DNA from: an uncultured Phycisphaerales bacterium
GTDB taxonomy: Bacteria; Planctomycetota; Phycisphaerae; Sedimentisphaerales; Anaerobacaceae
Direction: 5' to 3'
DNA: 64,000 nucleotides
Assembly (NCBI GenBank): GCA_963718665.1
Contig: OY970359.1
Coordinates: 288,001 to 352,000 of the forward strand
A program made the translations under genes and the position numbers. This document shows, one piece after another, positions 1 to 64,000 of the stretch (the stretch's first letter is position 1; the number at the start of each line of letters is the position of its first letter). A model generated the notes under the pieces. It was not told the origin of the DNA. It was given only the letters and a program-made list of their open reading frames with translations, and did no database searches.

Positions 1-986
1 GCATAACATATACCGACTGTTCGATTCAAGGGTATGCCGCGGTCAATCATCTGGTCGTAAATATGGCCACGGTCCGAGACAAGTAAGGGCCTTTTATTGA
101 TAAGCCGTCTCAGTAAGGCGGTTCCTGTGTCTAATATCGGCAGTCCGAACACGACTATTGACGCTACCCACCAGCGAGGGACTATGCGGGCGAACAGCAT
201 CATAATCGCGGCTGATACAAAGCCGAGCAACATAGAGCCGGCATCGCCCATAAATATCTTGGCGGGATGTCGATTGAAAGGCAGAAACCCACAAACTCCA
301 CCTACAAGTGCAAGGCAGACGATAATCCTGACTATATCGCCCTGCTCGCTGAAAGCGAATGTGGAACGACGGATTGCAAGAATCAGCATCCCGACGGTGA
401 CTATAACGGTTACTTCCCCGCACAAACCATCAAGACCGTCTAACAAATTCAGCGAGTTGGTGGCCCCAAGAACAAAGAAAATAATAATCGGAATACCAAT
501 CACTATTTCGGTGGTATCCGACATCGTTTGCCAGCCAAAAGATTTAACAATCTCACTCAGGTCCGGCTGGATTTCTGCCAGCATAATGGGTATTGCGGCA
601 ATAATCTGACCAAGCATCTTCTTACCGGGACTGATATCGAGAATATCATCGACAATGCCGACAAAACAGGCTATGGCAGCTCCGGCGAGAATACCGAAAA
701 GCCATCGCATCACATCCGACAGGACATTTTGACCTCGGATAATATAAATACCGCATAGTGCACCGACGATAAAACCAGCCAGCACCCCCACGCCTCCCAG
801 ATAAGCAACCGGCTTTTTATGTGTTTTGACGAGGTTGTCGGGCTTGTCAACTATGTTGAACCGAAGCGCAATAGCTTTGCATAACCATGTGGCAATCAGC
901 GCAAAAACAAAAGATAACACCAGCACAGGCAAAAACTGCACATACCAATCGAACGACCTTTTGGACCCCAGAAAATCGTCCAGCAT
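1..986 (-). CDS. WecA/MraY-family (glycosyltransferase family 4) undecaprenyl-phosphate GlcNAc-1-phosphate transferase; runs off the window start
   Basis: Manual minus-strand translation from ATG 986 (SD AAGGA): MLDDFLGSKR...IVDKPDNLVKTHKKPVAYLGGVGV...GIVDD...NSLNLLDGLDGL...FNRHPAKIFMGDAG; many hydrophobic helices. Confidence 0.88.
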   Translation of the reverse strand, partial: MLDDFLGSKRSFDWYVQFLPVLVLSFVFALIATWLCKAIALRFNIVDKPDNLVKTHKKPVAYLGGVGVLAGFIVGALCGIYIIRGQNVLSDVMRWLFGILAGAAIACFVGIVDDILDISPGKKMLGQIIAAIPIMLAEIQPDLSEIVKSFGWQTMSDTTEIVIGIPIIIFFVLGATNSLNLLDGLDGLCGEVTVIVTVGMLILAIRRSTFAFSEQGDIVRIIVCLALVGGVCGFLPFNRHPAKIFMGDAGSMLLGFVSAAIMMLFARIVPRWWVASIVVFGLPILDTGTALLRRLINKRPLLVSDRGHIYDQMIDRGIPLNRTVGICY

Positions 987-1182
987 ATCCTTTTTATCCA
1001 GCCCTGTCCTGGCAGGCCGCTAAAAAAGCCCGTCGAAGGCATAAAATCGATGAACTATGAGAGATACGACCCTTGTTAATAAGTTGGTATTTCCCAATAT
1101 TAAACGCCTGGCTACGCAACCAAGCATTTCGGTTCAACGTTCCTTGTTAATCATAAGACGCCTCTATGCCCTTTGCCCCCCA

Positions 1183-1340
1183 GCGGTTCGACTCGGCTCA
1201 CTGGAGCTCAAAGGCAAATGCTATTATACACATCAGGGCTTGAAAGAAAAAGGGATCAGTAGTAGTTTTTTTACTCTGTATTCTCTGCTGCCTGCCCTGA
1301 GCTTGCCTGTGGTGAGCTTTTCGAACCAGCCGAAAGGCAC
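1183..1340. repeat. REP-like palindromes, family A (TGAGC-Nx-(G)TCGAA-GG/CC); one copy nested inside another
   Basis: GGTTCGACTCGGCTCAC near 1185 and CCTGCCCTGAGCTTG[CCTGTGGTGAGCTTTTCGAACCAG]CCGAAAGG near 1291; CCTGCCCTGAGC...GTCGAAGGG recurs at 13966. Confidence 0.55.
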
Positions 1341-2317
1341 TCCGCGGTCACAACACCCTTCAACGCCACGGGTAATTCAACATATCGGTATGGTATTTGT
1401 AATTCAGCGCAAACGGCCTTGAATTTTTTAATGGCCCCCTCCGTCAGTTCGCTTTGAAACGTCGCTTTGCCTTTGCAGCAGAAAATCCTGCATCCGGAAA
1501 AGCGGTAAGCGTGAACGCCGCATTTTCCGTCAACCTGATAGCGGCATCGGCCACCTACCATTTGCTTTATATTCGCGATGCCAAGCTTCTCGACGAAAAA
1601 AACAAGCTCAGGCGTGGTAACATACAGGCGATGGTCATATTGCTCAAAATCACAGCACTTACCACAGGCGGCACAATGACCCGCAATATCCTTATTGGCG
1701 AGCTGCTGCTGTTCAATCCACTTATAAATTTCGCTCACCCGCGCAATGATCTGGGCGTTTTTCTCATTTCCATCCTTCGCAGTAGCTCCATTACCTGCAT
1801 TTGGGCCCTCTGAAGAAGTTTTGCCAGGTTGAATGGAAGACCGGTCTTCGTCGGGACTGCTACGGAGGACGGGCCGCCACCACTTATTATTTTTCTTTTT
1901 ATCTCGTATCTGTTCGGGGCTGTGTAACCCACCTCGATTTATACCCGGGCACGTCTGGCCGGTAGAATTCCAGGTATCCGGGCTGACTAAATTGTGCTCC
2001 CAGAAAGGCCAGTTCCGGCACTGCGCAGGGCGAACATCGTAAATCGCACAACCTCTGCCCTGTTTGGTTTGTTGCAGGAATACGCAATCCCGCGTATGCG
2101 GATTCTCGACAATCGTCATCCGCAAACCCACACGCCTCAAAAACTTTTGCTTCAATTCTTTGGCCGGCATTTTCAAAAAATCGGCTATCAGCCGGATTTC
2201 AGGCCTGCTTAGCCATATATACCCCTGCTCAGGCCCGGCGCAGCAACGCCCGCACTGCAAACACTCGAAGTGCAGCCCGGCCGAGTACCACGTATTTTTA
2301 CTATTACCGCGATTCAT
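1271..2317 (-). CDS. Protein with two tandem YkgJ-family (CxxCxxCC) Fe-S/Zn cluster domains
   Basis: CLQCGRCC...CVFL...CAIYDVRPAQCRNWPFW and CAACGKCC...CGVHAYRFSGCRIFCC; start moved to ATG 2317, 7 nt after an extended -10 (TGGTAAAAT). Confidence 0.8.
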   Translation of the reverse strand: MNRGNSKNTWYSAGLHFECLQCGRCCAGPEQGYIWLSRPEIRLIADFLKMPAKELKQKFLRRVGLRMTIVENPHTRDCVFLQQTKQGRGCAIYDVRPAQCRNWPFWEHNLVSPDTWNSTGQTCPGINRGGLHSPEQIRDKKKNNKWWRPVLRSSPDEDRSSIQPGKTSSEGPNAGNGATAKDGNEKNAQIIARVSEIYKWIEQQQLANKDIAGHCAACGKCCDFEQYDHRLYVTTPELVFFVEKLGIANIKQMVGGRCRYQVDGKCGVHAYRFSGCRIFCCKGKATFQSELTEGAIKKFKAVCAELQIPYRYVELPVALKGVVTAECLSAGSKSSPQASSGQAAENTE

Positions 2318-2727
2318 AGCAACTATTTTACCACAGAGCGGGATTAAGAGTTTTAAGTTTTTGGTTTTGCACCCCACTGCTTCGCTTTGCGAAGCAAAGC
2401 GTGGGGGCGTGAGTTTTGAGGTGAGAATGCGTCGATTAAATGCTTTAGCGGCGCCATTCCGCTTTGCGGACCATAAGGGGAGGCATAAGATGCAGCCGGG
2501 ATTTGTGATGTCTGGGGCTGCCGAAACACCGGCTGCTCGGATACCAGCGTATCGTCATAAGCTCCGGCTTAATCGCCAACTTGCCTGTTTTTGCTGTGCC
2601 AACCATCGTTAAATCCCTGCTAATATATCTGCACGAAGTTTGCTGCTGATGGTATCGACTAAAACAGGCGTTCACTTAATCTGTTTAATTTCCCGCATTA
2701 TAGGACGCTGCCGCCTCGACCTGGGGC

Positions 2728-3318
2728 TTAGAATATCTCACCGAGGTTACCCTGCGTGTTTTTCCAGCCGGCGGGCTGTAAATCAATTGTGAGAATCTCC
2801 GTCCTGCTGAAAAACCACTCGCCGGCCTCTTTTGTCAAATTCGCCTCAAGCTTAAAAAGCATCATCTTGCGGTATTCGTAAACAGGCCCCTTGGGGTCAA
2901 ACATAACACGGGCGGTAAACTCAACCTTCGCCTCGGAAGGTTTGATATCAAGGGAAACAATCGCAGGCACAATCTTTTCAATTACCGGCTCCGAAAGCCG
3001 CCATTTGAAATGATCCAGCAGTTCCTGTTTGGATGGATGAATCGAGTCGCTGTAATTTTCCCAAATCAACGGCTCAATCGCTCTTATATCTTCCTTCTCG
3101 ACCGCCCTGCACGCCTTGGCGAGAACTGCCTCTATCTTCTCCTTGTCGGTCTGGACCAGATAATCAATCGCAAAAGCCGCTATCGCGATAACCACGGGTA
3201 AAAGCCAGAATAACCAAGCCCGCCTGGGCGGCAGCAAATCGCGAAAAAACGCCACCACCAGAAAAACCACACCCGCCACAATCAGCAGCAGCCACGGCTG
3301 TTCAAATATATTTGTCAT
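2728..3318 (-). CDS. Hypothetical membrane protein (2 TM helices plus NTF2/SnoaL-like domain)
   Basis: Two hydrophobic N-terminal segments followed by an alpha/beta soluble domain; SD GGAGGTGA before ATG 3318. Confidence 0.7.
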   Translation of the reverse strand: MTNIFEQPWLLLIVAGVVFLVVAFFRDLLPPRRAWLFWLLPVVIAIAAFAIDYLVQTDKEKIEAVLAKACRAVEKEDIRAIEPLIWENYSDSIHPSKQELLDHFKWRLSEPVIEKIVPAIVSLDIKPSEAKVEFTARVMFDPKGPVYEYRKMMLFKLEANLTKEAGEWFFSRTEILTIDLQPAGWKNTQGNLGEIF

Positions 3319-3344
3319 TGGCTCACCTCCGGCCAATATCTCAA

Positions 3345-4106
3345 TTACCCCGGCAGGTCCAGCTTCACAAGCGATTTTCGAATTTGCTTTGTCCTGTCGT
3401 AATCGGTAACGTCCGGCGCCAAAGCCGTAACGCTAATGTACCCTTCCATCAGGGCCATCATATCCGTCGATGGGTCATCAAACGGCCCAGGCCCGCCCGC
3501 AAGCTGATAAACCGTCTGGCCTTTCTCATCAATCTGCGGCTGATAATACTCATCGAACGCCTTGTTCGACTGGGGCACAACCTTAATTCCCCGTGGTCTG
3601 CCCGCCGAAAGCCGCGGTATATTTATATTGACGAGAGCTCCTGTCTTTACAGGCATAAGCTTTTTAAGGATGTGCATACAATACCCGGCGGCGGTATCGT
3701 AATCCATCTTCTCCTCCGCCGCCAAGCTCGTTGCCACCGACGGTATGCCAAGAAGCACCCCTTCCATCGCCGCCGCGACCGTTCCCGAATAATAAATGTT
3801 AATCCCGGCGTTTGCGCCGTTGTTTATCCCCGCGACCAAAAGCTCAATCGGTTTGGCGCACAACTGCATCGCCGCGAGCTTGACGCAATCGGCGGGCGAC
3901 CCCTCGATGCTGTAACCTGAAAAAAGACCGTTCACATCGACCTTGCTGCAAACCACAGGCCTGTTGAAAGTAATACTGTGGCTTGCGCCCGACTTGCTCG
4001 CCGCGGGCGCGACAACCGTTACCTCGCCGATTTTCACAAGCTCTTTGTATATCGCCGAAAGCCCCGGCGCAAATATCCCGTCATCGTTGGTCAGTAGTAT
4101 GTTCAT
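3345..4106 (-). CDS. surE: 5'/3'-nucleotidase SurE
   Basis: MNILLTNDDG, SGASHSIT, GSPADCV, GINNGANAG...YSGTVAAAMEG. Confidence 0.96.
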   Translation of the reverse strand: MNILLTNDDGIFAPGLSAIYKELVKIGEVTVVAPAASKSGASHSITFNRPVVCSKVDVNGLFSGYSIEGSPADCVKLAAMQLCAKPIELLVAGINNGANAGINIYYSGTVAAAMEGVLLGIPSVATSLAAEEKMDYDTAAGYCMHILKKLMPVKTGALVNINIPRLSAGRPRGIKVVPQSNKAFDEYYQPQIDEKGQTVYQLAGGPGPFDDPSTDMMALMEGYISVTALAPDVTDYDRTKQIRKSLVKLDLPG

Positions 4107-4115
4107 ATTTTTCTG

Positions 4116-4143
4116 TTGATTATTGATTATTGATGATTGATTA
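4116..4143 (+). repeat. Heptamer tandem repeat (TTGATTA)x4 in the surE/nnrE divergent intergenic gap
   Basis: TTGATTA TTGATTA TTGATGA TTGATTA read directly. Confidence 0.8.
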
Positions 4144-4155
4144 TCAATACTGATT

Positions 4156-4866
4156 ATGAAAAAGTTTCAGCCGGACCAGAAGTGTTTATTGATGAGCAGA
4201 GACGAGGGGCGGGCATTCGACGCATGGGCAATCAACGAGCTGGGCATACCGGGCATCGTGCTGATGGAAAACGCGGGCAGAGGATGCGCACAGTTTATCA
4301 TCGAAACACTTTCCAAAATTAAAAAGCCCGTGGTCTGCATTTTCTGCGGAACCGGCAACAACGGCGGCGACGGTTTCGTCATCGCAAGGCACCTCTTCAA
4401 CGCGGGCTTTGCCGTAACAGTCGTGGTATGCGGCAGCATCAACAAAATCAGGGGCGACGCCAAAATCAATCTCGATATACTCACCCGTCTCGGTTTAAAA
4501 ATCGAACGGCTGGATATGGAAGACGCAGAGGCAATCGACGCCAGCGTTACCAAACTCGCCGGCGAAGCCAATATGATTATCGACGCCATATTCGGAACAG
4601 GGCTTATCGGGGCACTGCGTGATGAATACAAACGGCTGATTGAAAGCATAAATGAGCTCGGCTGCCCCGTCCTCTCCGTTGATATTCCCTCGGGCCTGGA
4701 TTGCGATACGGGTCTGCCGCTCGGCGCATCGATAAAAGCCAATTGCACCATTACCTTCGTCGCGGTCAAAAAGGGATTTGTTTTCGAAAACGCCCGGGCA
4801 TATACGGGCGATATATTCGTCGCCTCGATTGGCGTCGAACCCAAACACGGGTCGTCGCAGAAATAA
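4156..4866 (+). CDS. nnrE: NAD(P)H-hydrate epimerase (stand-alone YjeF_N)
   Basis: LMENAG, CGTGNNGGDG, DAIFGTG, SVDIPSG. Confidence 0.93.
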   Translation: MKKFQPDQKCLLMSRDEGRAFDAWAINELGIPGIVLMENAGRGCAQFIIETLSKIKKPVVCIFCGTGNNGGDGFVIARHLFNAGFAVTVVVCGSINKIRGDAKINLDILTRLGLKIERLDMEDAEAIDASVTKLAGEANMIIDAIFGTGLIGALRDEYKRLIESINELGCPVLSVDIPSGLDCDTGLPLGASIKANCTITFVAVKKGFVFENARAYTGDIFVASIGVEPKHGSSQK

Positions 4867-4904
4867 TAGCTTAACCTGTTACTTCAATCTGTGAAATCTG
4901 TGGT

Positions 4905-6350
4905 TTAAAACGCCCCGGGATTGCCCGCCTGCGTCTTGTACCCGATGAAATACAGGAATCTGTCCGCGTTCAGTATCGGTATCGATAACGCCTGTGCCTG
5001 GCTCTGAATATCCTTGTACTTAGCTGCCTGCTGCACCGCACGCTCGTATTTCTCCATCGCGTTGGGGTACTTTTCCGTCTCCTGCATTGTCGGCTTCGAC
5101 GGCACCACGGGCGGCGTCCCCAGAATCACGTAATCCGTATTCACAGTCACAGTGTCGGCAACCTTGCCGCCCCACTTCTCCACCAGGCCGCGTATCTTCG
5201 CGATAGCGTCATCATCAATAATCCCGTCGCCGTTGAGGTCGAAATCGCCCGCGACCACAAAAGTATTCGCCTTCGTCGGCGACCAGATAAGATTCGCGAT
5301 TATATCGTCAGCAAGAATCGGGTTTTTCTTGTCGGAACGAATAATTCTCGCCGCCGAGAAACTGTCCCCGATGCTGTAAACCTCTATCTCGGCTTTTCCT
5401 TTGCCGTTCCTCGGAATGGGCTGGCCCCTGTCGTAAACCGCAAAAGTAAGGCCGCGGTAAATATGGTCATTAGTGCCAAGATTAATTTGCACAGTTTTGG
5501 CCTGGTCATCGACCAGAATTATCTTTCCAGCCGGCTCAAACGCCTTTATCTCCGTCTCCGGCGGCGGCTGAATGGGCCACACACTTTCCTTTAATATCTT
5601 CTGAATGCGGTCCTGAGCCATCTGAAGCTCCGCCTGGCTCTTCAATAACTGCTTGTTAGTTTCCTCCCGGGCCGTTTTTTCCTGGTCGAGCTTGCCATAC
5701 AGGTCTTTAACCTGTTCATCGCTCTTTTTCTCAAGCAGCGCCTTCAGCTCATCATAGCCCGTCCGAACCTTGTCAAATTGCTGCTGTAACCTGTCCTTTT
5801 CCGCCAGCAGCATATTTTCTTTTTCCATACTGACTTTTTTCGCGTCGTCAAACTGCGCCTGAAGATTATTAAGCTGTTCCTTTACGGCCGACTCAGATGC
5901 CTGGGTATTTGCCAGCGAGACGTTCAGTTTGTCCGCCACCTCAAGCAAAGTCAAGTTCGGGTCAATGTCGTTCATTTCAGGATATTGTTTCGCTACCGCG
6001 GCAATTATTTCTTTTACCTTCGCCTTCGCCTCACTAACCTTGACTTCCGCCGACTTATCGCCCGGCAAACCAGGTAATATCAATGACACCGCCTGGTCGA
6101 GATAGTCCGTCATCACCTTCAGCTTGCTCTTGCCGGGTTGCTCAGAGCCGATAATGGCCCCTATCTTCTGCTGCTCAGCGGAAGTCGCAAACTCGCTTAG
6201 CCTCTTTTGCGCCGCCTCGGCAAGACCCCGCTGTTCTTCGAATTTTAAATAGTAGATGACCCCCGCCGTTGCTGCTATAATAAACAACGTCACAAATGCT
6301 ATCAGGGCGTAAAGGGTACTGTCAGCCGAGCTCTTTTTGCCGATTGGCAT
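4905..6350 (-). CDS. Hypothetical membrane-anchored coiled-coil protein with C-terminal BRCT-like domain
   Basis: N-terminal TM helix, long Q/E/K-rich helical stretch, FVVAGDF...GLVEKWGGKVADTVTVNTDYVILG (BRCT-like). Confidence 0.7.
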   Translation of the reverse strand: MPIGKKSSADSTLYALIAFVTLFIIAATAGVIYYLKFEEQRGLAEAAQKRLSEFATSAEQQKIGAIIGSEQPGKSKLKVMTDYLDQAVSLILPGLPGDKSAEVKVSEAKAKVKEIIAAVAKQYPEMNDIDPNLTLLEVADKLNVSLANTQASESAVKEQLNNLQAQFDDAKKVSMEKENMLLAEKDRLQQQFDKVRTGYDELKALLEKKSDEQVKDLYGKLDQEKTAREETNKQLLKSQAELQMAQDRIQKILKESVWPIQPPPETEIKAFEPAGKIILVDDQAKTVQINLGTNDHIYRGLTFAVYDRGQPIPRNGKGKAEIEVYSIGDSFSAARIIRSDKKNPILADDIIANLIWSPTKANTFVVAGDFDLNGDGIIDDDAIAKIRGLVEKWGGKVADTVTVNTDYVILGTPPVVPSKPTMQETEKYPNAMEKYERAVQQAAKYKDIQSQAQALSIPILNADRFLYFIGYKTQAGNPGAF

Positions 6351-6503
6351 AACTACAACTCCTCAGAAATTAGTAAAAAACCTTGGTTTTCAAGGCCTAT
6401 AAGCATTATATTATCGTCAGAAAGTTACCCAAAGTCAACAAAAAAACCGGCTGAAAGTAAATCTGGGCAAGAGTTGTCGGCTCTGTGAATTGGAACGGTG
6501 ATT

Positions 6504-7235
6504 ATGGCAGTTGAGCGATTACAAAAGATATTATCGGCCTCTGGCGTAGCGTCACGCCGAAAATGCGAGGAAATAATCCTCGAAGGCCTCGTCTCCGTAA
6601 ACGGCAAGGTAGTTGATACCATCCCTGCCTTCGCAGACCTCGACAAGGACACCATAATCGCCGCGGGCAAACGAATTAAGCCCCAGCCAAAGATTTATTT
6701 CCTGCTAAATAAGCCCAAAGGCGTCATCTGCACCAATTTTGACCCACAGGGCAGGACCAAGGCAATCGACCTAATCCCCACACGCCATCGAATCTTCTGT
6801 GTTGGCCGGCTCGACGTTGATACGCCCGGTCTGATTATCCTAACCAACGATAACGACCTCGCCAACCGCCTCACCCACCCAAAATATGGTCTCACCAAAA
6901 CCTACCTCGCCGAAGTCAAAGGACGAATCGAAGGCGAACACGTCGAAAAACTCAACAAGGGCATCTGGCTTTCCGAGGGCAAATCCTCCCATACCGCCGT
7001 CAGGATACTAAAGCGGGGACATCAAAGTTCACTCATTGAGGTAAGTATTACCGAACGCCTCAACCGTGAAGTCCGAAGAATGTTAGCTCGCGTGGGGCTA
7101 CCCGTCAAATCCCTCAGGCGCACCGGCATCGGCAAAATCTCAGACCGCGGCCTCGGCATAGGCCAATTCCGACTCCTCACACACTCCGAAGTCAACTACC
7201 TCCGAAAATCCACCGCCGACAAAACGCCCGGCTAA
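6504..7235 (+). CDS. rluB: rRNA pseudouridine synthase, RluB/RsuA family with S4 domain
   Basis: ERLQKILSASGVASRRKCEE (S4), LNKPKG, VGRLD catalytic motif, LTHPKY. Confidence 0.88.
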   Translation: MAVERLQKILSASGVASRRKCEEIILEGLVSVNGKVVDTIPAFADLDKDTIIAAGKRIKPQPKIYFLLNKPKGVICTNFDPQGRTKAIDLIPTRHRIFCVGRLDVDTPGLIILTNDNDLANRLTHPKYGLTKTYLAEVKGRIEGEHVEKLNKGIWLSEGKSSHTAVRILKRGHQSSLIEVSITERLNREVRRMLARVGLPVKSLRRTGIGKISDRGLGIGQFRLLTHSEVNYLRKSTADKTPG

Positions 7236-10000
7236 GGCGGCAGCGTAACCACATCGCTTCCGCTGAAACCGCCAAAAACAATACCGAAGTCCGTAACACC
7301 GGCATCGGCTGGGAAATCGGTCTTCTTTATCGTCAGGGTAAACGTGCATTTGTTGAAATCAAAAGTCGCAGCGGCAATGCCTATAAGGTTGGAAGAAACA
7401 TCATACAATTTCACATTTGAGCAGGTGAATTTGCCTTTGGTGTCTTTGAAGTTACCGGCTGGTATCGTAAAGGTCTGTGAGCCAACGGTAATATTGAGTT
7501 GATAAGTAAGCAGACTCACATCATTAACGTTTTCATCGGAGAACCCGCCGCTGACAGCAACCTGGGTAATATCGCCGGTGTTCTTATTGCGTGTGAATTT
7601 TGATTTATCAACCCGCAGCGAGTTTTTAACACCCATCAAAAGGTTAATGGGTATGGGTTTTCCGCCGTTGACTATCGTCTCATTGACACTCGTCTCGGCA
7701 TTATAATCGTCGATTCCAATTTGGACGGTTAATGGGCACGACAAGCCCAACAAGTCAACGTTCTTGGCCGTAAATGAAAACGTTGACGTATTTGTATTGA
7801 AGACAAACGACGTCTTCGAAGGTTTATTGGTTATCGTGCTGCTGAATTTGTAGTTCTTAAAAGTCGTTGAATTCCTCGGGAAGACCTGGACAAAAGGATT
7901 GACCATATTTGCAGAATTGATGTCAACCACAATCCCGCTGGCGGCTGAAATCTCATCCACAGTGGCGTTTAGCGTCCCCGACAACGAAATCGCGTCGTTG
8001 TTATTACTGCCTGCCGTTACGGTGCATTTCTCGACCACGCATTTCCCTGCCACAGCCGTTGTGTTGATAATGGAGACCGGAACAATATCGCTCCAGCCCG
8101 TTTCACCATCTACATCCACAGACCTGGCCAAAATGACGTAATTACCGTTGCTGACCTGTGTCGTATCGAACGTGTATTCCCATTCCCCGCTCGTATCATT
8201 GAAATCAGCAGGCATATCCTCGTAACCAATCGGGACGCCGTCTCCGCTATTCGGCGAACGCAGGTAGAAATAAACCTCGCTTACAGGGTAATTACTGTCT
8301 GTCCAGGCCGTAAAAGTAACCTCGCCTGAAACACTGGAATTGAAGCTGCCTACGACGGGTATCGCGACGACATCCTGTGAGGAGACAAAATCTATCGCCC
8401 AGCAGTTCCCCGACGTCACCGCGCCATTCTGTGACTGGCCGGTGTTTGCTGTCTGGTCGGTAAATGAATGGCCGTAACTGGCAACGCTGATTGTATAGGT
8501 CGAATTCGACGGAACGTTGGCAAGGGCGTATATGCCATTGGTATTGGTTGTGGTCTGATATGTTCCGCCGCCGGTCATCACGGCGGTTACGGTCGCACCG
8601 GAAATCGGCGTATTGGTGTCGGCCGCCGTAACGCGCCCGCTTATAATTTCACCCGTGCCGCTGATATAAATGTTATAAATAGTGCTGTCAACAATTTCAA
8701 ACGAAGATGCTGTTGGGTCGATGCTCGCTGCATCGATATTCGGCAGGTTATACCAAACGTCATCATCGCCGTCCCAGCCCATATTCAGATGATGATACAG
8801 CGTCGAGCTTTGATATCCGTAACCATCGGCCACAACGGCGTGACCGTCGCCCTCGAAATCGGAAATGCCTAATATAACCGGGTTGCCGTAATCAAGATTT
8901 GGGTTAATCATTCCATCCAAGCCGTCTCCTATGTTGTCTATCTCATCACCACCTTTAATCGCGTTGCTGTAACCAAATGTGTCAACCATTGCTGTGGCAG
9001 CATCGCTAATATATGCACCGGAGCCGTCGGACTCGTAATCCATTTTAACGGCCACCCCGGCATCGTAGGTGAGATCGCCGATGGCTTCTCTCTGCGCCAG
9101 CGTTGTGCTGCAATCGGGAGCAAGCGGCATCTGACTCCAGTTATACGCCCCGCCGGAACCGTCGCCGCCGCGAAGATGCGCTGTCTGGGAAGCCCCATTG
9201 ACAGTAATCGTAAAACTCGGTGTCCCGACTCCGGACACAGGGTATTGCCAAAAACGCATATACTGCGCCATTGCCGTAGCCACACACCCGGCCGGATAAT
9301 TGCTCGGGTCCCCATTGCCATATCCCCCCGGCGTATAGTAGTTGTAGCACGCCCTATCGCTACTACATGAGATAACATCTTGTCCCCACTCGGTCTGAAG
9401 AAACGGCGAGACACGAACATCCGAAACACTGCTCACGGGCTCTGCCCCGGACACGGGGTGACCACCCCACCTGCCGAGCAATTCCGCCCATTTGGCGAAG
9501 GCCTTCTCTCCCGATTTATGCACCATGGCCTGCTGTTTTGTAAGGTCCCCCGTCGAATTGCCGGCGAGCAATTTTGCGTGAACCGACCGTGATACATTGA
9601 TTCTTGCGGGAATGTCCCGGCTGACTAATGCGCCAAGTGGATTACGAGCCGACGAGTCATAGCTGCCTCCCGATGAAAAACACACTATCGGCTCAACAAG
9701 GTCGTCCGCGGATACAACCACAAATCCGTTGGGCTTAAGAACAACAACGTAATAAACCGGCTGACCGTTGGAATCTGTAAATGTTTTAACGTTTTCAACC
9801 TCGCTGCCGAGCCGGCTGCCCATGGGCTTCGCTTCCTTCGCCAGCCATCCGTTTACCACCTCACGTGCCAAATTCGAAGGGACGGCCTTTGCCCATACTA
9901 TTGCGCACCACGACCCCTGCAGCACGAAAAAACACAATAACGACAACAGGTAAACCCTAATCGCAAAACACAAACGTAATATCTTTTTCATGTCTTTCAT
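7232..10000 (-). CDS. Secreted C10 (streptopain/SpeB-like) cysteine protease with prodomain and C-terminal beta-sandwich domains
   Basis: Signal peptide; GFVVVSADD prodomain; GCVATAMAQ (Cys), GHAVVADGY (His), HLNMGW; carboxypeptidase-regulatory-like and Ig-like tail. Confidence 0.88.
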   Translation of the reverse strand: MKDMKKILRLCFAIRVYLLSLLCFFVLQGSWCAIVWAKAVPSNLAREVVNGWLAKEAKPMGSRLGSEVENVKTFTDSNGQPVYYVVVLKPNGFVVVSADDLVEPIVCFSSGGSYDSSARNPLGALVSRDIPARINVSRSVHAKLLAGNSTGDLTKQQAMVHKSGEKAFAKWAELLGRWGGHPVSGAEPVSSVSDVRVSPFLQTEWGQDVISCSSDRACYNYYTPGGYGNGDPSNYPAGCVATAMAQYMRFWQYPVSGVGTPSFTITVNGASQTAHLRGGDGSGGAYNWSQMPLAPDCSTTLAQREAIGDLTYDAGVAVKMDYESDGSGAYISDAATAMVDTFGYSNAIKGGDEIDNIGDGLDGMINPNLDYGNPVILGISDFEGDGHAVVADGYGYQSSTLYHHLNMGWDGDDDVWYNLPNIDAASIDPTASSFEIVDSTIYNIYISGTGEIISGRVTAADTNTPISGATVTAVMTGGGTYQTTTNTNGIYALANVPSNSTYTISVASYGHSFTDQTANTGQSQNGAVTSGNCWAIDFVSSQDVVAIPVVGSFNSSVSGEVTFTAWTDSNYPVSEVYFYLRSPNSGDGVPIGYEDMPADFNDTSGEWEYTFDTTQVSNGNYVILARSVDVDGETGWSDIVPVSIINTTAVAGKCVVEKCTVTAGSNNNDAISLSGTLNATVDEISAASGIVVDINSANMVNPFVQVFPRNSTTFKNYKFSSTITNKPSKTSFVFNTNTSTFSFTAKNVDLLGLSCPLTVQIGIDDYNAETSVNETIVNGGKPIPINLLMGVKNSLRVDKSKFTRNKNTGDITQVAVSGGFSDENVNDVSLLTYQLNITVGSQTFTIPAGNFKDTKGKFTCSNVKLYDVSSNLIGIAAATFDFNKCTFTLTIKKTDFPADAGVTDFGIVFGGFSGSDVVTLPP

Positions 10001-10484
10001 CGCATCGCTACCTAAGCAGCTTTGCCTCCGAATCCTATAAATATGGTTATGAACTACACCCCTTGTTATTTAACTCAAATACCCTCAATTTGTCAATAAC
10101 CTTTGCAAAAACAACACCCTAATTTATACTATTTACGCGTATCGTTCATTGGTTGTGCGGCTCGTTTCGTCCTGCCCTGGCTCGATGCCGAGGCGGACAA
10201 GTCGCAAATCATCAATTGGCTAATCCCCCGCCATCGACATAACTGTTTCAACGCTAAAAATGGCTTGCATTTGGCCCCCAAATCGGTTATAATAACCATT
10301 TAGGTTACGGAGCTTTTGTGCCCCCTAATCCAGGTGAAAATTAGTGGCGGGGTTATTGGGCGCTCACGCCGAAAAAACGTCGGTTTTTTGAAAATTCAGA
10401 CGGGTCGCGTGAATTTGGCAAAAACGCACGGATGCGCAATAATCACTTTTCGGACTTGTCCGACAAGTTGGAGAGCAAACACTT

Positions 10485-11507
10485 ATGGCCGGTATGTTCT
10501 ATTCAATCAAAGAGGTCGCTGAAAAGCTCGGCAAAAGCGAAGATGAGGTTAGGCAGATAGTAAAAAGCGGTCGGCTGCGCGAGTTCCGCGACGGGTCGAA
10601 CCTGCTGTTCAAAGTCGATGAGGTAAATTCACTGCTGTCGGATACGAGTTTTATGGCAGTCAATAAGCCGTCAGATACGCCGGCCCCGACGAAAAGCGAA
10701 GAAGTCGGAGCAGATGAAGTACTGCTTGCGCCGGAAACAGCCGGCCCCCCGGAAAAAGCCGACGAGGAGCTTCAACTGACCGACGCCGATACGCAGATTG
10801 TCGATGATGGTATTAAGGTCCTGGGCGATACCGACTCATTAAGCAAAGAAGGCAGCGATGAGACATTCAAAGGCCTCGATGAAACAGCCGGTTCACCCGG
10901 CAAAGAGGCATCGCTCGAGGAAATCGAAAAAGACGCGAATTTGGATACCTTCGGCAGCGGTTCAGGTCTTCTTGACCTGTCGTTGCAGGCAGATGACACA
11001 TCATTGGGCGGAATACTTGACGAGATTTATACTCCCGGCGGAGAAGGTAAAGCCCCGGCGGCAGGTGAGCCGGCGGCAGATAAGGCGGGTGCGGAAGGTT
11101 CGGCAATGGAAGTAGCAGCCGAAGCGGACCAGATGCTATCCGCAGACCAATTCCACGAAACGCCTATAGCAGCGCCCGCAGCGGCGGCTATGGCGTATGT
11201 CGAGTCGGCTCCTGACGCGATGAGCAACGCACTGGGCGTTATGCTGTTTATACCCATTTTAGCGGTCGTTTACACAATTATTGCGGCGATATCGGCGCTG
11301 AGCAGCGTTACGCCGGATATCGTGAAGATGTCGCAGAGTTTCATCTGGTATATCGCTATCGGTATGGCTGTCGCGTCGATTCTGATAGCCATAGTGGGCA
11401 TGGTAATGAGCGGCGAAAAGAAACCCAAGGCACCGAAAGCACCAAAGCCGCCAAAAGTCAAAAAGGAAAAGCCGCCTAAACCGGTCAAAGAGAAAAAGGC
11501 GAAATAG
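10485..11507 (+). CDS. Excisionase-like HTH protein with acidic linker and two C-terminal TM helices
   Basis: FYSIKEVAEKLGKSEDEVRQIVKSGRLREFRDG (HTH_17/MerR-like), SGSGLLDLSLQADDTSLG motif, 2 TM, K/P-rich tail; SD GGAG. Confidence 0.75.
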   Translation: MAGMFYSIKEVAEKLGKSEDEVRQIVKSGRLREFRDGSNLLFKVDEVNSLLSDTSFMAVNKPSDTPAPTKSEEVGADEVLLAPETAGPPEKADEELQLTDADTQIVDDGIKVLGDTDSLSKEGSDETFKGLDETAGSPGKEASLEEIEKDANLDTFGSGSGLLDLSLQADDTSLGGILDEIYTPGGEGKAPAAGEPAADKAGAEGSAMEVAAEADQMLSADQFHETPIAAPAAAAMAYVESAPDAMSNALGVMLFIPILAVVYTIIAAISALSSVTPDIVKMSQSFIWYIAIGMAVASILIAIVGMVMSGEKKPKAPKAPKPPKVKKEKPPKPVKEKKAK

Positions 11508-11539
11508 TCGATAGTCGTTAGTCGATAGTTGTTAGTCGT
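11505..11539 (+). repeat. Heptamer tandem repeat (TAGTCGW)x5 starting at the stop codon
   Basis: TAGTCGA TAGTCGT TAGTCGA TAGTTGT TAGTCGT. Confidence 0.8.
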
Positions 11540-11563
11540 TAGTAAATTGTAATTTAGAATTTT

Positions 11564-11600
11564 GAAGCCCTTCGATTTTTTCGGGGGGCTTTTCTTTTTT
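11564..11600 (+). terminator. Intrinsic terminator
   Basis: AAGCCCTTCGA-loop-TCGGGGGGCTT followed by a T run. Confidence 0.75.
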
Positions 11601-11623
11601 ACCCCGCTGCTCAACAGCGGTTT

Positions 11624-12724
11624 TTAATGTTTCTTAATAAGCTCTAACATTTCTCGGTCGAGCTTGTGGCCCTTATAGTTTTCGTATTGCACATCGGGTC
11701 GGGTGCTGTCTAAAACGCCGAAGTCACCCCGCAGGTTCCACAATGCCTGTCCCCAGCCGACCTCTTTCCAGAGCGAAAGCACGTCTTTCATCCAGGCAAG
11801 CACCACCTTGTGCGGGGTTTTGTTATAGCAGCCCCATTCCCCGACGTGCACGGGCACGCCCATTTTTACAAGAGGCGTCCAGGTGTCAATCAGCATTTTT
11901 TTCAGGACGACCCTGTTCCAGACCTTTCCGTCGTCAGCTTTCATAGGCCAGGTCGGCACGCCGGATGATTCTAACGCGCTCTGCCGCACCCAGTCGGCAT
12001 GGTAATGGGTTACGGTCATAGGCGTATAGCCGCGAGTGCTTTGAACGACGCCGAGGTCGGCGATGCCGAAAATCGGTGTTCTGCCGTAGTTTTGGCCGTC
12101 GGAGACAATCAGCCGGTTCGGGTCTTCTTCCCTTATCGCTTTTGTCAGCGCGGTAACCACCCGCACGTGAGGCGTTTCGTCCGGTGTGTGAGGCGGCTCA
12201 TTAATCAAATCGAAACTGAGCTGCGAGCTCGGTATTCCTTTGTATCTTTTGGCGAACATTTTCCAGTGGAAAATCGCGCCGTCGAGGGCCTTTTGCATAT
12301 TTTCCGGCGTATCTTCGTAAAGGTCCACCGGCTCTTTTTTGCGGTCGTTGACGCAATAGCCGGGGATACGGTGCAAATTGAGGTTGATGTGAACTTTGTA
12401 TTTTTTGCCCAGCTCGACAACCTCGTCTATTTCTTTGATTACCCCCTCGTCAATTTTGAACCAGTCGTCTTTCGACGCCCATCTCCAGTAGGACATCGGT
12501 ATGCGGGCAAAGTCGAATCCCCATTCGGTCATTATCTCGAAATCTTCCTCTTTGAATCTGGCTCTTGGTCCCCATTCGCCGAATTTCTCCAATAGATTAA
12601 AGCCACGGTAGCGGGGAATGGTCAGCTTTGGCTTTTCCGGTTCAGCCGATACGCCGGTTTTTAAACCAACGATAGATGTCGCCGCGATTATGCCGCTTGT
12701 CTTGAGGAAGTCACGTCTGTCCAT
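11624..12724 (-). CDS. Tat-exported glycoside hydrolase family 5
   Basis: MDRRDFLK Tat motif; RGFNL, FARIP, DLINEP (acid/base), HVGEWG (nucleophile). Confidence 0.9.
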   Translation of the reverse strand: MDRRDFLKTSGIIAATSIVGLKTGVSAEPEKPKLTIPRYRGFNLLEKFGEWGPRARFKEEDFEIMTEWGFDFARIPMSYWRWASKDDWFKIDEGVIKEIDEVVELGKKYKVHINLNLHRIPGYCVNDRKKEPVDLYEDTPENMQKALDGAIFHWKMFAKRYKGIPSSQLSFDLINEPPHTPDETPHVRVVTALTKAIREEDPNRLIVSDGQNYGRTPIFGIADLGVVQSTRGYTPMTVTHYHADWVRQSALESSGVPTWPMKADDGKVWNRVVLKKMLIDTWTPLVKMGVPVHVGEWGCYNKTPHKVVLAWMKDVLSLWKEVGWGQALWNLRGDFGVLDSTRPDVQYENYKGHKLDREMLELIKKH

Positions 12725-12860
12725 ACCCGGTTCTCCATAGCCCATTTCGATTATTTCACCGTCTGCGAACATCCTAACAACCTACCGGATTAAGTCAACC
12801 ACCGCATTACATTTGTAGAGAACACGGAATTTTTAGACACGGATTTCTGTACGCTGAACG

Positions 12861-13460
12861 CTATACGCTGTCCGCTGATTCTGCAAAATTCAATCTCGCA
12901 AACTCCCCATGGTATTTCTTCGCTGCCTCATCATACGCCTTCGCCGCTTCGATTTGGGTCTCGAAACTCCCTAAGTAAATTCTTTTCCCCTGATACCTGA
13001 TTCTCGCCCCCCACTTTTTGATTTCTTTTATAAAATAGAGCCCGATATATTTCGATGCCGTCTTTCCTCTGATTTTTGGCCTGTTATACGTATTCTGTGC
13101 AGGCGTCGCAAATCGCAGATTCGCCCTCCTGTTATCGAGAGAATCCCCGTTTTCGTGGTCAACAAGGGTCCCTTTGGGCGCATCGAGAATTTCCCTGTGC
13201 AAAAACGATGTCTTGACCCGCCCTGCAATGGTTTGTTTGAGGACCCGGACAGCATAGAAACGCTCGTTTTCGCCTGCTGCTGACCACTTCAGATGGCCGA
13301 ATTTATAATAATCCGCCGGCTCAACTATCGTCCACTCCCCTTCGCCCAAATATATCCGCCGATATGTATAGCCGTAACGGAGCAGGCGAAAGGCGAGCAA
13401 TGGACAGGTGAAAATAAAATCGAGCCAAACAGGTATCGTTATTGTTAATTGTGCAGACAT
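12861..13460 (-). CDS. HNH endonuclease fused to an AP2 DNA-binding domain (homing-endonuclease-like)
   Basis: LHREIL...VDHENGDSLDNRRANLRFATPAQN (HNH); SKYIG...KWGARI...IYLGSF...EAAKAYDEAA...GEFARLNF (AP2); SD GAGGAGG before ATG 13460. Confidence 0.9.
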   Translation of the reverse strand: MSAQLTITIPVWLDFIFTCPLLAFRLLRYGYTYRRIYLGEGEWTIVEPADYYKFGHLKWSAAGENERFYAVRVLKQTIAGRVKTSFLHREILDAPKGTLVDHENGDSLDNRRANLRFATPAQNTYNRPKIRGKTASKYIGLYFIKEIKKWGARIRYQGKRIYLGSFETQIEAAKAYDEAAKKYHGEFARLNFAESADSV

Positions 13461-13479
13461 ACTTATTCCTCCTCGGAGC

Positions 13480-13710
13480 GTAGCGCAGATCCCCGCCTGC
13501 CCTCGACTGCTGCTCACTCGGCTTTGCAATCGGGGGAGAACCCGCCCCATTGGTTCCGCAACAGGGGACCCATAAAGAAATTCCAAATCCCACTTTTTAA
13601 ATTTACAATCCGAAATTGGAACTTCTGTTCCTGATGCCTTGCCCTCCCGGGGCGAAATGCTTGCTTGCCTCGGCGTAGCTCCTTGAGCGAAGCCGGGCGC
13701 TCTGCGCTAC
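13480..13710 (-). ncRNA. Candidate structured leader/ncRNA upstream of the HNH-AP2 gene
   Basis: Perfect 10-bp inverted repeat GTAGCGCAGA (13480-13489)/TCTGCGCTAC (13701-13710) enclosing several hairpins; no credible ORF. Confidence 0.4.
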
Positions 13711-13723
13711 TACTTTTTCGGAA

Positions 13724-13777
13724 GACAGACGACAGAAGACAGATTAGCCGTCCTCCGACCTCAGTCATCCGTCCTCA
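13724..13777. repeat. Opposed heptamer arrays (GACAGAN x3; GTCCTCN-like x4) able to form a hairpin
   Basis: GACAGAC GACAGAA GACAGAT ... GTCCTCC GACCTCA GTCATCC GTCCTCA. Confidence 0.7.
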
Positions 13778-14241
13778 GAACCCAAAGGTTCTCCTATATA
13801 TAAGGTGAAATTTTGGGTGTTTTAAGGAGTTACGAAACATTAATTTTCTGCCCGAAATTGGTAACTCCTTGCAAGACAAGGAATAAAAAAAATTTCAAAA
13901 ATCGTAAAATTTTTTTGGCAATATAGGCAATATGTCAATAACAGTTACACAGTATTATTTCCCGGCCTGCCCTGAGCAAGCGTAGCAAGTCGAAGGGATT
14001 TTTTTAGGGCACTTGCGAGACAAACGTTTTAAACAAACATATCGCTTACCTATTTTAACATTTCCCCGTCTCTGGCAGACAGATTTCCACTGCTCACCTG
14101 TTCGACTTTTCTAATATCTCGCGCAGCGTGACGCTGTTTTTAATGTGCCCTTAACGCTGGTTTTTACGCGGAAAATTTGGTTTTGAGTGAACAGTTTTCA
14201 ACTGCTCAACTATCTACTTTCCCGGGAACCTCAAAGAAACG

Positions 14242-15231
14242 TTAGGAAAACCACCCATTTGCATTATCCAAAAACGATCCCCTGTCGCACCAGATGATGC
14301 TGATCTTTAGACTCAGTAGCCATTTTTCTATGTTGGGATTCGGTTTCTTCGGAAGAAGAATCGCTTTATGGGGTTCGCCAAATTTCTCCTTCCCTTGGAA
14401 AGCGTAATCCAGAAGCTGCCCCACCGCCATCCTAATGTGTTCTCGCCGTGCGGAGCTTTTGGCCTCAATTAAGTTTCTCCTCTCTTTTTCATATCCATCA
14501 CATCTAAGTGTTCCATATTTTGCCGCTAAAAGTATTCGATCCTGTTTCTTTATCCAGTCCCGATAACTATCTATCAACTTAGCTTCAACCTTTTTAGCCC
14601 TAGTAATTCTGCTCTTCGTTTGAACCTTGTAGTCGAGTTGATGATTTTCGGGCAGATCAACTAAGTCAGTGTTCGGAGTTGTTATTGTTAGGCTACGTTT
14701 GTGCTCTGTCGTTACGCGATGTTTTTCGCCAGCTTTCATGTTCTTGTTGCCGAGATGGTGTTCCATCCAGTTGCAGACTTTTTTGTGAGCATCGTTTCCT
14801 TCGGGGTGAAGTTGAACCAATGCTTTTGTGTGGCGAAGAACATCGCTGAGTGGTATGCCAGATGGCGGTCGGCTCCACGGTTTAAATGGGAACAGTTTTC
14901 GCAGAGACCCAAACTTCTGACCTTGCGGTGACATGAAACCCTTCATCCTTGTTGCGTATTCGCCGTGAACTATTCCAAAACCAACAATTTCTGGCTCGCC
15001 CTTATGTCGCCTCGCAATCAGTATAACATCGCCGGGTTTTATGCCTCGCTTTGTCACGCCAGCGAACTTGGGACCTATTTGGCCATGACCGTAATCATCT
15101 GGTTCCCATCCCATGAAGACCGCGTGTTCCCGGACTGACGCTTCCCTCCACTCACCAACCGTTGCCTCGTTTATGTTCGGCGACACCACCCAATAAACAG
15201 TCTTTGATTTTGCCTCTTTCTTATTTGCCAT
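14242..15231 (-). CDS. Putative PD-(D/E)XK nuclease with possible EVE/PUA-like N-terminal domain (candidate restriction/defence protein)
   Basis: C-terminal LRCDGY...LIEAKSS...IRMAVGQLLDY; N-terminal YWVV...FMGW...IKPGDVIL...IVGFGIV. Confidence 0.6.
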   Translation of the reverse strand: MANKKEAKSKTVYWVVSPNINEATVGEWREASVREHAVFMGWEPDDYGHGQIGPKFAGVTKRGIKPGDVILIARRHKGEPEIVGFGIVHGEYATRMKGFMSPQGQKFGSLRKLFPFKPWSRPPSGIPLSDVLRHTKALVQLHPEGNDAHKKVCNWMEHHLGNKNMKAGEKHRVTTEHKRSLTITTPNTDLVDLPENHQLDYKVQTKSRITRAKKVEAKLIDSYRDWIKKQDRILLAAKYGTLRCDGYEKERRNLIEAKSSARREHIRMAVGQLLDYAFQGKEKFGEPHKAILLPKKPNPNIEKWLLSLKISIIWCDRGSFLDNANGWFS

Positions 15232-15352
15232 AACCAGAAAGCTTAATCCCTGCCCAATAATTTGCAAGCCCCATTGCTGAATTATCTTGTCCTAATTATG
15301 CTTTTAGGGTATATTGCCTTACGTACTTAAGCATAATAGTTGGGCTTCAAAA

Positions 15353-15943
15353 ATGAGTGAGAAACACACAATTCGAAATAGGATTATCATTGGTGTTTCG
15401 ACAGGAATCATCTTAACTATTCTTACAAGTGCATGGCTCACAGGGATGCTGATCATGTTTCTCCACTGGTTGTGGTCGGCTATCAAGTTCATGGGCAATC
15501 TTTTAGTTCACCGAGTTGCGATACCAGTGTGGATTATCGCACTGTTTGGTATTTTAGCGATCTTTCCAATTTTGCATCTTGTGCGTCTCCTCGGAAGGAA
15601 AGAGAATGATTTGTCGGAAGACACTTACACCGAAGACAATCTGTTCGGCGTGGTCTGGAGATGGCGTTATAACTCCAGCGGTATAAATAACCTATGGGCA
15701 TTCTGTCCGCATTGCGACCTCGAACTTGTATATAGCGAGAAAAGATCCGAATATTGTGCGCCTTATCTCCATCCACCTGAGTTTACGGAATTCATATGTG
15801 AAAACTGCAATATAAAATCAGAAAAACTGCTGGGGGACAAATCCCATGCCCTGGGTCAGGTTGAACGAGAAATCCGCCGTCGTCTTCGGACAGGTGAATG
15901 GAAAAAAATTCTAGAAATAGGAAAACCTGCCGACCATGGGTAG
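15353..15943 (+). CDS. Hypothetical membrane protein with zinc ribbon
   Basis: 2-3 hydrophobic N-terminal segments; FGVVWRW, FCPHCD...FICENC. Confidence 0.7.
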   Translation: MSEKHTIRNRIIIGVSTGIILTILTSAWLTGMLIMFLHWLWSAIKFMGNLLVHRVAIPVWIIALFGILAIFPILHLVRLLGRKENDLSEDTYTEDNLFGVVWRWRYNSSGINNLWAFCPHCDLELVYSEKRSEYCAPYLHPPEFTEFICENCNIKSEKLLGDKSHALGQVEREIRRRLRTGEWKKILEIGKPADHG

Positions 15944-16043
15944 AATTGGAAAACAAAGAAAATTAAAATTATGGCACGATAACGAAAAATAATTGCTGTT
16001 CCCAGTATTACAAGGCACTAATGAGGAAAGGAACATTGGAATT

Positions 16044-16496
16044 ATGCCAAAACGCAAGCCTTACGAAAAAAGAACTGACCTTGAAAAGATTCACTCGCAA
16101 TGGCACAAGCTAACCGGCCTTCACACTCATGAAGAGTGGTCTGCTGCAATTGTCCGAGCAGCGACCGCTGCTGAACTTGCCGCCAACTTCGCTATACGCA
16201 AAGAGTTCGAGAGCAAAAGCAAATTCAACTCGAAGTTTATAGACAGCTTGTTGCGTTGGGGCAACGGGCTTGAAGGAAAGATAAATCGCTTGTTAATTCC
16301 GCTAACTATTGGCGAGAAACACCACAAGATAATAAAGAAGCTCAAAGGTGCTTCAGAACAAATCAATGGCAAACGCAATGCTATTGCTCATCGGGGTGAG
16401 TTTTGCAACGAAGCGGAATCAAAAGCTGCCATCCAACAGTCGAGAAAATTCGTTGAAACTCTGGTACAAATTTACGAACCAAGCTTTGTGCTATAG
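16044..16496 (+). CDS. HEPN-domain protein (putative RNase)
   Basis: All-helical; AIVRAATAAE N-terminal helix and Rx4H motif RNAIAH. Confidence 0.7.
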   Translation: MPKRKPYEKRTDLEKIHSQWHKLTGLHTHEEWSAAIVRAATAAELAANFAIRKEFESKSKFNSKFIDSLLRWGNGLEGKINRLLIPLTIGEKHHKIIKKLKGASEQINGKRNAIAHRGEFCNEAESKAAIQQSRKFVETLVQIYEPSFVL

Positions 16497-16650
16497 GACA
16501 TAAATCGATGGCCCCCAGCGAACTCCGCATAATCTGTGTCTAAGCAGTCAGCTTTACAAAAGGGCAATAAGCCCTTGTGGATGAAGGCGGGTGGCAAGCA
16601 CACAAACAACGTTTGGAGCATTGCCTCCGCCAAGAACACAAAGCTGACTG

Positions 16651-16750
16651 TCCTCTGTGCAATCTGTGTCCTCTGTGGCTAAACAAAAAAACAGCGTAAC
16701 CAGCGTAATCAGCGTCTAAAAAAATCCTTTGTGTCTTTGCGCCTTTGTGG
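16651..16750 (+). repeat. Cluster of 8-9-mer tandem repeats
   Basis: TCCTCTGTG CAATCTGTG TCCTCTGTG; CAGCGTAAC CAGCGTAAT CAGCGT; CTTTGTGT CTTTGCGC CTTTGTGG. Confidence 0.7.
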
Positions 16751-16794
16751 TAAAAATCTTTGTAATCAACAGGCACGGAATTCCTGGAGTCAGA

Positions 16795-17931
16795 ATGAAC
16801 GAGTTTGCGCAACAGGGCAATAGTGGACAACAGCCGGCAAAGCATCAAAGGCGGCGCAGATACAGCGGGACGCACCCGAAGCATTTCAATGAAAAATACA
16901 AGGAGCATAATCTCTCGGCCCACCCGGAAATCAAAGAGCATCTGCGGGCCAAAGGCAAAACGCCCGCGGGCACACACGTGCCGGTGCTCGTCGAAGAGGT
17001 AATGGCATGCCTGAATCCAAAGCCCGGCGAAATCGTCGCTGACTGCACCGTTGGTTACGGCGGGCACGCATCCGAATTCCTCAAACGCATCGGGCCAACA
17101 GGAAAACTGATTGCGATAGACGCGGACAACACAGAATTAGAACGCACACGCAATCGGCTAAGCAAAGACAACGCTCCTGTGAGTTTTCATCACAGCAATT
17201 TCGCGGGGTTAGCCAAGGTGCTGAAAAAAGAAGGACTCGCGGGCTGCGATATAATTTTCGCGGATTTGGGCGTTTCGAGTATGCAGATAGATAATCCCGA
17301 ACGAGGGATGAGCTACAAGCACGCCGGATCAATCGATATGCGAATGGACAGCCGATTAAAACAGACCGGCGCGGATTTGCTCAATACGCTTTCCGAAGAA
17401 GAATTGTCGAATGCGTTTTTGGAATTGGCGGATGAGCCGGACCATAAAAAAATCGCGGAGTTTATTGTAAACCAGCGGAAGGTTACGCCGATTACGCAGA
17501 CCGACCAGTTGATACGGATAATTTTCAGCGTAAAGGGCCTGACCGAGAAACTCTGGAAGAAGCAGAATCGGGCAGGATTCGGCAAGCTGCACCCTGCGGC
17601 GCGGACGTTTCAGGCGCTACGCATATTAGTCAATGACGAACTTGGCTCACTGAAAGAATTATTGAGAATCGCGCAATACTGCCTGCGGCCCGGCGGGCGA
17701 ATCGGGATAATAAGTTTTCACAGCGGCGAGGACCGGCTTGTGAAGCGGTGGTTTCGAGACAACGTCCGAGCGGGCATATACCAGACGGCCTCACCTGACG
17801 CGATTGTGCCCAGAACAAAAGAGATTATGTCGAATCCGCGCAGTTCGTCGGCCAAATTCCGCTGGGCGGTAATAAAATCGCAGGAGGATACTATAACCCC
17901 TACCACACCCCCAGGCGGGCCTGGGGGCTAA
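16795..17931 (+). CDS. rsmH: 16S rRNA m4C1402 methyltransferase RsmH family, with basic N-terminal extension
   Basis: HVPVLVEEV, DCTVGYGGH, ADLGVSSMQID, DMRM, HPAARTFQALRILVNDEL, ISFHSGEDRLVK, NPRSSSAK. Confidence 0.88.
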   Translation: MNEFAQQGNSGQQPAKHQRRRRYSGTHPKHFNEKYKEHNLSAHPEIKEHLRAKGKTPAGTHVPVLVEEVMACLNPKPGEIVADCTVGYGGHASEFLKRIGPTGKLIAIDADNTELERTRNRLSKDNAPVSFHHSNFAGLAKVLKKEGLAGCDIIFADLGVSSMQIDNPERGMSYKHAGSIDMRMDSRLKQTGADLLNTLSEEELSNAFLELADEPDHKKIAEFIVNQRKVTPITQTDQLIRIIFSVKGLTEKLWKKQNRAGFGKLHPAARTFQALRILVNDELGSLKELLRIAQYCLRPGGRIGIISFHSGEDRLVKRWFRDNVRAGIYQTASPDAIVPRTKEIMSNPRSSSAKFRWAVIKSQEDTITPTTPPGGPGG

Positions 17932-18085
17932 CCGACACGGAATGAGGACGAGAATAACCTGTAAGATTTTGCAATTTTGGTCTTGACGGGCGGAGTGAAA
18001 ACGGTTTTATTTATGTAGAAGTCCCGGAACGCCGGGAGATGATAAAAAGGATTTGTCAGTCAATCGCGCTTGAAAGGATGATAAG

Positions 18086-18865
18086 ATGCGACTCGCCACA
18101 GTTTCAGTAATCAGTATCGTATGTGCTGCAATGATATTTGCCAGCGGCTGCGTTTCCGACCAGCAGTTCAAGGACCTCAAACTGCAGAACGGTGCGCAGG
18201 AAAGACGCATAAAAGAGCTTGAAAGCCAGGTGCAGGCGGCGAACCTGGAGCTTGAGCAGGCCAAGAGGCAAATCGAGGCGCTGGGCGGCAAGGGTAACGT
18301 TGAAATGCAGGCACTGCAGCAGAGAATCGCGGCACTGGAAGAGGATATAGCAAAGAAGAAGGCACTGATTGAGGCAATGCAAAAACAACTGCTTGGCGCG
18401 ACGCAACTGCCCGCGGAACTCAGCTCAATGCTGGAGGACTGGGCAAAGGGAAGCGATTTGGTCAGTTTCGACGCGGCAAGGGGTATTGTAAAATTCAAGA
18501 GCGATTTGCTCTTTGAGAAAGGCAGCGACGAGGTAGCACCATCGGCTTTGGAAGCAGTAAAGGCGCTTTGCGTGATTCTTAATACGGACCAAGCCAAAGA
18601 GTTTGATATCATAATCGCGGGGCATACGGATGACCTGCCGATTTTAAAGCCCGAAACAAAGGCAAAACACCCGAGCAACTGGTATTTGTCGGCACACAGG
18701 GCTATCACGGTTCTGGACGTTATGACGGCTAACGGTATTGCATCGGAACGCGCGAGCATCAGGGGATTCGGCGAATTCAGACCCATCGTGCCAAACGAGC
18801 TAAACAAGAAGGGCAACCCGCAGAACAGGCGAGTTGAGATTTACATCGTCCCAAAGGGCGTGTAA
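18086..18865 (+). CDS. OmpA/MotB-family lipoprotein with coiled coil
   Basis: Lipobox FASGC; LLFEKGS, IAGHTD, NWYLSAHRA, GFGEFRP, NRRVEI. Confidence 0.88.
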   Translation: MRLATVSVISIVCAAMIFASGCVSDQQFKDLKLQNGAQERRIKELESQVQAANLELEQAKRQIEALGGKGNVEMQALQQRIAALEEDIAKKKALIEAMQKQLLGATQLPAELSSMLEDWAKGSDLVSFDAARGIVKFKSDLLFEKGSDEVAPSALEAVKALCVILNTDQAKEFDIIIAGHTDDLPILKPETKAKHPSNWYLSAHRAITVLDVMTANGIASERASIRGFGEFRPIVPNELNKKGNPQNRRVEIYIVPKGV

Positions 18866-18888
18866 CACGATAACGGTCGAAATTCGCA

Positions 18889-19350
18889 ATGGCTGACAGG
18901 ACGCTGATAATTATCAAGCCGGATGGGGTGCAGCGGCATCTTATCGGGGAAATCATAGGGCGATTCGAAAAGAAGGGTCTGAAACTTGTCGCGGCCAAAT
19001 TTTTAAAACCCAACAATACCATCGCGAGCAAACTCTACGCGGTTCATAAAGGCAAACCCTTTTATGATGGGCTGGTAAAATTCCTCTGCTCATCGCCTGT
19101 GCTGGTGATGGTATGGGAAGCCCAGGGGGTAATCGAAATCGCCCGCAGAATGCTCGGTTCGACATTTGGTTATGAGGCAGTACCGGGGACAATTCGCGGC
19201 GATTTGGGCTGTTCGAGGGGCTTCAATCTTGTTCACGGTTCAGACAGCACGCAATCAGCCGATTACGAAATCCCGATATTTTTCCGGCCTGAAGAAATCG
19301 TGAACTACGAATTCGCAGACGAACACTGGCTATACGGCAAAAACGAGTAA
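18889..19350 (+). CDS. ndk: Nucleoside diphosphate kinase
   Basis: RTLIIIKPDGV, HKGKPFY, PGTIRGD, NLVHGSDS. Confidence 0.97.
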   Translation: MADRTLIIIKPDGVQRHLIGEIIGRFEKKGLKLVAAKFLKPNNTIASKLYAVHKGKPFYDGLVKFLCSSPVLVMVWEAQGVIEIARRMLGSTFGYEAVPGTIRGDLGCSRGFNLVHGSDSTQSADYEIPIFFRPEEIVNYEFADEHWLYGKNE

Positions 19351-19372
19351 AACCGAACCGGTCTTCGCAAAA

Positions 19373-19412
19373 TTAAAGGCCGTCGTCTTCGCAAGGAAAC
19401 GACGGCCTTTAA
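19373..19412. terminator. Probable bidirectional terminator between convergent genes
   Basis: TTAAAGGCCGTCGT-loop-ACGACGGCCTTTAA. Confidence 0.8.
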
Positions 19413-19450
19413 AATTTAAAACTCAACAATATATTTACAAGTTCAGTTTT

Positions 19451-22039
19451 TTAGTTACCCCATACGTTGCCGAAAACCGCGAAATCCGTAAAGTTAACGG
19501 TTCCGTCGGTATCGAAATCGCCCGGGACAGGTGTCTCTGAACCGGTTATGAGCCAGTTATTGCACATCACTTTAACATCGCCAAGGTCGATATAGCCATC
19601 ACAGTCAAGGTCGTAAATGTTGTCCGCTGTGTAGTTTTGCCCGGCCTGGTCAACCAGCACACCGACATAACTCCCGTTGTCTGGTGTAAACGTAAAGTGC
19701 TTTTTGGCCGGCGTCACCGTACCTGTCCAGGCGTAACTGACCCAGACCTCATAAAAACCATTTGCATCGGTTATGGCCTGCCCGCCACCGTTGTCCGCGC
19801 TAACCAGCACGTTCTCTATGGGCACGTTGCATTCGTTAATGATGTAACCGGTGATTTTGAACGTGAGCAACATGCCGGCATAGCCCTGGCCGACAGTATA
19901 ATCCACATTGACATCCTCATAACTTGTGCTGTTCGGTTCGAAGGCATAGGCATACTTCATAGGTGTTACTTTCCCCGACCAGTTGTAATCAACCAAGACC
20001 TCATAGTAACCGCTTGTATCTGTCAGCCAGGAACCGCCGCCGTATTTGCTCGTCCAGGGTCCGCCGCCGTTTTCGGCAGAAACGCTGACATTGCTTATCG
20101 GCGTGGAATTGCCGGAATCAAGCACATAGCCGGCAATCTTAAAGGTCATAAGTGTGGCCGTGTAATTCACATCGTTGTAATCCTGCATAACATTGCTATA
20201 TGTACTGCTGTTCGACTCAAAGACGTATCCTTCCTTCTCAGGAGCGATGACGCCCGACCAGCCATAGCCGACCGACAATTCGTAGTAGCCGTTTGCATCC
20301 GTTATAGTGTTAGTATCACCTGCTGACATCAGCACATCTTTGACCGGCGTGTTACCATCAATCTCAACTACGTAACCGGAAATCGAGAAGATAATCCTGC
20401 TGAACGTCACGGCAACGGTATGAGTGGCCGTGATATTGCTTAATGTGTAGGTCGTACCGCCTGTCTGGACATCAGCACCATCAACCTGCCACTTGTCAAC
20501 CGTGTAACCAGTCGTTGGTGTGGCGGTAAACAACTGGCTGCCATTGTAATTGACTACCGCGCTTGTCGGGGTAATCGAGCCGTTGGCGTCTGCTGAAGCA
20601 GTAATCGTGTATGTGAGTATCTTGAAACTCACAGCAACGGTATGAGTAGCTGTGATTGAGCTTAATGTGTAGGTTGTGCCGCCGGTTTGAACTGGGCTAC
20701 CATCAACCGTCCACTTGTCAACTGTGTAACCGGTTGTCGGTGTAGCGGTAAACAACTGGCTGCCATTGTAATTGACTACCGCGCTTGTCGGGGTAATCGA
20801 GCCGTTGCGCACTGCTGAAGCAGTAATCGTGTATGTGAGTATCTTGAAACTCACAGCAACGGTATGAGTAGCTGTGATTGAGCTTAATGTGTAGGTTGTG
20901 CCGCCTGTCTGGGCATCAGCGCCATCAACCTGCCACTTGTCAACCGTGTAACCAGTCGTTGGTGTGGCGGTAAACAACTGGCTGCCATTGTAATTGACTA
21001 CCGCGCTTGTCGGGGTAATCGAGCCATTGGCGCCTGCTGTGCCGGTAATGCTAAAAGTCTGAATACCGAATGTAGCGGTAACCGACTTATTTTTATTCAT
21101 TGTTATTGTTGTTGGATTAGAAGCACCGTTAACATCTCCGCTCCATCCGATGAATGAGCAGCCCGCAGCAGGATTGGCCGTCAAAGTAACGACCGTTCCA
21201 GGGGTATATGAGGCATGGTCAGGATTCCTGGTAACTGAGCCACTACCCACTGTGCTGATAGTTAATGTATACGTTGAAGGCGCTGCGGCCTTAACCACAT
21301 AGCCAATAAGCGACTGGTTAGCCAAGGTCTGGGTTACAGTCGGTGTTTCATTGACACCTGCCGCATTTTTGTGCCCATCCATACCATCGTAACCAGTTAC
21401 GGAAAGATCAACGTCTTTAGTCCAGCCGGTCGTAGTCAGGTAGGTGCCCGTGGCACTGCTGGCGGCATTTTCAATTACCATATCACCGTTGTTAGTTGCA
21501 AGTGGAGTTGTTGCTATTGAATAAACATCTGTTAAGCCATTCCTGGCAGTAGCACCGAGCAGAGTTGTTTGATTGACATTCTGAAGGAATACACTGGTGT
21601 ATGTAACATTGGAAGGTGCGTTGGTCCAAGTGGGAGTAAAGGTGGTGGTTGTCGCAGCGGTAATGTTTGCATCATTGAGGATAAATGCCACAACGTACGC
21701 CCGACTGCAACCGGAACCAATAATTTTGTCGGTTATCTTCGTCATCGAGCGTCCACCATAGGTTACACCGGTCAGATTTGACGCACTACTGCTCTTAGCA
21801 TGTGCGACGAAGAGCAGCGCGCGGTTGCGCACTGTTTTCTTTGCGTGGGTCGTACCTGTTGTCCACGAGCCCAGGATGCTGACAGCGGATGTATAATCCT
21901 CGCCCTCCTGAACTCCGCCGCCGGATTGCTGCTGGGTGGCGAGCCATCCGCATTCCTGCAGGAACTTGGCGCGATAGTCATAGGCATTTGCAGATACCGC
22001 AAAACCCATTACGGAACATAAGACCAAAATGCCACTCAA
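19451..22039 (-). CDS. Large secreted T/S-rich protein with bacterial repeat (InlB B-repeat-like) domains, carboxypeptidase-regulatory-like domains and a dockerin/EF-hand-like tail; start uncertain
   Basis: Signal peptide ...SANA; YTLTI...VTLTANPAAGCSFIGWSGD; three 74-aa repeats; DLDCDGYIDLGD and GDFDTDGTVNFTDF. Confidence 0.8.
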   Translation of the reverse strand: MSGILVLCSVMGFAVSANAYDYRAKFLQECGWLATQQQSGGGVQEGEDYTSAVSILGSWTTGTTHAKKTVRNRALLFVAHAKSSSASNLTGVTYGGRSMTKITDKIIGSGCSRAYVVAFILNDANITAATTTTFTPTWTNAPSNVTYTSVFLQNVNQTTLLGATARNGLTDVYSIATTPLATNNGDMVIENAASSATGTYLTTTGWTKDVDLSVTGYDGMDGHKNAAGVNETPTVTQTLANQSLIGYVVKAAAPSTYTLTISTVGSGSVTRNPDHASYTPGTVVTLTANPAAGCSFIGWSGDVNGASNPTTITMNKNKSVTATFGIQTFSITGTAGANGSITPTSAVVNYNGSQLFTATPTTGYTVDKWQVDGADAQTGGTTYTLSSITATHTVAVSFKILTYTITASAVRNGSITPTSAVVNYNGSQLFTATPTTGYTVDKWTVDGSPVQTGGTTYTLSSITATHTVAVSFKILTYTITASADANGSITPTSAVVNYNGSQLFTATPTTGYTVDKWQVDGADVQTGGTTYTLSNITATHTVAVTFSRIIFSISGYVVEIDGNTPVKDVLMSAGDTNTITDANGYYELSVGYGWSGVIAPEKEGYVFESNSSTYSNVMQDYNDVNYTATLMTFKIAGYVLDSGNSTPISNVSVSAENGGGPWTSKYGGGSWLTDTSGYYEVLVDYNWSGKVTPMKYAYAFEPNSTSYEDVNVDYTVGQGYAGMLLTFKITGYIINECNVPIENVLVSADNGGGQAITDANGFYEVWVSYAWTGTVTPAKKHFTFTPDNGSYVGVLVDQAGQNYTADNIYDLDCDGYIDLGDVKVMCNNWLITGSETPVPGDFDTDGTVNFTDFAVFGNVWGN
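20412..21050 (-). repeat. Intragenic 222-bp tandem repeat, three near-identical copies
   Basis: AACGGTATGAGT anchor at 20414, 20636 and 20858. Confidence 0.9.
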
Positions 22040-22558
22040 TGCTTTCGCTTGTCCGGATATTGATGGCGTTTTAATTGTTTTGTCCCCCCAACAAAAAACG
22101 TGTAAATAGCACCCCTATACTACATCCTTGCGGAGGGTAACTGGATTTGGACAGACGAAATTATCTACCCATCGCTTTCCATCATCCGCTTACCCGTGTG
22201 TACCCATCCGTGTGAATAAAGAAAAAAACCAAAACCAGAAACAACTTCGGTTTTTTGTATGCGTTAAGAAGCTGAAAAGAACATTTGGGGCAAGATAATT
22301 GCCTGTTGTCAGAACAGCAGTGCAACATCCCCCTCCAACGCAAATATTAAAACGTACCTCGTGACGCCAGTTTTTATTCACCAACCCCCCTGAACAGTCA
22401 CTAATGTCTTACACAGCAGTATTATACATTATACCAGATAATATCCACAACAGTCAAGGAAAATCTGCTCGGAATTTGCGTCCCATAAAAACGTGCAATA
22501 CTTATGTTTCACGCGATTATGCTACGCTAAAAACACATACAGTATTGCTCGACTAACC

Positions 22559-24412
22559 TTAGGTCTGGCGAGCAACGCGGCGTCTGTCGGATTCTTTGAG
22601 CTGGCGTTTGCGCAGCCGAATCGTATTGGGGCAGACCTCAACCAGCTCGTCTTCCTGGATGTATTCCATCGCGACCTCAAGAGACATTATGCGTGCGGGT
22701 CTGATTTTGGCGGCTTCGTCCTTGCTGGTCGTACGCATGTTGGAAAGCTGCTTGAGCTTTGCGACGTTTACCGATATGTCATCATCTTTGCAGTGTTCGC
22801 CGACAACCTGGCCATCATATACGATTTCTCCCGGCTCAACAAAGAACAGGCCACGGTCATACAAAGCATCGAGGGCATAGGCGGTAACGGGGCCTGTGGT
22901 GGTAGCAATCATAACACCTGCTTTTCTCTGTGGTATCGCACCACGCATCGGCTCATATCTTTCGAAGGTATGGTGCATAACGGCCCTGCCCTGGGTGGCG
23001 TTCATCATTCTGGCGTGGAGGCCGAAGAGGCCGCGGGAGGGAATTAAAAATTCCATGTGAATAAAGGTGTTTGCGCCGCTTTTGGCATCCATTTTAATCA
23101 TTTCACTTCTTCGGTCGCCAACCAGGCTCATAACCGCACTCTGGCAATCCACCGGGCAATCAATCGCGAGCAATTCTATCGGCTCGTGGTCTATGCCGTT
23201 TATTTTCCTGATAATGACACTGGGTTTTCCGACGCAGACCTCATAACCTTCACGCCTCATATTTTCGAGGAGGATACCAAGGTGCATAAGTCCCCTGCCT
23301 GATACGTTGAATTCTTCGGGGGTTTTGCCCGGCTCGACTCTCAAGGCAACGTTATGCTGAAGCTCTTTTTCGAGACGTTCGCCGATGTGCCTGCTGGTAA
23401 CGTATTTGCCGTCCCTGCCGGCGAAGGGGCCGTCGTTGACGCGGAAGGTCATTGTCATCGTGGGTTCATCGACGGGAATAACCGGAAGCTGGGTGGGGTT
23501 ATCTGGGCAGGCAATGGTGTCGCCGATACCAATGGGGTCAAGTCCGGAGACGGCGCAAATATCGCCTGCCTGAACACTTGAAACGACCTTGCGTGTAAGC
23601 CCCTGAAATTGATAAATCTGCATAATTTGTTGCTGGGTATGAACACCTGCGGTGTCGATTACGGTAACATTTTGGCCTTCACTGAGATTGCCCGCGAAAA
23701 CCCTTCCGATGGCGATTTTGCCTACGTAATCGGAATACTCCTGATTTGTCACAAGCATTTGCAGCGGAGCATCGGGAATTGCCTCCGGCGGCGGGACGTA
23801 TTTTATGATGGCATCGTAAACGGCCTTCATATTGTCGGTTTTAATTTTGAGGTCGTTTGATGCCCAGCCCTGTCTGGCCGAGGCGTAAATAATGGGAAAA
23901 TCCAGCGCTTCGTCACCGGCGCCGAGCTGAACGAGCAAATCGAATACTTCATTGACGACATCGTCGGGCCTGCTGTTTTCGCGGTCAACTTTATTGATAA
24001 CTACTATTGGCCGGAGCTTATTTTCGAGCGCTTTGGTCAATACAAACCGCGTCTGGGGCATAGGGCCTTCAAAGGCATCGACCAGAAGCAGGACGCCATC
24101 CGCCATTTTGAGGACCCGTTCGACCTCGCCGCCGAAATCGGCGTGGCCCGGGGTATCGATGATGTTGATTTTGTATTCGTCGTCCTGCGAATCGGTATAA
24201 AAAATAGAGCAATTTTTGCTGAGGATAGTAATGCCCCGCTCCTGTTCGAGGGGGTTGGAGTCCATAATGAGTTTGTTTTCGCCGCCCTGGAGCTTATCAA
24301 GCTCTTCCTGGCGGAACATTCCGGACTGGTAGAGAAGCTGGTCAACCAGGGTTGTTTTGCCGTGGTCAACGTGAGCAATTACTGCAACATTACGAATATA
24401 ATCTGAATACAT
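22559..24412 (-). CDS. typA: Translational GTPase TypA/BipA
   Basis: [61 protein letters not shown]. Confidence 0.97.
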
Positions 24413-24617
24413 CAAAGACCCTTTACAAGGAATAATCAAAGTTCGAGATTCGGCTTAATCACTTTCGCGTGAGCGAAGTAGTTTATACTATTTTTCGCCT
24501 GTGTCAATACAAAACTGTGTAAGAAGCCCGACAGAAGGTAAATTTGCGTGATTTTCAATCATTTCGATGGCGGCGATTGACAAACGCAGCGGAATTATCG
24601 ATAATCCTGCAGAAATA

Positions 24618-24701
24618 GCCGAAGTGGCGGAACTGGCAGACGCGCAGGATTCAAAATCCTGTCCTGGCAACAGGGTGTGGGTTCAAGTCCCTCCTTCGGC
24701 A
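24618..24701 (+). tRNA. tRNA-Leu(CAA)
   Basis: Acceptor GCCGAAG/CTTCGGC; anticodon arm CAGGA-TTCAAAA-TCCTG; long variable arm; TTCAAGT T-loop; CCA not encoded. Confidence 0.95.
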
Positions 24702-24719
24702 TTTTTTACAACCAAACGA

Positions 24720-26387
24720 ATGCAAAACAAAACGAAAAATAGGGAGCATTCACTGGCAAAGGCGCTTTTGATTTGCGCCGGATTTACAGCGTTATATCTG
24801 CTGATAGCGGGCAGCAGCACGCTATGGGACCGTGATGAGCCGAGATACGCGAGGGTAACGGCGGAGATGGTTGAGAGCGGCAATTATCTTGTGCCGACTT
24901 TTAACGGGGAGGTGTGGTTCGATAAGCCGATTCTGCTTTACTGGTTGATGTCAGTGCCTGTTCGATTGCTTGGGCCAAGCGAAATTGCGTGCAGATTCAC
25001 GGGGGTTATGGGGACGGCGGTAACTTTGCTTTTGACGTTTTTTATCGGGAAAAAACTTTACGACGCAAAAGCGGGATTATGGGCCGAGGCGATTTTAGGC
25101 ACGACGCTGTTAATGCTTTTTGTGGGAAGCTCGGCGCTGGTTGACGGCATAGCATTGCCGTTTATTGTCGGGGCAATGGCTATTTTCATTGGTCGGCTGG
25201 GAGAAAAAATACAGGCATTTGACGCCGGGGTAATGGGAGTTTTGATTGGTCTTGGGATGCTGGCAAAAGGACCGTTAGGATTGCTGCCTGTGTTCGTGAT
25301 TATCGTCGCTATCTGGTTCGGGCGGGAGAATATCGGGGGCTTTATTCGCAATTTCCTATGGGTTTGTCTTGCGGTGGCTATCGCAGCGGGGATATTTTTG
25401 CTGTGGGCAGTGCCAGCTAACAGGGCAACCGACGGGGAGCTATACCGGGTATTTTTCGGAAAGCATATTGTCGGGCGCGCGCTTTCGCCGATGGAAGGCC
25501 ACGGGGGAAATTTTCTTTTATACCTGCCATATTACCCGGCGATTATGGTTGCGGGATTTTTCCCGTGGGTGATTTTTCTGCCCGGCGCATTTTCGGCAAG
25601 TTTGGGAAAAAGAATCGGGAACACGGGGACAAGAAATATTTTATTGAGCTGGATAATAGTAACGGTCGTCCTGATGACTATCGCGGCGACGAAGCTGCCG
25701 CATTACATATTGTTTGCCTGGCCCGCGATGGCGGTGATGACAGGAGCAACAATTGTCGCATCAAGACAAAACGTTTTAAATGAGCGTGACCGCAAATGGC
25801 TTCGCGGCGGCGTGTGGTTTTCGGTGCCGGTGGGATTAGGCATCGCAGCGAGTTTAATCGGCATCGGGTATTTTACAAAAAGCGAAGGACTTATAACACC
25901 GGGGCTTATCTGCGGAGCAATCGCACTGGTGATGACAATAATCTGCTGTAATTTACAAGTACGGGAAAAATTCAACGGCACGGCAAAAGTTATTCTCGCG
26001 GGGACACTAATTCTCATTATACCGTTATTATTCGTATTGCTGCCCGCGGTTGAGTCGATTAAAATCAGTCCTCATATAGCAAAGGCAATCAGGGAAAAAA
26101 CGGGCAAAGACGTGCCGGTTGCTATGTATAAATACGCCGAGCCAACGCTTAATTTTTACGTTGGAAGAAAAATAACGCAATTGCGCAAAACAGACGACGT
26201 CGTCGAGTGGCTTAAAGGCACAGAAAACCGTGTGCTGATAATTCCGAGAAAAGATTTCGAGGGCATCAGGCAAAACGTGGGTAACATAGCTTTTGAAGAG
26301 ATAGCGTCAAAAAAAGGCGTTAACTACTCCAAGGGCAAGGAAGTCGAGGTTATCGCATTATTAGTCAAGACACAAACCAGACAGTAA
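24720..26387 (+). CDS. ArnT/GT39-like membrane glycosyltransferase (GT-C)
   Basis: LWDRDEPRYA, FDKPILLYW, LAKGP, TKLPHYIL; many TM helices. Confidence 0.88.
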   Translation: MQNKTKNREHSLAKALLICAGFTALYLLIAGSSTLWDRDEPRYARVTAEMVESGNYLVPTFNGEVWFDKPILLYWLMSVPVRLLGPSEIACRFTGVMGTAVTLLLTFFIGKKLYDAKAGLWAEAILGTTLLMLFVGSSALVDGIALPFIVGAMAIFIGRLGEKIQAFDAGVMGVLIGLGMLAKGPLGLLPVFVIIVAIWFGRENIGGFIRNFLWVCLAVAIAAGIFLLWAVPANRATDGELYRVFFGKHIVGRALSPMEGHGGNFLLYLPYYPAIMVAGFFPWVIFLPGAFSASLGKRIGNTGTRNILLSWIIVTVVLMTIAATKLPHYILFAWPAMAVMTGATIVASRQNVLNERDRKWLRGGVWFSVPVGLGIAASLIGIGYFTKSEGLITPGLICGAIALVMTIICCNLQVREKFNGTAKVILAGTLILIIPLLFVLLPAVESIKISPHIAKAIREKTGKDVPVAMYKYAEPTLNFYVGRKITQLRKTDDVVEWLKGTENRVLIIPRKDFEGIRQNVGNIAFEEIASKKGVNYSKGKEVEVIALLVKTQTRQ

Positions 26388-26431
26388 CCGCTGAGACCGG
26401 AAAAACAAACCGGGGGACGGTTGTACTACTT

Positions 26432-27172
26432 TTGCTTGCAGGCCTTCTGCTTGCCGCGACAGCGGTTTGCTTTTTTGTTGTTGATGAGCGAGTGTTCTCA
26501 TATCTGCGAGAAAATCCACAGAAGTGGGACAGGGCACTTTGGGCTCAGGCGTTAAAACTATTAGGGAGGGGTTATCCTTTAATCTGGCTTCTGCTGGCGT
26601 GGGTGTGGCTTACGGGAAAACACAAGACGGTAATTGTGTGCCTGCTGTCATTATTGATAACATTAGCCGCGGTAACAGTAATAAAAGAGACGGTCAGGAG
26701 ACCCAGGCCAAGGGACGTTATACGCTCCCAGGCAAATGCCGGAAATAATAAATATATTATTAAGACCTGGTCATTTCCATCGGGTGACGCAGCGAGTGTA
26801 TTTGCGGCAGGAGCTGTTCTGGCGTTTGCGATGCCCTGGCCGGCCACGATTGTTTTCGCCGCCTGCTGCTGCGGGGTCGCTATTTTGCGAGTCGTGGCGC
26901 TCGCACACTATCCTTCAGACGTACTGGGAGGGGCAGCAACCGGAATTTTATCCGGGTGGTCGGCAATTTTTATAAGAAACCGATACCCGGAAATTGAAAA
27001 CATTTTCAAGGGACGGGAGAGGATGCTTTCTTTCATAGGGATCGTTCTTATTCTTATATTAATATGGCTACTACAAGGCCTTGATAAGCTGATTATACTG
27101 CTGGAGTTTTATGTGCCCATTGCGTTAATTATCGCCGTTTTTGACCGGCGAGGACAGTTAAAGCAAATCTGA
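26432..27172 (+). CDS. PAP2-family membrane phosphatase; start uncertain
   Basis: KETVRRPRP, SFPSGD, RVVALAHYPSDVLGG. Confidence 0.85.
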   Translation: MLAGLLLAATAVCFFVVDERVFSYLRENPQKWDRALWAQALKLLGRGYPLIWLLLAWVWLTGKHKTVIVCLLSLLITLAAVTVIKETVRRPRPRDVIRSQANAGNNKYIIKTWSFPSGDAASVFAAGAVLAFAMPWPATIVFAACCCGVAILRVVALAHYPSDVLGGAATGILSGWSAIFIRNRYPEIENIFKGRERMLSFIGIVLILILIWLLQGLDKLIILLEFYVPIALIIAVFDRRGQLKQI

Positions 27173-27317
27173 ACAGCAGACATGATTTATATTAACGAAT
27201 TGGGAGGGCAAGTACTGCGAGTAGTAACACTGGAAGATAAACTACCATACACAATGTTTTTCCCGACAGGAATACAAATTATTAAACTCGACTGCTATCC
27301 TGAAGGGTCATCTATAT

Positions 27318-28478
27318 TTATTTCTTAGCGACAAACGGCGAAAGTTCGCGGAGGCGGGCGATAATTGGTGGGATTTTTTCGACGGTGAAATCGACTTCTT
27401 CCTCAGTATTGTATCGGCTCAAGCTGAAGCGGATTGAGCCGTGGGCTGCGGTAAAGGGGACACCCATAGCACGAAGGACGTGAGATGGTTCGAGCGAACC
27501 GGAAGTGCAGGCGGAGCCGCTGGAAGCACAGATACCGAATCTGTCGAGCATAAGCAGAATCGATTCCCCCTCGATAAATTCAAAGCTGATGTTACTGGTA
27601 TTGGGCAGTCGGCTTTCGGTATCACCGTTGACCATACAGTCGGGACATTTTGCGAGAATGCCCTTTTCGAGCTTATCGCGGAGGGACTTGACCTTTTTAT
27701 TTTCCTGGTCGAAATTCTGCATCGCCAACTCACAGGCCCTGCCAAGACCTATTATACCGGGGACGTTCTCAGTGCCGGCACGACGGCCTCCTTCCTGATG
27801 ACCGCCGAGCATAAAAGGAGCGAGACGAGTGCCCTTGCGGACATACAGGATACCGACGCCTTTGGGGGCGTGCAGTTTGTGACCCGATAAGCTGAGCAAA
27901 TCGATATTGCTTTTAGAGAGATTGATTGGGGTTTTGCCGACGGCCTGAACTGCGTCGGTATGAAAGACGACACCTTTACTTTTCACTATCTCGGCAATTT
28001 TCTCGACGGGGAATACTATGCCTGTTTCGTTATTGGCGAACATAATCGTTACGATTGCGGTGTTATCGTCGAGATGTGATTTCAACTCCGACAAATCGAG
28101 CCGGCCTTTTTTATCGACCGATAATTCGACAACGGTATAACCCTGGTTTTCGAGGTCGCGGCAGACCGACAAGACGGCCGGGTGTTCGACGCGAGTCGTA
28201 ATTACCTTTCGCTTGTTGGGATGAGCGACAAGCGTGCCTTTTATGGCGGTGTTGTCGCTTTCGGTGCCGCAGCCGGTGAAAATGATTTCGCCGGGGTCGC
28301 AACCGAGGAGAGCGGCAGTTTTTTCGCGTGCCTCGCGGATTTTAATGCCAACCTGGCCGCCGAAGGTGTGCATACTCGAAGGGTTGCCGTAGAGGTCGCA
28401 AAAATACGGTTTGATTTCTTCAAGGACCTCATCAGCGACTTTTGTGGTGGCGTTGTTGTCGAAGTATATAGTTTTCAT
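27318..28478 (-). CDS. nifS: Cysteine desulfurase NifS
   Basis: IYFDNNATT, HTDAVQA, SGHKLHAPKG, SSGSACTSGSLEPSHVL. Confidence 0.95.
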   Translation of the reverse strand: MKTIYFDNNATTKVADEVLEEIKPYFCDLYGNPSSMHTFGGQVGIKIREAREKTAALLGCDPGEIIFTGCGTESDNTAIKGTLVAHPNKRKVITTRVEHPAVLSVCRDLENQGYTVVELSVDKKGRLDLSELKSHLDDNTAIVTIMFANNETGIVFPVEKIAEIVKSKGVVFHTDAVQAVGKTPINLSKSNIDLLSLSGHKLHAPKGVGILYVRKGTRLAPFMLGGHQEGGRRAGTENVPGIIGLGRACELAMQNFDQENKKVKSLRDKLEKGILAKCPDCMVNGDTESRLPNTSNISFEFIEGESILLMLDRFGICASSGSACTSGSLEPSHVLRAMGVPFTAAHGSIRFSLSRYNTEEEVDFTVEKIPPIIARLRELSPFVAKK

Positions 28479-28481
28479 TTT

Positions 28482-29354
28482 TTATTTCCTTTGGTCGTCG
28501 GTCAAATCCTTTGCCTCTTCGACATAGATTTCGGGGCTTACAAACTCTCTTATTTTGGCCTCTACGAGGTCCTTCATCGTGATATTCGCCAAGGCGCATT
28601 GTGCGCACATACCGCGAAGGGCAACGATGACCTTGTTGCCGTCAACGTCTATCAGGTCGATATTTCCGCCATCCGCACGCAGCGCGGGCCTAATCTGCTC
28701 GTTGATTGTCTGCTGAATGAGCTGAATTTTCTGGATGTTGGTCAGCTTCTGGCCTTTTACGGGAGCAGGCACCGTTTTTTGTTTTGCTCTTTCGCCTTTG
28801 ATGCGTTCGATTATTTTTTCGATTTCGCCTTTGCAGCCGCCGCAACCGCCCCCTGCTTTGCAGTAATTTGTAACCTGCTCGACGACATCGAGGTTGTTTT
28901 CGCGAATGACTCTTTCGATTTCTTTTTCGGTAACGCCGAAGCAGGTGCAGACAACTTTGCCTTCAAGCTGGTGTTTCTTTTTGCTGCCACCCTTGTAATT
29001 TTCTATTGCCGCTTCAAGGGCTTCTCTGCCCATAACCGAGCAATGCATTTTCTGTTCGGGCAGACCGCCAAGATAATCGGCGATATCTTTGTTTGTAATT
29101 TTGGCCGCCTCTTCAAGGGGCATTCCCTTGATTATCTCGGTCAAGGCGGAAGAGCTGGCGATTGCACTGGCACAGCCGAAGGTTTTGAATTTGGCGTCTT
29201 TTATTCTGCCTTTCTCGTCGAGTTTGAAAGTCAGCTTCAGCGCGTCGCCGCATGCAAGCGAACCGACCTCGCCGACGCCGTCGGGATCGGGTATTTCGCC
29301 TACGTTTCGCGGATTGAAAAAGTGTTCTCTAACTTTATCCGTATATTCCCACAT
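28482..29354 (-). CDS. nifU: Fe-S scaffold NifU (three-domain)
   Basis: MWEYTDKV, SLACGDAL, FGCASA, KMHCSVMG, VCTCFGV, GGGCGGC, DGGNI...GMCAQC. Confidence 0.95.
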   Translation of the reverse strand: MWEYTDKVREHFFNPRNVGEIPDPDGVGEVGSLACGDALKLTFKLDEKGRIKDAKFKTFGCASAIASSSALTEIIKGMPLEEAAKITNKDIADYLGGLPEQKMHCSVMGREALEAAIENYKGGSKKKHQLEGKVVCTCFGVTEKEIERVIRENNLDVVEQVTNYCKAGGGCGGCKGEIEKIIERIKGERAKQKTVPAPVKGQKLTNIQKIQLIQQTINEQIRPALRADGGNIDLIDVDGNKVIVALRGMCAQCALANITMKDLVEAKIREFVSPEIYVEEAKDLTDDQRK

Positions 29355-29360
29355 AATTTT

Positions 29361-30653
<1,293 letters not shown>

Positions 30654-30664
30654 TTATGACCTTT

Positions 30665-31582
30665 CTATTTAGCAGGTAAAATCGCGACCATTTTTTCGAG
30701 CGCGTTTTTAGCCCTGGCCGCAATATCTTCAGGCACTGTGATTTTATAATGCATATCTTCAAGAGACCAGAGCACCTTATCAAGGGTTATGCGTTTCATA
30801 TTCGGGCAAATCGCCCGAGTAGCCGCCGGGTAAAATTCCTTGCCCTGGTTTTCTTTTTTCAACGTATGAATTATTCCTGTCTCAGTAGCAATAATAAATT
30901 GTTTGGCGTCGCTTTGCTTCGCGAATTTGAGCATCTGGCCCGTGCTGAGGAGCTTATCGCTTACGGCCTTCACCGGCTCGGTGCACTCGGGATGCGCCAT
31001 TACAATCGCACCGGGATGCGCATCCCTGGCTTTTTTTATGTCGTCTTCGGTAATAAACGCGTGCGTCGGGCAATATCCGGGCCACAAAATCATTTCACGG
31101 CCTGTCTTTTCAATCACAAACCTGCCCAAATGCTGGTCGGGAACAAAAATTATTTTGCTGTTTTTCGGCAGTGATTCGACAACTTCGACGGCATTTGCGC
31201 TTGTGCAACAATAATCGCTTTCGGCTTTTACCTCCGCGGAGCTGTTCACGTAGCAGACCACCAAAGCGCCGGGGTTCTTGTGTTTCAATTCTCTCAACTG
31301 CTCGCCGGTAATCATATCCGCCATGGGGCAGCCGGCGTTTTTATCCGGCAAAAGGACTGTTTTGCCGGGCGACAAAATCGCGGCGGTCTCCGCCATAAAT
31401 TTGACGCCGCAGAAAACTATCACGTCGGCATTCGTCGCCGAGGCCTTGACGCTCAACGCAAGCGAATCGCCCGTGAAATCCGCAATATCCTGGATTTCGC
31501 CGGGCTGATAATTATGCGCAAGTATGACGGCGTTGCGCTCGGCCTTTAGCTCTTTGATTTTTTTCATCAACGACTCGTTCAT
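30665..31582 (-). CDS. nadA: Quinolinate synthase
   Basis: ILAHNYQ, GDSL, FCGVKFMAETA, GCPMAD, YVNSSAEVKA, AHPEC, CPNMK. Confidence 0.96.
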   Translation of the reverse strand: MNESLMKKIKELKAERNAVILAHNYQPGEIQDIADFTGDSLALSVKASATNADVIVFCGVKFMAETAAILSPGKTVLLPDKNAGCPMADMITGEQLRELKHKNPGALVVCYVNSSAEVKAESDYCCTSANAVEVVESLPKNSKIIFVPDQHLGRFVIEKTGREMILWPGYCPTHAFITEDDIKKARDAHPGAIVMAHPECTEPVKAVSDKLLSTGQMLKFAKQSDAKQFIIATETGIIHTLKKENQGKEFYPAATRAICPNMKRITLDKVLWSLEDMHYKITVPEDIAARAKNALEKMVAILPAK

Positions 31583-32526
31583 TTTTTCTTTTTTCTTTTG
31601 CCGCTTTTTTTGGCGGAGTGTTTTTTATATACAAGCTCGGCGTTGGGGGTTGTAACGGTAACGCCCGGCGGAACGGATTCCTTAATCCAGACGTTTCCGC
31701 CGACGACAGCGCCTTTTCCTATTGTTATATCACCCAGAATTGTCGCCTCGGCGTATATTGTTACGTTATCCTCAATCGTCGGGTGGCGTTTGCCTCCCTT
31801 AATAATCCTGCCTTTCTCATCTTTCTGGAAACTTAATGCTCCCAGCGTCGTGCCCTGGTAAATTTTAACGTTATCGCCAATAATGCTCGTTTCGCCAATC
31901 ACGACGCCGGTGCCGTGGTCAATAAAGAAGTTTTTGCCGATTGTGGCGCCGGGGTGAATATCGATACCCGTCCTGGTATGGGCGCACTCGGTCATAATTC
32001 GCGGAATCAGCGGCACCTCTTTTATGAATAGCTCGTGGGCAATGCGATATATGGCTATCGCTATTATGCAGGGATAGCTAATGACAATCTCTTCGGGAGA
32101 TTTCGCGGCCGGGTCACCGTCATACGCGGCCTTGACGTCGCCTTTAAGCATTTCCCGGATATGAGGCAGCTGCGTCAGGAGATGAATGGTAGCATCTTCG
32201 GCCATTTTATGGCAGCCGCCCGTTTCGCAATTTTCCAGCCGGCAGCGGTATTTGAGCGCACGTTCTATCTGTGTGGAAAGCTCGGTGTAAATGTGGCAAA
32301 GGACGTCTATCACGACGAAGTTGACGTTCGATTTTGTTACCATTCTTTTGCCGGTAAAACCGGGGAAAAGGACCTCGAAAATCATATCAAGTACTTCGAG
32401 GATTTTGTCCCGCACAGGCAGATTGGTCGCGTCGATGAAGTTTATTCCCAAATCGCCCTGGTAGGTCCCGACGATTTCAGCGACTAATTGTTCAAGCTTT
32501 TTGTCTGTCAAATCAGCTTTGGCCAT
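31579..32526 (-). CDS. cysE: Serine O-acetyltransferase
   Basis: GDPAAKS, IDIHPGATIG, FIDHGTGVVIGET, KRHPTIED. Confidence 0.92.
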   Translation of the reverse strand: MAKADLTDKKLEQLVAEIVGTYQGDLGINFIDATNLPVRDKILEVLDMIFEVLFPGFTGKRMVTKSNVNFVVIDVLCHIYTELSTQIERALKYRCRLENCETGGCHKMAEDATIHLLTQLPHIREMLKGDVKAAYDGDPAAKSPEEIVISYPCIIAIAIYRIAHELFIKEVPLIPRIMTECAHTRTGIDIHPGATIGKNFFIDHGTGVVIGETSIIGDNVKIYQGTTLGALSFQKDEKGRIIKGGKRHPTIEDNVTIYAEATILGDITIGKGAVVGGNVWIKESVPPGVTVTTPNAELVYKKHSAKKSGKRKKKK

Positions 32527-32559
32527 ATAAGGTCCTCTCCTATAACCACCACGCGGCTT

Positions 32560-33489
32560 CTATGTGACGGCGGCAAACATTTCAGTAGATATATAACGCT
32601 CGCCGGTATCGGGCAGAATCACGACTATCGTCTTGCCCTGGTTTTTGGGACGCTGCGAGACCTGGATTGCAGCCCATATCGCCGCACCGCAGCTTATCCC
32701 GGCCAGTATCCCTTCTTTGGATGCCAGTTGACGAGCGGTCTCCATCGCATCCTGGTTTGTAACCTGAATTATTTCATCAATTATCTCACGGTTTAGCACG
32801 TCCGGCAAAAAACCGGCGCCGATACCCTGAATCTTATGCGGGCCTGGTTTGCCGCCTGAAAGCACAGGCGAATCCTTCGGCTCAACCGCAATTACTTTGA
32901 GATTTTTGTTTCGGCTTTTCAACACCTCGCCGCAACCGGTAATCGTTCCCCCCGTCCCGACGCCGGCCACAAAAAAATCAACCTTGCCATCGGTATCCGC
33001 CCATATTTCCTCGGCTGTCGTCTCACGGTGAACCTGCGGATTGGCAGGATTACTGAACTGCTGAGGCATAAAGGTGTTTGGGGTTTGGGCCATAAGCTCT
33101 TCGGCTTTTTTTATCGCGCCTCTCATTCCTTCGGCAGCAGGAGTAAGAACAAGTTTTGCGCCAAACATCGCCAGTATCTTGCGCCGTTCTATGCTCATCG
33201 ACTCCGGCATCGTCAGAATCAGATGATATCCCTTTGCCGCACAGACAAAGGCAAGGCCTATACCCGTGTTGCCGCTTGTCGGCTCGATGATTACAGTATC
33301 CGGCTTTATCAATCCCTTGTTTTCAGCGTCCTCTATCATCGACAACGCAATCCTGTCTTTGACGCTGCCGCAGGGATTTCTGGACTCAAGTTTTGCAACT
33401 ATAGTCGCCACGCCCGGATTCAATTTGTTAATCCGGACAAGAGGCGTAAAACCAATCGAAGCAGTTATATCATCAAATATCGCGCTCAT
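32560..33489 (-). CDS. cysK: Cysteine synthase A
   Basis: [46 protein letters not shown]. Confidence 0.96.
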
Positions 33490-33503
33490 AGCAATTTCCA
33501 ATT

Positions 33504-33935
33504 CTATATCTGGTAATCCGACTTGTTGACTTTAGATTTTTCAATCACATCCTGCAGAGTTGTTGCCTGTAAAACATTTCTCACTGCCCGCTGGATATCG
33601 CTCCACACCTGCCTGGCTACACAATTGACCGCCTTATTACAGTATTTTTCGTTGCTTACACATTCCACAGTAACAACCGGCCCCTCAAAGACATCAAAAA
33701 CATCGCTTAGTTTAATCTTTTCGGGTGGATTAGCCAGAATATATCCTCCCTTTGCGCCGCGCTGACTTCGTATAAGGCCCGCAGATTTAAGGGCAGCCAT
33801 CAGTTGCTCAAGGTATTTGACTGAAATATCCTGATTCTGGGCAATCACCCTTGTCTGGAGAGGCCCTTTTCCGAAGTGTTCCGCCAACTCCAAAACCGCC
33901 CGCATCGCATATCTTGTTCTTGTTGATAGCTTCAT
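33504..33935 (-). CDS. Rrf2-family regulator (IscR/CymR-like, three Cys)
   Basis: [30 protein letters not shown]...YC...NC. Confidence 0.92.
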
Positions 33936-33950
33936 ATTCCATTCTCCATT

Positions 33951-33974
33951 ATTCCTACTACCCTGGTAGTATAT
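33951..33974. promoter_or_regulatory. Probable Rrf2/IscR-type operator; second imperfect copy at 34068-34091
   Basis: ATTCC-TACTAC-CCTG-GTAGTA-TAT palindrome; the 34068-34091 copy reads ATATCCTACTAATACTACTGATAT on the minus strand. Confidence 0.6.
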
Positions 33975-34230
33975 TATACGAACAGCCCTATATTTGGTAT
34001 TAAAAAAATATGTAAAATTTTCAAAAAAAGTGTTTTAAACAGGCTTTTCAATATGATGCTATCGCTTATATCAGTAGTATTAGTAGGATATTGTCATACA
34101 ATACATACGGACTGTGCCGGAAAGAAAATCGACTGTGTCTTTCGACATAGCTGTTCCAAGAGCCGTAGTATATAGCGATACTGTTACGGATAACCTTGAC
34201 GCAGGTTCGGCGTAACAATAAGATTGGTGT

Positions 34231-35301
34231 ATGGCAAAACAATCTCTGCCCAAGCCATCGCTGGAGCATCTTCGTCGGCTAACCGATGATACGGGGCTTT
34301 TTCAGCACGCCAAGTTCACAATACCGCTTCGCAGCGAGGGCTACACGACCGACGACAACGCCAGGGCTTTAATCGTGGCGACAAAACACTATGCCCTGTA
34401 CCGCAAGCCGGAAACACTGCAACTAATCGACAGGTATTTGGCTTTTGTTCTTCATTCGCACAACGACGACCCTTCTTCGCTATCGCTACGAAGGGCAGGT
34501 GGCACGGTGAAGAATTTTATGGATTTCGACAGGACCTGGCATAAGGCAGAGCCGGTCAATGACGCATTAGGACGGGTAATCTGGGCATTCGGGGCTGTTT
34601 TGGCACAACCTCCTTCCGAGATTTATGTGCCTATAGTTCAAGAGCGAATCGATATAGCGATGCCACTTATCAAGAAGCAATACCCGCGGGGATTGTCTTA
34701 TTCGATATTGGGTTTGGCTGGTTATCTTAAACGGCTCCCAGATGCAGAGAATGCTAAAAGCTGTATGGCAACCGCAGCGGATTTGATTGTGTCGCGGTTC
34801 AAGGAAAACACCAAACCGAATTGGCCCTGGTTCGAGAACATACTCACTTATGACAATGCGATGCTGCCTTGTGCGCTTTTCACGGCCGGTATAACACTTG
34901 GTGAAAAAAAATATCTGCAAGCCGCGAAGAAGGCCTGCGATTTTCTGTTGGCCAATACTTTTACGGGTGCTCACTTTAGTTTCATTGGTTGTAACGGCTG
35001 GTTTCCGCGGGGAGGTCAAAAGGCACAGTTCGACCAGCAACCAATCGAAGCGGCGGGGACAATTCTGATGTTAGACGCCGGATATAAGACGACAAAGGAC
35101 AAAAAATATCTGATGCTGCGGCAAAAAGCATTTAACTGGTTTTTGGGCGAGAATGACTTGGGGATTCCACTTTACGATTCGAAGAGCAAGGGCTGCGGCG
35201 ACGGGCTTGGTGCAGAAGGCGTCAGCTTAAATGAGGGAGCGGAAAGCACACTTAGTTTTCTGCTTGGTCTGCTGACAATGTGCGAAGGTAAACATCTATG
35301 A
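34231..35301 (+). CDS. Stand-alone (alpha/alpha)6 domain of the kind usually fused C-terminally to GT4 glycosyltransferases
   Basis: HLRRLTDDTGLFQHA, GYTTDDNARAL, WPWFENILTYDNA, FDQQPIEA, WFLGENDLG, NEGAESTL. Confidence 0.75.
   Translation: MAKQSLPKPSLEHLRRLTDDTGLFQHAKFTIPLRSEGYTTDDNARALIVATKHYALYRKPETLQLIDRYLAFVLHSHNDDPSSLSLRRAGGTVKNFMDFDRTWHKAEPVNDALGRVIWAFGAVLAQPPSEIYVPIVQERIDIAMPLIKKQYPRGLSYSILGLAGYLKRLPDAENAKSCMATAADLIVSRFKENTKPNWPWFENILTYDNAMLPCALFTAGITLGEKKYLQAAKKACDFLLANTFTGAHFSFIGCNGWFPRGGQKAQFDQQPIEAAGTILMLDAGYKTTKDKKYLMLRQKAFNWFLGENDLGIPLYDSKSKGCGDGLGAEGVSLNEGAESTLSFLLGLLTMCEGKHL
34470..34500 (+). repeat. REP-like palindrome, family B (CCC-N-CTTCGC-Nx-GCTACG-N-GG), in frame within a CDS; other copies at 13663-13697 (-) and 47024-47059 (+)
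   Basis: CCCTTCTTCGCTATCGCTACGAAGGGCAGG vs CCCGGCTTCGCTCAAGGAGCTACGCCGAGGCAAG vs CCCATCCTTCGCCCCTTAGGGGCTACGGAGGAGGG. Confidence 0.65.
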
Positions 35302-36068
35302 TTGTCGCGAGTTTCAATGTCAATTCTTTGCGGGCGAGAATGCCTATTGTTCTCGACTGGCTGGCAAACACCAAACCAGATGTCCTGTGTGTGCAGGAAA
35401 CAAAAGTTCAGGACAAGGACTTCCCGGCTGAAGTATTCGATGAGGCAGGGTACAACTATGCCTTCGCGGGCCAGAAAAGTTATAACGGCGTGGCAATCTT
35501 AGCGAAAAGCAGAATCGCAGACGTACAGGCCGGCTTCGACGATGAACCGAAAGATGAACCCCGGCTGATAAAGGCCGAAATAAATGGGATAATAATCGTC
35601 AACACTTATGTCCCACAGGGGTATCTTCCCGAATCAGACAAATTTCAATACAAACTCGAATGGTTCAGACGATTGCGCAGGTTCTTTGAAGAACATTTCA
35701 AACCAACTGACCCGGTTTTGTGGGTTGGCGATTTGAATATCGCACCGGAGGCAATTGACGTTTACGACCCCGAAGGATTATTGGGAAATGTTTGTTATCA
35801 TCCTGACGTTCATAAAGAGTTAAAAAACGTAATGAGCTGGGGATTTGTTGACTCATTTCGGCTGCATTGCAAAGAGCCGGGGCAATATACGTTCTGGGAT
35901 TACAGGCCTATTAACGCCGTGAAACGCAACCTCGGCTGGCGATTAGACCATATTATGGCGACTAAACCATTAGCCGAAAAATGCACCGCCTGTTACATCG
36001 ACAAAGCCCCACGGTTATTGCCTCGTCCCAGCGACCACACGCCGATTATCGCGGAACTTGACTGGTAA
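35298..36068 (+). CDS. xth: Exodeoxyribonuclease III
   Basis: SFNVNS, CVQETK, YNGVA, GDLNIA, YTFWDYR, GWRLDH, PSDHTP. Confidence 0.95.
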   Translation: MIVASFNVNSLRARMPIVLDWLANTKPDVLCVQETKVQDKDFPAEVFDEAGYNYAFAGQKSYNGVAILAKSRIADVQAGFDDEPKDEPRLIKAEINGIIIVNTYVPQGYLPESDKFQYKLEWFRRLRRFFEEHFKPTDPVLWVGDLNIAPEAIDVYDPEGLLGNVCYHPDVHKELKNVMSWGFVDSFRLHCKEPGQYTFWDYRPINAVKRNLGWRLDHIMATKPLAEKCTACYIDKAPRLLPRPSDHTPIIAELDW

Positions 36069-36128
36069 AGAAACTGATATACCGCAAGTCCAACCTGCCA
36101 AGGCATCGTCGGCATATTATTAAAATTG

Positions 36129-37079
36129 TTATGGCTTTGCCTGCTGCTGAGTCATAAGATTTCGCTGGGTTTGTCCCAGAGCCGCCATGCCGCCGAGATT
36201 CATCGTATCGAGAACAGAACTCGGCACAATCATAAGCGAGCCGCCTGCCCGTATGCCTTCATAAACGATGTTCATTGCGCGAAGCTGCAAAGCAACAGGG
36301 TTATCCTGGTATCCTTTGGACGCCATGGCGAACTTTTCGGCAATTTCCATTTCCGCCTGTCCGAGTATTCCTCGCGCCTGCCGTTCTCTTTCGGCCTGGG
36401 CCTGCTTGGAAAGAACGTCCTTGAGGTTTTCAGGAATGGCTATGTCGCGGATTTCGATTGAGGTAACACTGATACCCCATGCCTCGGTCTTTGCTTCGAG
36501 CACCTTCTGAAGCGTCTTAGCCACCTTTTCCCGGTCGGAAAGAATTTCAGCAAGGGAATGGATGCCTACTATATCCCGAAGCGCGGTCTGAACAGCCAGT
36601 GAAATTGCCTGATAGTAGCTTTCGACCTCAAGCAGGGCTTTTTGGCTATCCCAGACATGCCAAAACGCTATTGCGTCGATATTCACAGGCACGGTATCGC
36701 TGGTAAGCATCGACTCGCTGTAAAAAGTTGTGGTGCGAACTCGCATATCCACAATACGGATAACACTTTCGAGGATGGGTAAAATCATAAAAAAGCCCGG
36801 GCCCCTGACAGAACTAAAACGACCTAATCGCAACACAAGGGCTTTATCCCATTCGGCCAAAAGGTGTGCGGACAAGGACCATAGTGCCGCAAGAATAAAA
36901 CCGACTATGAACGTGGCAACAGCAGGAGCCGTTCTGTCTGCCCGTAACAGAACTATGCCGCCAATAATTGTCCCTACAGCAATGATAACTGTAAGGAAGG
37001 TAATTGGTGCATAAGTCTTCATTCGCTGAATCTGGCGGACAGCATGGTCTTTATTAAGTTGTGTCATAGCATCATACAT
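36129..37079 (-). CDS. SPFH/stomatin (slipin) family protein
   Basis: VLRLGRF...GPG, QTALRDIVG, WGISVTSIEIRD, QAQAERERQAR, ALQLR; SD AAGGAG before ATG 37079. Confidence 0.9.
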   Translation of the reverse strand: MYDAMTQLNKDHAVRQIQRMKTYAPITFLTVIIAVGTIIGGIVLLRADRTAPAVATFIVGFILAALWSLSAHLLAEWDKALVLRLGRFSSVRGPGFFMILPILESVIRIVDMRVRTTTFYSESMLTSDTVPVNIDAIAFWHVWDSQKALLEVESYYQAISLAVQTALRDIVGIHSLAEILSDREKVAKTLQKVLEAKTEAWGISVTSIEIRDIAIPENLKDVLSKQAQAERERQARGILGQAEMEIAEKFAMASKGYQDNPVALQLRAMNIVYEGIRAGGSLMIVPSSVLDTMNLGGMAALGQTQRNLMTQQQAKP

Positions 37080-37193
37080 AGAGTTCTCCTTTTTGCGAAT
37101 AGTTTCAGTTAGTCCGGATGATACTTTTTCTGAAATGGCTTGTAGAAGATTGAAACGCACGAGATTCTCCTTTCCGCCGAAAGTATCGGCAAC

Positions 37194-37583
37194 TTATTCG
37201 GGTTGTTGTTTCTGCATACTCCGCAAGTATTCGACTATTTCATCGATGGTGAGATTTTGCAAATGGGCTCTTGAAATAAAATCTCTGCAAAGTTCTTCCA
37301 GCGCCCGCAGATTTTCACGATTCTTTTTCGCAGGAATAGACGGCTGCGGCCGGACAAATACACCTGTTCCCTGCTGCGTATCGAGAAAGCCGAGAAGCTG
37401 AAGCTGCGAATAGGCCTTTACCACAGTATTGGGGTTGACTTCCAGTTTTACAGCCAGGTCGCGGATAGTTGGTAATCTTTCGCCCGGCAGGATTGTGCCT
37501 GCGGAAATACTGGATAATATTATATCCACGAGTTGGCGATAAAAAGGCACATAGCTTTGTTTGTCTAACTTAAAGTTTATCAT
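37194..37583 (-). CDS. GntR-family regulator (YtrA subfamily)
   Basis: PFYRQL, PGERLPTIRDLA, VNPNTVVKAY, QGTGVFV; short C-terminal domain. Confidence 0.92.
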   Translation of the reverse strand: MINFKLDKQSYVPFYRQLVDIILSSISAGTILPGERLPTIRDLAVKLEVNPNTVVKAYSQLQLLGFLDTQQGTGVFVRPQPSIPAKKNRENLRALEELCRDFISRAHLQNLTIDEIVEYLRSMQKQQPE

Positions 37584-37620
37584 TGTATTAGTATTATAGT
37601 ACAGTAGGTAACCAAGTCAA
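37584..37620 (-). promoter_or_regulatory. Sigma70-type promoter overlapped by a YtrA-type operator
   Basis: Minus strand TTGACT-N16-TATAAT-N9-ATG; palindrome TGTATTA-N6-TAGTACA at 37584-37603. Confidence 0.7.
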
Positions 37621-37796
37621 GAAAAATCTTTTCAAAATTATGATTTAAATTCGGGAGCTGTACTTTTAATCCGAATATCTCACGGTATTTGCAATAAAAA
37701 AAACAGCATAACTGCTTGCTAAATAAGAAGTTACGATAACGACTCAGCCCAAGCGACCATACGTCGATTATCGTGGAGTTTGAATGGTAGTTCCCC

Positions 37797-38951
37797 TTAT
37801 CGGCCAGCGTCGTCCATATCAACGATATCCTCTTCTTCAACGGGCATAAACCACTTTTGGGCTATGAACGTTGGTATAACCGCGCTTGCGATTACAACAC
37901 CTACAAGGACTGAATACTGCACCTGGTCAATGTAGCCAGCGTTAAGCCCGAACAAGCTCGAAATCGTTCCAAAGGTAAGTCCCGTGCTCATCAATAATGT
38001 CGTGTATGTGCTTCCGTTGCGAATATATTTTCTCGCGAAGAAGTAAACGCCGATGAATTTGGTTGCTATTTTCAGCAGGAACAAAATAACAAATATCCCT
38101 CCTGCCGTGATTAGCATAGGCACCGATATTTTAAGCCCGCCAACGATGAAGAATACGGGCGTTATGAATGCATAAGCGACGGTACGAAGACGATCCCGGA
38201 CCGCTTTATTGCCGGACGTTTCGCCGAAATGGCGCGACATCAAAAGCCCTAATATAAACGCCGGCAAAATCGCGTGCCCGTCACCCAATTTGGCAAAATA
38301 CATAAATGCAATCAAAAGCAGGAATACGTATTTTATTTCCGGCTCAATCACCTTATTTTTCAACGTCTTGCTGTCAAACACTTTGTGTGAGAATTTTTCG
38401 GCAAAATATATCACATTCAGAGAAACCGATATGAAGACCAGCGTGTATATTGTCGGTTTGATGAAGAGAATGCTTAACGCAAGGGCGGTTCCCATTTCGG
38501 TAATGAAAGTTGACGCCATAAGAAACTTGCCTATCTGTGTTGATGACAATCCCGTCTCAACCAATACCGAATAGACCACAGCGAGCGAGGTCGTCGATAA
38601 AGCAGTGCCCGCAATCAGAGATGCCTGAAGAGACCAGCCCGCGACAAAAAATGTATAGAGGAAAACACCTAAGAACGGACACAGAAAAGAGAACCCGCCT
38701 ATGAGCATACTTTCTTTGAATTTCTCCCGCATCAAACGCGTATCAATCTCGGTCCCCGCTAAATACGTCAGGAGAATGCCCCCAAAACCGGCCAAGTACA
38801 TCATCCATTCTTCCGGCTTGAGACCAAAATACCCCCCTATCGCTCCGAGCAGGATTTCAATTATGGCTACCGAAAGCCCCAACTTCAAAGACAGCAAACT
38901 CGAAACGAAAATCAAACCACCTACAACCAGCGGAACCAAATCTGCATTCAT
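37797..38951 (-). CDS. Cation:proton antiporter (CPA2/Kef-type), no C-terminal TrkA domain
   Basis: About 12 TM helices; AIIEILLG, LTYLAGTEID, ALSTTSLAVV, PAFILGL, PVFFIVGG. Confidence 0.85.
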   Translation of the reverse strand: MNADLVPLVVGGLIFVSSLLSLKLGLSVAIIEILLGAIGGYFGLKPEEWMMYLAGFGGILLTYLAGTEIDTRLMREKFKESMLIGGFSFLCPFLGVFLYTFFVAGWSLQASLIAGTALSTTSLAVVYSVLVETGLSSTQIGKFLMASTFITEMGTALALSILFIKPTIYTLVFISVSLNVIYFAEKFSHKVFDSKTLKNKVIEPEIKYVFLLLIAFMYFAKLGDGHAILPAFILGLLMSRHFGETSGNKAVRDRLRTVAYAFITPVFFIVGGLKISVPMLITAGGIFVILFLLKIATKFIGVYFFARKYIRNGSTYTTLLMSTGLTFGTISSLFGLNAGYIDQVQYSVLVGVVIASAVIPTFIAQKWFMPVEEEDIVDMDDAGR

Positions 38952-38971
38952 ACTTTAATTTCCTTAAAAAG

Positions 38972-39041
38972 AAAAAACCTCTATCAATCTTTCGATAGAG
39001 GTCTAAAAAATAACCCCTACCGTTGCCGGTAGAGGTTATTA
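38972..39041 (-). terminator. Two tandem intrinsic terminators in the riboswitch leader
   Basis: Minus strand ATAACCTCTACCG-GCAA-CGGTAGGGGTTAT-TTTTT (overlaps the aptamer 3' end), then ACCTCTATC...GATAGAGGT-TTTTT. Confidence 0.75.
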
Positions 39042-39082
39042 TCCCTATTTATGAGGGCGGTTATTAGGCGAACCTCATCGCC
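39029..39082 (-). ncRNA. Fluoride riboswitch (crcB motif) #1, leading the antiporter gene
   Basis: Minus strand GGCGATGAGGTTCGCC...AACCGCCCT...AGGGATAATAACCTCTAC; pseudoknot GAGGT/ACCTC; TTGAAA-N17-TATTAT upstream. Confidence 0.88.
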
Positions 39083-39209
39083 ACCTTATTTGTAATAATA
39101 AAGTAACAGGTGTGAACTTTCAACACAATTTTTGATGTTTTTCGAGCCCCTTCACGAAGGTTCATATTGATTTGACATTTACGGTTATAATGCCGATAAT
39201 AAAAGATAA

Positions 39210-39257
39210 GGGGATGGAGTTCCCCATAACCGCTTGTATTGGCTGATAACTCCTGAC
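39210..39257 (+). ncRNA. Fluoride riboswitch #2, leading the dynamin-enolase operon
   Basis: GGGGATGGAGTTCCCC-ATAACCGC...GCTGATAACTCCT; pseudoknot GGAGT/ACTCC; TTGACA at 39172. Confidence 0.88.
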
Positions 39258-39324
39258 GATTTTCTGCGGCAATTTGGCTGTAGAAACGTAAAATAAGTTG
39301 CGCAAAAGATTAAGGAATGCGGTT

Positions 39325-41145
39325 ATGGGCGGCAATAACAAACCGAAAGAAAATCAAATTTACGCGCCACTAACTCTGAATATTCAAGAAGAGCTGGAAG
39401 ATGCCCTTGGTATTTTTGATTCACTTGGCACGGTATTTAGCTCGGATTCACAGAAGCTGCTCGAGCTCAAAGAGCGTATTAACGAAGGCCGATTCCATCT
39501 TGCGGTTTTAGGGCAATTTAAACGAGGCAAAAGCACCTTTCTCAACGCATTACTCGGGGAGACGCTACTGCCGACTTCTGTCGTGCCCCTGACGATGATT
39601 CCAACCTTTATTAAATCGGGCCCGGTCAGACGAGCCATAATTTATTACCAAGACCAAAATAAAAAAACCAATGAGATACAAGCGGATGAGCCGGAACAAT
39701 TGAATGTGTTTCTGCGAAAATTTGTAACGGAAGTTGAGAATCCAAAGAATCGTCTCGGCATATCGCAAGTCGAAGTTTTTCATCCTGCCTCTATTCTTCA
39801 GAACGGCGTAGTTATGATAGATACCCCCGGTATCGGTTCAACTTTGAAGCATAACACGGAGGCGACGCTCAATTTCCTTCCTCAGTGCGACGCTGCATTA
39901 TTTCTCGTTTCAGCCGACCCGCCCATAACTGATACGGAAGTGAAATTTCTTAAAGAAGTGAGGTCTAAAGTCCCGCGGCTGTTCTTTGTTTTAAACAAGA
40001 TTGATTACCTGTCCGGTGAAGATAAGGATAAGGCACTGGAATTCTTCAGGAAAGTTTTGGCAGAACAAGCCGAAATCGACTCTGATTCGCCTGTATTCTG
40101 TGTTTCTGCACAAAAGGGGCTTGAGGCAAAAGGAATGAAAGATTCCCTTGGGTGGGCAAAAAGCGGGATGGAAACAGCAGAAAAATACTTGGTTGGATTC
40201 CTGGCAAGCAAAAAAATAGAGGCACTGAATGAAGCGGTTGCCCTGAAAACCAATGATATCGTTACCGATTGCCTTATGAGAGTGAATCTCACAATCAATT
40301 CGCTCAAAATGCCGCTGGTAGATATGGAAAGGAAAATGGCCGTTTTCGAGGCCAAACTTAAGGAGTCACAAAACGAACGAATCGCTTTTGGCGACATCCT
40401 GACAGGGGAAAGAAAACGGATGGTCGAATCGCTTTATGATTATGCACAAACGCTTAAGAAAAAGGCCCGGTTGTATCTTGATAGCGTTGCCGTGGAACAC
40501 GCAACCAAGGGAGAGAAATCTCTGGATGAAGACACTGCTCAGGAGGCATTGGATGAGACAATCCCCGGATTCTGTGAGCATGAGGCCGGCCAAATGAGGA
40601 GGATATTTGACCAGCGAGCCACTGATTTATTAAAGAAGCACCAGAAGAAGGTAAATATTCTTGCTGAGTCCATCCGCAAAACGGCGGCCCAACTTTTCGA
40701 TATTTCGTATCAGCCGCTCCAACATCCTGCCGTTATGCCATCAATGCGGGACCTTTACTGGATTACTCAAAAGTGGGACACATCTTTTTTACCCATTCCA
40801 TTCGGTCTGCTGGAAAAAATTTTACCTAAGCGTATTCGTGAAGCAAGGGTTCATAAAAGGATAAAATCGCAGATTGACGACCTGGCAAATTACAACGTGG
40901 GCAAAATGCGGTTAGAGGTGCAGGAAAATATCGAAAACGCTTATGCTGCTTTCGCCAGAAATCTGGATTCATCTATGCAGGAGATTATTTCTTCGATTCA
41001 TATCGCCCTAAAAACAGCATTTACAAGAAAAAAAGACCAGTCCGAAACGATTGCAGATGAGATGCGAGAGTTAGAGTCGGCAGCTATGAAATTGGCTGAT
41101 ATCAAGAATAAACTTGTTCGGGATAGTGTCTATGCAAAACAATGA
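39325..41145 (+). CDS. Bacterial dynamin-like GTPase
   Basis: G1 GQFKRGKS, G2 PLT, G3 DTPG, G4 NKID, long helical stalk. Confidence 0.9.
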   Translation: MGGNNKPKENQIYAPLTLNIQEELEDALGIFDSLGTVFSSDSQKLLELKERINEGRFHLAVLGQFKRGKSTFLNALLGETLLPTSVVPLTMIPTFIKSGPVRRAIIYYQDQNKKTNEIQADEPEQLNVFLRKFVTEVENPKNRLGISQVEVFHPASILQNGVVMIDTPGIGSTLKHNTEATLNFLPQCDAALFLVSADPPITDTEVKFLKEVRSKVPRLFFVLNKIDYLSGEDKDKALEFFRKVLAEQAEIDSDSPVFCVSAQKGLEAKGMKDSLGWAKSGMETAEKYLVGFLASKKIEALNEAVALKTNDIVTDCLMRVNLTINSLKMPLVDMERKMAVFEAKLKESQNERIAFGDILTGERKRMVESLYDYAQTLKKKARLYLDSVAVEHATKGEKSLDEDTAQEALDETIPGFCEHEAGQMRRIFDQRATDLLKKHQKKVNILAESIRKTAAQLFDISYQPLQHPAVMPSMRDLYWITQKWDTSFLPIPFGLLEKILPKRIREARVHKRIKSQIDDLANYNVGKMRLEVQENIENAYAAFARNLDSSMQEIISSIHIALKTAFTRKKDQSETIADEMRELESAAMKLADIKNKLVRDSVYAKQ

Positions 41146-41178
41146 ATTAAAAACTGAAAGGACTTTTAGGAAAATATT

Positions 41179-42453
41179 ATGAACAATCAAATTACATCGG
41201 TCAAAGCAATGGAAATTCTTGATTCTCGCGGGAATCCAACTATTCGCGTATTTTGCACGCTTAAAAACGGCATTACCGCCAAAGCGTCGGTTCCATCGGG
41301 CGCATCTACGGGAGAAAACGAAGCCGTCGAGCTACGCGACGGTGACAAAAAACGTTATGGCGGTAAAGGAGTGTTGAAGGCCGTTGAAAACGTAAATAAG
41401 CTCATAGCTCCCCAAGTAATCGGATTATACCCCGAAAACCAGGCCCGAATAGACGAGATTATGATTAAGTTGGACAGAACCCCCAACAAAAACAAACTCG
41501 GCGCAAACGCGATACTTGGGGTTTCAATGGCGGTCGCCCGCGCAGCGGCAAAAGCGGCAAATCGGCCTTTGTATGCTTATCTGGGAGAGCCATCAGCCGT
41601 GCGCCTGCCGATACCAATGATGAATATTCTCAACGGCGGAAAACACGCGGACAACAGCGTTGACTTCCAGGAATTTATGGTTATGCCAATAGGTGCGCCA
41701 ACTTTTGCCGAGGCCTTACGCTACGGCGCGGAAACATTTCACGCTTTGAAATCAATTTTGAAAAAGAAGGGATATACAACAAGCGTCGGGGACGAGGGCG
41801 GCTTCGCCCCCAATCTCAAAAGCAATGATGAGGCCTGCGACGTTATCGTTTCAGCAATTGAAGCGGCCGGGTATAAACCGGGAAAAGACATAGCCATTGC
41901 GCTGGACCCGGCAGCCAGCTCGTTTTATGAAGATGGAAAATATAATCTGGCAAAATCGGGGCAGGGACAAAAAACCAGTTCTCAAATGACTCAACTTTAC
42001 AAAGCATGGATTGAGAAATATCCGATTGTTTCTATCGAGGACGGCCTTGCGGAAAATGACTGGAAAGGATTTCAGGAGCATACTTCCGTACTTGGCGGCA
42101 AGATTCAGATAGTTGGAGATGATATTTATGTTACCAACACCGAATTTATAAAACGAGGAATTGAAGAACATACAACCAATGCCGTTCTTATAAAACTCAA
42201 CCAGATCGGCACCGTGACTGAGACAATTGAGGCAATCGAATTATGTCGTAAGGCGAAGTGGGGTTATGTAATTTCACATCGTTCGGGCGAGACAGAAGAT
42301 ACCTTTATGGCTGATTTCGCTGTCGCAATGGGCGGCGGTCAAATCAAGACCGGTTCTGCCTGCCGAAGCGAACGAATTGCCAAGTACAACAGGTTGTTGG
42401 AAATCGAAGCCGAATTAGGTAAGGCGGCGGTGTTCAGTAATCCTTTGGCATAG
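41179..42453 (+). CDS. eno: Enolase
   Basis: [50 protein letters not shown]. Confidence 0.98.
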
Positions 42454-42472
42454 CGTTGAAAATGATTTGATA

Positions 42473-42685
42473 ATGGGATTAACAAAGGCCTTATTCTGTA
42501 TAGCAGCCATCTTAAGCGCTTTGGCGGCGATTATGGCCTTTCTAATTATTTATGGAGAATACGCGCATCATTATCCTGACAAGCGAAAAGTATTGAAAAC
42601 AGCTCTTGAGGCAGGCATTTTTACTCTTCTTTTCTTTTTTGCTTTGGGGTTGTTGTTGGCAATATTTTTGCCGTTGTATTTTTAG
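42473..42685 (+). CDS. Small 2-TM membrane protein
   Basis: Two hydrophobic helices flanking YGEYAHHYPDK; tight operon spacing. Confidence 0.7.
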   Translation: MGLTKALFCIAAILSALAAIMAFLIIYGEYAHHYPDKRKVLKTALEAGIFTLLFFFALGLLLAIFLPLYF

Positions 42686-42690
42686 AAAAG

Positions 42691-43371
42691 ATGGAAGAAA
42701 CAAAAGACACTCGCATAAGAATTATCGAGGCGTTTTCTTCGAATGGATGCCCTTTGTGCGATATGTTGCGCCGGGATGAGCTTGATAGTTTGTATCAATG
42801 GGTGGGGCAGAGCAATAATAATGCCAAAAACTCTGAGCAAATAAAACGACTTTTAGACGCAGGCGGATTCTGCAACTATCACTTTTGGCAATTCCAGGAA
42901 ATGAGTTCTCATTATGGTAGCGCAAACATAGGCGCTCAATTAATCGAAAAACTATTAGAAATCTTAAGAGCGGATAAACAAAAATGTTTTGTCGATGCGA
43001 GTAAAAATGGAGAGAATCATTTGAAGATTTGGTTAATCGAGTGTCCTCTATGCTGCGAGTTGAGCAAAAAAAAAAGAGAGTATCTTAAGGAGCTATCGGT
43101 TGTTTTGACGGACAATAAGCATAAGACAGAGTACGAACAGAACTGTGGCCTATGCATACCGCATCTTATGAAAATTACAGGTTATGTTGATAACGATTCG
43201 CTCCTGGATATCCTATATGAAACAGAAATATATCAATTAGAAAAAATTAAAAGCGATGCCTCCGGTTTCGTCAGTAAAAGGTATCCGCCTCAACGTTGGA
43301 AACAGACCGAAGACGAAAAGAAGTCATGGTTTCGAGCCATTGAAAAGATAGCAGGCAGACGTGGTGCTTAG
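42691..43371 (+). CDS. Cys/His metal-binding protein with duplicated motif (DUF6062-like)
   Basis: CPLC...GFCNYH and CPLC...GLCIPH. Confidence 0.7.
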   Translation: MEETKDTRIRIIEAFSSNGCPLCDMLRRDELDSLYQWVGQSNNNAKNSEQIKRLLDAGGFCNYHFWQFQEMSSHYGSANIGAQLIEKLLEILRADKQKCFVDASKNGENHLKIWLIECPLCCELSKKKREYLKELSVVLTDNKHKTEYEQNCGLCIPHLMKITGYVDNDSLLDILYETEIYQLEKIKSDASGFVSKRYPPQRWKQTEDEKKSWFRAIEKIAGRRGA

Positions 43372-43386
43372 AGTGGAAATAGCATT

Positions 43387-43656
43387 ATGGTCTATAAAAA
43401 AGAGTGTCAGCGAGATAAGAACGAACGACGCGAAGACGCACTTCGACCAAGTCGTTATCTTGGTTATGACCACGATTCTCTGGGTATGCACTTGGTTTCG
43501 CGAGAGGCCTACAAAATTGCTGTCCATTGTTTCAGACGAGCTATCTGGCTAAACCCCTTTGAGCCGGTGTTCAAAAAACATTTAGCGCTGTGCCTGTATA
43601 AACTTGAACGAAACACCGAAGCGATTAAGCGGCCTGATAACAAAAAGGACAGGTAG
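43387..43656 (+). CDS. Small TPR protein
   Basis: DSLGMHL...YKIAVHCFRRAIWLNP...KHLALCLYKL...EA. Confidence 0.7.
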   Translation: MVYKKECQRDKNERREDALRPSRYLGYDHDSLGMHLVSREAYKIAVHCFRRAIWLNPFEPVFKKHLALCLYKLERNTEAIKRPDNKKDR

Positions 43657-43665
43657 GCACTCAAA

Positions 43666-43719
43666 GTAGAGGTCATCAGCTTAATCAATCGCTAAGCAGT
43701 TCAGGCGAACCTCATCGCC
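43666..43719 (-). ncRNA. Fluoride riboswitch #3, antisense to the operon 3' end
   Basis: Minus strand GGCGATGAGGTTCGCC-TGAACTGCTTAG...TTAAGCTGATGACCTCTAC; first 16 nt identical to #1. Confidence 0.85.
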
Positions 43720-43879
43720 TTTATCGATATGAACGGAATTTTATGTTTTCCCTGACGTTATAATTCAGAACGCACATTAGAAAAGCCCCATCCTCGCCCA
43801 CGGCAATCACACGTTCATGGTTGCGGAATGCGAGCAGGCCGAAATGAAACGGCACAAAGTGCATATAATCCGGAAATAG

Positions 43880-46162
43880 TTAATGTATCTTGTCGCTTTC
43901 GCGACTAAGCAGATAACGCCAAAGGGGAAACTCTGTATATGGGTAGTTGTCAGTAATAATTGATGTGGTTTCCGTAAGGTCATCCATACTTTTTCCATCC
44001 CGCATATAAAAAAGATTAAGCAGTTGCTCGCTTGTTATGCAGACCTTATCAATTTCACTCAAATCGTTTACAAGCTGAGGGTTTGTAAAGGCGTGCTCTA
44101 TCTTTGACCGGTCAACATTTGTCGGGGCAGAAGTGCCGAGCAGGTAAAAGCCCCGGTTGTGCGGGCCTTTCCAGAGGGTCATGTTCTTGAAAACGGAATA
44201 GAAAGTTTTACATATATACATACTATCCTGCTGGTTGCCCCCCAGGAACCACAGGCACATAACGCCGCCCGGCGTCAGGTGCTCCCTACACAGCGTAAAA
44301 AATTCCCGGGTATAAAGATTTACCGTGCCGGCATTGTAAACGGGAGGCGAAGGGTCAACAATAATTACGTCGTATTTGTCGGGACTCAGCAGCAAGAAGT
44401 TACGACCATCGTTGGCAATGAAACGGACATTCGGACGGCTTATAACTTTTTGTGCGTCGCTGTGATAATAGCCGAAATATTTATAAACCTCAGGCACAAG
44501 CTCAACACATGTAATATTCAAATCATCATAAATACACGCGGACCTCATGGTAGTCCCCATCCCGAAGCATATCATGAGCATTTCTTTCGGTTTATCAGCC
44601 AGCATAACCGGAAGATGTGCCATAAGTTTTGTCTCCGTGCACAAAAGGGTCTGCCCACAGCCGTTAATCCAGAGTTGCTTGATGCCGTCTCTGACAAAGC
44701 TGGTTACGGTTCCTTCCACGGTCTCCCGGTTGCGATATATCTCATAGTGGTTTGCGCCTTGTGCAATTCTGCTTTCAATGACGGCCAGAAACGGGTCTCT
44801 GCCTTTAAATCCAAGTGCAAGCAATATAACAATCGGAACTATTAGCAGAAACCTCAGTTTGTAACCCTTCGACGTGCGAGGTTCGAGCCACAAAAGAACC
44901 AATCCGAGCATGATATTTACGAAACCCAGTATAATTACGGTTTTGCTGGAGCCCAGCAGACTGATGAAAAGGAAGCCCGTAAAAAGAGAGCCGGTAACAT
45001 TGCCCACCGCATTAAATGTATACAGGATACCCACGGAAGTGCCAGCAAGGTTCGTGCTTTTGGCATAGCATAATGAGGCAATAGGAAATATGGCGCCAAA
45101 AAGAAGAGTAAGCGGCAGCACCAACACAACCGGCGAAAGCACCCTCGTTAAAAGATTGGTATCCAACGGACCGAAAAGATAAAGGTTGAAAATCGACAAA
45201 GCACCGATGGCCAACTCCAGGATTCCAAAAATTAACAGTGGAGTCCTGAGACGGTCCACATACCTGTTCACAAACATACTGCCAATCGCCACTCCTACAA
45301 GGAATATTGCCAACATACCGGAAAACGCGTATATCGAGGTCTGCAGAAACAGAATTAGCTGTCGCGTCCATACCACCTCATAGGCCAGTGCCGTAAATCC
45401 GCTTATCATAAACGCGATGAGCACCATTTTTCGCACCGTGTCCGAGTACATCGAAATGCGGTTGCCCACAGCATTGACAGCTACGTCGCGCGTGACGCCG
45501 GTTTGTCCGGTGAATCGTAATTGCCTGCGGTAAATAACAAATGTTATGAAACCGACCACAAGGTTTATTAACGCCCCAATGAATATGGTATTCCACTCGC
45601 CGATTGCGCCGATGGTAATGAAACCGCTCAGGAGAACACCCAAAACAGCTCCTAACGTATTCAATCCATACAACAAGCTGAAGTTCTTTCCGAACATCCC
45701 GCCTTGCCTGACAAGGTAGCTGGTCAAAGCAGGAAGTGTGCCGCCCATCAGCACCGTAGGAACCAGCAGCGAGAGAAAGGACACAACCACTTTTGACAAT
45801 GAAATCGCGGCGGCGCTTTGATGAGTGATTATAGAAACGAATTTGTAAACATCAACCGAGCCAATCAGGATGAAGGGTGTGACAATGGCAAAAACTGCGA
45901 GCCATATCTGCAACAGAGCAAAAATTTTCAACTGGTCATTGCGTTTATCAACAAGCCGGCCGAATATAAAGCTGCCCAGGGCCAACCCAGCCATAAAGGC
46001 GGCCAATGTTACGGCTGTGGCATAAGCGGTTACGCCAATTGTTCTTGAAAGGATTCTAAGATAGACAACCTCATAGATAAGGCCGCTGATTCCTGACGCG
46101 AAAAACAACAAAAAAACAATCTTTTGTGATACCGCCTGTCTGCTTGTTTTCACTTCTCCCAT
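43880..46162 (-). CDS. Fused MFS-like membrane domain / spermidine-synthase-like protein
   Basis: SGISGLIYEVVY...AFMAGLALGS, LYGLNTLGA; ICFGMGTT, VELVPEV, NDGRNFL, YDVIIVDP. Confidence 0.88.
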   Translation of the reverse strand: MGEVKTSRQAVSQKIVFLLFFASGISGLIYEVVYLRILSRTIGVTAYATAVTLAAFMAGLALGSFIFGRLVDKRNDQLKIFALLQIWLAVFAIVTPFILIGSVDVYKFVSIITHQSAAAISLSKVVVSFLSLLVPTVLMGGTLPALTSYLVRQGGMFGKNFSLLYGLNTLGAVLGVLLSGFITIGAIGEWNTIFIGALINLVVGFITFVIYRRQLRFTGQTGVTRDVAVNAVGNRISMYSDTVRKMVLIAFMISGFTALAYEVVWTRQLILFLQTSIYAFSGMLAIFLVGVAIGSMFVNRYVDRLRTPLLIFGILELAIGALSIFNLYLFGPLDTNLLTRVLSPVVLVLPLTLLFGAIFPIASLCYAKSTNLAGTSVGILYTFNAVGNVTGSLFTGFLFISLLGSSKTVIILGFVNIMLGLVLLWLEPRTSKGYKLRFLLIVPIVILLALGFKGRDPFLAVIESRIAQGANHYEIYRNRETVEGTVTSFVRDGIKQLWINGCGQTLLCTETKLMAHLPVMLADKPKEMLMICFGMGTTMRSACIYDDLNITCVELVPEVYKYFGYYHSDAQKVISRPNVRFIANDGRNFLLLSPDKYDVIIVDPSPPVYNAGTVNLYTREFFTLCREHLTPGGVMCLWFLGGNQQDSMYICKTFYSVFKNMTLWKGPHNRGFYLLGTSAPTNVDRSKIEHAFTNPQLVNDLSEIDKVCITSEQLLNLFYMRDGKSMDDLTETTSIITDNYPYTEFPLWRYLLSRESDKIH

Positions 46163-46225
46163 TTTCTCCTTTTTGCCCGGATTGGAGCAATAGACCTACC
46201 CTGGATAGATAATGCGTCGAAAGAC

Positions 46226-46296
46226 CTGGGGTACTAGGATTCGGACCTAGACTAACTGATCCAGAGTCAGTTGTGCTACCATTACACTATACCCCA
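46226..46296 (-). tRNA. tRNA-Gln(CTG)
   Basis: TGGGGTA/TACCCCA acceptor; ACTGA-CTCTGGA-TCAGT; T-loop TCCGAAT (atypical). Confidence 0.9.
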
Positions 46297-46342
46297 ATAA
46301 AAGTATTGACCGCAGGTGCACATCTAATTTACACTGATTGTT

Positions 46343-46972
46343 ATGGATTTGCAACTATATTCAAGCGACGTAAAAAACGCGACGGACATCTTGAAGGACA
46401 TCCTGCTGTCATTCATACCGTTGTTCGTGGCAGTCGATGCAATCGGAGTGCTGCCGATATTTGTTTCGCTGACGGACGGCCTTGACAAACAGCAAAAAAA
46501 CAAAATCATAGTCCAGTCGATGGTAACTGCTTTTTTGCTGGCGGTCGGCTTTATCCTCATCGGCAAACTGGTATTTAAACTGCTCGGTATTACCATCGGG
46601 GATTTTATGGTCGCAGGCGGCGCGCTGCTTTTCTGCATAGCAATAATAGACCTTGTGAGTCATACCAAAGAAAGGCATATACCTGTCAAAGACCTCGGGG
46701 CTGTACCGATAGGTACCCCGTTGATTGTTGGGCCGGCGGTTCTGGCAACCTCGCTTTTAATAATCTCCGAATACGGTCTTCTGCCAACTGTCATCGCGGT
46801 GATTGGGAACATTCTTTTCGCGGGTCTAATATTTAGCGGCTCATACTGGCTAATAAAAGGTCTTGGCGAAGCTGGAACGAAGGCATTATCAAAGATAATG
46901 AGCTTGCTTTTGGCGGCGATTGCAGTGATGCTGATGAGAAAGGGCATCCTGCTGTTTGTTGGTCATGCCTAA
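46343..46972 (+). CDS. MarC-family membrane protein
   Basis: FIPLFVAVDAIGVLPIF, VAGG, AVPIGTPLIVGPA, KIMSLLLAAIAV. Confidence 0.9.
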   Translation: MDLQLYSSDVKNATDILKDILLSFIPLFVAVDAIGVLPIFVSLTDGLDKQQKNKIIVQSMVTAFLLAVGFILIGKLVFKLLGITIGDFMVAGGALLFCIAIIDLVSHTKERHIPVKDLGAVPIGTPLIVGPAVLATSLLIISEYGLLPTVIAVIGNILFAGLIFSGSYWLIKGLGEAGTKALSKIMSLLLAAIAVMLMRKGILLFVGHA

Positions 46973-47074
46973 CGAACCATCAGGCATTGACGAACACATC
47001 GTGATTGAAGATGATATTGCCAACCCATCCTTCGCCCCTTAGGGGCTACGGAGGAGGGGCCGGAGACAGATACT

Positions 47075-47722
47075 ATGGCGATTTCAAAAACAGGACAATC
47101 GTGGGAATTCAGCAACTGTCTGTTAATTATTGCCCATCCCGATGATGAAACGCTGTGGGCAGGAGGACTGATGCTGCTGCACCCGCAGACACGCTGGACG
47201 GTAATTACGCTTTGCCGAAAAAGCGATCCTGACCGCTCCGCCAAATTCAACCGTGTAATGGATTATCTTGGCGCAAAGGGGATTATGGGCGACCTCGACG
47301 ACGGCCCGGAACAAAAGCCCCTTGCTGAAAAGGAAATCAGGAAAACAATCTTGTCGCTGCTGCCTATGGGCAAATTTGACCTGATTCTTACGCACAGCCG
47401 ATGGGGCGAATACACACGGCATTTGAGACATGAGGAAGCATCAAGGGCGGTATTATCGTTGCACACAACAGGCGAGCTTCCGAGCAAATTGATATGGATG
47501 TTCGCGTATGAGGACGGGGGCGGCAAATACCTGCCAAAACCCAGCCGGGACGCTGATATACAGATTTGGCTGCCCGATCCTATCTGGCAGGAGAAATACG
47601 GAATTATTACGGAAATGTATGGTTTTGCAGCCGACAGCTTCGAGGCCAGCTGCTGCCCGAAACAGGAAGGGTTCTGGCAATTCGGCACAACTGTTACGCC
47701 CAATCGAGGAGAAAAAAAATGA
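47075..47722 (+). CDS. PIG-L/LmbE-family deacetylase
   Basis: IAHPDDETLWAGG, LTHSRWGEYTRHLRH. Confidence 0.85.
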   Translation: MAISKTGQSWEFSNCLLIIAHPDDETLWAGGLMLLHPQTRWTVITLCRKSDPDRSAKFNRVMDYLGAKGIMGDLDDGPEQKPLAEKEIRKTILSLLPMGKFDLILTHSRWGEYTRHLRHEEASRAVLSLHTTGELPSKLIWMFAYEDGGGKYLPKPSRDADIQIWLPDPIWQEKYGIITEMYGFAADSFEASCCPKQEGFWQFGTTVTPNRGEKK

Positions 47723-48860
47723 AGGTGCTGCTGCTTTATGATTATCCGCCTTCGCCAGCGGGCCTTGCAACACAGGGGCATTTGCTGCACCGGGGCCTGA
47801 CGGAGCTTGGCGTGGACGTGCATTCGGTGAATTTCGAATCGGCGCAGGAAAAGGAATGGTATTACCGCTGGTTCGAGCCGGATATTGTTGTGGGCGTGGG
47901 ATACTGGGGGCATACGCCTAACTTAGTGCTTCACCCGCAAAGGTATGGCGTTCAACCGGTGCCGTGGTTAGTCGCGGATGGCTATATGGGCGATTATCAC
48001 GAGATACTTGAAAAACTGCCGTTGATACTTGTTACAAGCAAATGGGTAAAAAGCGTTTATGTTCGAGACGGCCTGAGCGGCAAGAATATCGAGGTGCTGC
48101 CCGTCGGCTGCGATACCGATGCCTTCATACCACGAGACAAAAATGACCCCAAGGTTGTGGCGGTTCGCGAATCGCTCGGCGTTGCGCCCGACCAGATAAT
48201 GATTATGACTGTGGGCGGCGACGCAACATCAAAAGGGCGCAGGAGGTTATGCAGGCGCTTGCTCTGATTGATACAAAGGCGCCTGACTGGAAATATGTCT
48301 GCAAGGTCTGGCCTCAGCCGAGAACTGAAAAGCAAAATTCAATCGATATGCAGTTGGCAACCGACCTGGGAATCGAAAAAAATGTTACCTATACGACGAA
48401 CGTTACGAGCCGGAATTTTATGCCTTATCTCCTGGCTGCCTGCGATATTTACGCGGCGCCATCCCGGCTCGAAGGATTCGGGATGATTCAGGTTGAGGCG
48501 GGCGCCTGCGGTAAACCCGTCATAGGCATAAAGGCAATGGGACTGCTTGATACTATCGTTGACGGCGAAACCGGCTTTCTGGCGGAGGTCTCAACCGAAA
48601 TCCGGCTAAGGGAAACGATTCTCAACGACGAATCAGGGCACAAAATAAGCCGCAAAGTGGTCTTCAAAGAACCGCGAATCGTCGATTACAGGGCCAGTGT
48701 GCACGATATCGCCAAATACCTGATGGAGCTTATGACCAACGCCGAATTACGAAAAAAAATGGGTAAGGCGGGCAGACAGCGGGTGGTCGAGAAATTCGAT
48801 TACCGCGTAGTCGCAAAAAAATTCGTCGAGATAATCTCAAAGCAGCTGGGAATTTCGTAA
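47719..48860 (+). pseudogene. GT4 glycosyltransferase split by a 1-nt frameshift at ~48235 (pseudogene, recoding or sequence error)
   Basis: MKVLLLYDYPP...GGDATSKG in one frame continues as AQEVMQAL...APSRLEGFGMIQVEAGACGKPV in the -1 frame. Confidence 0.8.
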
Positions 48861-48861
48861 C

Positions 48862-50037
48862 GTGAATAAATCTGATAAAGCATTGATTACCAGAGCAAAA
48901 GAGGCGGCGATAAAAGTCCTGCTTCACAATGCTCACGGCCCATACAAGGGTCTGCCTCGAACAGCCGGCTGGGGATATCCGGAACCATATACGCGCGACC
49001 TGATGGTATCGTCGCTGGGTATCCTGTTGACGAGAAACACCAAGTTAATCAAGTCCCTGCAAAAGACGCTCGAAACCGCCGCCAGCAATCAAAGTCCGCA
49101 GGGGCATATCCCGTCATTAGTTCACGACCGCGAAGACCGCGGGTCAAGCGACTGCACCCCCCTGTTTTTAACAGCCGTCGCCCTGTTCAGGCAGGTAACT
49201 GGAAAGAAAAATTTTCTCGAGCCGGCAATCCGCAAAGCGATTGTTTGGATGGAACATCAAAGCCCCACAAACCGCGTCCTCGTCGCCCAGCTGCCGACAA
49301 GCGACTGGCGTGACGAGCAATGGGTCCTTGGATATGGGTTGTATGTGAATACCCTTGTGTATGCTTATCTGCATTTGTTCGGACAACACAGGCGAGCGGC
49401 GGAGCTTAAGGAGCAGATGGGCAGATTTTTTGTGCGCGGTGACAGGCAAAACAGGCACATACACGAAGGACTTGTGTTGCCGAATAAACCATATTACGCA
49501 TTGTGGGCTTACAAGGTCTATAGAAGCGAACGCTTTGACCTTTTAGGTAATAGCATTGCGATTCTTACGGGGCTGGCATCGACCTCAAGGGCGAGAAGAA
49601 TAATATCGTGGGTCGAGGCGGAATGCCAGTCAATGAGAAAAAATGGTGAGCTGGCGGGGAATCTGCCGCCGAATTTCTTTCCATATATCAGGCCCGGGGA
49701 CCCTGACTGGTTTGCCAGATACGCGAAATACAACAAACCCGGAGATTACCATAACGGGGGTATATGGCCTTTTGTTTGCGGGTTTTATGTGGCAGTGCTT
49801 GTGGCGGCAGGCAAATACGAACTTGCCGAGGAAAAACTGCTGTCATTAACGGAACTTGTGAGGCCTGCCCGCAAGGCAAAGGTTGAGTTTGGATTTAACG
49901 AATGGTTCAAGGCACAAAACGGCATCCCCCGCGGCGAGGACTGGCAAAGCTGGTCGGCTGCGATGTACTTTTACGCCGCCCAGTGCGTAGAGCAAAAACG
50001 AACGCCTTTTTTTGACCGGATTCGGCAATTCGCCTGA
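48862..50037 (+). CDS. Six-hairpin glycosidase (GH100 / amylo-alpha-1,6-glucosidase-like)
   Basis: YPEPYTRD, SDWRDE, RFDLLGNS, YHNGGIWPF, FNEW, QSWSAA. Confidence 0.8.
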   Translation: MNKSDKALITRAKEAAIKVLLHNAHGPYKGLPRTAGWGYPEPYTRDLMVSSLGILLTRNTKLIKSLQKTLETAASNQSPQGHIPSLVHDREDRGSSDCTPLFLTAVALFRQVTGKKNFLEPAIRKAIVWMEHQSPTNRVLVAQLPTSDWRDEQWVLGYGLYVNTLVYAYLHLFGQHRRAAELKEQMGRFFVRGDRQNRHIHEGLVLPNKPYYALWAYKVYRSERFDLLGNSIAILTGLASTSRARRIISWVEAECQSMRKNGELAGNLPPNFFPYIRPGDPDWFARYAKYNKPGDYHNGGIWPFVCGFYVAVLVAAGKYELAEEKLLSLTELVRPARKAKVEFGFNEWFKAQNGIPRGEDWQSWSAAMYFYAAQCVEQKRTPFFDRIRQFA

Positions 50038-50095
50038 AAATAATCCCTGTGCCCTTTCGATTGACAGATATTTCCTGACCGGCTAACCTATACTT

Positions 50096-50947
50096 ATGGC
50101 TCGTCTGCTGCAAATCTTGTTTGTCTGCTCGGTTGTAATGTTGGCCGCCGGCTGCGACAACGCTCAGAAAAAACCGAATACCGAAGGTATTAAAATAGGC
50201 GACATTGCGCCGACCGGCAAGCGTGCTCAGCCACAGCACCTGCGAACGACCAATATCGAAATCATAAGTTATGAGCTGCCTGCGGATAACATCACATCAA
50301 TGGAAGGCGTCTGGCAGATGCTGAAGCCGGGGACACTGCGATACAATGACCTTGACGGTTTTGCAGCAAACGGGTTGCGAGCTGCTATGGGCAATTTCGC
50401 CGCGTTTAATAAAGTTACCAAGATATTAAAAAACGCAAACGCGAATAATCTGCCCAAGAATTCGCTGTTATTGTCGGACAACCAGCCGGAAATGATCAAT
50501 ATAACCAGAATATCGCACAAGACCATCTCTTTCATAGGTCGGCAGGGCGTCGTCAAAAACGCAGATGTCGGGCCTGGAATTGTCGGGTTACAGGTGCTCT
50601 CGAGACAAATCATCAGCGATTCAGCTTTACCCGGGACAAACAAGCCGCCTGAATCCAACGTTGAGGTACAGGCGAACAGGCCGCAATTAGCGAACATCCA
50701 GATAACGCCTGTAATTTTTTCCTCGACCGAAGGCGCTGCGCCTGCGCTGGCGGAACGAATCAGGGAAAACGACTTACGGATTTACTCAGCGGGATTTTCC
50801 GCGATGATGAAGCCGGGCGATTTTGTCCTGCTAAGCCCGCGAGAATACAATCCCGATGAAACCACGGCGTCGGGCCGATTCTTTACCCAAAGCGGGCCTA
50901 AGCCGATTATCACGGTTTATTTGCTGGTCTGTGTATCAATTTTTTAG
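50096..50947 (+). CDS. Hypothetical lipoprotein
   Basis: Lipobox LAAGC; uninterrupted ORF with its own promoter. Confidence 0.7.
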   Translation: MARLLQILFVCSVVMLAAGCDNAQKKPNTEGIKIGDIAPTGKRAQPQHLRTTNIEIISYELPADNITSMEGVWQMLKPGTLRYNDLDGFAANGLRAAMGNFAAFNKVTKILKNANANNLPKNSLLLSDNQPEMINITRISHKTISFIGRQGVVKNADVGPGIVGLQVLSRQIISDSALPGTNKPPESNVEVQANRPQLANIQITPVIFSSTEGAAPALAERIRENDLRIYSAGFSAMMKPGDFVLLSPREYNPDETTASGRFFTQSGPKPIITVYLLVCVSIF

Positions 50948-50949
50948 TC

Positions 50950-51888
50950 ATGCCGATAAAACCGATAGTAGCGCTGACACACTGCACCGAATACAGAGAA
51001 CCTGTCGTTGCCGAGGCAATCGCCAGACAATTCGAGCTGTTGGGCGGAATCGAACAATTTATCAAAAAGGGTGACAGCGTCCTGCTGAAGCCCAACCTCA
51101 TCGCTCCGAAACCACGCCGCTGCGCCACGCAAACCGACCCCGCGGTCATAATAGAAACCGCCAGGATACTTAAGGATTTTGGCGCAAGGCCATTTGTCGG
51201 CGATTCGCCGGCGTGGGGAGACGTTTTTAAATGCGTCAGCATGCTGGAACTCGAAGAGCCGCTGAAGAAACTGGGTGTACCCGTCAGGCAGTTAGATAAG
51301 CCGGTGAAGCGTAAGATAGCCGGCGTCGATGTCGGTATAAGCTCGGCTGCCCTTGATGCCGATAAAATTATCAACCTGCCGAAATTCAAGGCACATCAGC
51401 AGCTTGTGGCAACGTTCGCAGTAAAGAATATGTTCGGCTGTGTAAGCGGCAAGTGGAAGGCGTACTGGCATTTCGCAAAAGGCGGCAATGAAAAGAAATT
51501 CTGCAAGCTGCTCATCGAAATATACAAACTACTAAGCCCCGCCCTGACCATTATCGACGGCGTAATCGCGATGGACGGCCCGGGGCCAATCAGCGGCAGA
51601 CCAAGGGCTTTGGGCTGGCTAATCGGAGGAACAGAGCCGATTGCCTGTGAAATAGTATGCAGCAAACTGATAAATTTATCGCCGGAATCACTGCCCATCA
51701 TCAAAACCGCCAAACAAATCGGTCTCGGTTGTGCTAATTTTGACGATATAACAATCGTTGGGGACCCATTTCCACAAACCGTCTGCACCGACTTTGCATT
51801 AGCCAAGCCGATTCCAATCAGGTTTTCATTGCTTCACGTTTGCAAAAGCATCTGCAAGCAAATCCTTCTGCTCGCCCGTCCACGTTGA
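50950..51888 (+). CDS. DUF362 domain protein
   Basis: VLLKPNL, TDPAVI, GDSP, INLPKFKAH, AVKNMFG, IIDGVIAMDGPGP. Confidence 0.88.
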   Translation: MPIKPIVALTHCTEYREPVVAEAIARQFELLGGIEQFIKKGDSVLLKPNLIAPKPRRCATQTDPAVIIETARILKDFGARPFVGDSPAWGDVFKCVSMLELEEPLKKLGVPVRQLDKPVKRKIAGVDVGISSAALDADKIINLPKFKAHQQLVATFAVKNMFGCVSGKWKAYWHFAKGGNEKKFCKLLIEIYKLLSPALTIIDGVIAMDGPGPISGRPRALGWLIGGTEPIACEIVCSKLINLSPESLPIIKTAKQIGLGCANFDDITIVGDPFPQTVCTDFALAKPIPIRFSLLHVCKSICKQILLLARPR

Positions 51889-51920
51889 CAGTCCCCTGCC
51901 GTTGGGCTAATATCCGGATT

Positions 51921-52958
51921 ATGCCTGAAAAAACGATTAACATATTAGGTATTGAGACGAGCTGTGATGAAACAGCCGCGGCGGTTGTCGCAGACGGCAA
52001 AACCGTCAAGTCATCGATTGTAACCTCGCAGGCCAAACTGCACGAGAAATACGGCGGAGTCGTTCCCGAAATCGCCTCACGCGCCCATATTGAAAATATC
52101 TACCCCGTGATAACCGAGGCACTCAAAACAGCCAATGTTAGCAAAGATGATATCGCCGCAATCGCGGTCGCAAACCAGCCGGGTCTGGCTGTCGCGCTGG
52201 TCGTGGGCGTAACGGCGGCAAAGACACTGAGCATGGCCTGGAATAAACCATTGATAGCGGTCAATCATCTTCACGCGCATCTGCAATCAGCAATGATAGC
52301 GGAGCAGGATTTGCAGTTGCCGGCAATTGCGCTGATTGTTTCCGGCGGGCATACCTGTCTTTACGAATGCGAATCACCTCTCGAATTGAAATTGATTGGC
52401 CGATGTATCGATGACGCGGCGGGCGAGGCGTTTGACAAGGTCGCCACGATTTTGAAGCTGCCCTACCCGGGCGGCCCATCGATTGAAAAGGCGGCCAAAA
52501 CGGGCAACCCGCACGCGATAGATTTTCCGCGTTCAATGCTGGGGGCGGATTCGCTTGATTTTTCGTTCAGCGGCCTGAAGACGGCGGTGCTTTATCACTG
52601 CCGGGGACAGGAAATGAAGGGACAATCCAAAGTCGATTCGATGAGCAAACAGGAAATAGCCGATATCGCAGCGTCGTTTCAATCGGCGGTAGTTGACGTG
52701 CTGATAGAAAAAACCCAAAGAGCAATCGACAATGTAAGGGCAAAGACCGTTTTATTGGGCGGGGGCGTCGCGGCAAACAGCTCGCTGCGGGCCGTTCTTG
52801 TGAAGATGTGCGAATCATATACGCCGGCGAAAAAGCTGCTGGTAGCCCCGAAAGCATATTGCACCGACAACGCCGTTATGGTAGCTTCGCTTGCGTATCA
52901 TAAATATAAAGCGGGTCTGTTCGCGGACCTGACGCTTGAACCAAAAGCAAACGGTTAA
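51921..52958 (+). CDS. tsaD: tRNA t6A threonylcarbamoyltransferase TsaD
   Basis: LGIETSCDET, GGVVPEIASRAH, HLHAH, VSGGHT, DDAAGEAFDK, CTDNAVM. Confidence 0.96.
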   Translation: MPEKTINILGIETSCDETAAAVVADGKTVKSSIVTSQAKLHEKYGGVVPEIASRAHIENIYPVITEALKTANVSKDDIAAIAVANQPGLAVALVVGVTAAKTLSMAWNKPLIAVNHLHAHLQSAMIAEQDLQLPAIALIVSGGHTCLYECESPLELKLIGRCIDDAAGEAFDKVATILKLPYPGGPSIEKAAKTGNPHAIDFPRSMLGADSLDFSFSGLKTAVLYHCRGQEMKGQSKVDSMSKQEIADIAASFQSAVVDVLIEKTQRAIDNVRAKTVLLGGGVAANSSLRAVLVKMCESYTPAKKLLVAPKAYCTDNAVMVASLAYHKYKAGLFADLTLEPKANG

Positions 52959-52969
52959 GGAGTAATCAT

Positions 52970-53737
52970 ATTCAGCCGGAACAGTTAAAAAAGTTGCTAC
53001 AGCAGGTCAAAAACAGCGATGTAACCATCGATGAAGCGGTCGAGAAGCTGCGTCATTTACCTTACGAAGACCTCGGTTTTGCACGCGTTGACCACCACCG
53101 TCATATCCGCCAGGGGTTTCCTGAGGTGATTTACTGCCCCGGCAAGACAAACGAACAGATAATCAAAATTTTCACTGCGCTTGCGGCAAAAGGCAATAAC
53201 GTCTTGGCCACAAGGGCAGGGGAAGATGTCTTTGAGGCAATCGTGAAAACGGGAGAATTCCCTCTCGCCCGATATGAAAAAGCAGCCAGAGCAATAGTTC
53301 TCGAACAAAAAAAGCTTACGCCATCGAAATCGGTCCTGCCGATAGTAACCGCGGGCACGGCTGATTTGCCCGTCGCTTCCGAGGCCAAAGTTACCGCGGA
53401 GATTATGGGCCAGCAAACAGAACTGGTCTGCGACGTGGGCGTCGCGGGCCTGCACCGATTGCTTGCTCACGTGCCAAAATTGCAGCAAGCCAACGTTATA
53501 ATCGTAGTTGCGGGAATGGAAGGCGCGCTTGCCAGCGTTGTGGGCGGACTTGTGAGCTGCCCGGTAATAGCAGTGCCAACAAGCGTTGGTTACGGCGCGA
53601 GTTTCGAGGGGCTATCCGCTCTTTTGACGATGCTCAATAGTTGCTCTTCAGGCGTTACGGTTGTGAATATCGACAACGGTTTTTCCGCGGCTGTTACCGC
53701 CACACTAATAAACAAAAAAATTGACGCAGGAAAGTAG
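52970..53737 (+). CDS. larB: Nickel pincer cofactor biosynthesis protein LarB (probable ATT start)
   Basis: DHHRHIRQGFPEVIYCPGK, TAGTAD, DVGVAGLHRL, AGMEGAL, AVPTSVGYG, VNIDNGF. Confidence 0.9.
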   Translation: MQPEQLKKLLQQVKNSDVTIDEAVEKLRHLPYEDLGFARVDHHRHIRQGFPEVIYCPGKTNEQIIKIFTALAAKGNNVLATRAGEDVFEAIVKTGEFPLARYEKAARAIVLEQKKLTPSKSVLPIVTAGTADLPVASEAKVTAEIMGQQTELVCDVGVAGLHRLLAHVPKLQQANVIIVVAGMEGALASVVGGLVSCPVIAVPTSVGYGASFEGLSALLTMLNSCSSGVTVVNIDNGFSAAVTATLINKKIDAGK

Positions 53738-53805
53738 GAATAGGTGGGATATTATCCCCGCCTCACATTTTCAGCAAAGCCGCTAACGACCACTGTACCG
53801 GCTAT

Positions 53806-54300
53806 TTAATACTCTCTTTTATAACTCTTTATAACTTCTCTGACAAATCTCTCCCAATCACCCTTTGTGTCTAAGAAAAAAGCCCGCTTTTTTCCAAATG
53901 TTGATTCAGTTGATAAGTGATAAGGCTTGTAGCTTTCACTCCTTGTCAAATAACAATATACCCAACCTCTTCCTTCGACTTTAACTCGATAACGACGGTA
54001 TTTCTCTGCGTCATCGCCAAAAGAACCTAACGCTTTTATTTCAATGGCCACATTGCCTACCAATAAGTCAACTTTAGCTCTTCCATAAAGAGGAACCTGC
54101 TCTTTTACAAGTGTCGACAACCCCAGTACCATTAATTCTTGGCACAAACAATAGCGAATTGTTTGTTCGTAAACCCACCCATTCAGTCCTGTAACATTTG
54201 GTTTCCTGCCCTCAGCAGCAGGTAAAGAAGCAAGCAGTTGACGCGCTTTATCTAAATTCTCCTGATAAAGCTTTTCTACTGTATTCTCATCGTATTTCAT
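53806..54300 (-). CDS. Orphan PD-(D/E)XK nuclease-like protein, AT-rich
   Basis: GWVYE...EQV...KVDLLVGNVAIEIK. Confidence 0.6.
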   Translation of the reverse strand: MKYDENTVEKLYQENLDKARQLLASLPAAEGRKPNVTGLNGWVYEQTIRYCLCQELMVLGLSTLVKEQVPLYGRAKVDLLVGNVAIEIKALGSFGDDAEKYRRYRVKVEGRGWVYCYLTRSESYKPYHLSTESTFGKKRAFFLDTKGDWERFVREVIKSYKREY

Positions 54301-54461
54301 CTTTTTGATCTCTGACTATTCTGCTCCACTTGTACCATCTGTTCTTGGTTTCACATAAGTTCTCCATTTATTCCTGATTATAAATCCTCCGACCTGCTTA
54401 TCAAATCTTTTATTGACCGTATCCAGCGTAATTTATACCATACAGCAAGAAATGAGGTTAT

Positions 54462-55319
54462 ATGCAGATAATAAAAAACATCCCGAAACTAAAACCAAGA
54501 GCAAGTGACTCTCATAAGGGCGATTTCGGCAAGGTTTGCATTATCGCGGGCAGCATCGGTATGAGCGGTGCGGCTGCTCTTGCAGGAAGGGCCGCGTTGC
54601 GGGCAGGCGCGGGATTAGTGCGAGTAGCAACACCTAAAAGCATCCTACCAATTGTCGCGTCAATCGAGCCATCCTTCACAACCATCCCCCTGCCCGAAGA
54701 CAACGCGGGCAGAATCGCTGCAAGTGCCGTTAATACAATCCTTAATCTGATTTCTGATAATGACTGCATCGCCTTCGGGCCGGGGCTTGGCATTACGCAA
54801 GGCGTATGTGCGATACTTGAACGGCTGCTGGAGCAAAAGGGGCTGCGATTGATTATTGATGCCGACGGGCTGAATAACCTGAGTAAAATAAACGATTGGC
54901 CGAGTCAAAACAAAGCAGACATTATTTTGACGCCTCACCCGGGTGAAATGAACCGGCTCTGGACGGGACTTTTCAGAACCCCCCTGCCCGCTGACAGAAA
55001 AATCCAAGCAATACAAATGGCAAACAAAACAGGGACGACCGTCGTATTAAAAGGGAAAGGCACGGTAGTTACTGACGGCGAAAAACTATATGTGAATAAA
55101 ACAGGCAATCCCGGTATGGCTACGGGTGGGACAGGCGATGTCCTGACGGGCATAATAACCGCGCTGGTTGGCCAGGGGTTGAGTAATTTTGACGCGGCGG
55201 TGCTTGGCGTTTACGTTCACGGGCTGGCAGGAGACATCGCGGCAAAGAAATTTGGGCAAATAAGTTTAATCGCCACGGATGTTGTTGAGTCGCTTGGTGA
55301 GGCGTTTAAGAAAATATAA
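54462..55319 (+). CDS. nnrD: NAD(P)H-hydrate dehydratase (stand-alone YjeF_C)
   Basis: SHKGDFG, GAAALA, GPGLG, DADGL, LTPHPGE, VLKG, GMATGGTGDVLTG. Confidence 0.94.
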   Translation: MQIIKNIPKLKPRASDSHKGDFGKVCIIAGSIGMSGAAALAGRAALRAGAGLVRVATPKSILPIVASIEPSFTTIPLPEDNAGRIAASAVNTILNLISDNDCIAFGPGLGITQGVCAILERLLEQKGLRLIIDADGLNNLSKINDWPSQNKADIILTPHPGEMNRLWTGLFRTPLPADRKIQAIQMANKTGTTVVLKGKGTVVTDGEKLYVNKTGNPGMATGGTGDVLTGIITALVGQGLSNFDAAVLGVYVHGLAGDIAAKKFGQISLIATDVVESLGEAFKKI

Positions 55320-55345
55320 AATCACATAATACTGCGAGATTTAAA

Positions 55346-55702
55346 ATGGACAAAACAAGAGAATTTTTTGCGAAGTTCAAAACGGATATGGATAAAATGA
55401 AGGCCGAGATTCCTGATACATTGCAGGGCTTCGGCGGACTATTTCAAAAAGTGATGAAAGACGGCGCATTGACCGTAAAGGAAAAGGAATTAATCGCCCT
55501 GGGTATAGGCGTAGCTTCACACTGCCCACCCTGTATCCGTTCCCACGTACAAAAATGTCTGGAAGCCGGGGCAACCAGACAGCAGATTCTCGAAGCGGCA
55601 TCGGTATCGGTTGTAATGGCAGGCGGCCCTGCTTATGTTCACATACCAATGGTTCTTGATACGCTCGACGATTTGCAAAATACAGGTTCCGATAAGAAAT
55701 AG
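55346..55702 (+). CDS. Carboxymuconolactone decarboxylase/AhpD-family protein
   Basis: GALTVKEKELIALGI...CPPCIRSH...EA...MAGGPA. Confidence 0.9.
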   Translation: MDKTREFFAKFKTDMDKMKAEIPDTLQGFGGLFQKVMKDGALTVKEKELIALGIGVASHCPPCIRSHVQKCLEAGATRQQILEAASVSVVMAGGPAYVHIPMVLDTLDDLQNTGSDKK

Positions 55703-55851
55703 GGTTTCAGCCACACAAACCTTCGTTATCTGAGCATAGAGCAAATAACCCGCATATCGTCTATTTGCCGGGCCGATTTTTTCTGGCAATTTTCACTTGT
55801 CGCTGGTAGATTATCATCGCTTAGATAGCTACACACTTTAAGTCGGAAAAA

Positions 55852-56598
55852 ATGGATAATAACCAGACAAATTCGCGTTCAAAGCCGGATAAAGAAATGA
55901 CCGGAGGCGGTACGGCCGTGCAGAAAGCCGAGTCGTCTTCGCATTTCAAGCGGAATCTTGTCCCCCTCCATGAGTACGCCGCGAGGCAGGGAATCTCAAG
56001 CGACATAGTCGAACAGCAGGGTCAGCTCGGCGTCATCCAGATAAGAAAATTCAAGGGGCAAAAATTCGTCGTGGATGTTTCCCCTGAGCAGCTGAGCGAA
56101 TTTGAAAATGAGAACACTGCAGAAACCACCCGCAAAGCCGTTGTGCCTCGCGCAACAACCTCCTCCAAAATTTTCACCGTAGTCCTGGCCGCTGTTACTA
56201 TGGTCATTATAGTCGGCCTCTTTTGGCTTTATATGGACGCCAAAACGAAATTGGACGACCTTACCGCCGAATACAAAAGCATCCAGAACAGATACAACGA
56301 AATGACCCGCACAAACCAAAGCTTAAAAGCGATGCAGGAACAGCTTGTAAGCGCAAAAGCGGAATTTGCCAGCATTCAGAATCGAATTGCCGCGTCGAAA
56401 ACCGATATGGAAAAAATTCAGGGCGACCTGAACAAAACGAAACAAAACCTCGACACTATTCAGTCGGAACTGACAACCGCCAACGAACAGATGTTGCCAT
56501 CCAAAGTCGAAATAAAAAACATCCAAAAAGGCTTGAACGAAATCAAAAACCAGCTGGATACGCTCTATCGGCAAAATACCGAGGCGGGGGTAAGGTAG
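55852..56598 (+). CDS. Hypothetical protein: HTH-like N-terminus, one TM helix, long coiled coil
   Basis: LVPLHEYAARQGISSDIV...G; hydrophobic helix; heptad-rich C-terminus. Confidence 0.65.
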   Translation: MDNNQTNSRSKPDKEMTGGGTAVQKAESSSHFKRNLVPLHEYAARQGISSDIVEQQGQLGVIQIRKFKGQKFVVDVSPEQLSEFENENTAETTRKAVVPRATTSSKIFTVVLAAVTMVIIVGLFWLYMDAKTKLDDLTAEYKSIQNRYNEMTRTNQSLKAMQEQLVSAKAEFASIQNRIAASKTDMEKIQGDLNKTKQNLDTIQSELTTANEQMLPSKVEIKNIQKGLNEIKNQLDTLYRQNTEAGVR

Positions 56599-56620
56599 CC
56601 GCTTTGTGGTTTCCCTCTTG

Positions 56621-57211
56621 TTATTGCATACCTTTTATTTTCAGGCAATTCAGCAGTTTCCAGCCGGCCGGCAAAACAGCCGCGGCAAGAACCACCTTGA
56701 GAATATCCCCAACGATAAAAGGATAAAGGCCGACCGCTAACGCAATCCTGATATTGGTCATAATCGCAAGCCAGCACACGCCAAACGTATATAACACGAT
56801 TTCACCAGCGAGCATAGCGGCTATGGTCGTGCTGACTCGCCTGTCCCAGCCCATTTCGGCTAATTTGCCGACGACATACGCCACTGCAACAAAGCCGACA
56901 AGATAACCGCCCGTCGGACCTATCAAAGTCGCCGGCCCCATTCCGCCGGCAAAGACAGGCAGCCCCAAAATCCCTTCCACAAGATACGCAATAATCGTCA
57001 GAACACCCCGCTTAGAGCCGAGCAGCGCCGCCAGCATCAAAACGGCAAATGTTTGACCGGTAATCGGAACCGGACTAATCGGAAGATACACTTTTATCTG
57101 CGAGCTAAGGCCAAGTATCAATGAGCCGCAAATGATAACCATCGCGTCATACAAAACCGCCGAAATCTTTTCATCGGGCCGAAAAACATCAACAACCGTG
57201 TTTTTAATCAT
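56621..57211 (-). CDS. bioY: Biotin transporter BioY
   Basis: PVPITGQT, GLPVFAGG, GPTGGYLVGF, PFIVGDILK. Confidence 0.93.
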   Translation of the reverse strand: MIKNTVVDVFRPDEKISAVLYDAMVIICGSLILGLSSQIKVYLPISPVPITGQTFAVLMLAALLGSKRGVLTIIAYLVEGILGLPVFAGGMGPATLIGPTGGYLVGFVAVAYVVGKLAEMGWDRRVSTTIAAMLAGEIVLYTFGVCWLAIMTNIRIALAVGLYPFIVGDILKVVLAAAVLPAGWKLLNCLKIKGMQ

Positions 57212-57379
57212 AACTCAATGCGCCTTCCAAACGTAAATTACTATGTGTTAGCGTTAACGCCACTGGGATTATAACTGATGAAACCAGCCGCGTCAAACAC
57301 CGCGGTTTGGGCTTGATTCAGGACTACGAAAATATATAATGTTATAGCAGTGCCGTTCAAACACAGGTGAGGTTCAACA

Positions 57380-57775
57380 ATGAGAAAAACAGCTATAATT
57401 CTATACCTGCTGATAATCGCCGGCTGCAAAACACCGGACAATCCCCGGCCCGTTTCCCGATTCGATATCGCCATTGAAAACCTGAGCATAACAAGCCAGA
57501 AGCTGGAAGACCTGCGAATGGAAAAGGACATTTTCGTTAGATTGCTGGATGACTTTGAAAAGCAAAAAGCAGAACGCATTGGCATATTAGACGCCAACGA
57601 AATTGATAAGCAGACCAAGGTCTTCGCCGAATGGCACAGAGATATTGCCCAGCGGGAAAAAGACCTGACTATCGAAGACACGATGAACGTCCTCGCCGCT
57701 CACAGAGAGATTTTAAAACGCAGAGCCGCCGAACGAAATGAAATCACACTTGCCAGCCCGGCCGGAAAACCATGA
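57380..57775 (+). CDS. Hypothetical lipoprotein
   Basis: SD GAGGT; lipobox IIAGC. Confidence 0.65.
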   Translation: MRKTAIILYLLIIAGCKTPDNPRPVSRFDIAIENLSITSQKLEDLRMEKDIFVRLLDDFEKQKAERIGILDANEIDKQTKVFAEWHRDIAQREKDLTIEDTMNVLAAHREILKRRAAERNEITLASPAGKP

Positions 57776-57807
57776 GCAGCCCGCCGAGAAGCGAGCGGGA
57801 TGAATAC

Positions 57808-57880
57808 TGGGCGGTACAGGACTTGAACCTGTGACATCCTGCGTGTAAGGCAGCGCTCTGGCCAACTGAGCTAACCGCCC
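57808..57880 (-). tRNA. tRNA-Val(TAC); 5' anticodon stem one nucleotide short
   Basis: GGGCGGT/ACCGCCC acceptor; GAGC-G-CTGC-CTTACAC-GCAGG; TTCAAGT T-loop. Confidence 0.88.
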
Positions 57881-57982
57881 GATTCAATTCGGGTCAGGAT
57901 ACCCTTCCCGAACGCTTGCGTCAATATCCTTGATGGTTTATACTCGTATCTGATATTGAAAACAATTATTCGGAGACGCATT

Positions 57983-58495
57983 ATGACGGTGTTTGAGGTA
58001 ATTAAAAAGAGATACTCGTGCAGAGCTTATATTGATAAGCCGGTGGAACAGGACAAGCTCGACCGGATTTTTGAGGCGGCCAGAGAGGCGCCGTCGGCCA
58101 AAAACCTGCAGGACTGGCGATTTGTTGTCGTAACCGACAAAAAAATAAAACAGCAGGTTGCCGGCTGCACGAATCATCAGGATACGTTTGGACAGGCCGG
58201 CGCGATTATCGCGGCTTGTAGCGTCTGCAAAGATACGATGAAATGCGGCCAGCAGATTGCACCGATTGACGTATCAATCGCGCTGGAGCATATCGCCCTT
58301 ATGGCGACGGAACTGGACCTGGCGACCTGCTGGATCGGCTCATTTGACGCCGAAAAGGTCAAACAGATTCTGGCAATTCCAAAAGATGTTGCTATAATTG
58401 AACTGATGGCGCTTGGCTATCCCGAGAAGGGTCACAGGCAAACGACACGGGAACCAGTTAAAAATATAGTTTGCTATGACAAGTGGCAGTTTTAG
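57983..58495 (+). CDS. Nitroreductase family protein
   Basis: IKKRYSCRAY, APSAKNLQDW, DVSIALEH, TCWIGSFD, LGYP. Confidence 0.92.
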   Translation: MTVFEVIKKRYSCRAYIDKPVEQDKLDRIFEAAREAPSAKNLQDWRFVVVTDKKIKQQVAGCTNHQDTFGQAGAIIAACSVCKDTMKCGQQIAPIDVSIALEHIALMATELDLATCWIGSFDAEKVKQILAIPKDVAIIELMALGYPEKGHRQTTREPVKNIVCYDKWQF

Positions 58496-58506
58496 TGAGC
58501 AGTAAT

Positions 58507-58577
58507 GGGGACGTGGTGCAACGGGAGCACACCGCGGTCGCATCGCGGGAATGAGGGTTCGATTCCCTTCGTCTCCA
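58507..58577 (+). tRNA. tRNA-Ala(CGC)
   Basis: GGGGACG/CGTCTCC with G3:U70; CCGCG-GTCGCAT-CGCGG; TTCGATT T-loop. Confidence 0.92.
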
Positions 58578-58686
58578 TTTTTTTATTTTCTTCGGCAAGC
58601 CCTCGATATCACAAAACCTCACGTTAAGAAATGAGCGACGGTATGGCAACTTGCGGCGTATGCTCAGGTCGTGCTATACTGACGGT

Positions 58687-60540
58687 ATGGCTATCAAGGA
58701 TGAAGGTCATTTTGCCAAGTTAGTGGTTCCGGTAAAGAAGATTGGTCTTCGGAAAGGGTTTTTCCGCTGGCCCGGTCGGTCTGTCTTTGCCTGTTCAAAT
58801 ATGGCCGACGCAATCGGCCTCAAACAGCTTGGCTGTGATTTATCGAAGCATCGTCTCATCGCAAATATAAACAGCGATTCATCCCGACAGGCAGCGTTAA
58901 GAATATATCGCGATAAAAACATCACCAACAGCGAGGCATACCGTTTAACAATTACTCAAACAGGCATCGAAATCCACGCGAAAACAGAAGCAGGCGCATA
59001 TTACGCCCTGCAAACATTGCGCGAGATGACGGCAATATATGGGAAGGTCCTGCCCCTGTGCAAAATAGAAGATGAGCCGGATTTTCGCAGGCGGGGCGTA
59101 TATCTCGATTGTTCAAGAGGGAAAGTGCCCAAACTTGATACGCTGAAAGAGCTGACAACGTGGCTCTCTCATTGGAAAATAAACGAAATACAGCTTTACG
59201 TTGAGAACGTATTCACTTTTAAAAAACATCCTGAAATCGGCAGGGGTTACAGTCCCTTCACACCAGAGGAAATCCTTTCTCTTCAGGAACATTGCAAAAA
59301 GCACCATATTCGACTTGTTGGTTCGCTTTCAAGTTTCGGGCATTTCGAAAAAATTCTGTCCCTGCCGAAATACAGACACTTAGGCGAAAAGCCGGGGTTT
59401 AGCGGCTTTCCGGGAGGCACAACTCTTTGCCCCATCGACCCAGACGCAATCAAGCTTGTCGCAGAACTTTACAGCGAGTTTGTGCCGCTCTTCGATGCAG
59501 AGGATTTCAACGTTTGCTGTGACGAGACATGGGAGCTTGGAAAAGGTCGCAGCGAGAAAAAGACGATTCGTATCGGAGTCGGGCAGGTTTACCTCGATTT
59601 CCTCCTGAAGATTCATCGTCTTTGTGAAAAACACGGCAAGCAAATGAACGTCTGGGCGGACATTATATTGAACCATCCGGAATTATTAGGCAAATTGCCG
59701 CGAGATATAGTCCTGCTTAACTGGGGGTATGAACAGAACGGGGCAAACATCGCCAGAACCGGAGAAATCGCAAATTCGGGGCTATCGTTTATGGTTTGTC
59801 CTGGGACAAGCGGGTGGCTGACTCACGGAACACGCCTGCCCAACTCGATGAGTAACGTAACTAATTTTGCCGCTGCGGGCCGTAAATATCACGCGGAAGG
59901 ACTGCTGAATACCGACTGGGGCGACCAGGGACATCGTAATTTCCTGGGAGTCAGCTTGCACAGTTTCGCACACGGGGCCGCCAACGCGTGGAATGGTAAA
60001 GCCGTTGATAACGCCAGGTTCACCGAAAATTTCTGTTGTCACGCTTTTGGCCAAAAAAACAAGCGTATGGCCGAGGCGATAAGATTGCTCGGCAGCACCT
60101 ATATCACCTGCGGCAAAACTTCGCCGAATAAATCGTTGTTGTTTCAGTCCTTTTTTGAGCCGATGCTGCGGGACAAAACAATAGAATGCAGCGCAATTGA
60201 TTTGATGAGCGATGAAGGTCTGCAACAGATAGCGATTGAGTTATCCGGTGATAATCTCTGGCCGGCGGATATAAAGGGGGATTTTGAGCAACTGGCATTG
60301 CGGGAATTGAAGCTGGCCGCGCGTATGGATTGCTTAGCAGGCAAAAGGGCATTGGCAGTAAAGTCGCTGCGAGCGGGGCAAAACGTGAAAAATTCCGAAC
60401 TGCGACACTTGCACAGGCAAATGCATGATATCGGGACAGATTTCAAGAAACTATGGCTGGCACGCAATAAGCTTTCCCGGCTGAACGATAATATGCGATT
60501 ATTTAATCTCGCCGAAGATGAGTTGAAAAAGAGATTGTGA
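58687..60540 (+). CDS. GH20-family beta-N-acetylhexosaminidase
   Basis: EAYRLTI, YYALQTL, IEDEPDFRRRGVYLDCSRG, FNVCCDET, TDWGD. Confidence 0.85.
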   Translation: MAIKDEGHFAKLVVPVKKIGLRKGFFRWPGRSVFACSNMADAIGLKQLGCDLSKHRLIANINSDSSRQAALRIYRDKNITNSEAYRLTITQTGIEIHAKTEAGAYYALQTLREMTAIYGKVLPLCKIEDEPDFRRRGVYLDCSRGKVPKLDTLKELTTWLSHWKINEIQLYVENVFTFKKHPEIGRGYSPFTPEEILSLQEHCKKHHIRLVGSLSSFGHFEKILSLPKYRHLGEKPGFSGFPGGTTLCPIDPDAIKLVAELYSEFVPLFDAEDFNVCCDETWELGKGRSEKKTIRIGVGQVYLDFLLKIHRLCEKHGKQMNVWADIILNHPELLGKLPRDIVLLNWGYEQNGANIARTGEIANSGLSFMVCPGTSGWLTHGTRLPNSMSNVTNFAAAGRKYHAEGLLNTDWGDQGHRNFLGVSLHSFAHGAANAWNGKAVDNARFTENFCCHAFGQKNKRMAEAIRLLGSTYITCGKTSPNKSLLFQSFFEPMLRDKTIECSAIDLMSDEGLQQIAIELSGDNLWPADIKGDFEQLALRELKLAARMDCLAGKRALAVKSLRAGQNVKNSELRHLHRQMHDIGTDFKKLWLARNKLSRLNDNMRLFNLAEDELKKRL

Positions 60541-61724
60541 TGAAGACAAAGAGCCGAATAGCTGAGTTTTCACAAAAATCGAGAATGCGCGTCGCAGGTT
60601 TGATGTCGGGCACGTCTGTTGACGGCGTTGATGTGGCGATTATTGATATCGATAATGAAAAAGTGAGTGTGCAGGCGTTTGAAACATTTCCTTATTCCGC
60701 GACGTTACGCCGGGATATCCTTCGGCTTTGCGGAGCTGAATCGTGCAACGTGGCCGATGTTTGTCATCTGAATTTTGTGCTTGGCGAGGTCTTCGCCGAG
60801 TCGATTTTCAAACTATGCAAAAAAAGTGGTATCGGCCTCAATACGATTGATTTGATTGGTTCTCACGGCCAGACCATTTATCATAATCCCAAAGGCAGGC
60901 GTTTCGGCAAAAAGACCGTTCGGTCAACCCTGCAAATAGGCGAGCCATCGATAATCGCCCAGCGAACAGGCATAACAACAGTGGCGGACTTTCGGCCCAG
61001 GGACATGGCCGCCGGCGGACAGGGCGCCCCGTTAGTGCCATTTGCGGATTATTTTCTGTTTCGCGATAAACATCGCAATCGAGCCATTCAGAATATCGGC
61101 GGCATCGCAAATGTTACCTCCCTGCCGGCGGGCTGCCAAACAGGTGATATAATCGCCTTCGATACAGGCCCCGGCAATATGATAATAGACGGAATCGTTT
61201 CAATCATAAGTAAAGGTAAACAAAAGTTTGACCGCGGAGGCAAAATCGCAGCACGAGGCACAATCGACAAAACAATCCTCGACGATATGCTGAAGCATCC
61301 GTTTTTGGGTCTGCGCCCACCAAAATCAACAGGCAGAGAGGGATTCGGCAGCCGGTATTGCGACGCGTTATATCGAAAGATGAAGAAAAAATCGATACCA
61401 GCCGAAGACATTATAGTGACTGTTACCGCGTTTACCGCTAAGAGCATCGTCCGGGCATATCGAAATTTCCTGCCCCGAATGCCTGATGAAGTAATATTGT
61501 GCGGAGGCGGCGCACATAACTCGACTCTGGTCAAAATGCTGCGGCAGGGTCTTGGTAAAAGCAAAATTCTGACAAGCGATGATTTTGGAATCAGCTGCGA
61601 CGCCAAAGAGGCGATTTCATTCGCGATTCTCGCATACGCGACCATTAAAGGCGAGCCAAACAACGTTCCCGGCGCAACGGGAGCAATACAACCATTAGTT
61701 TTAGGAAAGATTATACCCGCATAA
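60537..61724 (+). CDS. anmK: Anhydro-N-acetylmuramic acid kinase
   Basis: GLMSGTSVDGVD, GSHGQT, GGQGAPLVP, NIGGIAN, FDTGPGN, KSTGRE, CGGGAHN. Confidence 0.96.
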   Translation: MMKTKSRIAEFSQKSRMRVAGLMSGTSVDGVDVAIIDIDNEKVSVQAFETFPYSATLRRDILRLCGAESCNVADVCHLNFVLGEVFAESIFKLCKKSGIGLNTIDLIGSHGQTIYHNPKGRRFGKKTVRSTLQIGEPSIIAQRTGITTVADFRPRDMAAGGQGAPLVPFADYFLFRDKHRNRAIQNIGGIANVTSLPAGCQTGDIIAFDTGPGNMIIDGIVSIISKGKQKFDRGGKIAARGTIDKTILDDMLKHPFLGLRPPKSTGREGFGSRYCDALYRKMKKKSIPAEDIIVTVTAFTAKSIVRAYRNFLPRMPDEVILCGGGAHNSTLVKMLRQGLGKSKILTSDDFGISCDAKEAISFAILAYATIKGEPNNVPGATGAIQPLVLGKIIPA

Positions 61725-62629
61725 TGAGAAAGCACAGACCACTTCCGACGACGGAGCACAGCAACCAGAGAAGTAAAAATATCGACCGGCTATCGACCTT
61801 GGGGATAGTCGAGCTAATCAACAGTGAAGATATGCTGGTTGCGCAGGCCGTCGGCAAAGAACGTAAAAAAATAGCCGAGGCGGTTGATATGATAGTGGCA
61901 CATTTCCGGAAAGGAGGCCGATTATTTTACGTCGGCGCGGGGACAAGCGGCCGGCTGGGCGTTCTCGACGCTTCGGAATGCCCCCCTACTTTCGGCGTCA
62001 GGCCTACGTTAGTGCAGGGAATTATCGCGGGCGGCAAACGCGCACTTGTTCGGGCAGTCGAGGGGGCCGAGGATAAAGCGAATGAAGGAGCTAAAGCGAT
62101 AATTAAACGCGGGGTTTGCGACAGGGACACAGTCGTCGGGATTGCCGCCTGCGGGCTGACTCCTTACGTACGAGGCGCATTGAAACAGGCGATGCAAATC
62201 GGAGCGGGCACAATCTTTATTACCTGCTCGGCCAAAGGCATCAGGGATATTCCGGCAAAAATAATTATCAATCCGGTTGTCGGCCCGGAGATTATTACCG
62301 GCTCAACAAGAATGAAGGCAGGCACCGCAACCAAGCTTGTGCTCAATATCCTCACAACGGCCGCAATGATAAAAATGGGCAAGGTGTACGGTAATTTAAT
62401 GGTTGACCTCAACGCGACAAATCAGAAACTGCGAGACAGGTCTCAAAGAATCGTTGTTCAACTAACGGGACTTTCCCGTGCGAAGGCAATCAAACTGCTT
62501 GAACGTGCCGGGGGGAAAGTTAAAGCCGCAATCGTAATGCATTTTCGCAAAGTTAATCTGCAACAGGCACTTGTCATCCTCGACGAATGCGGACAGTCGT
62601 TAAGGGAAGCCATTAAGGAAGACGTATGA
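61724..62629 (+). CDS. murQ: N-acetylmuramic acid 6-phosphate etherase
   Basis: GAGTSGRLGVLDASECPPTFG, GPEIITGSTRMKAGTA, GKVYGNLMVD. Confidence 0.96.
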   Translation: MRKHRPLPTTEHSNQRSKNIDRLSTLGIVELINSEDMLVAQAVGKERKKIAEAVDMIVAHFRKGGRLFYVGAGTSGRLGVLDASECPPTFGVRPTLVQGIIAGGKRALVRAVEGAEDKANEGAKAIIKRGVCDRDTVVGIAACGLTPYVRGALKQAMQIGAGTIFITCSAKGIRDIPAKIIINPVVGPEIITGSTRMKAGTATKLVLNILTTAAMIKMGKVYGNLMVDLNATNQKLRDRSQRIVVQLTGLSRAKAIKLLERAGGKVKAAIVMHFRKVNLQQALVILDECGQSLREAIKEDV

Positions 62630-64000
62630 GCGAATTTCTTACCGTGCACCAAATTTCAGGAACACTTAGTCTGATTGATTTAATAGAGGTAGGCCTCGCG
62701 ATTATCCTTCTTTTTGTTATTTCCTATATCTTCGGACGCGAAGAAAAAGACACAAAAGATTTTTTTATCGGCGGACGAAAGGTCCCCTTGATTGTGGCCT
62801 GTCTGTCTTTTGTCGCGACGGAAGTAAGCGCGCTGACTATTATCGGCGTGCCGGCGACCGCCTACAGCGAAAATTGGCAGTATCTTCAGTTTTTTATCGG
62901 TTCGGCGGCCGCGAGAATTATGGTGGCGTTTCTGTTCATCCCGGTATTTTACCAGTATAACTGCACGAGCATTTATGAGTTTCTCAGATATCGCTTCGGG
63001 CCCCAGACGCAGTATGCCGGCTCGATTTTCTTTTTTATCACACGCTTAATAGCATCCGGCGTCAGATTATACGCCGCGTGTCTGGGAGTGGGGATAATCC
63101 TGGGCTGGCCTTTGGCAACGACGCTTTTGGTGTTTACGATGGTAAGCATCGCCTTCATCGCGTTCGGCGGAATAAAAGCGGTGGTTTGGGCAGGCGCATA
63201 TCAAACTCTGGTTTTCTTTTTGGCAGGCGGTGTGTTATTTATTTATCTTCTGCTTAAAATTCAGGGCGGCCTACCGTCCGCCTGGCACATCGCCAATGAG
63301 GCCGGCCGGCTGAGTATTTTTAAATTCGATTTTGACCTCAATAACCCGACAACCTTCTGGGCAGGCACCGCCAACGCGTTTTTCATAGGCCTGGCCGTAT
63401 TCGGAACAGACCAGGAGCTTATGCAGCGACTGCTTACCGTGAAAACCCGCAGGGCGAGCCAGAAGGCAATTATTTCTACTATACTGGTAGGTCTGCCGAT
63501 TCTATGCCTGTACCTAGGAATAGGGACACTGTTTTATGTTTTCTACAAGCAGAATCCCGGCGTGCCCGCGCCGGAAAAAACCAAGGAGGTCTTCTCCCAC
63601 TTTGTAACATATTCTCTTCCCATCGGATTAAAAGGACTGATGCTCTCGACAATTGTATTGGCCAGCATTGATTCGCCATTAAGCTCACTATCATCGTCAT
63701 TTGTAACGGATATTTACCGCCCGCTTATTAAGAAGTCCGCGACGGAGGGCCATTATCTGTTCGTTTCCCGGATTGGAGTGGTTACGTTCGGCCTGATACT
63801 GGCGATTATCGCTTTCGCGTGCCAGCCGGTGGAAAATATTCTATGGTTTGCTTTTGAAATAATGTCTTTGACGGGCGGCGCCACGCTTGGCATTTTCCTG
63901 CTGGGCGTATTAACAAAACGCAAAGCCAATATCAGCAATGCAGCGGCAATGATTATCAGCGCATTATCTATGACGGCCCTTTTGCTGCTGTCTCATGGCG
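62626..64000 (+). CDS. Sodium:solute symporter (SSS family); runs off the window end
   Basis: Manual translation: MSEFL...DFFIGGRKVP...SFVATEVSALTIIGVPA...SIYEFLRYRFG...FGGIKAVVW...GTDQELMQRLL. Confidence 0.9.
   Translation, partial: MSEFLTVHQISGTLSLIDLIEVGLAIILLFVISYIFGREEKDTKDFFIGGRKVPLIVACLSFVATEVSALTIIGVPATAYSENWQYLQFFIGSAAARIMVAFLFIPVFYQYNCTSIYEFLRYRFGPQTQYAGSIFFFITRLIASGVRLYAACLGVGIILGWPLATTLLVFTMVSIAFIAFGGIKAVVWAGAYQTLVFFLAGGVLFIYLLLKIQGGLPSAWHIANEAGRLSIFKFDFDLNNPTTFWAGTANAFFIGLAVFGTDQELMQRLLTVKTRRASQKAIISTILVGLPILCLYLGIGTLFYVFYKQNPGVPAPEKTKEVFSHFVTYSLPIGLKGLMLSTIVLASIDSPLSSLSSSFVTDIYRPLIKKSATEGHYLFVSRIGVVTFGLILAIIAFACQPVENILWFAFEIMSLTGGATLGIFLLGVLTKRKANISNAAAMIISALSMTALLLLSHG

Follow-up and report, generated by a model that had tools for sequence, protein, structure and literature searches.

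A free-standing HNH-AP2 endonuclease gene on the minus strand (positions 12861-13460) of the 64,000-nt stretch of DNA analysed here (the window) belongs to a multicopy family of its source genome (G000), and the AT-rich core of its control region (13788-13915, minus strand) is related to the region that precedes the portal gene of a phage-type head operon (G000:C1:1659898-1660025), located 1.36 Mb from the nuclease locus. We consider it about an even bet that these genes are selfish homing-type nucleases that carry a leader related to head-operon DNA and spread, together with neighbouring foreign genes, by way of a predicted gene transfer agent (GTA). Sequence comparison demonstrates the elements on which this proposal is built: a common core, its tracking of lineages, conserved head and packaging genes, hypervariable neighbours, and a swap that involved leader, first 40 codons and cargo at the slot of this gene.

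The encoded protein (199 aa, start ATG at 13460) is preceded by an SD-like GAGGAGG sequence (13468-13474, minus strand) and contains, as the initial annotation had read it, an HNH_3 (aa 95-124) and an AP2 (aa 136-185) domain, both above the Pfam cut-off; its PHROGs assignment is phrog_99. The catalytic residues D101, H102, N114, and N123 are all in place and, combined with these two domains, give it the signature of a homing endonuclease. A structure model computed from a 99-row alignment (pLDDT 87.8) has AP2 domains as its closest structural matches, and neither domain searches nor structure matches revealed RuvC or PLMP. The N-terminal extension of ~32 aa, already singled out as unusual, is indeed so: it has a predicted helix (residues 11-29) followed by a basic patch, its best 19-aa hydropathy reaches 1.74 (median of 1.18 in 127 relatives), and residues 23-36 contain a median of 5 Arg/Lys in the 127 relatives. 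Viral relatives, which are 35-55% identical to the nuclease, have neither the core nor the hairpins described below and mostly miss the extension, with only 7 of 79 matches beginning before residue 20.

The gene occupies a variable slot (12801-16727) located between a GH5 gene and an rsmH-like gene and ending in short tandem-repeat tracts. Upstream of the nuclease, cargo gene 1 (14242-15267, minus strand, 341 aa, 46% GC) has no Pfam, PHROG, PADLOC, or NCBIfam match, and its C-terminus looks by eye like a PD-(D/E)XK nuclease; it is present in 2 of the 41 related genomes, its homolog in G006 being ~7 kb from the nearest HNH-AP2 gene. Cargo genes 2 and 3 (15314-16496, plus strand, 209 and 167 aa, 44% GC) have no family matches. 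The search for an empty site was successful, since in G007 the GH5 gene directly adjoins the rsmH-like gene, window positions 12822-16716 being absent, and G012 has cargo without nuclease at this slot; the gene therefore shows the optional presence at a fixed site typical of homing endonucleases. The slot contains a 96% identical ortholog with a different upstream gene in G006, and a 44%-identical paralog with other cargo in G019. In G017, the same nuclease is found from ~codon 42 onward, preceded by another N-terminus, a leader of a different class (type B, see below), and a gene encoding a 950-aa KAP NTPase. The approximate crossover point maps to 13330-13345 (minus strand): in 30-nt windows, the two copies are 93-100% identical from there to ~12925 and 53-67% identical in codons 1-40. 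Elsewhere in the window, we observed a gene (10485-11507), convergent with the GH5 gene, for an HTH_17 protein that has a long, acidic stretch of low complexity and a membrane segment at its C-terminus, and three fluoride riboswitch matches (in 39023-39262 and 43660-43728), two of them divergent and ~110 nt apart.

The dispersed copies anticipated by the initial annotation do exist: the source genome has 27 loci, 36-62% identical to the query, and HNH-AP2 matches occur in 27 of the 41 related genomes (21 of 23 congeners have 3-32 matches, and copy number ranges from 0 to 32 within one genus). The hallmarks of insertion sequences or transposons are missing: a Pfam search of the variable slot found no transposase, neither target duplication nor terminal repeat was seen there by eye, and the closest paralogs within any of eight genomes are 57-79% identical, so that none of the copies appears to be a recent, transposition-like one. 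Most paralogs are intact and divergent, with a diverse central recognition region. All of the 132 proteins retain H102 and N123, internal stops occur in 5 of the 132, and the pooled dN/dS is 0.12 over 20 orthologous pairs, which were chosen for their near-identical central regions. Such strong purifying selection and the scarcity of broken copies are as compatible with a host function as with selfishness. The proteins are mosaic, with breaks near residues 40 and 165, and the leader types, whose labels were refined afterwards, appear scattered in a quick family tree in which many branches are open. In many cases, orthologous central regions remain at one slot, but unrelated paralogs occupy slots as well, and some orthologs lie elsewhere or in inverted orientation. 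Genes of both orientations are found at one slot, other HNH-AP2 slots are empty in G000, and a MutH-type restriction-modification cargo with its leader is found in one slot in G000 and in another in G017. One paralog (G000:C1:891852-895427) continues in frame into a ~1000-aa glycoside-hydrolase/glycosyltransferase-like ORF, and long open frames over related HNH-AP2 copies are also found in G006 and G019. A DDE transposase occurs twice in or beside HNH-AP2 leaders (G000:C1:501155-502141 and 1714111-1715097), with the first 90 residues identical between the two copies; one of them has displaced the promoter core.

With core profiles A and B, both trained on HNH-AP2 leaders (those of the source genome included, the portal site left out), we retrieved 21 sites at E<0.01 in 2.61 Mb, namely 20 HNH-AP2 leaders and the portal upstream region (E of 8e-35 with profile B and 1e-9 with profile A), which contains no nuclease and precedes the portal, scaffold, and SU10 major capsid genes. 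The portal-upstream DNA follows the leaders of its own lineage, with scores of 231 versus at most 107 in G026, 305 versus at most 80 in G040, and 290 versus at most 203 in G015; the tracking recurs in three families, although kin are not independent. In eight genomes with 0-2 HNH-AP2 matches the portal-upstream scores are at most 63, random controls reaching up to 69. Several 24-nt tiles of the leader likewise recur before 3-8 paralogs and almost nowhere else, a few tiles being dispersed repeats, so that the upstream DNA is conserved and specific to HNH-AP2 genes, a point that the initial annotation had left to be checked.

The core includes A-tracts and two IHF-like boxes (13824-13833 and 13862-13871), recognised by their resemblance to the IHF consensus; only one HU/IHF-family gene was found. 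We infer that this core is a promoter. Three promoter-like classes occur upstream of HNH-AP2 genes. Type A has sigma70-like boxes, TTAAAA (13820-13825 here) and TATATA (13797-13802), both on the minus strand (13797-13825) and separated by 17 nt, a spacing found in 31 of 33 type-A leaders; sigma54, sigma32, and sigma28 readings of the core were dropped by eye in favour of this sigma70-like spacing. Type B has TCAAAA, a GCGCAAG spacer and then CCATAGGAT, in a layout that comprises an upstream box at -135, an IHF-like box at -76, a degenerate -35, and the spacer element. Type C has a canonical TTGAC-17-TAAAAT in the same place, before the same hairpins. A profile of the type-A distal boxes trained without the source genome recovered 10 sites in it, all before HNH-AP2 genes and none before a capsid gene (scores of 63-75 versus -4 for the next one). 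The copy at 12861-13460 is of type A and has A-tracts and an IHF-like box in common with the portal core; the upstream box, retained in 7 of 33 type-A leaders, is not in place before it. Co-induction with the capsid genes is likely for the type-B copies and, because it is of type A, uncertain for this one.

The initial annotation saw no phage genes around the nuclease, which holds for the adjacent ORFs but not for the genome, where portal, scaffold, SU10 capsid, and accessory genes are found together (G000:C1:1660149-1669818) and an HTH regulator, ABC, GNAT, ParB, TerS, and TerL form a second cluster (G000:C1:975253-984635). The HTH gene that heads this largely syntenic cluster, a candidate regulator (G000:C1:984189-984635), is of the sigma70-region-4 type; the terminase matched Terminase_6C, and no Terminase_6N match was obtained. 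The capsid gene was found in 27 of the 41 genomes, which represent 14 of 16 genera, and is almost always single-copy, with identities that fall with kinship from 96% to 57%; portal occurs in 28 of 41 genomes (one of them a remnant) and TerL in 40 of 41, including all 29 good genomes. Such kinship-graded identity indicates vertical inheritance of the head and packaging genes across the clade, as in GTAs, and neither an integrase nor a replication module turned up among the ORFs that were listed or scanned in the surroundings of the two loci in G000. The two loci thus show the pattern of a domesticated, GTA-like system and make up a candidate GTA. TerL is kept in 40 of 41 genomes even though about half of the genus is without the head operon. 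Several local variations accompany these loci. The portal of G040 is cut to 83 codons (G040:C15:22014-22259) and stands behind a full core that matches the leaders of G040's own nucleases, of which there are 11 matches alongside this remnant. The terminase cluster of G000 contains inserted DNA methyltransferase/restriction-type and spore-photoproduct-lyase-like genes (979071-982671 of C1), the inserts differing among relatives. In G026, an extension-less HNH-AP2 gene lies between ParB and TerS (G026:C4:99738-100199), a possible ancestral position and a plausible origin of the family.

Under our preferred reading, a phage-type HNH-AP2 gene would have captured the head-operon promoter and then spread. 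Type-B copies would fire during particle making, and the nuclease, expressed while particles are made or following entry, would nick DNA close to the slot. Such nicks near the gene may help the locus to be packaged or, by conversion, to be copied into recipient cells, the conserved leader and gene ends serving as homology anchors while foreign DNA recombines in alongside. The type-A promoter would be a diverged form that mostly lost the upstream activator-like box and gained hairpins; the 12861-13460 copy is likely driven by sigma70 and restrained by these hairpins, which would suit expression after arrival in a recipient. Two observations show that cargo can turn over without the nuclease: variable DNA also lies upstream of the portal core, where no nuclease is present, and the cargo homolog of G006 stands ~7 kb away from the nearest family member. 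A broader and more tentative version, which we would not put far above a one-in-four chance, sees in these loci an undescribed Sedimentisphaerales GTA and in the HNH-AP2 genes a dispersed, integrase-free cassette system, in which the copies that changed to a housekeeping-type promoter gained a three-hairpin RNA brake bound by the N-terminal extension. Each gene would then mark a slot, bias which DNA is packaged or inherited, and let defence genes swap between slots and cells.

The strongest competitor, still rather unlikely in our view, is that the nucleases are host-domesticated accessories, maintained by the cell in many specificities, that open the chromosome for the terminase beside defence islets and thereby give defence genes preference in transfer by particles through the population. 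It would agree with the low dN/dS and intact catalytic residues, with the promoter common to nucleases and head operon, and with the proximity of 22 of the 27 copies to a low-GC islet (within 1.5 kb). HNH proteins do help packaging in some phages (PMC12967558), and packaging by the GTA of D. shibae begins at preferred regions (PMC5786225). Against this stand eight genomes of other families or genera that have head and terminase genes and only 0-2 HNH-AP2 matches, the copy number of 0-32 within a single genus, and the persistence of copies after loss of the head operon, which is missing and replaced at the syntenic site in G007, G019, G020, and G002, where we counted 5, 23, 18, and 27 HNH-AP2 matches, respectively; this persistence weighs against our preferred reading as well.

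The neighbourhood of the copies supports our preferred reading and bears also on another possibility, namely that they are anti-phage effectors, their late promoter acting as a decoy that a phage activator switches on, after which the nucleases cut phage or host DNA. Upstream genes have a GC content of 45% or less in 14 of 26 cases, compared with 11% of ORFs overall and 14% of the genes beside other long gaps, and downstream genes in 6 of 27. Within a set chosen from these low-GC neighbours, PADLOC identified type II, IIG, and III restriction-modification genes, Fic, dGTPase, PDC-M41, and Hydrolase-TM. This location in defence islets, the diverse recognition region of the paralogs and their persistence without head operon speak for such effectors; the nuclease itself has no PADLOC match, and the leaders track the portal region of their own host instead of diversifying. 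The core also gave no exact match in IMG/VR and is absent from 79 viral HNH-AP2 loci, although phages carrying it may be unsampled. We consider an anti-phage role improbable.

The core might alternatively be a pac/cos-like packaging-initiation or recombination site rather than a promoter, with the nuclease making the first nick. It does have IHF-like boxes between direct repeats, and the variable DNA lies mostly upstream of A and B cores, as it does at the portal core: for 30 of the 59 copies found in four close relatives, G000 has the downstream flank only. Both flanks occur in G000 for just 4 of the 59, and of 24 copies with a common downstream flank a single one has the upstream flank in common too, counts that favour our preferred reading. 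By contrast, the fixed orientation of the core, 70-400 nt from the start codon at all sites, the strict 17-nt spacing of the boxes and the replacement of the core by a canonical sigma70 promoter in type C speak for a promoter, and we give this alternative little credence.

The leader had initially been seen as one structured RNA, partner of the nuclease in a ribonucleoprotein that it would guide or mobilise. As annotated, 13461-14241 has no credible ORF, only overlapping frames of 61-90 aa and an in-frame TTG extension of the nuclease ORF, and every one of the annotated stems that we examined is present at its stated position, including GTAGCGCAGA (arms 13480-89 and 13701-10) and those at 13500-10/13526-35, 13581-86/13616-21, 13824-33/13861-70, and 14006-12/14145-51. 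The whole leader also folds more stably than its shuffled versions (z of -4.45, 20 shuffles), but this signal is confined to 13461-13790 (z of -3.9) and does not extend to the upstream 450 nt (-1.8 for 13791-13950 and -0.8 for 13951-14241). The 10-bp stem believed to close a 231-nt domain did not survive comparison, as its arms are two separate local modules, uncoupled across 108 leaders (both arms in 10, only the 5' one in 26, only the 3' one in 9, neither in 63; Fisher p 0.06). Contigs from three of four sequencing runs have one additional base after 13700 that completes a local hairpin, GCGC-AGAA-GCGC, and the window therefore probably has a 1-nt assembly deletion at 13700; small indel errors of the assembly are likely, so that the frameshift in the paralog at G000:C1:2061486 may also be an artefact.

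The 780-bp leader is thus a mosaic, not one RNA, made of the AT-rich promoter-like core, a covarying three-hairpin motif, and REP-like and heptamer inserts. The 3' arm of the 10-bp repeat belongs to an SD-proximal REP-like hairpin module (13475-13494, minus strand), of which the genome has 7 copies in front of HNH-AP2 genes and 2 in other places. Next to it lie optional stem modules (13500-13571, minus strand), GGGTCCCCTG...GGAACCAATGG and CCCCGATTGC...GTCGAGG, found in some paralog leaders, the former also at 5 other places. Beyond the three-hairpin motif, there are two optional modules (13716-13796, minus strand), a heptamer-repeat hairpin (4 copies in the genome) and a short hairpin that covers the predicted transcription start. 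The upstream part of the control region (13916-14241, minus strand), whose folding is not above chance, has a REP-like insert near 13960-14000 and two shared motifs (14049-14061 and 14137-14150), the latter also found 373 nt before the portal promoter.

The three-hairpin motif (13614-13715, minus strand), a predicted 5' UTR element, measures ~70 nt and comprises 13 pairs in hairpins H1 (13697-13707), H2 (13641-13653), and H3 (13618-13631), with a ~35-nt REP-like insert in the H1-H2 linker in this copy. Its members were gathered by a sequence-only profile, and RNAalifold independently arrived at these 13 pairs. Pairing holds for 98% of cells in a set of 18 rows (5 double changes, at 2 pairs) and for 99% in a further 10 rows (8 double changes, at 4 pairs); relatedness inflates these covariation counts, and H2 shows no compensatory change. 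None of 500 shuffles reached these cell counts, slid controls dropped to 15-49%, and the one-sided changes correspond to G-U pairs on the sense strand. Examination of covariation, which the initial annotation had proposed, thus upheld the three-hairpin part; the long-range closing stem is not conserved. The motif is present in 26 of 33 type-A and 14 of 17 type-C leaders (40 of 50 for both) and in none of the 52 type-B leaders. A covariance model detected it in 19 of the 41 genomes, all of one genus, with no match in G026, G033, and G040, which have multicopy nucleases, or before the portal or terminase loci searched (best E 0.016).

An obligatory RNA partner could draw on the covariation of H1-H3 with sense-strand G-U pairs, the occurrence of 12 of 12 matches in the source genome before HNH-AP2 genes, the inserts that mostly fall in linkers and the Arg/Lys patch of the N-terminal extension. 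We find it hard to reconcile with the small size of the motif, its lack in all type-B leaders and outside the genus, the unconserved closing stem and the possession by the protein of its own AP2 DNA-binding domain. Rfam gave nothing for the leader at gathering threshold and two chance matches only at E<=5, with neither RF02033 nor any other relevant family among them. A large partner of the HEARO/omegaRNA type, as initially suggested, accordingly finds no counterpart in RuvC, PLMP, or Rfam matches, and the RNA-partner explanation as a whole seems very improbable. The motif reads instead as an optional 5' UTR regulator. A CsrA role is possible, as two csrA genes are present, yet GGA is missing from most loops; a boxB-like role would be no more than a resemblance. 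An old, inert expansion with leaders of piled-up REP and heptamer repeats, to which several dispersed-repeat modules and the lack of recent duplicates might point, is largely refuted and has next to no chance of being correct, given core and hairpin motifs essentially exclusive to HNH-AP2 genes and portal, purifying selection, and recent swaps between close relatives; in place of the single copy, unconserved upstream DNA and missing covariation that the initial annotation had associated with mere repeats, we found many copies, conserved upstream DNA and covariation in one part of the leader.

GTAs are generally regarded as packaging host DNA with no preference for particular genes, which raises the question of how a selfish gene could cheat them. 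About 20 nuclease genes per genome that carry a head-operon control region and flank rapidly exchanged defence genes offer a direct test of a packaging or inheritance drive in a GTA-like system, and suggest how defence islands could be built without an integrase. The hairpin motif, present only when the portal-type promoter is absent, is in turn a small, testable regulatory RNA. Our literature search, with subscription papers and supplements outside its scope, found neither a described GTA in the host phylum nor a paper on the nuclease-leader-portal arrangement; the parts are of known kinds, and their combination is new relative to the literature searched. What the 12861-13460 locus itself adds is the divergence of type A, the split of the hairpins between promoter classes, and the mapped swap.

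Several known systems resemble this one in part. As in HEARO/IscB-omegaRNA elements, an HNH-containing ORF is associated with structured DNA in its 5' region; the former require RuvC, PLMP, and RF02033 (PMC9755519). Membership of the IscB OMEGA group can be set aside, as we found neither RuvC and HNH with PLMP nor RF02033 in the 5' UTR, and the RNA motif here is small, optional, and limited to a genus. Phage HNH-AP2 homing endonucleases and HEG islands (PMC10448857) are free-standing too, with HNH_3 and AP2 (phrog_99), sit at the boundaries of exchanged DNA, swap domains between paralogs, and occur near terminase genes, whereas the family here is chromosomal, with 27 copies, an N-terminal extension, a capsid-operon promoter, and defence-type neighbours. 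HNH nucleases tied to the DNA-packaging programme, such as HK97 gp74 (as cited there) and Skunavirus HrdP, are single, short (about 13 kDa for HrdP), and located beside the terminase (PMC12967558), while the nucleases described here have AP2 and are multicopy and dispersed. A parallel for the promoters comes from the Caulobacter crescentus GTA, in which GafY binds at -123 to -113, IHF in between, and ~18 accessory promoters have a common activator (PMC11150451). In both systems the head and packaging genes form separate loci that an entire order inherits, and both have a promoter (type B in our case) with far-upstream box, IHF-like box, degenerate -35, and spacer element, and about 20 dispersed co-promoters; the sigma70-region-4-like HTH gene at the head of our terminase cluster is a further possible parallel to the GafY/GafZ/IHF regulon. 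The predicted system reported here differs in belonging to another phylum, in its SU10 capsid family, and in that its dispersed promoters all serve nuclease genes.

Follow-up and report, generated by a model that had tools for sequence, protein, structure and literature searches.

The genome of an uncultured Phycisphaerales bacterium contains, within the 64,000 nucleotides of contig OY970359.1 analysed here (the window), an island of fluoride-regulated genes in which a candidate exporter occurs together with an additional enolase gene that looks intact, in a genome without a match to Fluc or CLC-F, much as the earlier note had proposed. In the reading that explains the data best, to which we give slightly less than an even chance, one fluoride riboswitch (RS1) would control a CPA2-family protein acting as an exporter, a second (RS2) would control an accessory operon of dynamin, enolase and DUF6062 genes, and the third (RS3) would be a dead remnant. 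The features of the region are the following (coordinates of the window):

37797..38951, minus strand, cpa2, CPA2-family protein of cation/proton-antiporter fold, 384 aa (PF00999, E 4e-35)
38975..39004, minus strand, terminator-like hairpin 2 of the RS1 leader (by folding)
39009..39040, minus strand, first terminator hairpin of the RS1 leader, 14 bp (by folding)
39023..39091, minus strand, RS1, fluoride riboswitch aptamer (RF01734, 44.0 bits)
39095..39123, minus strand, sigma70-like site for RS1 (consensus match only, 10/12)
39172..39200, plus strand, sigma70-like site for RS2 (consensus match only, 11/12)
39201..39262, plus strand, RS2, fluoride riboswitch aptamer (RF01734, 49.9 bits)
39325..41145, plus strand, dynamin-like GTPase, 606 aa (PF00350, E 1.5e-29; the ORF opens at TTG 39298)
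41179..42453, plus strand, second enolase copy, 424 aa (TIGR01060, 666 bits)
42467..42685, plus strand, small hydrophobic membrane protein, 70-72 aa (no Pfam family)
42691..43371, plus strand, DUF6062 protein with two CPLC...CxxH repeats (PF19538, E 3e-16)
43387..43656, plus strand, TPR protein, 89 aa, ending at the RS3 junction
43660..43728, minus strand, RS3, intact fluoride riboswitch aptamer (RF01734, 52.5 bits, the highest of the three)
43738..43760, minus strand, remnant promoter of RS3 with a TAAAAT -10-like box kept (alignment with the leaders of seven relatives)

All three crcB-type aptamers reported by the earlier note, whose shorter intervals are the cores of these matches, pass the RF01734 gathering score of 34 bits (Rfam, cmscan), and they are the only matches in the whole genome of 2.61 Mb. 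Both P1 and the pseudoknot show covariation: when 16 aptamers were aligned, 97.2% of the cells were paired, with 11 two-sided changes, and none of 500 shuffles came as high. RS1 and RS2 stand back to back, and the pair is also kept in G008, L066, L143, L144 and L145. The divergent sigma70-like promoters suggested for them do abut both aptamers; the scan as a whole found 15 promoter-like sites where 14.9 were expected, and since this number is at chance level only the position of the two sites argues for them. Both RS1 and RS2 have a downstream gene and an expression platform (as predicted by folding only), and these two of the three switches probably work.

The leader of RS1 folds into two tandem terminators, the 5' arm of the first being, in the fold, the pseudoknot strand of the aptamer. 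RS1 is predicted to be a transcriptional ON switch for cpa2: fluoride would lock the pseudoknot and deprive terminator 1 of its 5' arm, the freed 3' arm would pair with the 5' arm of terminator 2 in the nascent transcript, and this relay pairing would disable terminator 2 so that cpa2 is transcribed. The terminator relay was predicted in 7 of the 10 leaders folded, the other three having a single terminator. At full transcript length the second hairpin re-forms in five of the seven relay leaders, so the relay would need to be kinetic. In RS2 the fold contained no terminator; its segment 39223-39233 is complementary over 11 nt to 39319-39329, which covers the AUG of the dynamin gene at 39325. 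This complementarity is present in all six orthologues and forms the dominant helix in the folds of four, not in those of the other two. RS2 is accordingly modelled as a translational ON switch that would mask the dynamin start codon without fluoride, and fluoride would unmask it by pulling back the 11-nt strand.

The genome is a single contig with an estimated completeness of 94.64%, and the closest homologues bear labels that would place it in the Sedimentisphaerales/Phycisphaerae. At this completeness a profile search with CrcB (PF02537) gave no match in the island or elsewhere in the genome, and tblastn with two CrcB proteins reached a best E of 0.77. The sole CLC (721352-723277 in genome coordinates) has the motifs GHGTD, GREGP and GVFGP and none of the CLC-F signatures, which are GNNLI/GMGLI, GREGT/V and GEVTP according to PMC11139923. 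The lack of a Fluc or CLC-F channel gene described by the earlier note for the island thus extends to the genome, by profile, tblastn and CLC motifs alike. Neither was crcB found in any of the 24 genomes of the genus.

The cpa2 product scores 95.9 against TIGR00932, below the cut-off of 238.3. A structure model built from 123 sequences reached a pLDDT of 87 (38 close sequences gave 50.7), with TM 0.78 to NapA (5bz2) and 0.74 to KefC (8bxg), and the protein has both the NhaA/NapA fold and the PF00999 domain of a CPA2 antiporter. Aligned to NapA, its ion site consists of T151-E152 and K298, and the R-G-E of helix 11 is replaced by STGLT. The CPA2 motif is recognizable in T148 (position 5, not Glu), E152 at position 7 (D in most) and K298 at position 8; the Asp-Asp of electrogenic NapA/NhaA (positions 6-7) is absent, the clade having T-D or T-E. 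All 74 clade sequences keep exactly one ion-site carboxylate (T/D in 65, T/E in three, E/N in six), and in six of the 74 the carboxylate is shifted from position 152 to 120. The clade has invariant motifs of its own (STGLT, EPExK, K294 and R256), K298 being invariant as well. PMC6181914 gives the position-7 Asp of CPA2 as the ion-binding residue of the family and a single carboxylate as typical of electroneutral cation/H+ antiporters. By these rules the motif is compatible with such an exchanger, and no less so with anion exchange in which the carboxylate is the single proton carrier.

NapA of Thermus thermophilus (PDB 4bwz, 5bz2) and KefC of E. coli (8bxg) share the fold of CPA2 at ~20% identity, and their helix-10 lysine and second helix-5 acid are retained. 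CPA2 differs from both in the Thr replacing the first Asp of the DD pair, in the replaced helix-11 R-G-E, in the additional invariant K294 and R256, in having no regulatory domain and in being controlled by a fluoride riboswitch. As the fluoride exporter of the organism it would work by a predicted F-/H+ exchange, in which the proton would travel on the single ion-site carboxylate and the anion would be bound by K294, K298 and R256 and by the Ser/Thr-rich unwound helices; conservation is what suggests these roles.

The distribution of the clade, from which the main signal comes, was analysed with the best 80 of 104 loci found by a GTDB scan with CPA2 (59-93% identity, many bacterial phyla and archaea). 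Fifty of the 80, mostly longer loci and with nine of this lineage left out, were taken to a whole-genome search. In 46 of these 50 genomes, bacterial and archaeal, an RF01734 riboswitch above the cut-off lies 13-196 nt upstream of the gene on the same strand, and in the remaining four none appeared even at E 1. The other 30 loci were scored with a covariance model, R1, that is biased to this lineage and misses some Rfam-positive loci, so we take the Rfam counts as primary; R1 found an upstream aptamer in 23 of the 30, nine of them close to its training set, and three of its seven misses have no upstream DNA. In the order, 61 genomes were compared (this one counted in); cpa2 is present in 10 of them (78-100% identity), always 35-80 nt behind a riboswitch. 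Of the known exporters, ~15% (Fluc) and ~30% (CLC-F) are given as riboswitch-regulated (PMC11139923).

The gene crcB accompanies the CPA2 clade in 6 of the 50 genomes. In the order sample none of the 10 cpa2 carriers has crcB against 13 of the 51 other genomes. The corresponding figures are 0/19 clade carriers against 127/182 others in the Methanosarcinales (the order of G062, 201 genomes), where distant paralogues (29-34% identity), taken as a control, share a genome with crcB in 6 of 9 cases, and 0/47 against 9/74 in the Methanobacteriaceae (the family of G071, 121 genomes), where the 47 matches range from 44 to 73% identity and some are partial; these two archaeal samples were scored for the cpa2 clade and crcB only. 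The Fisher values of the three lineage contrasts (1e-9, 0.012 and 0.10) overstate the case, the genomes being kin and mostly incomplete MAGs. CLCs were found in 10 of the 50 CPA2 genomes, and CLC-F signatures in no CLC of either the 50 or the 61 relatives. Fluc and CLC-F themselves are mostly mutually exclusive, ~3% having both (PMC11139923). In one family (f5), similar switch-terminator leaders precede crcB in G052 and cpa2 in G056. Of the six genomes in which crcB and cpa2 occur together, four have crcB at a distance of no more than ~1.5 kb from the cpa2 switch, and in a quick tree the crcB-positive CPA2 carriers are spread over about four positions. Sixteen of the 24 genomes of the genus, near-complete ones among them, have no crcB and no full-length cpa2, and neither of the two was found in 65 of the 121 genomes of the G071 family.

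Because of the near-constant riboswitch upstream and the rare co-occurrence with crcB, we consider the CPA2 clade a candidate third prokaryotic fluoride exporter, with a probability that comes close to one half from below. In its broadest form, where an NhaA-fold antiporter repurposed for an anion would have spread horizontally among bacteria and archaea lacking Fluc and CLC-F, and the dynamin-like GTPase would form with DUF6062 an accessory arm of the fluoride response not described before, the proposal is possible and stays somewhat under an even chance. Almost as likely as the exporter, because one ion-site carboxylate is kept and many relatives have neither gene, is that CPA2 exchanges K+ or Na+ for H+ electroneutrally, is induced by fluoride and protects indirectly via pH, which we hold to be a serious possibility that is nonetheless the less probable side of an even bet. 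Such an exchanger would either restore pH or, following the idea of KefC-like acidification, acidify the cytoplasm and so reduce the trapping of HF as F-, and in this second variant it could partly stand in for an exporter and also produce the anticorrelation with crcB. The NapA fold of the model and the carboxylate and lysine that are always retained fit an exchanger, as does the vicinity of crcB in four genomes, which suits a partner better than a substitute. Furthermore, Na+/H+ antiporters are the second commonest class linked to fluoride riboswitches and have been read as serving pH homeostasis (PMC11139923). Yet a helper should accompany exporters at least at the background rate, and the Methanosarcinales carriers, with no crcB at all, do not conform to this; the invariant motifs specific to the clade also count against this reading.

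It is improbable, in our view, that a conventional exporter is missing from the assembly or that none is needed, the anticorrelation then reflecting lineage sorting and the island being an ordinary accessory fluoride regulon. The incomplete assembly leaves some room for this, many relatives do live with neither gene, and the Methanosarcinales carriers, 19 in number, could all belong to a single family. On the other side, the absence of crcB throughout the genus makes an assembly gap unlikely, and the crcB contrast goes in the same direction in three separate lineages.

The links of fluoride riboswitches to antiporters and to enolase are already published, enolase being among the commonly riboswitch-controlled genes in PMC11139923, which names only two bacterial exporter families, Fluc and CLC-F. 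The fluoride riboswitch has earlier exposed mis-annotated CLC-F proteins (PMC7266159). Our literature search returned no CPA-type fluoride exporter (among listings and the beginnings of abstracts), no test of riboswitch-linked Na+/H+ antiporters and no link of dynamin or DUF6062 to fluoride riboswitches, such genes being possibly listed in the supplements of Baker 2012 and McIlwain 2021. Known RF01734 regulons with Fluc/CrcB or CLC-F (PMC11139923 and PMC7266159) have the same aptamer and ON logic; the island differs from them in belonging to a genome without a Fluc or CLC-F match, in the antiporter occupying the first-gene slot, in the predicted double-terminator relay and in its cargo of dynamin, DUF6062 and small membrane protein. 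The FRM island of Enterobacter cloacae, ppaC-uspA-eno-gpmA-crcB-orf5249 (PMC5533749), is likewise fluoride-switched and multi-gene and has an extra enolase, but it contains crcB and was experimentally tested, whereas the island described here is without crcB, has two divergent switches and is known from sequence.

The value of the island would lie in a candidate for a third exporter family that can be tested directly, and in an accessory dynamin operon. The CPA2 clade is compact, conserved, nearly always fluoride-switched and seldom found with crcB, so that the exporter question could be put to the test in a single complementation assay. If the protein is an exporter, anion transport by a CPA fold would be shown, there would be an explanation of how fluoride is endured without Fluc by many free-living anaerobes and methanogens, and organofluorine-degrading strains would gain an added part; if it is an exchanger, an exporter-independent route to fluoride tolerance would be defined.

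In the operon behind RS2, the second enolase is 80% identical to the housekeeping copy and looks intact in the alignment; an extra enolase would offset the inhibition by fluoride, a known principle. The small hydrophobic protein recurs at the fluoride loci of G001, G052 and L094, and the TPR protein is C-terminally truncated relative to its 124-aa orthologue in G001. A DUF6062 gene lies behind riboswitch-cpa2 in L069 and L114, and atlas searches yielded DUF6062 plus unnamed clusters and nothing further. Among the best 80 CPA2 loci, a dynamin-like gene and an enolase were each present in six, and DUF6062 in two by tblastn with a third by Pfam. The dynamin gene follows riboswitch-cpa2 on the same strand in L069, L094 and L098. 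A search of 401 genomes from the phylum found dynamin homologues (E<1e-40) in 17 others, 14 of them in a single family; a same-strand riboswitch lies within ~720 nt upstream in 13 of the 17, three have one only immediately downstream, and the last is interrupted by a contig end. A metagenome scan with the dynamin gave three close loci. In L077 the dynamin is near both cpa2 and crcB, and it is therefore not specific to Fluc-less loci. The G+C content of the island stretch (44.0% against 49.2% for the genome) suggests a horizontal gain.

The product shares the Dynamin_N GTPase domain with the bacterial dynamin-like proteins LeoA, CrfC and DynA; it falls far below the curated cut-offs of their models and is, here, a single gene under a fluoride switch. 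Judging from the family, it might perhaps act in membrane repair under fluoride stress. Of the membrane-remodelling set put forward in the earlier note this gene alone remains, with a function deduced from its family. The SPFH and GntR genes were rejected as members of the regulon: they have their own promoter-like site, adjoin cpa2 in only 4 of the best 80 loci and persist as a pair where cpa2 is lost (G006, G019). A gene for an MFS-spermidine-synthase was also rejected as a member of the island. The description of a self-contained module was overstated, the parts coming and going separately across the genus. What stands of the original interpretation is the fluoride island with its candidate exporter and enolase, and what goes unsupported is the self-containedness, the full remodelling set and the third working switch.

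RS3 probably represents the vestige of the former resident switch of the locus. An 8-nt deletion at 43759/43760 has removed the TTGCCA -35 box that is present in all seven relatives' leaders aligned, the fold contains no terminator, unlike the switches of relatives, and RS3, facing no gene of its own, reads into the operon on the opposite strand at the 3' end of the latter. It is thus left with no expression platform, promoter or downstream gene, and the proposal of three working switches finds no support. G007 and G017 have the gene order spd-riboswitch-cpa2-gntR-spfh. The window is similar to G017 up to 39082 and then again from 43666, the point at which the similarity of RS3 to relatives breaks off, and since the match resumes there, the intervening 4.6 kb would be an insertion into the resident switch. 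We infer that RS1 and RS2, back to back and together with their operon, entered a resident riboswitch-cpa2 locus by recombination and stranded the old switch; the count of three switches is an accident of this insertion.

A functional RS3, whose fluoride-linked antisense transcript would tune the dynamin operon, seems very improbable. Its aptamer is intact and the top-scoring one, it faces the 3' end of that operon and read-through from the upstream gene could supply a transcript; against this stand the deleted -35 box, the missing terminator and the scan, in which no promoter-like site appeared upstream of RS3 on the minus strand. Moreover, RS3 is not maintained: at the same place G008 has a further-truncated version, L144 has none, and most of it is lost from an X4 run contig in which 43678 is joined to 46226. 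A misassembly at the RS3 junction is unlikely, and contigs of X1 and X2, possibly the source samples, bridge it.

Most relatives differ in gene content between xth and the tRNA gene at 46226-46296, which together with the fused gene beside it marks the border of the variable region. On the other side, the GntR/SPFH pair, with a promoter-like site of its own, neighbours the fluoride island at genus level.

36129-37583, genes for a GntR regulator and an SPFH (Band 7) protein
37620-37593, promoter-like site of the GntR/SPFH pair (11/12)
43880-46296, fused MFS/spermidine-synthase-like gene and tRNA (46226-46296)

Further upstream, 29361-33935 holds what we take, by the look of the translations, to be a cluster of sulfur amino acid genes: an Rrf2 regulator, a cysteine synthase, a serine acetyltransferase, a nadA-like gene and an O-acetylhomoserine sulfhydrylase.

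The site of cpa2, the candidate fluoride exporter gene, looks like a hotspot of gene turnover at which the switch stays behind. In one genome, G019 (locus L032:9075-11665), three fluoride aptamers all face the same way, each followed by unrelated cargo, and cpa2 survives only as a 3' remnant; in G006 an unrelated 151-aa gene lies behind the fluoride switch. Other cargo recurs downstream of riboswitch-cpa2 or dynamin, namely prenyltransferase-fold proteins, MFS transporters, zinc-ribbon HEAT proteins, HAD and PAP2 phosphatases and a pyrophosphatase (loci L064, L078, L100, L102, L116; L075, L099, L105; L094, L098, L147; L077). The small membrane gene of the island was also found in G052 (L037:85-1602), upstream of a riboswitch-crcB-DUF190 unit, an arrangement that parallels the order small gene-TPR-riboswitch-cpa2 of G001.

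Within the CPA2 clade, one subgroup (L117, L118, L120, L122, L124 and L128) carries the ion-site acid in helix 4 instead of helix 5 (E120/N152); at three of these six loci no riboswitch was detected. A second, unrelated family of PF00999 antiporters, one that retains a DD motif, lies downstream of fluoride riboswitches in G042 (L030:6992-8176) and G047 (L028:641-1858). Both genomes belong to the order and are crcB-negative, and the riboswitches show apparent anti-SD pairing.

The island enolase (41179-42453) and the housekeeping copy (C1:1764494-1765777, in the same genome) share 53-67% DNA identity over the first 400 nt versus 86-93% over nt 600-900, and this unevenness suggests that gene conversion took place between them.
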